Shown in pieces: positions 1 to 17,247 of a stretch of 17,247 nucleotides of DNA. Source of the stretch: Candidatus Altarchaeum sp. (GTDB lineage Archaea > Altiarchaeota > Altiarchaeia > Altiarchaeales > Altiarchaeaceae); NCBI GenBank assembly GCA_018260615.1, contig JAGWDQ010000147.1:1-17247 (forward strand), read 5' to 3'. The notes under the pieces were generated by a model. That model worked only from the letters and a program-made list of their open reading frames with translations. It was not told where the DNA came from and did not search any database. Within the stretch, counting starts at the first letter, position 1. Each line of letters begins with the position of its first letter. Made by a program: the position numbers and the translations under genes.

Positions 1-130
1 TATGAGTATAAGAATAAATACCTGCTCATAAAATCGGTGAAATTATTAAATACCTGCCCATATCTGTCTTTACGAAAAATTCAAACTCCTTGCCTGCCAT
101 TTTATGATATTAAATAAATTTTAAAAAATG

Positions 131-275
131 CTCACCTCACTTCGTTCGGAGATTTCAAAATCTGCAAGATTTTGAAATCACACAAAGCCACAAAGTCAGA
201 GAGTATATTTCCCCTTTGTGTCCCGGTGTCTCCGTGTGAGGCTCATAAAACGAACTTTCCTGTACGAAAATTTAA
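131..275. repeat. Interspersed palindromic (REP/MITE-like) mosaic element, copy 1
   Basis: Perfect 13-bp hairpin GATTTCAAAATCT-GCA-AGATTTTGAAATC at 151-179. 132-152 is the reverse complement of 8083-8103 with 1 mismatch. TCACACAAAGCCACA at 178-192 equals 8024-8038, and GAACTTTCCTGTACGA at 252-267 equals 8266-8281. Confidence 0.85.
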
Positions 276-368
276 AAATGCATACGAACAAATGAGTATA
301 ACAACAAAAATTGCAATCCCTTCAAAGCTTGTTTTTAAAACATGCTGTTACTCAAAATACATTAAAAT

Positions 369-2048
369 TTATCTGTTTTGCTCTTTGATTCTTAAATCAT
401 AAGCATATCCGGGTGCAATGAGCCACTTTAAGATTGTCATTTCAACAAACAGCCCTGTTTCATCACCTTCTAATAAAATTTTTCCGTCCTTCACGCCCAT
501 AAACCGTTTATCTGCATTTTTTATGAATATCCCGTTGAAGTTGCAGTCATTTACCTCTTTTATGGTTAAATTTTGATAGGCAGTTCTCGTCGGAGATAAT
601 TCACATTTGCTGCCATTTATCAAATACGGCTTTATATAAATTTGTCTTCCGTTTTGAACAAAATATGCCTGAATATACCCAAGTGTTCCCCTGATTTCAT
701 CATAGACAGCTAATGGCTTTCCGCTGACATCTTTATCTAATGCTATACTTAAATTTTCAAGTTGCCCGATTGCTTCAATAACCTCTGGAATTGAACATTT
801 AATATTCTTATTCATACACAAAAATACATGGCATGAAACCATATTAACCACCTCATAACCTTGTTTTACTGTAATCGTTCCGAAATTTTTCCCCAAAAAT
901 ATGTTGTCTTTGTTTCCTCCATTAATATAAATTTTATATCCTTTTTCCTGATCGGCAATTGATTCAAATTCATAAGCACAATACTCACTTGCATTTGAAC
1001 CATCTGTATGGACAGATATTTTTTTATTTGTGATTTGTTCTAAAGGAATTTCCGCCTTTACTTCAACACCTGAAATATTGTATTTATTTATGATTTGCAC
1101 AAATACATCCCTGCTCGCATTTTCATAAATTTCTGTTCCGTCAAAAATTATCTGTAATCGGTTAGTCCCTAATGTCCAGTTTGAAATGTCTAAAACAAAT
1201 GTATTGTGTTCAGCAGTTAAATTAGCGAGCAATTTTCCATCAGATATTAGTTTTAATGTCCGGTTTGGAATATTTCTCCCCAGGTAATCTTTTATATCCG
1301 CAGATATTGTTACATTTTTATCCTTAACTTCAACCTCTTTGCTGTCTGCAAAAATTTCAACAGGAATCTTTGATATTACAATAATACTGTTAGCTGCGTT
1401 TGCATCTTCGTAAATTTCATTCCCTTTATATTCTCCGGTTATTTTTAACTCTCCGATATTTAAATTTTTAACTGTGAAATCCGCAAAACACTCGTCATTT
1501 GTTAAATTTTTTCCGAAAAATTTGTCATCGGCATATAGTGAAATTTCTTTATCTGCACAGTCCTCTTCGCCACCGGTATTGAAATGTGCCCTCACGCTTA
1601 ATGAATCCTTTAAATAAATTCTTTCATCCGGCTCAAAACTTATATCCAAAACAGTCATCCGTTTATAAATTTTAAGTGTGGCTGATGCAGAGGCATTATT
1701 AAACTGGGCATTTCCTGAAAAGACCGCTTTTACTTTGTATTCTCCCGCACTTAAATTTCCATAGTATTCCATAAAAACATTGCTGCCGTTTGAATTTGCA
1801 TTACCTATAAATTGAGCATCCACATAAAAACTTACACTTCCGTTTACGCTTTCATTAAATTTTGCGTAAAAAACTGTCGGCGAGATATTTACGGGAGATA
1901 ACATTTCATTCATTGTTAAAGTTACATTTTTCTTTTGTTCAACACATCCGCTCAAAGTTAACATTAAAACAACTGCTAAAATACCTAAAACACCCAAAAC
2001 CCCGGCTAAACTTTTCTGCATAGCCCCCAAATATACATCCAATTTCAT
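369..2048 (-). CDS. Secreted lipoprotein with about three Ig-like (Big-type) repeats and a Cys-containing C-terminal domain; adhesin/surface-protein-like
   Basis: 559-aa ORF. A hydrophobic signal ends in lipobox LSGC (Cys35). Three repeats of an F/Y-x-G-N/T-x-x-Y/F-x-x-A motif (FSGNAQFNNA, YKGNEIYEDA, FDGTEIYENA) are typical of archaeal adhesin Ig-like domains. An alternative start lies at 2021 (MQKSL). Confidence 0.75.
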   Translation of the reverse strand: MKLDVYLGAMQKSLAGVLGVLGILAVVLMLTLSGCVEQKKNVTLTMNEMLSPVNISPTVFYAKFNESVNGSVSFYVDAQFIGNANSNGSNVFMEYYGNLSAGEYKVKAVFSGNAQFNNASASATLKIYKRMTVLDISFEPDERIYLKDSLSVRAHFNTGGEEDCADKEISLYADDKFFGKNLTNDECFADFTVKNLNIGELKITGEYKGNEIYEDANAANSIIVISKIPVEIFADSKEVEVKDKNVTISADIKDYLGRNIPNRTLKLISDGKLLANLTAEHNTFVLDISNWTLGTNRLQIIFDGTEIYENASRDVFVQIINKYNISGVEVKAEIPLEQITNKKISVHTDGSNASEYCAYEFESIADQEKGYKIYINGGNKDNIFLGKNFGTITVKQGYEVVNMVSCHVFLCMNKNIKCSIPEVIEAIGQLENLSIALDKDVSGKPLAVYDEIRGTLGYIQAYFVQNGRQIYIKPYLINGSKCELSPTRTAYQNLTIKEVNDCNFNGIFIKNADKRFMGVKDGKILLEGDETGLFVEMTILKWLIAPGYAYDLRIKEQNR

Positions 2049-2260
2049 TTTATCTATCTTTTTATTTTTTATCTATCTTTTATTTATCTTTTATTTTTTT
2101 TATTTATCTTTTATTTTTTTTATTTATCTTTTATTTATCTTTTATTTATCTTTTATTTTTTTTATTTATCTTTTATTTTTTTTATTTATCTTTTATTTAT
2201 CTTTTATTTTTTTTATTTATCTTTTATTTTTTTATCTTTTATTTTTTTATCTTTTTTTAC
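2049..2260. repeat. Low-complexity minisatellite built from TTTATCTTTTA (11-mer) and TTTTTTTTA (9-mer) units
   Basis: 13 ATCTTT cores at 2056, 2075, 2086, 2106, 2126, 2137, 2148, 2168, 2188, 2199, 2219, 2234 and 2249, spaced mostly 11 or 20 bp. There is no G on the + strand from 2024 to 2261. Confidence 0.95.
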
Positions 2261-2264
2261 AGTC

Positions 2265-2798
2265 CTATAAAGTATAAGGATTTCTATTAAGGGATTCTCT
2301 TTGTTTCTTTGTCGTTCTTGAACAGGGCTTACAACATTCTGCAATATTGGAATCGTTTAGCAATTGTTTATGCTTCCTGAAAGATTGTTTGTTATAAATT
2401 TTAGGTGCAGGTATCTCGTTTTGATAAATACTGGAATCTTTTAAAAAAGGATATGCATCTCTATCGTTAGAACAGATTAGTTTGCATTTTGAGACATAAA
2501 CAATTGCAACTAAATGGGAATCGTTAAAATGGGGGTTATTGACTCGCTTTTCAATTTCACTTTGTTTATCATCAACTTTTTTATTACAAATGTATACTGC
2601 TTTACCTATATCATTATACAGCTTTATAAGTTTTAATTTACCTGCTTTTATCAGTTCTGTTTCATATTTGGTTCCGCCATATACAATCTTTCCCTTTCCG
2701 TTATTTATCCAGTCTAAAACCGGTTTAAATTTCTCATGTTCGTTTGTTTCTGCATTAAAAACAAGACCTAATGCATTAGCGTCAATTATGATACACAT
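2265..2798 (-). CDS. PIN-domain (VapC-like fold) putative ribonuclease
   Basis: 177 aa. N-terminal IIIDAN plus acidic residues D6, E48, D93 (NDSHL) and D112 (CSND) in the spacing typical of the PIN catalytic tetrad. Starts 5 nt after the ATPase stop. Confidence 0.75.
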   Translation of the reverse strand: MCIIIDANALGLVFNAETNEHEKFKPVLDWINNGKGKIVYGGTKYETELIKAGKLKLIKLYNDIGKAVYICNKKVDDKQSEIEKRVNNPHFNDSHLVAIVYVSKCKLICSNDRDAYPFLKDSSIYQNEIPAPKIYNKQSFRKHKQLLNDSNIAECCKPCSRTTKKQRESLNRNPYTL

Positions 2799-2803
2799 TT
2801 TAA

Positions 2804-4135
2804 TTAAATTCGAATTAGTTTTAATTCCTCCGTGATAAAAAATTCTCTAAATGATTTAGGCTGATTTTCATCATATGCGCCATTTTCATTTATTTCAATA
2901 GAATGAATCCGATTTCCCTCGCTGGTTCTTTCAAAGAATAATACCTGAGCGTTAATTTTTTTGTCGTTCGATTCTTCTTTATACTTTCTGTTTACACAAT
3001 ATCTAAATCTATCTAATATATAATCACTGTGGGTCTCAATAATAAATTTTTTATTTTCAGAATTATTTGCATTAAAGAATAATTCACCAACAGCCGCTTG
3101 AGCTTTGGGGTGCAAATGTATTTCCGGTTGTTGCATTTCAAACCATTCTCCTTTATTTCCAGATAATGTTTCTACAAGAACAGGCAAAACCTGGGAAACA
3201 CCATATCCGACATTTGAAATTTTAAATGGTTCTTTACCAAGATATATATCTAATTCGAATGGAGATGCTTTTTCATCACCAAAAGATTTTATACCCACCT
3301 TATCAAATAAACCACTATTTTTTCCAAAATTTTCAATGTTTCTTGTTACGTCTTTTTTCAATTTAATATGATCAGCAGCAATTATTTCTTTTAATAAATA
3401 AGGTATGTGCCTGCCTTCCGAAGAAAAACTTCGTTGTTTATAACTACCGTATATTTTTTCTGGCTTTGCTCTTATTGGACCTATCCATGTACTACGAGCC
3501 AGTAATAAAAAAATAAACGGACTAATTGATTTTTTCTTTAAGGTACTGATAGATAGTATAATGGATAGTAAAATACCTGCGCCATTATTAGAAGATAAAA
3601 TGTCCCTATTAACACCTTTGTTTGAAAGTTCTTCAAAATATTCATCAGATAATTTTTGGTTGGCAATCCATGTTTCAAAAAAGGAGAGTTTATTTTTAAT
3701 ATTTTTGGTTTCTTTTGGACTCGCTTTATACTTAACTCCTTTAGAAGTAATTATTACCTGTACCTCATTGTCATCAAAGAGGTAACTGACTTCTTCAATT
3801 ATTGGAACTCCTTTCTTTTCTTTAAATTTCATTAATATTGCAATAGATTCATTTTCATCTTTTTTACTACTTATATCTTTAAAAATACCGACTTTAAAAT
3901 AGTTTTTATTATCAGATTTTTTACTCACTATCTCGTCAAAATATCCTAAATCAGTTTCAAATTCCTCCGTAGAAAAATCTCCGGTAATCCAAAAATTTGG
4001 ATTTGACAAGATATTTATTAATGAAAGAATGGATGTTTTCCCTGTGCTATTTTCACCAACCAGAAAATTTATATCCTTTAGTTGAATGAAAGTGTTCCTG
4101 AAACCCCTAAAATTATCTACATATAATATTGCCAT
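2804..4135 (-). CDS. ABC-type/AAA_15-AAA_21 family ATPase with DUF3696-like C-terminus (PtuA/AriA/OLD-related defence ATPase class)
   Basis: 443 aa. N-terminal VDNFRGF, Walker A GENSTGKTS, signature-like NVGYGVSQVL, Walker B/D-loop FEMQQPEIHLHP, H-loop IETHSDY, and C-terminal IEINENG...QPKSFREFF. Confidence 0.85.
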   Translation of the reverse strand: MAILYVDNFRGFRNTFIQLKDINFLVGENSTGKTSILSLINILSNPNFWITGDFSTEEFETDLGYFDEIVSKKSDNKNYFKVGIFKDISSKKDENESIAILMKFKEKKGVPIIEEVSYLFDDNEVQVIITSKGVKYKASPKETKNIKNKLSFFETWIANQKLSDEYFEELSNKGVNRDILSSNNGAGILLSIILSISTLKKKSISPFIFLLLARSTWIGPIRAKPEKIYGSYKQRSFSSEGRHIPYLLKEIIAADHIKLKKDVTRNIENFGKNSGLFDKVGIKSFGDEKASPFELDIYLGKEPFKISNVGYGVSQVLPVLVETLSGNKGEWFEMQQPEIHLHPKAQAAVGELFFNANNSENKKFIIETHSDYILDRFRYCVNRKYKEESNDKKINAQVLFFERTSEGNRIHSIEINENGAYDENQPKSFREFFITEELKLIRI

Positions 4136-4283
4136 TTTATTTAATTTATTTGTCTTTAATTACTTTTATTTTTTAATCTTTTTAATTACCTTTTAATTTT
4201 TGAACCAAAACTAAATCATTTTTTGATTAAACCACATTTTACACATCCAACCAAATTTTTTTAATTTCTGATTGTTTTTCGTA

Positions 4284-4333
4284 ATTTACTAACGAATTGA
4301 GTAAATATCCGAGCGTAAGTGAGGTTATTTACT
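4284..4333. repeat. Degenerate copy of the interspersed palindromic element
   Basis: CCGAGCGTAAGTGAGGT (4309-4325) resembles CCGAACGCAGTGAGGT (8086-8101). It is bracketed by the inverted repeat AGTAAATA (4300-4307) / TATTTACT (4326-4333), with an alternative arm ATTTACT at 4284-4290. Confidence 0.55.
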
Positions 4334-4394
4334 ATCGAATCAATGTTAATTTTGTTGTTTTTGAGGGTGATGTGCGGAATGTAGGTTAAATTTA

Positions 4395-5336
4395 TTAAAT
4401 TATTTCCCCGCATCCAACAACCCTGTTGTCCGGCAAATCAGGTCTTAAAAGCCATATCCTGTCCCCCGGCACATAAGCAAGTTTCCAGTCAAGACCTATT
4501 TTTATTGTTCCTTCTTCGCCGGAATTTAAGCCACCTTCCTTAATGGTTGCCCGTAATTGCTGAAGCCCGCAAACAAAAACATATTCTCCTCCGGAGCTGA
4601 CAGGGTATTTCCAAAACTTCTGAACCTTAAATTTAACATTAATTTCTCTTGCCACATTCATTGTTCCTTCTTTTGCCAGGACATAACCCCTTTCTAATTC
4701 TGCTACACTTACACCTTTTAAACTTAGACCTGCCCTTGAACCATTTTCCGCCTCATTTTCATCCTCATCATAAATTTGAATTGATTTTACAGTTGCCTTT
4801 TTATCTGTCGGATACATAATAAATTCATCAAATTTCCTGACCTTTCCATAAGCTGTCCCCAATATTACGGTTCCCACACTTTTGACATCAAAAAAGTGAT
4901 CAATCGGAACTTTTGTAATGCCTGCGGCTGAAGAAATGTCTTCCTTAGTTAATATATCCATTATTGCAATTCTGTCATTATCAATAAATTTATAATTCTG
5001 AAGCACTGTGCCTTTAATTAGCGGCAAAACCTGTTCCTTGATTAAATTTTCCCCCATTACAATGTAGCCCTTTTTTATACCTGCACATTCCAGTGCCACG
5101 ATTATTTCTCCCAAAGTTCTGCTTATTGCATCTACCTTAACCAAGGCAGCATCAGTCATGTTTATTGCATACGCCATTGGCTGAACTTTTCCCGGATATT
5201 CTGTCGGAACTACAAAACTTATTGCCTGTGATTCTTCCTTATAACTGTAAAGAGTTATATCGCTTTCCGTTCCTTTTTTTCCCAATACATCCCCAAATGT
5301 GTTGTCCCCTAATACCGCAATGTTCTTAAATTTCAT
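4395..5336 (-). CDS. Archaeal SelB-like protein (aSelBL): EF-Tu/SelB domains II-III with a degenerate G domain
   Basis: 313 aa. LGKKGTESDITLY motif, no intact GxxxxGK[ST] P-loop, domain II motif PIDHFFDVKSVGTVILG, KSIQIYD...GSRAGLSLKGV, and C-terminal RVVGCG. Confidence 0.85.
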   Translation of the reverse strand: MKFKNIAVLGDNTFGDVLGKKGTESDITLYSYKEESQAISFVVPTEYPGKVQPMAYAINMTDAALVKVDAISRTLGEIIVALECAGIKKGYIVMGENLIKEQVLPLIKGTVLQNYKFIDNDRIAIMDILTKEDISSAAGITKVPIDHFFDVKSVGTVILGTAYGKVRKFDEFIMYPTDKKATVKSIQIYDEDENEAENGSRAGLSLKGVSVAELERGYVLAKEGTMNVAREINVKFKVQKFWKYPVSSGGEYVFVCGLQQLRATIKEGGLNSGEEGTIKIGLDWKLAYVPGDRIWLLRPDLPDNRVVGCGEII

Positions 5337-5430
5337 TTTGCACTTATACTATGTTTATAAATATACTTATATTAAAAATTAAAATATGGCTTAAAAATTA
5401 GATTAAAAATATAAATATTAAAAAAGAAAG

Positions 5431-5468
5431 GTGTTAGAATAAATAAAGAGTGTTAGAATGTGTTAAAA
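5431..5468. repeat. Short direct repeats GTGTTAGAAT x2 plus GTGTTAAAA
   Basis: Copies at 5431-5440, 5450-5459 and 5460-5468 in the intergenic region upstream of the SelB-like gene. Confidence 0.6.
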
Positions 5469-5475
5469 ACAGAGT

Positions 5476-5500
5476 AAAAAAGAAAAAGAAAAATAAAAAA
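5476..5500 (-). terminator. Putative archaeal oligo-T terminator for the pspC-membrane protein cluster
   Basis: The minus strand reads TTTTTTATTTTTCTTTTTCTTTTTT about 36 nt downstream of the 5537 stop. Specificity is low in this AT-rich DNA. Confidence 0.35.
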
Positions 5501-5536
5501 TTTACAAATTTTCCCATAATATGCTGTTGGATTTTT

Positions 5537-5908
5537 CTATTCTGTGAATAAATCCTTTGTGTTCTTGTCTATTAACAGGAAATACAGAATAACTATGCCT
5601 ATAATTGTTCCAATCGGAATGCTTATCAAACTAATAACTGCCAAGACAATTCCCGCAATTCTCGCCCATTTCTTTAAATTCCATATTCCATAGGCAACCA
5701 CAAGTTCGGCAATTCCAATTATTATAGCAATAACTGCAAAAATGCCCATCATTCCTGCAAACATCCCCGCTACCTCTGCGTCTGCACCTCCCATGCCAAA
5801 CATTGCACCTCCCATCAAAAGCATTGCGAGCCCGCCTAAAACACTAAGCAACCCTCCAATTGCAAACAATATTGCACATACCAATATTCCTGTTGGTTTA
5901 TCTGCCAT
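5537..5908 (-). CDS. Small integral membrane protein of unknown function (3-4 TM)
   Basis: 123 aa, almost entirely hydrophobic and Gly-rich helices, with a YGIWNLKKWARI loop; AAA-ATG start context. Confidence 0.75.
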   Translation of the reverse strand: MADKPTGILVCAILFAIGGLLSVLGGLAMLLMGGAMFGMGGADAEVAGMFAGMMGIFAVIAIIIGIAELVVAYGIWNLKKWARIAGIVLAVISLISIPIGTIIGIVILYFLLIDKNTKDLFTE

Positions 5909-6052
5909 TTTGTTGTTTTTAAATTTTTATTTTATGTATTGTTAATTATGATTAAATATTAAATTTATTCAAAAAAATTTACTGAAATGCGTTTTTTGTT
6001 TCTTCGTTCATTAGCAGGAAATAGAGAATAAATTTAATTTTGGGATTTTAGT

Positions 6053-6277
6053 TTACTGATTTGGATTCGCAGGAATAATTATCCGGCAGAGAACATACGC
6101 CACTATCCCGAAGCCACTAGCAAATAAAGATGCCGCCCAAAATATCCTGATTATAGTCGGATCCGTATTTAAATATTCTGCCATTCCTCCGCAGACCCCC
6201 GCTATTGCTTTGTCCTTTTTTGAGCGATAGATTCTTTTTATTTCTGTTTCCGGCATTTTTGCATTTTTATTACTCAT
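6053..6277 (-). CDS. pspC: PspC-domain membrane protein
   Basis: 74 aa with KRIYRSKKDKAIAGVCGGMAEYLNTDPTIIRIFW and Y..C.IIIP, the classic PspC signature. Its ATG overlaps the upstream TAA (TAATG). Confidence 0.9.
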   Translation of the reverse strand: MSNKNAKMPETEIKRIYRSKKDKAIAGVCGGMAEYLNTDPTIIRIFWAASLFASGFGIVAYVLCRIIIPANPNQ

Positions 6278-6672
6278 TACTCCTTCTTTTCCGGTTCAGC
6301 TTTTTTACTGTCAATACTCTCTATACCCATTAAAATTTTTTGCGGCTCTTTTTCCTGCCTTAACCTTTTAATAACTGTTGCAGGGCCTACGACTGTAATT
6401 CCTTTTCTGATACCGAGCAGAGCGGCAATTTTTGAAGCAAATGACTTATTTTCCTCACCCAGTGATGCTACCTCTATACCTTTAAATTTATCGTCAATGC
6501 CAACCCCGAGCATTGTTTCTTCTATTAATTTTGATTGTTCAATCATTGTCAATGGCTCTTCTAATATTAAAATTTTACCCTCTTTTATCTTGTATAAAAT
6601 AAAACTTATTTTCTCCTGGCCCACCTTTTCTTTAAGCATATTTGAAGATAAAAACTCTATTTCAAGTGTCAT
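6277..6672 (-). CDS. oapB: DUF2073 family protein (OapB-like)
   Basis: 131 aa with LILEEPLTMIEQSKLIEETM...FKGIEVA...ITVVGPATVIK. It lies directly downstream of the OapA-type GTPase, as in the conserved archaeal oap operon. Confidence 0.75.
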   Translation of the reverse strand: MTLEIEFLSSNMLKEKVGQEKISFILYKIKEGKILILEEPLTMIEQSKLIEETMLGVGIDDKFKGIEVASLGEENKSFASKIAALLGIRKGITVVGPATVIKRLRQEKEPQKILMGIESIDSKKAEPEKKE

Positions 6673-6738
6673 TGTTATTTGAATAAATTTATTATTTAAA
6701 ATTTACGGGAAAATTTATAAATTATTTTTAAATTTTTA

Positions 6739-7362
6739 TTATGTATATTTTGCTATTGTTTTGTAAAGTTTATCTATATTCGTTCCTTCTTTTGCAGATA
6801 TTGCAAGAACCTCATGCTGGGGAAAAGCATTCTTAATTCTCTCAACATTTGCGTTCTTTAAGTCCATCTTGTTTGCCACAAGTATTGTAGGAATCTTTCT
6901 CGCTTCAAAATTTCCAATAATAGTAATATTTGTCTGTGTATATGGATCAAGAGCGGCATCAAAAACAACAATTGCAATATCTACATTTTCAAGCCATTTT
7001 ATTGCCTCAATAATTCCGCCTGTTGCCTCTTTTGCGCGTTGTTTTGCTTTTTCGTCACTCAGCTTATAATCATGGACAAACTCCTCAAAATCCACCTTCG
7101 TGGCAATTCCGGGCATATCAAGCAAATCCATTTCTATCTTTCTGTCTCCTACTCTTACTATAACCTTTTCTTTTTTTTGTACAACTCTTGTTTCATGCGG
7201 AACTTCGGAGACCTTTCCGATTTCCGTTCCTGTCCAGTCCTTTGAAATTTTATTTGCAAGTGTTGTCTTTCCTGCATTCGGAGGTCCGTAAAAGCCCAGT
7301 CGGATTGACTTCTTTTTTCCAAACAAATTCTTAAGCAATCGTTTAAACCATGAAAAAACCAT
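6739..7362 (-). CDS. oapA: Archaeal Era-like small GTP-binding protein (OapA-like)
   Basis: G1 GPPNAGKTT, switch I SEVPHETR, G3 DMPG, G4 NKMD, G5 SAK. The start is moved from the TTG at 7407 to the ATG at 7362 (ACAAAATG; MVFSWFKRLLKNLFGKKK), giving 207 aa. Confidence 0.85.
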   Translation of the reverse strand: MVFSWFKRLLKNLFGKKKSIRLGFYGPPNAGKTTLANKISKDWTGTEIGKVSEVPHETRVVQKKEKVIVRVGDRKIEMDLLDMPGIATKVDFEEFVHDYKLSDEKAKQRAKEATGGIIEAIKWLENVDIAIVVFDAALDPYTQTNITIIGNFEARKIPTILVANKMDLKNANVERIKNAFPQHEVLAISAKEGTNIDKLYKTIAKYT

Positions 7363-7469
7363 TTTGTTTTGTATATATTTTATTATACTGATTTTTAAAT
7401 TAAACAAATAATTAAAAGTCCAATTAAAAATATATAAATATAAATTTAATTATCTTTTAAAATTTTAAG

Positions 7470-8009
7470 ATGATAATAACTTTATCTGGAACAATCGGCT
7501 CGGGAAAAACAACTATTGCCAGCGAAATTTCAAGACAAAACTTTGTGCACATATCGGCAGGCGGAATAATGCGAAAGATGGCAAAGGAAAGAAATTTATC
7601 GCTTTTGGACTTTTCCGCTTACGCCGAAAAAAATTTTGAAATAGATAAAGAAATAGACGCACTCCAAAAGTCGTTGGTTAAAGAAGAGGTTAAGAGGGGA
7701 AATAATTGTGTCGTTGAGGGCAGAATTTCGTGGTTTGTGATGAAGTCAGATATCAAAATTTTTCTGGATGCAGATATTGATGTCAGGGCAAAAAGAGTTA
7801 CAAAAAGGGAAAAATGCAGTTATGATGATGCGAGCAGCGGCATAAAGAACAGGGAATTGAGCGAATATAAACGATTTAAGGAAATTTATAGCATAGACAT
7901 AAACGATTTGAGAAATTACGACTTATGTATAAATACCTCAAAGTGGGACATTGAAGGCATGAAAAAGATTATTTTTACTGCAATTGAAAATTTAAAAATT
8001 CAAATTTAA
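7470..8009 (+). CDS. cmk: Cytidylate kinase, archaeal type
   Basis: 179 aa with IITLSGTIGSGKTT, HISAGGIMRKMAKE, EIDKEID, VVEGRIS, KIFLDADIDVRAKR, R..SEYKRFKEIYSID and YDLCINTS. Confidence 0.9.
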   Translation: MIITLSGTIGSGKTTIASEISRQNFVHISAGGIMRKMAKERNLSLLDFSAYAEKNFEIDKEIDALQKSLVKEEVKRGNNCVVEGRISWFVMKSDIKIFLDADIDVRAKRVTKREKCSYDDASSGIKNRELSEYKRFKEIYSIDINDLRNYDLCINTSKWDIEGMKKIIFTAIENLKIQI

Positions 8010-8023
8010 AAATAAGAAAATAT

Positions 8024-8285
8024 TCACACAAAGCCACAGAGTATTTTGAAAACGCAGTTTTCAAATCGCAGAGATTTGAAAATCTCCGAACGCAGTGAGG
8101 TGATTTTAAATTCGCAAAGAATTTAAAATATGAGAGTGAAACGAACTTAAGTTTTGAAAATCTCCGGGCAATTTTAAATTTCTCATAGAAATTTTAAATC
8201 TCCGAACGCAGTGAGGTGAGAGCGAGGTGACTGCGTCTCGGTGTGAGAAACCAAAAATAAAGAATGAACTTTCCTGTACGATAAA
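8024..8285. repeat. Composite mosaic palindromic element (BIME/MITE-like), copy 2
   Basis: 24-bp direct repeat AAATCTCCGAACGCAGTGAGGTGA at 8080-8103 and 8196-8219. Hairpins at 8045-8065, 8058-8082, 8103-8129 and 8171-8199. Outer ends are shared with the copy at 178-267. It sits between the convergent cmk and signal peptidase genes. Confidence 0.9.
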
Positions 8286-8296
8286 AATTTATAAAT

Positions 8297-9049
8297 TTAA
8301 TGCCCTCTGAAAGGAGATGTTACAAACGAAATTATATCATTGAGCCATATCTTTATATATCCTACTTTCGGAATGAGTATCCACGCATTTGTGATTACCT
8401 GTGTTTCAGGAATCATACGCATTGATGTTCGTGTGCTGCCCATTAAACCGCACTGATCTGTAATCGGATTATTGTCCCCTTTTGTTATGTAAAATTTAAA
8501 ATTGCCTTCTTTCGGGAAATTTTTGTAAGGGCATATTCCTTTCATTGTTGCAGCATTTGTATTATAATATTTTGTTTCTTCATTGCACATTTTAACACTT
8601 TCTATTGCCTCTTCAATTTGGTTTTCATTGATACAATCTAATGTTCCGCTGTAATTTTCAAATTTCCAGTCCTTTATTGAAATAATTCCTATGGCTCTGT
8701 GAATAATCGGAGCGGATTCTGAGCCGTAATGCTCAAGGTCCCTTTCATAAATAACTACATCTCCTATATTTATGTTATTTGTTCGCTTTGTTATTATCAC
8801 ATCGCCCTTGTCAAATCCGCCAATAAGCGGAAATCCTGTATAATTTAAATTATTTTCTTCAAACCAGTTCTTCCATTGAGTGTCCTCGTGCAGCATACTT
8901 GTAGAAATAACAACAACAATCGGAGGAAAAGGCGGACCTAATAGCAAATACATTGCCCCGAATATAATTAACACTGCTGCAAGTGCATAAACAACATCCT
9001 GAAGGAGTGAAAATGCTTCATGTTTAAGATTGGATTTAGATGACTGCAT
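8297..9049 (-). CDS. sec11: Signal peptidase I, archaeal/ER type (S26B, Sec11-like)
   Basis: 250 aa. N-terminal TM, catalytic Ser box VVISTSM, KGDVII, GDVVIY, PIIHRA (His) and YITKGDNNPITDQ. Confidence 0.9.
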   Translation of the reverse strand: MQSSKSNLKHEAFSLLQDVVYALAAVLIIFGAMYLLLGPPFPPIVVVISTSMLHEDTQWKNWFEENNLNYTGFPLIGGFDKGDVIITKRTNNINIGDVVIYERDLEHYGSESAPIIHRAIGIISIKDWKFENYSGTLDCINENQIEEAIESVKMCNEETKYYNTNAATMKGICPYKNFPKEGNFKFYITKGDNNPITDQCGLMGSTRTSMRMIPETQVITNAWILIPKVGYIKIWLNDIISFVTSPFRGH

Positions 9050-9128
9050 CTTAAAAGATAAAATTTAAAAATAAAAATAAAAAAATTTAAAAAATAAAAA
9101 ATTTATATTTGTTTGGTTGTAAGATTCT

Positions 9129-9917
9129 TTATATTACAACAGTGGTTCGATTTCCTTTACTCTCTATCGTTGATATTGCGTTTATGGCTTCTTCAGGAAG
9201 TTGTATATCAACTGGCTTGTTTATATCTTTATACACAAATTTCATTTGCATACCTATCTTCATTTTCGTACCTTGTGCAGACACCTCCATATCAAATTTT
9301 ACATCTTCTTTTTTGATGAAATTTGTTACCTTATCTACATAGATTGTGTATGAACTGACATTTAAAGTATATTCCATTCCCTGCATCATTTCTGAACTTT
9401 TACCAAGTTGTTCTTTTAATTTTTCCGCATCCGGAACAATATTTACTTTATAGCATGCCACCCCATCCACAGTTTCTTCTCCTGCAACATCAATCTTTGT
9501 CTTCGGGCTTTTTAAAATTTCTGTTGTTTTCTCGTATTGTTTTGCCTGATCTTCAAAACCTGCCATTCCGCTGCTCTCCTGTTCTAAATCGGACTTTGTC
9601 ATTTTAATCCATTGTCCTGCCTGTTCCATGTACATTTCATCGCCAATCAGATACATTTCCATATTTTGTCCCATCATACTCATATTCATATACATTTTTT
9701 TGTTCTCCACGTCCACTTTTCCGTTCATGGGCATGGTAATTCCCATTCCGGCTCCTCCGTAACTTATCTCACTCTCAAACACATAACTCTTTACATTCTT
9801 CTGTGCTTCAATCACCTTATTTACATCAAATCCCCCGCCTTCACTTCCAATACATCCTGACAGCAACAACATTCCCGCAACAACAATCGCCCCCAAAATA
9901 GCATATCCCGGTTTCAT
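9129..9917 (-). CDS. Lipoprotein, probable LolA/LppX-like beta-sheet fold (DUF6612-like)
   Basis: 262 aa with lipobox LLSGC (Cys22), Met-rich alternating beta strands, GEETVDGVACYKV and C-terminal YKDINKPVDIQLPEEA. The fold is assigned by motif resemblance only. Confidence 0.6.
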   Translation of the reverse strand: MKPGYAILGAIVVAGMLLLSGCIGSEGGGFDVNKVIEAQKNVKSYVFESEISYGGAGMGITMPMNGKVDVENKKMYMNMSMMGQNMEMYLIGDEMYMEQAGQWIKMTKSDLEQESSGMAGFEDQAKQYEKTTEILKSPKTKIDVAGEETVDGVACYKVNIVPDAEKLKEQLGKSSEMMQGMEYTLNVSSYTIYVDKVTNFIKKEDVKFDMEVSAQGTKMKIGMQMKFVYKDINKPVDIQLPEEAINAISTIESKGNRTTVVI

Positions 9918-9986
9918 TTTAAAATTTATAATTGTAATATAATTATTATTAAAAGATAAAATATAAAATATAAATTTAATACATAA

Positions 9987-10661
9987 ATGTCAGTAAAAAC
10001 AATGGACTCAATAATGGAAAAATTTCACAATTTTTTTATCTCGCATGATAAAATAAAAATTTTTGTGTGGATTTATATAATAATAGCATTAATCGCGGCT
10101 GTTTTATTAAATTTATTTGCATTTCTGGTATTGATTCTCGTACATTATTTTATGGATGTCTACGTACATATTCACAATGGCTATTCAAAAAAATTTTCCC
10201 TGATAAAATCACTTCAGGAATGTAAGGTTGATTTTATGTTTTTCTTTGTCGGACTGGGAATAGATATGATTTTGCATTTTGCTATGGCTGCGGCGGCGGC
10301 AAGAGGATTAGGTATGTTTGGAAATTTAATAAGGGCGGTTCCAAGGGCGGTAGGAATTATTAAAGCGGCAAAGGGAACATCTCATTTGCTCATTGACCTG
10401 CTGCGACACGGCAAGCATAAGACACAGAATAATAAAGAAAACAAAGAAAGCTGGGAAAGCGGGGAAAAAATAATTTTTGACCAGTGGGATTATATTGCTG
10501 TAATTATAAGTTTCCTTTTTGTAGCTGTCGGAATTTTTATTTTGGCAGGCAACGGATATAACGGACATGAAATAATAGATGTAATATTAGAGGCATTAAA
10601 TCCATTTGAAATTCAGGCAGAGCAGTTATTCGGAGGAGAAGGTGTTGAAACACACCCCTAA
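9987..10661 (+). CDS. Hypothetical membrane protein
   Basis: 224-aa ORF with about three hydrophobic segments and an AAATG start, co-oriented 45 nt upstream of priS. I do not recognise a family. Confidence 0.65.
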   Translation: MSVKTMDSIMEKFHNFFISHDKIKIFVWIYIIIALIAAVLLNLFAFLVLILVHYFMDVYVHIHNGYSKKFSLIKSLQECKVDFMFFFVGLGIDMILHFAMAAAAARGLGMFGNLIRAVPRAVGIIKAAKGTSHLLIDLLRHGKHKTQNNKENKESWESGEKIIFDQWDYIAVIISFLFVAVGIFILAGNGYNGHEIIDVILEALNPFEIQAEQLFGGEGVETHP

Positions 10662-10706
10662 AATTTACTCTCTTAAAATTTATTAAAATTTACAAAATTT
10701 ATCTAA

Positions 10707-11855
10707 ATGGAACAAAAAACAGCACAATATGTCAAAAGGAAATTTCAGGAATACTATATTAAGCACAATCTCCCTGCACCACCCGAGGTAAATCACAGGG
10801 AATTCGGATTTTGGTTAGATTCGGAAAGAAAGTCCGTACCAATCAGACACAAATCATTTAAATCGGAAAGTGAGTTAAATCGCTATTTACAGTCACAACA
10901 GTCACTTTTTCATATTTCATATTCTACGGCATATTACGAATTTCCGGAAAATGAAATTGCCCGCAAAGGATGGCTTGGAGCTGACCTGATATTTGATTTT
11001 GATGTCAAGATGGAATTCATTGAACTTAAAACGATTGGAGTAATTTGGGATGAAATTTTGAAATTGCTTGACTTTTTGAAGGGTGACTTTGGATTTTCAG
11101 CAAATGTTCTTAAGGTAAATTTTTCAGGAAGCAAGGGATTTCATTTAAAGGTCTTTGACGAGAGAGTAAGAAAATTGGGAAAAGAAGAAAGAAGGGAAAT
11201 TTTGGACTATGTGACTGCAAACGGCTTACTTGATGACATTAAGAAAAGTGAATTTTTTGAGGTAAAGGAGATCGGAAGCGGAGTGGAAATAATGGACAGA
11301 AAAAGAGGAGGAACTGAAACAAAAACAGAAATTTTAATCGGCCCGAAAATTGACGATGTCGGATGGGGAAAAAGGATAGCGGAGTCGGCAATTGAAATTT
11401 TAAAAGAGGATGAAAATAACAAACGGCTTGGAGAGGAAAAAAGAAAAAAAACAAAAGAAATACTTGAAGATATAAAAAACGGGAATTATGATAAATTCAG
11501 GGAGTATCTGAAAGATAAACGAATGAAGGAGAAAATTAAAAAACGCTCGGTAAATTTAACCGCTGATACGGACAGGCAGGTAACACAGGATATATCGCGG
11601 CTGATACGACTGGAAAATACACTGCACGGAGGAACGGGACTTATAGCAAAAGTTGTTGCTCTTGACAATTTTAATGTTGAAAAAAATTTTAAGGACTTTG
11701 TTGCGTTTAATGAGACCAATGTTGAAATTTCTCTTAATGATGACCAGAAATTCTGGCTACTCAATGATTTTGAACTAAAAAAAGGAATTAATAAAGTTCC
11801 GGAATATGCTGCAATTTATCTGATGCTGAAAGGAAAAGCAGAAATTTTAAAATAA
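10707..11855 (+). CDS. priS: DNA primase small (catalytic) subunit, archaeo-eukaryotic type
   Basis: 382 aa with HREFGF, RHKSF, SYSTAYY, GADLIFDFD (catalytic DxD), FSGSKGFH and D..VT.DISRLIRLENTLHGGTG. Confidence 0.95.
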   Translation: MEQKTAQYVKRKFQEYYIKHNLPAPPEVNHREFGFWLDSERKSVPIRHKSFKSESELNRYLQSQQSLFHISYSTAYYEFPENEIARKGWLGADLIFDFDVKMEFIELKTIGVIWDEILKLLDFLKGDFGFSANVLKVNFSGSKGFHLKVFDERVRKLGKEERREILDYVTANGLLDDIKKSEFFEVKEIGSGVEIMDRKRGGTETKTEILIGPKIDDVGWGKRIAESAIEILKEDENNKRLGEEKRKKTKEILEDIKNGNYDKFREYLKDKRMKEKIKKRSVNLTADTDRQVTQDISRLIRLENTLHGGTGLIAKVVALDNFNVEKNFKDFVAFNETNVEISLNDDQKFWLLNDFELKKGINKVPEYAAIYLMLKGKAEILK

Positions 11856-11906
11856 ATTTAAAAATTTTAAAATAAATTTAATTGATTATATGAAAATATA
11901 ACTAAT

Positions 11907-13760
11907 ATGGACAAGGTTAATAACGAATTAAAGGACAAGATTAATAAATTAAAGTATTACGGATTTAGTGATAAAAAGGTTTTGGAAATTTTAAAAAGGA
12001 ACGAAGAATTTAGAAATTTTGACGAAAAGAAATTGAGAGAAATCAGGAGAATGCCTGTTTATAAGATGGTTGATACTTGTGCGGGAGAATTTGAGGCATC
12101 AACACCTTATTACTATTCTACCTACACCGATGAAGAAGATGAAGTTAATGTTTCAGATAACAAAAAGGCAATAATTTTAGGTGCAGGCCCTATCAGAATC
12201 GGGCAGGGAATTGAATTTGATTACTGCACTGTTCATGCAATATCGGCATTAAGAGAGGAAGGAATAGAAGCAATTATCATAAATAACAATCCCGAAACCG
12301 TCTCAACCGATTTTGATGTTTCCGACAAATTGTACTTTGAACCGCTAACATTGGAGGATGTATTAAATGTCATTAAAAAAGAGAGCAAAAATCTCACCGA
12401 TAAAAATTTTTTGGGAGTTATCGTGCAGTTTGGCGGTCAGACATCTATAAATTTGGCGAATGCTCTCAAAAAAGAAGGAGTACATGTTTTGGGAACACAG
12501 CCGGAAGATATTGACATCGGAGAGAACAGGGAGAAGTCAGAGAAATTTTTTGATAACTTGGGAATATTGAAGGCAAAAGGAGGAACGGGTTATTCCTTTG
12601 AAGAAGTCAGGGAAATAGCAAATGAAATCACCTATCCTGTTTTAGTCAGGCCAAGTTATGTTTTGGGGGGGAGAGCTATGGAAATTGTTTATAGTGATGG
12701 GGAACTTGCAGAGTATATGAAAGAAGCAGTAAAGGTTAGCGAAGATGAATTAGGCAAACATCCTATATTAGTTGATAAATTTCTTTCCGATGCCACCGAA
12801 TGTGATGTTGATGCGGTATGCGACGGAAAAGATGTTTTAATCGGAGCAATAATGGAGCATATAGAGGAAGCGGGAATTCATTCCGGTGATTCCGCTGCTG
12901 TAATCCCTACACAAACATTAAGCAGGGAAATCATAGCGCAGCTCAAGGAGACCACAAAAAAAATTGCAGTAAATTTACGGACTATCGGAATGCTCAACAT
13001 TCAGTATGCAATTAAGGACAAAAAAATTTATGTCATTGAGGCAAATCCGCGGGCGAGCAGAACCGTCCCTTTTGTAAGCAAAGCAACAGGCATTCAGTTA
13101 GCAAAGCTCGCCACAAAGGTTATACTTGGAAAGAAACTGAATGAACTGATGGATGTATCTCAACATAACGAAAATGTTGAAAAAACAAAGCATGTTTGTG
13201 TTAAAGAAGTTGTTTTTCCGTTTTTAAAACTCCCGAATGTTGACCCTGTGCTTGGTCCTGAAATGCGTTCAACAGGTGAGGTTATGGGAATTGCCGATAG
13301 TTTCGGGCTCGCATTTTATAAAGCGGAATTTGCAGCAGGCACAAAGATTCCGCTGAATGGAAAAATTTTTATAAGTGTCAGAAGTGAAGATAAGGAAGAA
13401 ATTTTGCAGGTTGCAAAAAAATTTTACGATTTAAATTTTGAAATAATTTCAACATCCGGGACATCGCGATACTTATCACAGCACGGAATTGCAAACACAC
13501 GGGTTTTAAAGATAAGCGAGGGTGAGCCAAACATATTAAATTTAATGAGAAACAGGGAGATTGACCTTGTCATAAACATCCCGAAGTTAGGAGTAAATCC
13601 GAGAAAGGACGGATATATGATAAGGAGGGCGGCAGTTGAGCTTAATATTCCGTACATAACAACAATAAAAGCGGTGAAGGCAGTCATTAATGCAATTGAA
13701 ACATTAAGAAAAGGAGAAGAAATTTCTGTTAAGGATGTGAATGAATACAGGAATGGCTGA
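11907..13760 (+). CDS. carB: Carbamoyl-phosphate synthase large subunit, C-terminal half (split CarB; second ATP-grasp plus MGS domain)
   Basis: 617 aa with YKMVDTCAGEFEASTPYYYSTY, GAGPIRIGQGIEFDY, NNNPETVSTD, VRPSYVLGGRAM, HIEEAGIHSGDS, EANPRASRTVPF and GPEMRSTGEVMG. The N-terminal carboxyphosphate domain is absent, and the upstream neighbour is priS. Confidence 0.92.
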   Translation: MDKVNNELKDKINKLKYYGFSDKKVLEILKRNEEFRNFDEKKLREIRRMPVYKMVDTCAGEFEASTPYYYSTYTDEEDEVNVSDNKKAIILGAGPIRIGQGIEFDYCTVHAISALREEGIEAIIINNNPETVSTDFDVSDKLYFEPLTLEDVLNVIKKESKNLTDKNFLGVIVQFGGQTSINLANALKKEGVHVLGTQPEDIDIGENREKSEKFFDNLGILKAKGGTGYSFEEVREIANEITYPVLVRPSYVLGGRAMEIVYSDGELAEYMKEAVKVSEDELGKHPILVDKFLSDATECDVDAVCDGKDVLIGAIMEHIEEAGIHSGDSAAVIPTQTLSREIIAQLKETTKKIAVNLRTIGMLNIQYAIKDKKIYVIEANPRASRTVPFVSKATGIQLAKLATKVILGKKLNELMDVSQHNENVEKTKHVCVKEVVFPFLKLPNVDPVLGPEMRSTGEVMGIADSFGLAFYKAEFAAGTKIPLNGKIFISVRSEDKEEILQVAKKFYDLNFEIISTSGTSRYLSQHGIANTRVLKISEGEPNILNLMRNREIDLVINIPKLGVNPRKDGYMIRRAAVELNIPYITTIKAVKAVINAIETLRKGEEISVKDVNEYRNG

Positions 13761-13813
13761 TAAATTAAATTTAAAAATTTAAAATTTAATGGCTTAAAAT
13801 TAGAGTGAACATC

Positions 13814-14956
13814 ATGAAAAGTAATGAAATAAATAAAGGAATAAAGAAAACTCCTGTCTTATGTGCGAATAATCATGCCCACCAAAAGGATTATGCCGAG
13901 TTTGTTAACAATTTAAAGCAAAAAATACTGTTAGCCCGTCAGAAAACTGTGCTGTCAGTAAATAAAGAGTTAATAATTCTTTATTGGGAAATTGGTCAAA
14001 GCATACTTAAAAAGCAGGAGGACGAAGGTTGGGGAGCTAAAATAATTGATAATTTATCAGGGGATTTGAGTAAAAGTTTCCATGAAATGAAAGGATTTTC
14101 CACAAGAAATTTAAAATACATGCGTAAATTTGCAGAAACCTATCCTGATTTTGAAATTGTGCAGCAACTTGCTGCACAAATGCCGTGGTTCCATAATTGT
14201 ATACTGATTGATAAAGTTAAGGATCATACGGAGAGAATGTGGTATATACAGCAGGCAATTGAAAATGGCTGGTCAAGAAATGTACTTGTTCATCAGATAG
14301 AAAGCGATTTATATGTGAGACAAAATAAAGTAAGTAAAACAACTAATTTTAAAAAAACACTGCCTTCTCCGCAATCTGATTTGGCATATCAGATCCTAAA
14401 AGATCCGTACCTTTTTGGTTTTTTAAGTACCGGTGAAGAAGCACACGAAAGAGAAATAGAAAAAGAGTTAACAAAACACATAACACATTTTCTTCTTGAG
14501 TTGGGTGCCGGCTTTTCGTTTGTCGGGAAACAATATCATATTGAGGTTGCAGATGAAGATTACTACATAGACCTTTTGTTCTATCACCTGAAACTAAGAT
14601 GCTATGTTGCTATTGAACTGAAGGCAGGCAGCTTTAAGCCGGAATATGCAGGCAAAATAAATTTCTATCTTTCCGCGCTTGATGATTTGGTGAAACACCC
14701 CGATGACAATCCTTCAATAGGCATCATATTGTGTAAAACAAAAAACAGGATTACAGCAGAATATGCTTTAAGAGATATGACAAAACCAATAGGTGTTGCA
14801 GAATATAAAATAGCTGAGTCCATTCCTGATGAATTGAAAACAAATCTGCCAACGGTGGAGGAATTGGAAGGTGAACTTGAAAAAAATTTAAATAAGTCGG
14901 ACAAAATTCATAAAAGTAAGATAAAAATACCAAAGACATTAAATTTTAAAAAATAA
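13814..14956 (+). CDS. yhcG: DUF1016/YhcG family protein (N-terminal HTH-like region plus PD-(D/E)XK nuclease domain)
   Basis: VNKELIILYWEIG, GWGAKII..LS.DL, GFSTRNLKYMRKFA, KDPYLF.FL, FLLELGAGFSFVGKQ, YIDLLFYHLKLRCYVAIELK, FKPEYAGKINFYL and DNPSIGIILC. ATG at 13814; an upstream GTG at 13805 is also possible. Confidence 0.92.
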   Translation: MKSNEINKGIKKTPVLCANNHAHQKDYAEFVNNLKQKILLARQKTVLSVNKELIILYWEIGQSILKKQEDEGWGAKIIDNLSGDLSKSFHEMKGFSTRNLKYMRKFAETYPDFEIVQQLAAQMPWFHNCILIDKVKDHTERMWYIQQAIENGWSRNVLVHQIESDLYVRQNKVSKTTNFKKTLPSPQSDLAYQILKDPYLFGFLSTGEEAHEREIEKELTKHITHFLLELGAGFSFVGKQYHIEVADEDYYIDLLFYHLKLRCYVAIELKAGSFKPEYAGKINFYLSALDDLVKHPDDNPSIGIILCKTKNRITAEYALRDMTKPIGVAEYKIAESIPDELKTNLPTVEELEGELEKNLNKSDKIHKSKIKIPKTLNFKK

Positions 14957-14973
14957 GTTCACTTCGCTCTCAT
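14954..14973. repeat. Fragment of the interspersed element at the yhcG stop codon
   Basis: TAAGTTCACTTCGCTCTCAT is the reverse complement of 8130-8149 (ATGAGAGTGAAACGAACTTA) at 17 of 20 positions. Confidence 0.6.
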
Positions 14974-14995
14974 TAAAAATTTGAATAAATTTAAA

Positions 14996-15712
14996 ATGGA
15001 TGAAAATGAGTTAAACGAATTGCGATAAATTTCCGGCTATGAAGCGGCAAAATTTGTTGAAAACAATTTTATTGTCGGATTGGGAACGGGAAGAAACGCA
15101 AGATGTTTTATTGATGCACTTGCAGAAAGAATAAAGGCGGAAAATTTAAATATCATCGGCGTTCCGACATCAGAGGGCAGCAAAAAATACGGGATTGAAA
15201 AAGGAATAAAAATTAAGGAATTGAATGAAATTGATTTGAATATAGGTGTAGACATTGATGTTGACGGAGCGGATCAGGTAGCAGGCGATTTTTCACTCAT
15301 CAAGGGATACGGCGGTGCATTGACAAGAGAAAAAGTCATAGCAAAGGCAGCCAAAAAATTCATAGTTGTCGTTGATGAGACAAAAATTTCAGAAACCAAA
15401 AATTTAAACAAGCCAGTTCCCGTTGAGGTTATTCCTTTTGCGGTGAATTATGTTAAAAATGTGCTGGAGAAAAAATACAACGCAACCTGTGATATGATGA
15501 AGAAAAAGGACAAAGATGAAATTTTGAGCACAGATAACGGAAATTTTATTATTCTTGCAAATTTCGGAGAAATTTCAAATCCGGAAGAACTTGAAGATGA
15601 GTTAAATTTAATAAGCGGTGTTGTTGAAAATGGTATATTTGCAAAGAGAAAACCGGATGTCTTAATTACCGGAAGGGAGAGCGGGGTTGAAATTTTAGAA
15701 CGGAAAAAATGA
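14996..15712 (+). pseudogene. rpiA: Ribose-5-phosphate isomerase A interrupted by an in-frame TAA at codon 11 (nonsense allele or sequence error)
   Basis: From ATG 14996 (TTAAAATG) the frame reads MDENELNELR*ISGYEAAKFVENNFIVGLGTG... and continues in frame into the 15080-15712 ORF with DGADQV, IKGYGGALTREKV, PVEVIPFA, TDNGNFI and GVVENGIF. The rpiA identity is secure; whether the gene is really inactive is not. Confidence 0.75.
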
Positions 15713-15728
15713 AATAGCAGAATATAGA

Positions 15729-16526
15729 TTATTCCACAAATATAAGTCCGTCCGCTATTCCTTTTACAATATCTGTCTTTGTAACCATTCCGAAATTTCC
15801 GTCTTCCTCAATAACAGGTATTCCTGAAATATTATTTTCAAGCATGAGTTTTGCCGCATCTTTTATCTTTACATCACTATTTAATGTTTTTAAGTCCTTT
15901 TTCATAAAATCAGAGACCTTTAATAACTTTATATCCGGATGCGAGTAATCGGCAGTTAAATCCCTGAATAATTTCAGTGCGTGTGCAATATTCTTTTCCG
16001 TTATAATCCCTGACAATGCATCATCTTCTTTATCAACAACCAAAAGCCGGTGTATTCCGTTTTTTTCCATTATTTTTCTTGCAGATACAACTGTATCTGT
16101 TTGGGAGACAGAAATTGCATTTTTTGTATATATCATAGAAACAGGAACCTCTGAATTTAATGCCTGTTTGAGCAAATCCGTCTTTGTTATTAAATTTATA
16201 GAATTGTTTTTATTGTCCTCAATTATTACCGAAGAAATTTTATTTTTAATCATAATCTCTGCTATTTCTCTTGTTGTGGAAGATGGTTTTGCAGTAATAA
16301 TGTCTTTTGTCATTGCAGATGAAACCCTGATTCTTGCATTGCTTAAATTTTTTCTCTTTCTCGGATTGTTTAATGCCTTTGTTATATCTAAATAGGTTAC
16401 TATTCCTATAAGTTGCCCATCATCAACCACAAGCAACCTTGAAATTTTATTCTTATCCATTAATTTCAATGCGTAACTGCATGTTTTTCCCTTATCTACA
16501 ACTATTAAATTTTCAAATTTTGACAT
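15729..16526 (-). CDS. CBS-domain protein (four CBS motifs, two Bateman modules)
   Basis: 265 aa with M..NKISRLLVVDDGQLIGIVT..DI, MIKNKISSVII...ITKTDL, MEKNGIHRLLVV...GIITEKNI and MLENNISGIPV...GMVTKTDI. Confidence 0.9.
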   Translation of the reverse strand: MSKFENLIVVDKGKTCSYALKLMDKNKISRLLVVDDGQLIGIVTYLDITKALNNPRKRKNLSNARIRVSSAMTKDIITAKPSSTTREIAEIMIKNKISSVIIEDNKNNSINLITKTDLLKQALNSEVPVSMIYTKNAISVSQTDTVVSARKIMEKNGIHRLLVVDKEDDALSGIITEKNIAHALKLFRDLTADYSHPDIKLLKVSDFMKKDLKTLNSDVKIKDAAKLMLENNISGIPVIEEDGNFGMVTKTDIVKGIADGLIFVE

Positions 16527-16614
16527 TTTACTATATTCAGCATAACAACTTATTAATTTTATTAATTAATTTTCAGACCTTATTTTTCTTATGATTATAA
16601 GCGTATAAGCGTAT

Positions 16615-17073
16615 TTAATAATTATTAAAGTGCATTAGAAATATTCCTTTTTCCTCCCTAAATTTATCCAAAATTGACCATAACATAGCAATACACATTC
16701 CGGTTACTATTAAAATCCAAATAACGGATATAACTGCTAATTCAACACTATTTACTATCATGCTCCACATACAAACAAATGCACCGCACATAAATAGAAC
16801 TGCTACAATAGAGAAATTAATAAAATTTTTTCTTACATATTCACACACCCTAATAAACGCAGTAGAGACAGATATCTGTTCTATCATCTCCTTATTCTCA
16901 AAGAACATTACTTTGGATCGCTCAGGTGCCGTCAAAAAATTGTCCATTTCGCTTTTTATTTTTTTATCATCTACCCGACTAATCATACTTACAATCAATG
17001 AAAGAAAAGAAAACGAAATTCCTGCAAAAATGAGGAAAGAACCAAGATTGTTTATTAAAATTTCTGCATGCAT
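16615..17073 (-). CDS. Hypothetical membrane protein (about three TM)
   Basis: The ORF track gives 16615-17217. I prefer the ATG at 17073 (TAA-A-ATG; MHAEILINNLGSFLIFAG), giving 152 aa. There is one N-terminal and two C-terminal hydrophobic helices. Confidence 0.55.
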   Translation of the reverse strand: MHAEILINNLGSFLIFAGISFSFLSLIVSMISRVDDKKIKSEMDNFLTAPERSKVMFFENKEMIEQISVSTAFIRVCEYVRKNFINFSIVAVLFMCGAFVCMWSMIVNSVELAVISVIWILIVTGMCIAMLWSILDKFREEKGIFLMHFNNY

Positions 17074-17247
17074 TTTATAATTTATTTTCTTCGGATAGTC
17101 CGATATCATCACAATCATCTTTCCAAATTGCGTTAAACCCATCCACCAAATATTTTGCAAAAGGATCGTCATAAAATATTTTATTTTTATATTAGAGTGG
17201 TTGCGAATTAAGAACATCCGCCCTTAAATTACTAAATTTTTCTGATT

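Follow-up and report, generated by a model that had tools for sequence, protein, structure and literature searches.

An ABC ATPase and PIN-domain gene pair inserted in a Candidatus Altarchaeum genome belongs to a sister family of HEC-03 and Menshen and is a candidate defence module

Pairing an ABC ATPase with a nuclease is one of the main strategies of prokaryotic immunity, represented by OLD, Gabija, Septu, PARIS, Menshen, and the HEC systems. HEC-03 (Hma-embedded candidate 03), described in a preprint, is a pair of an ABC ATPase and a VapC-like PIN protein that shields E. coli from phages and for which both genes are required (Payne et al., 2024; bioRxiv 10.1101/2024.01.29.577857). It is toxic upon induction, and its PIN protein has been likened to the VapC ribonucleases (bioRxiv 10.1101/2024.01.29.577857). 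Menshen comprises NsnA, NsnB, and NsnC (Millman 2022; Li et al., NAR 2025, PMC12065111), and, by prediction, two DUF3696 tails of the NsnB ATPase clasp the PIN-like domain of NsnC (PMC12065111). The initial annotation of the locus described here knew of no named, characterised ATPase-PIN system, a statement outdated by HEC-03, which is both named and tested in experiments.

The locus lies within a 17,247-nucleotide window, i.e. the whole stretch of Candidatus Altarchaeum sp. DNA that was analysed, and comprises the following features.

2003..4385, no strand: insertion, approximate extent, relative to three same-genus genomes
2061..2255, no strand: AT-rich tandem repeat array, units of ~20, 51, and 62 nt
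2265..2798, minus strand: stand-alone PIN-domain gene P0002, 177 aa, modelled VapC-like fold
2799..2803, minus strand: spacer from the stop codon of the ATPase gene to the start codon of the PIN gene, 5 nt
2804..4135, minus strand: ABC ATPase gene P0001, 443 aa, OLD-ABC/AAA_15 type
4136..4394, minus strand: AT-rich upstream intergenic region, presumed operon promoter, with a 50-aa ORF inside

On the minus strand P0001 comes first and P0002 second across the 5-nt gap, and the ORFs are as originally placed, with a 443-aa AAA_15/AAA_21 ATPase followed 5 nt later by a 177-aa PIN protein. The description of the pair as sitting between unrelated genes was borne out and is sharpened by the empty site in three congeners, where the flanking genes are only 44–73 bp apart; the segment at ~2003–4385 is thus an insertion, and the cassette a 2.4-kb accessory insertion in Candidatus Altarchaeum sp. 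The gene upstream of the ATPase encodes a GTP_EFTU_D2 protein. Repeat DNA had been reported on both sides of the pair. It is present immediately 3′ of the PIN gene, as the tandem array at 2061–2255 within the inserted segment, but the DNA upstream of the ATPase is only AT-rich and of low complexity (71% resemblance). Neither a target-site duplication nor terminal repeats were recognised on inspection of the insertion junctions. The locus L091, which at first sight has a different context and was considered as a second insertion site, proved to be the same locus, locally rearranged, and gives no evidence of recent mobility.

P0001 has the elements of an OLD-ABC/AAA_15 head, i.e. a Walker A motif, a signature-like motif, a PE.HLHP Walker B block, and an H-loop. 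It matches AAA_15 (3e-22) and AAA_21 (3.5e-16) in Pfam and the profile of the OLD structure 6p74 (2e-13), and Rad50, SMC, PtuA, and GajA are among its fold matches. The Walker A motif (GENSTGKTS, aa 27–35) is intact and invariant across the family, the signature is GYG (310–312), and the H-loop is ETHSD (367–371). The Q-loop glutamine is replaced by an arginine (R222), and the acidic Walker B dyad is replaced by two glutamines (Q335 and Q336 of QQPE); the QQ pair is present in 65/65 family ATPase sequences and aligns with the EE dyad in the solved structure of an OLD ATPase. The variable Insert 1 (~aa 46–212) is the least conserved region of the ATPase, with top-residue frequencies of 0.23–0.39 versus 0.61–0.70 in the catalytic core segments. 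At the C-terminus (~aa 395–443), a β-hairpin and a helix resemble DUF3696. The earlier designation "DUF3696-type" therefore stands as a resemblance but not as a Pfam call, since the DUF3696 match is sub-threshold (E 0.013, 16 bits versus a cut-off of 22).

The acidic tetrad reported as intact in P0002 (D6, E48, D93, and D112) is present and is invariant in 25 close homologs, and the corresponding positions in a distant branch of the family retain D/E/D/acidic residues. P0002 itself falls under the Pfam PIN cut-off (E 0.047), while its relatives match PIN_3 (17/25) or PIN (7/25), and a PIN profile searched against PDB sequences returned chance matches only (TBP and similar). The AlphaFold model (pLDDT 92.5) superimposes on Mtb VapC with a Z score of 10.9 (122 residues, 2.4 Å rmsd), the top ~30 entries of the structural search are all PIN proteins, and Foldseek gives a probability of 1.0 against PIN proteins. 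As judged from this model, P0002 can be assigned with confidence to the VapC-like PIN fold. Such a fold is no proof of an RNA substrate; the most likely role of P0002 is that of a metal-dependent nuclease effector, an RNase like VapC. The protein has a C-terminal extension (~aa 137–177) with a Cys-rich CCKPC motif, and it has no second domain; the best 150 family representatives are all 140–231 aa in length.

The closest solved relatives of the ATPase (OLD, Rad50, SMC, GajA, and PtuA) are DNA-handling ABC heads, and the PIN-like superfamily includes DNases (PMC5499597). Both observations would fit a DNA-directed system working by direct restriction, in place of RNA cleavage or abortive infection, in which DNA ends or foreign DNA would be recognised by the Rad50/SMC/OLD-like ATPase and the invading DNA would be cut by the PIN protein as a DNase. 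We regard this reading as improbable, given that the best structural matches of P0002 are VapC ribonucleases rather than FEN or 5′-nuclease-type DNases, that a domain search recognised a DNA-binding domain in neither protein, and that the PIN protein of HEC-03 has likewise been compared with VapC.

The initial annotation had made its proposal depend on the linkage of PIN homologs to an adjacent ATPase. This linkage is complete among the loci analysed: in 73/73 loci with a PIN homolog, spanning many bacterial phyla and archaea, a P0001 homolog lies immediately upstream on the same strand. In the reverse direction, a PIN gene lies downstream of 8/9 QQ-type ATPases in 401 Bacteroidota genomes. 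The spacing in relatives, mostly −4 to +6 nt, suggests an operon, possibly with coupled translation. The ATPase and PIN distance matrices are correlated (Mantel r 0.82, a value reached by 0/999 permutations). The two proteins co-evolve, and their pairing is not due to chance. No recurrent third gene was found in the 73 loci.

Clustered at 50% identity, the family yields at least 1,600 groups, from Bacteroidota, Chloroflexota, Nitrospirota, Acidobacteriota, Pseudomonadota, Bacillota, Planctomycetota, and archaea, and is patchily distributed across these unrelated phyla in heterogeneous genomic contexts. Within the host phylum the PIN gene was found in 1/61 genomes, and in a quick IQ-TREE ML tree P0001 nests among bacterial sequences. 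Horizontal acquisition of a self-contained two-gene module is the best explanation. The patchiness across phyla, the varied contexts, the failure to find the PIN gene in the phylum's 60 other genomes, and the empty site in the three congeners all argue strongly against a host housekeeping pair for RNA processing or quality control, unrelated to conflict, which we consider very improbable even though the rRNA-maturation PINs of the Nob1 and Utp24 type are among the fold matches of P0002 (Z 7–8).

A crude test (PADLOC and Pfam in batch, with tallies per family rather than per gene) gave no sign of the enrichment in defence islands that would have been expected of a defence module as originally proposed: of 141 neighbouring genes at 41 loci, most have ordinary metabolic or cell-envelope roles and few encode defence ATPases. 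Searches for the PIN gene by tblastn in phage and plasmid collections and by a pattern scan of IMG/VR contigs gave no match.

Like VapC in the VapBC operons, P0002 has a VapC fold and a D-E-D-D acidic site and is encoded by the downstream gene of a two-gene operon. The partners differ, a small DNA-binding VapB antitoxin in VapBC and a 443-aa ABC ATPase here. The earlier statement that no small VapB-type antitoxin accompanies the PIN gene holds: a 50-aa ORF is present upstream of the ATPase (4261–4413) but is unconserved, and no conserved small ORF was found up- or downstream as a candidate antitoxin, either in the 73 loci or in the locus itself. These comparisons bear on a possible toxin-antitoxin-like addiction module without an antiviral role, in which the PIN protein would be a VapC-type toxin and the ATPase an unconventional protein antitoxin, the pair stabilising the cassette or its carrier DNA. 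The VapC-like fold with its intact active site, the order of neutraliser followed by toxin as in type II toxin-antitoxin operons, the sporadic, insertion-like distribution, the neighbourhoods without defence-gene enrichment, and the NCBI name "VapC family toxin" carried by some P0002 homologs are all consistent with addiction. We nonetheless consider it a minority possibility: a VapB-like small DNA-binding partner is neither present nor conserved, the 443-aa ABC ATPase, with its invariant P-loop and variable insert, exceeds what an antitoxin requires, the plasmid search gave no match although addiction modules are common on plasmids, and HEC-03, which has the same architecture, gave phage defence dependent on both genes. 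Toxin-antitoxin and abortive-infection roles may coexist.

HEC-03 and the P0001/P0002 pair are alike in that an OLD-ABC type ATPase is followed by a stand-alone VapC-like PIN protein of ~160–180 aa, with conserved acidic residues in the PIN protein and no VapB. In both ATPases the PE.HLHP block is present and the catalytic glutamate of Walker B is replaced, although the replacement is EQ in most of the HEC-03-like ATPases seen and QQ in the P0001 family. The two systems are distinguishable by the PADLOC models for HEC-03, PDLC04147 (PIN) and PDLC04148 (ATPase). P0002 does not match PDLC04147 (E > 1) and has zero PADLOC matches at E ≤ 1, while genuine HEC-03 PINs from Bacteroidota match this model at 1e-11 to 3e-32. 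P0001 matches PDLC04148 only partially (aa 267–429, 5e-27) and less well than the NsnB model, and PADLOC 2.0.0 would not label the locus HEC-03. By hhalign, the P0002 family and HEC-03 PINs align with a probability of 0.8–5%, over the N-terminal I-D-T-N motif only. In a quick ML tree the HEC-03 ATPases fall in the other major clade from the P0001 family (SH-aLRT 99).

The best PADLOC match of P0001 is Menshen NsnB (4e-41), with which it has in common the Gln-to-Arg change in the Q-loop, a GxG signature, a degenerate Walker B motif, and a DUF3696-like tail at the C-terminus. A PIN-fold partner follows the ATPase in Menshen as well as here. True NsnB proteins, however, score 323–356 bits against the NsnB model versus 128–143 for the P0001 family (140 for P0001), and the family forms a clade separate from the NsnB ATPases (quick ML tree). 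Unlike in Menshen, NsnA (ParB-DUF262 and ParBDB) is absent beside P0001 and in all 73 loci; the DUF262 genes of the host genome sit on other contigs. The partners also differ: P0002 keeps the catalytic residues of its PIN domain and has no C-terminal nuclease domain, whereas Menshen NsnC joins an inactive PIN to a nuclease or toxin domain at its C-terminus. An hhalign comparison of the P0002 family with the N-domains of two NsnC proteins gave no significant similarity, and homology of P0002 to the HEC-03 and NsnC PINs, as judged from sequence, is unproven beyond the shared fold.

The P0001/P0002 family is thus an exact match to neither HEC-03 nor Menshen but a sister of both, and it widens a known kind of immunity rather than representing a new kind. 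The initial annotation had named identity with an already named system as a result that would refute its proposal, and this result did not occur. PARIS (AriA-AriB) and Septu (PtuA-PtuB), with which the pair was compared at the outset, are similar in being two-gene defence modules whose OLD-ABC/AAA_15 ATPase holds a nuclease effector encoded separately, and their sensor-effector logic fits. HEC-03 and NsnB/NsnC are far closer comparators, though. The effectors are Toprim in AriB and HNH in PtuB versus PIN in P0002, and AriA and PtuA (P0001 matches their PADLOC models at 2e-24 and ~1e-9, respectively) are only distant relatives, with different inserts and C-termini.

Our analysis suggests that P0001/P0002 is probably an ATP-gated PIN nuclease module for defence or abortive infection, and most likely shares its type of function with HEC-03 and with the NsnB-NsnC half of Menshen. 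Since the ATPase clades are separate and homology of P0002 to the HEC-03 PIN and NsnC N-domains was undetected, this function is carried over by architecture only. The originally proposed division into a sensor or regulator and an effector is favoured by the 73/73 linkage and tight coupling of the genes, by the co-evolution of their products, by the cassette's status as an accessory insertion, and by how HEC-03 behaves in experiments; the defence-island result speaks against it.

In the proposed mechanism, P0001 would be an ATP-binding sensor or gate with a hydrolysis-impaired ATP site, as suggested by the QQ Walker B motif. It would oligomerise via its ABC head and keep the PIN protein inactive, probably through the C-terminal DUF3696-like tail. 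The complex would then change in response to a viral cue, perceived via the variable Insert 1 and/or via the nucleotide state of the ATP site, and the PIN protein, freed or activated, would cut RNA and so stop virus production by abortive infection or growth arrest. The genes, their folds, the conserved catalytic residues, the linkage, the co-evolution, the insertion, and the kinship of P0001 to the HEC-03 and NsnB ATPases are established here, whereas binding of the PIN protein by the ATPase, a viral trigger, RNA as the substrate, and antiviral action are what we infer; a 1:1 complex prediction from the family alignments (score 0.13) is evidence neither way.

A more speculative and rather unlikely extension is that the QQ pair with an intact Walker A motif forms a natural "E-to-Q" trap, able to bind ATP with scarcely any hydrolysis, which would make P0001 a nucleotide-state sensor rather than a sensor of a protein or DNA trigger. 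With ATP bound, the ATPase dimer would stay closed around the PIN protein; if the ATP or nucleotide pool fell while a virus replicated, the dimer would open and release an active RNase. The EQ (HEC-03-like) and EN (NsnB) sites would be milder forms of the same principle, and, if true, one mechanistic rule would apply to the whole Menshen/HEC-03/QQ superclade.

Whichever cue is read by the proposed gate, a family that current defence libraries (PADLOC 2.0.0, Pfam, and NCBIfam) do not recognise, combining a putatively active PIN protein with a uniformly QQ ATPase, joins HEC-03 and the NsnB-NsnC half of Menshen in one broader group. This grouping supports the view that the "inactive PIN" adaptor of Menshen either evolved from an active PIN effector or arose in parallel with one. 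Models for the P0001/P0002 family would improve the defence annotation of archaeal and environmental genomes, and the archaeal copy, with its clean empty site, is a well-defined minimal unit for how an ATP-binding switch may gate a PIN nuclease.

The pair described in the initial annotation, an ATPase and a PIN protein encoded by adjacent minus-strand ORFs, was confirmed, with both ORFs at exactly the coordinates proposed and a gap of 5 bases between them. The features concerned are:

2061-2255: AT-rich tandem array on the 3' side of the PIN gene, with repeat units of about 20, 51 and 62 nt
2265-2798, minus strand: P0002, ORF of 177 aa, PIN family
2804-4135, minus strand: P0001, ORF of 443 aa, AAA_15/AAA_21 ABC ATPase

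P0001 matches Pfam AAA_15 (3e-22) and AAA_21 (3.5e-16), with a sub-threshold match to DUF3696. Scanning one genome per species gave 73 loci that encode a PIN relative, in Bacteroidota, Chloroflexota, Nitrospirota, Acidobacteriota, Zixibacteria, Bacillota, Pseudomonadota and Planctomycetota, and also in Methanosarcinaceae. Conserved adjacency of the ATPase to PIN homologs, which the initial annotation had put forward as a check, was borne out in 73/73 loci: a P0001 homolog (26-45% identity) lies directly upstream on the same strand, mostly at a spacing of -4 to +6 nt. When neighboring ORFs were clustered, only the ATPase and PIN families recurred (the next largest cluster was present in 6 loci), and no conserved small ORF was found on either side of the pair. 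A reverse profile search of 401 Bacteroidota genomes identified nine ATPases with the hallmark QQ (two glutamines at the Walker B acidic dyad), eight of them with PIN downstream. Pairwise ATPase and PIN distances correlate (Mantel r 0.82; 0/999 permutations reach this value), and the two genes are therefore inherited as one unit. The ninth QQ-type ATPase, at locus L102 (G393:C1:1620892-1624386), has no detectable PIN downstream in any of the frames; it is close kin of the PIN-linked ATPases in L101 and L116, and may have lost its effector or exchanged it for another. Six Bacteroidota loci (L013:6529-9532, L018, L019, L027, L034 and L041) share four genes directly downstream of the pair (about 123, 441, 209 and 218 aa), which may constitute a second defence-like module travelling with it; neighbor scans gave five matches to Nuc_deoxyrib_tr and four to AAA_21/mad3-like.

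P0002 alone falls under the Pfam PIN cut-off (E 0.047) and has no match among NCBIfam or PADLOC models. Its family is assigned as PIN because its relatives match PIN_3 (17/25) or PIN (7/25). An AlphaFold model based on an alignment of 25 homologs is confident (pLDDT 92.5, pTM 0.88); its top structural match is a Mycobacterium tuberculosis VapC (VIA Z 10.9, 122 residues, 2.4 A rmsd), and nearly all the best matches are PIN proteins, with VapC, FitB, SMG6, Nob1 and similar proteins among the next 30 or so. The acidic tetrad noted at the outset, D6, E48, D93 and D112, is invariant in close homologs; in a distant branch (proteobacterial, chloroflexal and planctomycetal; 20-34% identity) the first three are invariant and position 112 is acidic. 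At 50% identity the family comprises 2,085 clusters (E <= 1e-3) or 1,608 (E <= 1e-10), and each of the best 150 representatives is a stand-alone protein, with lengths of 140-231 aa. The main clade also conserves cysteines (C2, C105, C109, C155, C156 and C159 in P0002) in an N-terminal MC, a CKLIC motif and a C-K-P-C motif in the C-terminal extension; these are absent from the distant clade and may form a metal or redox site.

Comparison of 65 PIN-linked ATPases showed an invariant Walker A (GENSxGKT/S), replacement of the Q-loop glutamine by arginine in 62, a GYG signature, an ETHSD H-loop, and a Walker B block, QQPExHLHP, in which both glutamines are invariant. Profile alignment places QQ on the EE dyad of the solved OLD ATPase 6p74. 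Walker B E-to-Q mutants of ABC ATPases retain ATP binding, with impaired hydrolysis. Given the invariant Walker A and the alignment of QQ to the EE dyad, the PIN-linked ATPases probably likewise bind ATP, with impaired hydrolysis. The P0001 model (pLDDT 84.6) has an ABC head like those of Rad50, SMC, PtuA and GajA, and a modeled C terminus of a conserved hairpin plus helix; the beta-rich and helical Insert 1 is its least conserved part (0.23-0.39 versus 0.61-0.70 for catalytic core segments).

The top PADLOC matches of P0001 are NsnB of Menshen (4e-41) and the HEC-03 ATPase (5e-27), followed by PDC-M55A and AriA. Menshen has three components, namely the ParB-DUF262 sensor NsnA, the DUF3696-tailed ABC ATPase NsnB, and NsnC, which combines an inactive PIN with a C-terminal nuclease; in AlphaFold 3 models the NsnC PIN-like domain sits between two NsnB tails (PMC12065111). 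In the block spanning the signature, Walker B and H-loop, P0001 and NsnB align at 38% identity, with EN at the NsnB position that corresponds to QQ. NsnB proteins from two genuine Menshen loci of Ca. Magnetobacterium, taken as comparators, reach 323-356 bits with the model, and PIN-linked ATPases reach 128-143. The PIN family showed no similarity to NsnC N-domains. The initial annotation knew of no named, characterized ATPase-PIN system; such a system does exist in HEC-03, whose source preprint describes an ABC ATPase paired with a VapC-like PIN protein that in E. coli reduces phage plaquing, requires both genes and is toxic if induced (10.1101/2024.01.29.577857). In that paper HEC-03A is the ATPase and HEC-03B the PIN protein, the reverse of the PADLOC model names (10.1101/2024.01.29.577857). 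Some Bacteroidota relatives of the ATPase have an EQPE Walker B and are followed by 168-181-aa proteins matching PADLOC model HEC-03A (1e-11 to 3e-32). P0002 gave no match to the HEC-03 PIN model; in profile-profile comparison, all that it shared with HEC-03 PINs was the N-terminal I-D-T-N strand. In a quick maximum-likelihood tree, the 39 ATPases fall into two clades (each SH-aLRT 99). All 23 QQ ATPases, P0001 among them, belong to the first (22 with PIN downstream, and L102 without); NsnB, the HEC-03 ATPases and additional ATPases of EQ type, which have other partners, belong to the second. The window pair thus resembles HEC-03 in its ATPase-PIN architecture and, judged by sequence, falls outside both HEC-03 and Menshen. 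It is a sister family of the two, unmodeled in current libraries. Six other loci look like further unmodeled ATPase-effector pairs: L097, L099 and L100 (ATPase of about 458 aa, partner of 284-300 aa), L108 and L119 (about 528 aa; 336-364 aa) and L098 (441 aa; 162 aa). Their ATPases are NsnB/HEC-03-like with an EQPE or AQPE Walker B, and their partners gave no PADLOC or significant Pfam match.

The host is archaeal, with OapB encoded inside the window and L31e and eIF-6 just past it in other assemblies of the species. Among 61 genomes of the phylum, the PIN was found only in the window's genome. In 3/3 same-genus genomes the two flanking genes adjoin each other, with 44-73 bp between them, which identifies a 2.4-kb insertion at about 2003-4385 containing the tandem array, PIN, ATPase and an upstream AT-rich region; neither a target duplication nor an integrase or terminal repeat was recognized. 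Several metagenome assemblies have this cassette in the same position. The window's ATPase nests among bacterial sequences in the tree, a placement consistent with horizontal acquisition. The same-species assemblies L088, L089 and L090 differ in how far the PIN stop is from the following gene, so the array seems variable in length. Inverted copies of a 29-46-nt sequence (131-177, 8058-8103 and 8192-8220; 80-93% complementary, about 8 kb apart) look like members of a dispersed repeat family that forms hairpins and has no relation to the cassette. In L088, an NTP_transf_2 plus HEPN pair (MNT-HEPN type toxin-antitoxin; 10725-11464) and an SLFN_AlbA_2 gene (12528 onward) are located a few kb away from the cassette, past the L31e and eIF-6 genes and beyond the window's left end. 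The host carries additional candidate defence genes, as two GmrSD-like DUF262 proteins of about 570 aa and two other, weakly related AAA_15-like ATPases are encoded elsewhere in its genome (contigs C140, C129, C98 and C44; loci L074, L075, L078 and L079).

Neighborhoods of the pair contain mostly ordinary genes and few defence genes, and the phages, plasmids and viral contigs searched yielded no copies; both points weaken a defence reading. The sensor-effector interpretation first proposed is upheld in part. A plain toxin-antitoxin-like addiction role, which may coexist with defence, appears rather unlikely; a DNA-targeting role is less likely again, and a housekeeping role very improbable. 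The best-supported reading, which we consider somewhat favored, takes the pair as an ATP-gated PIN nuclease module that serves antiviral defence or abortive infection, in which the ATPase would act as sensor and gate and the PIN protein as RNase effector.
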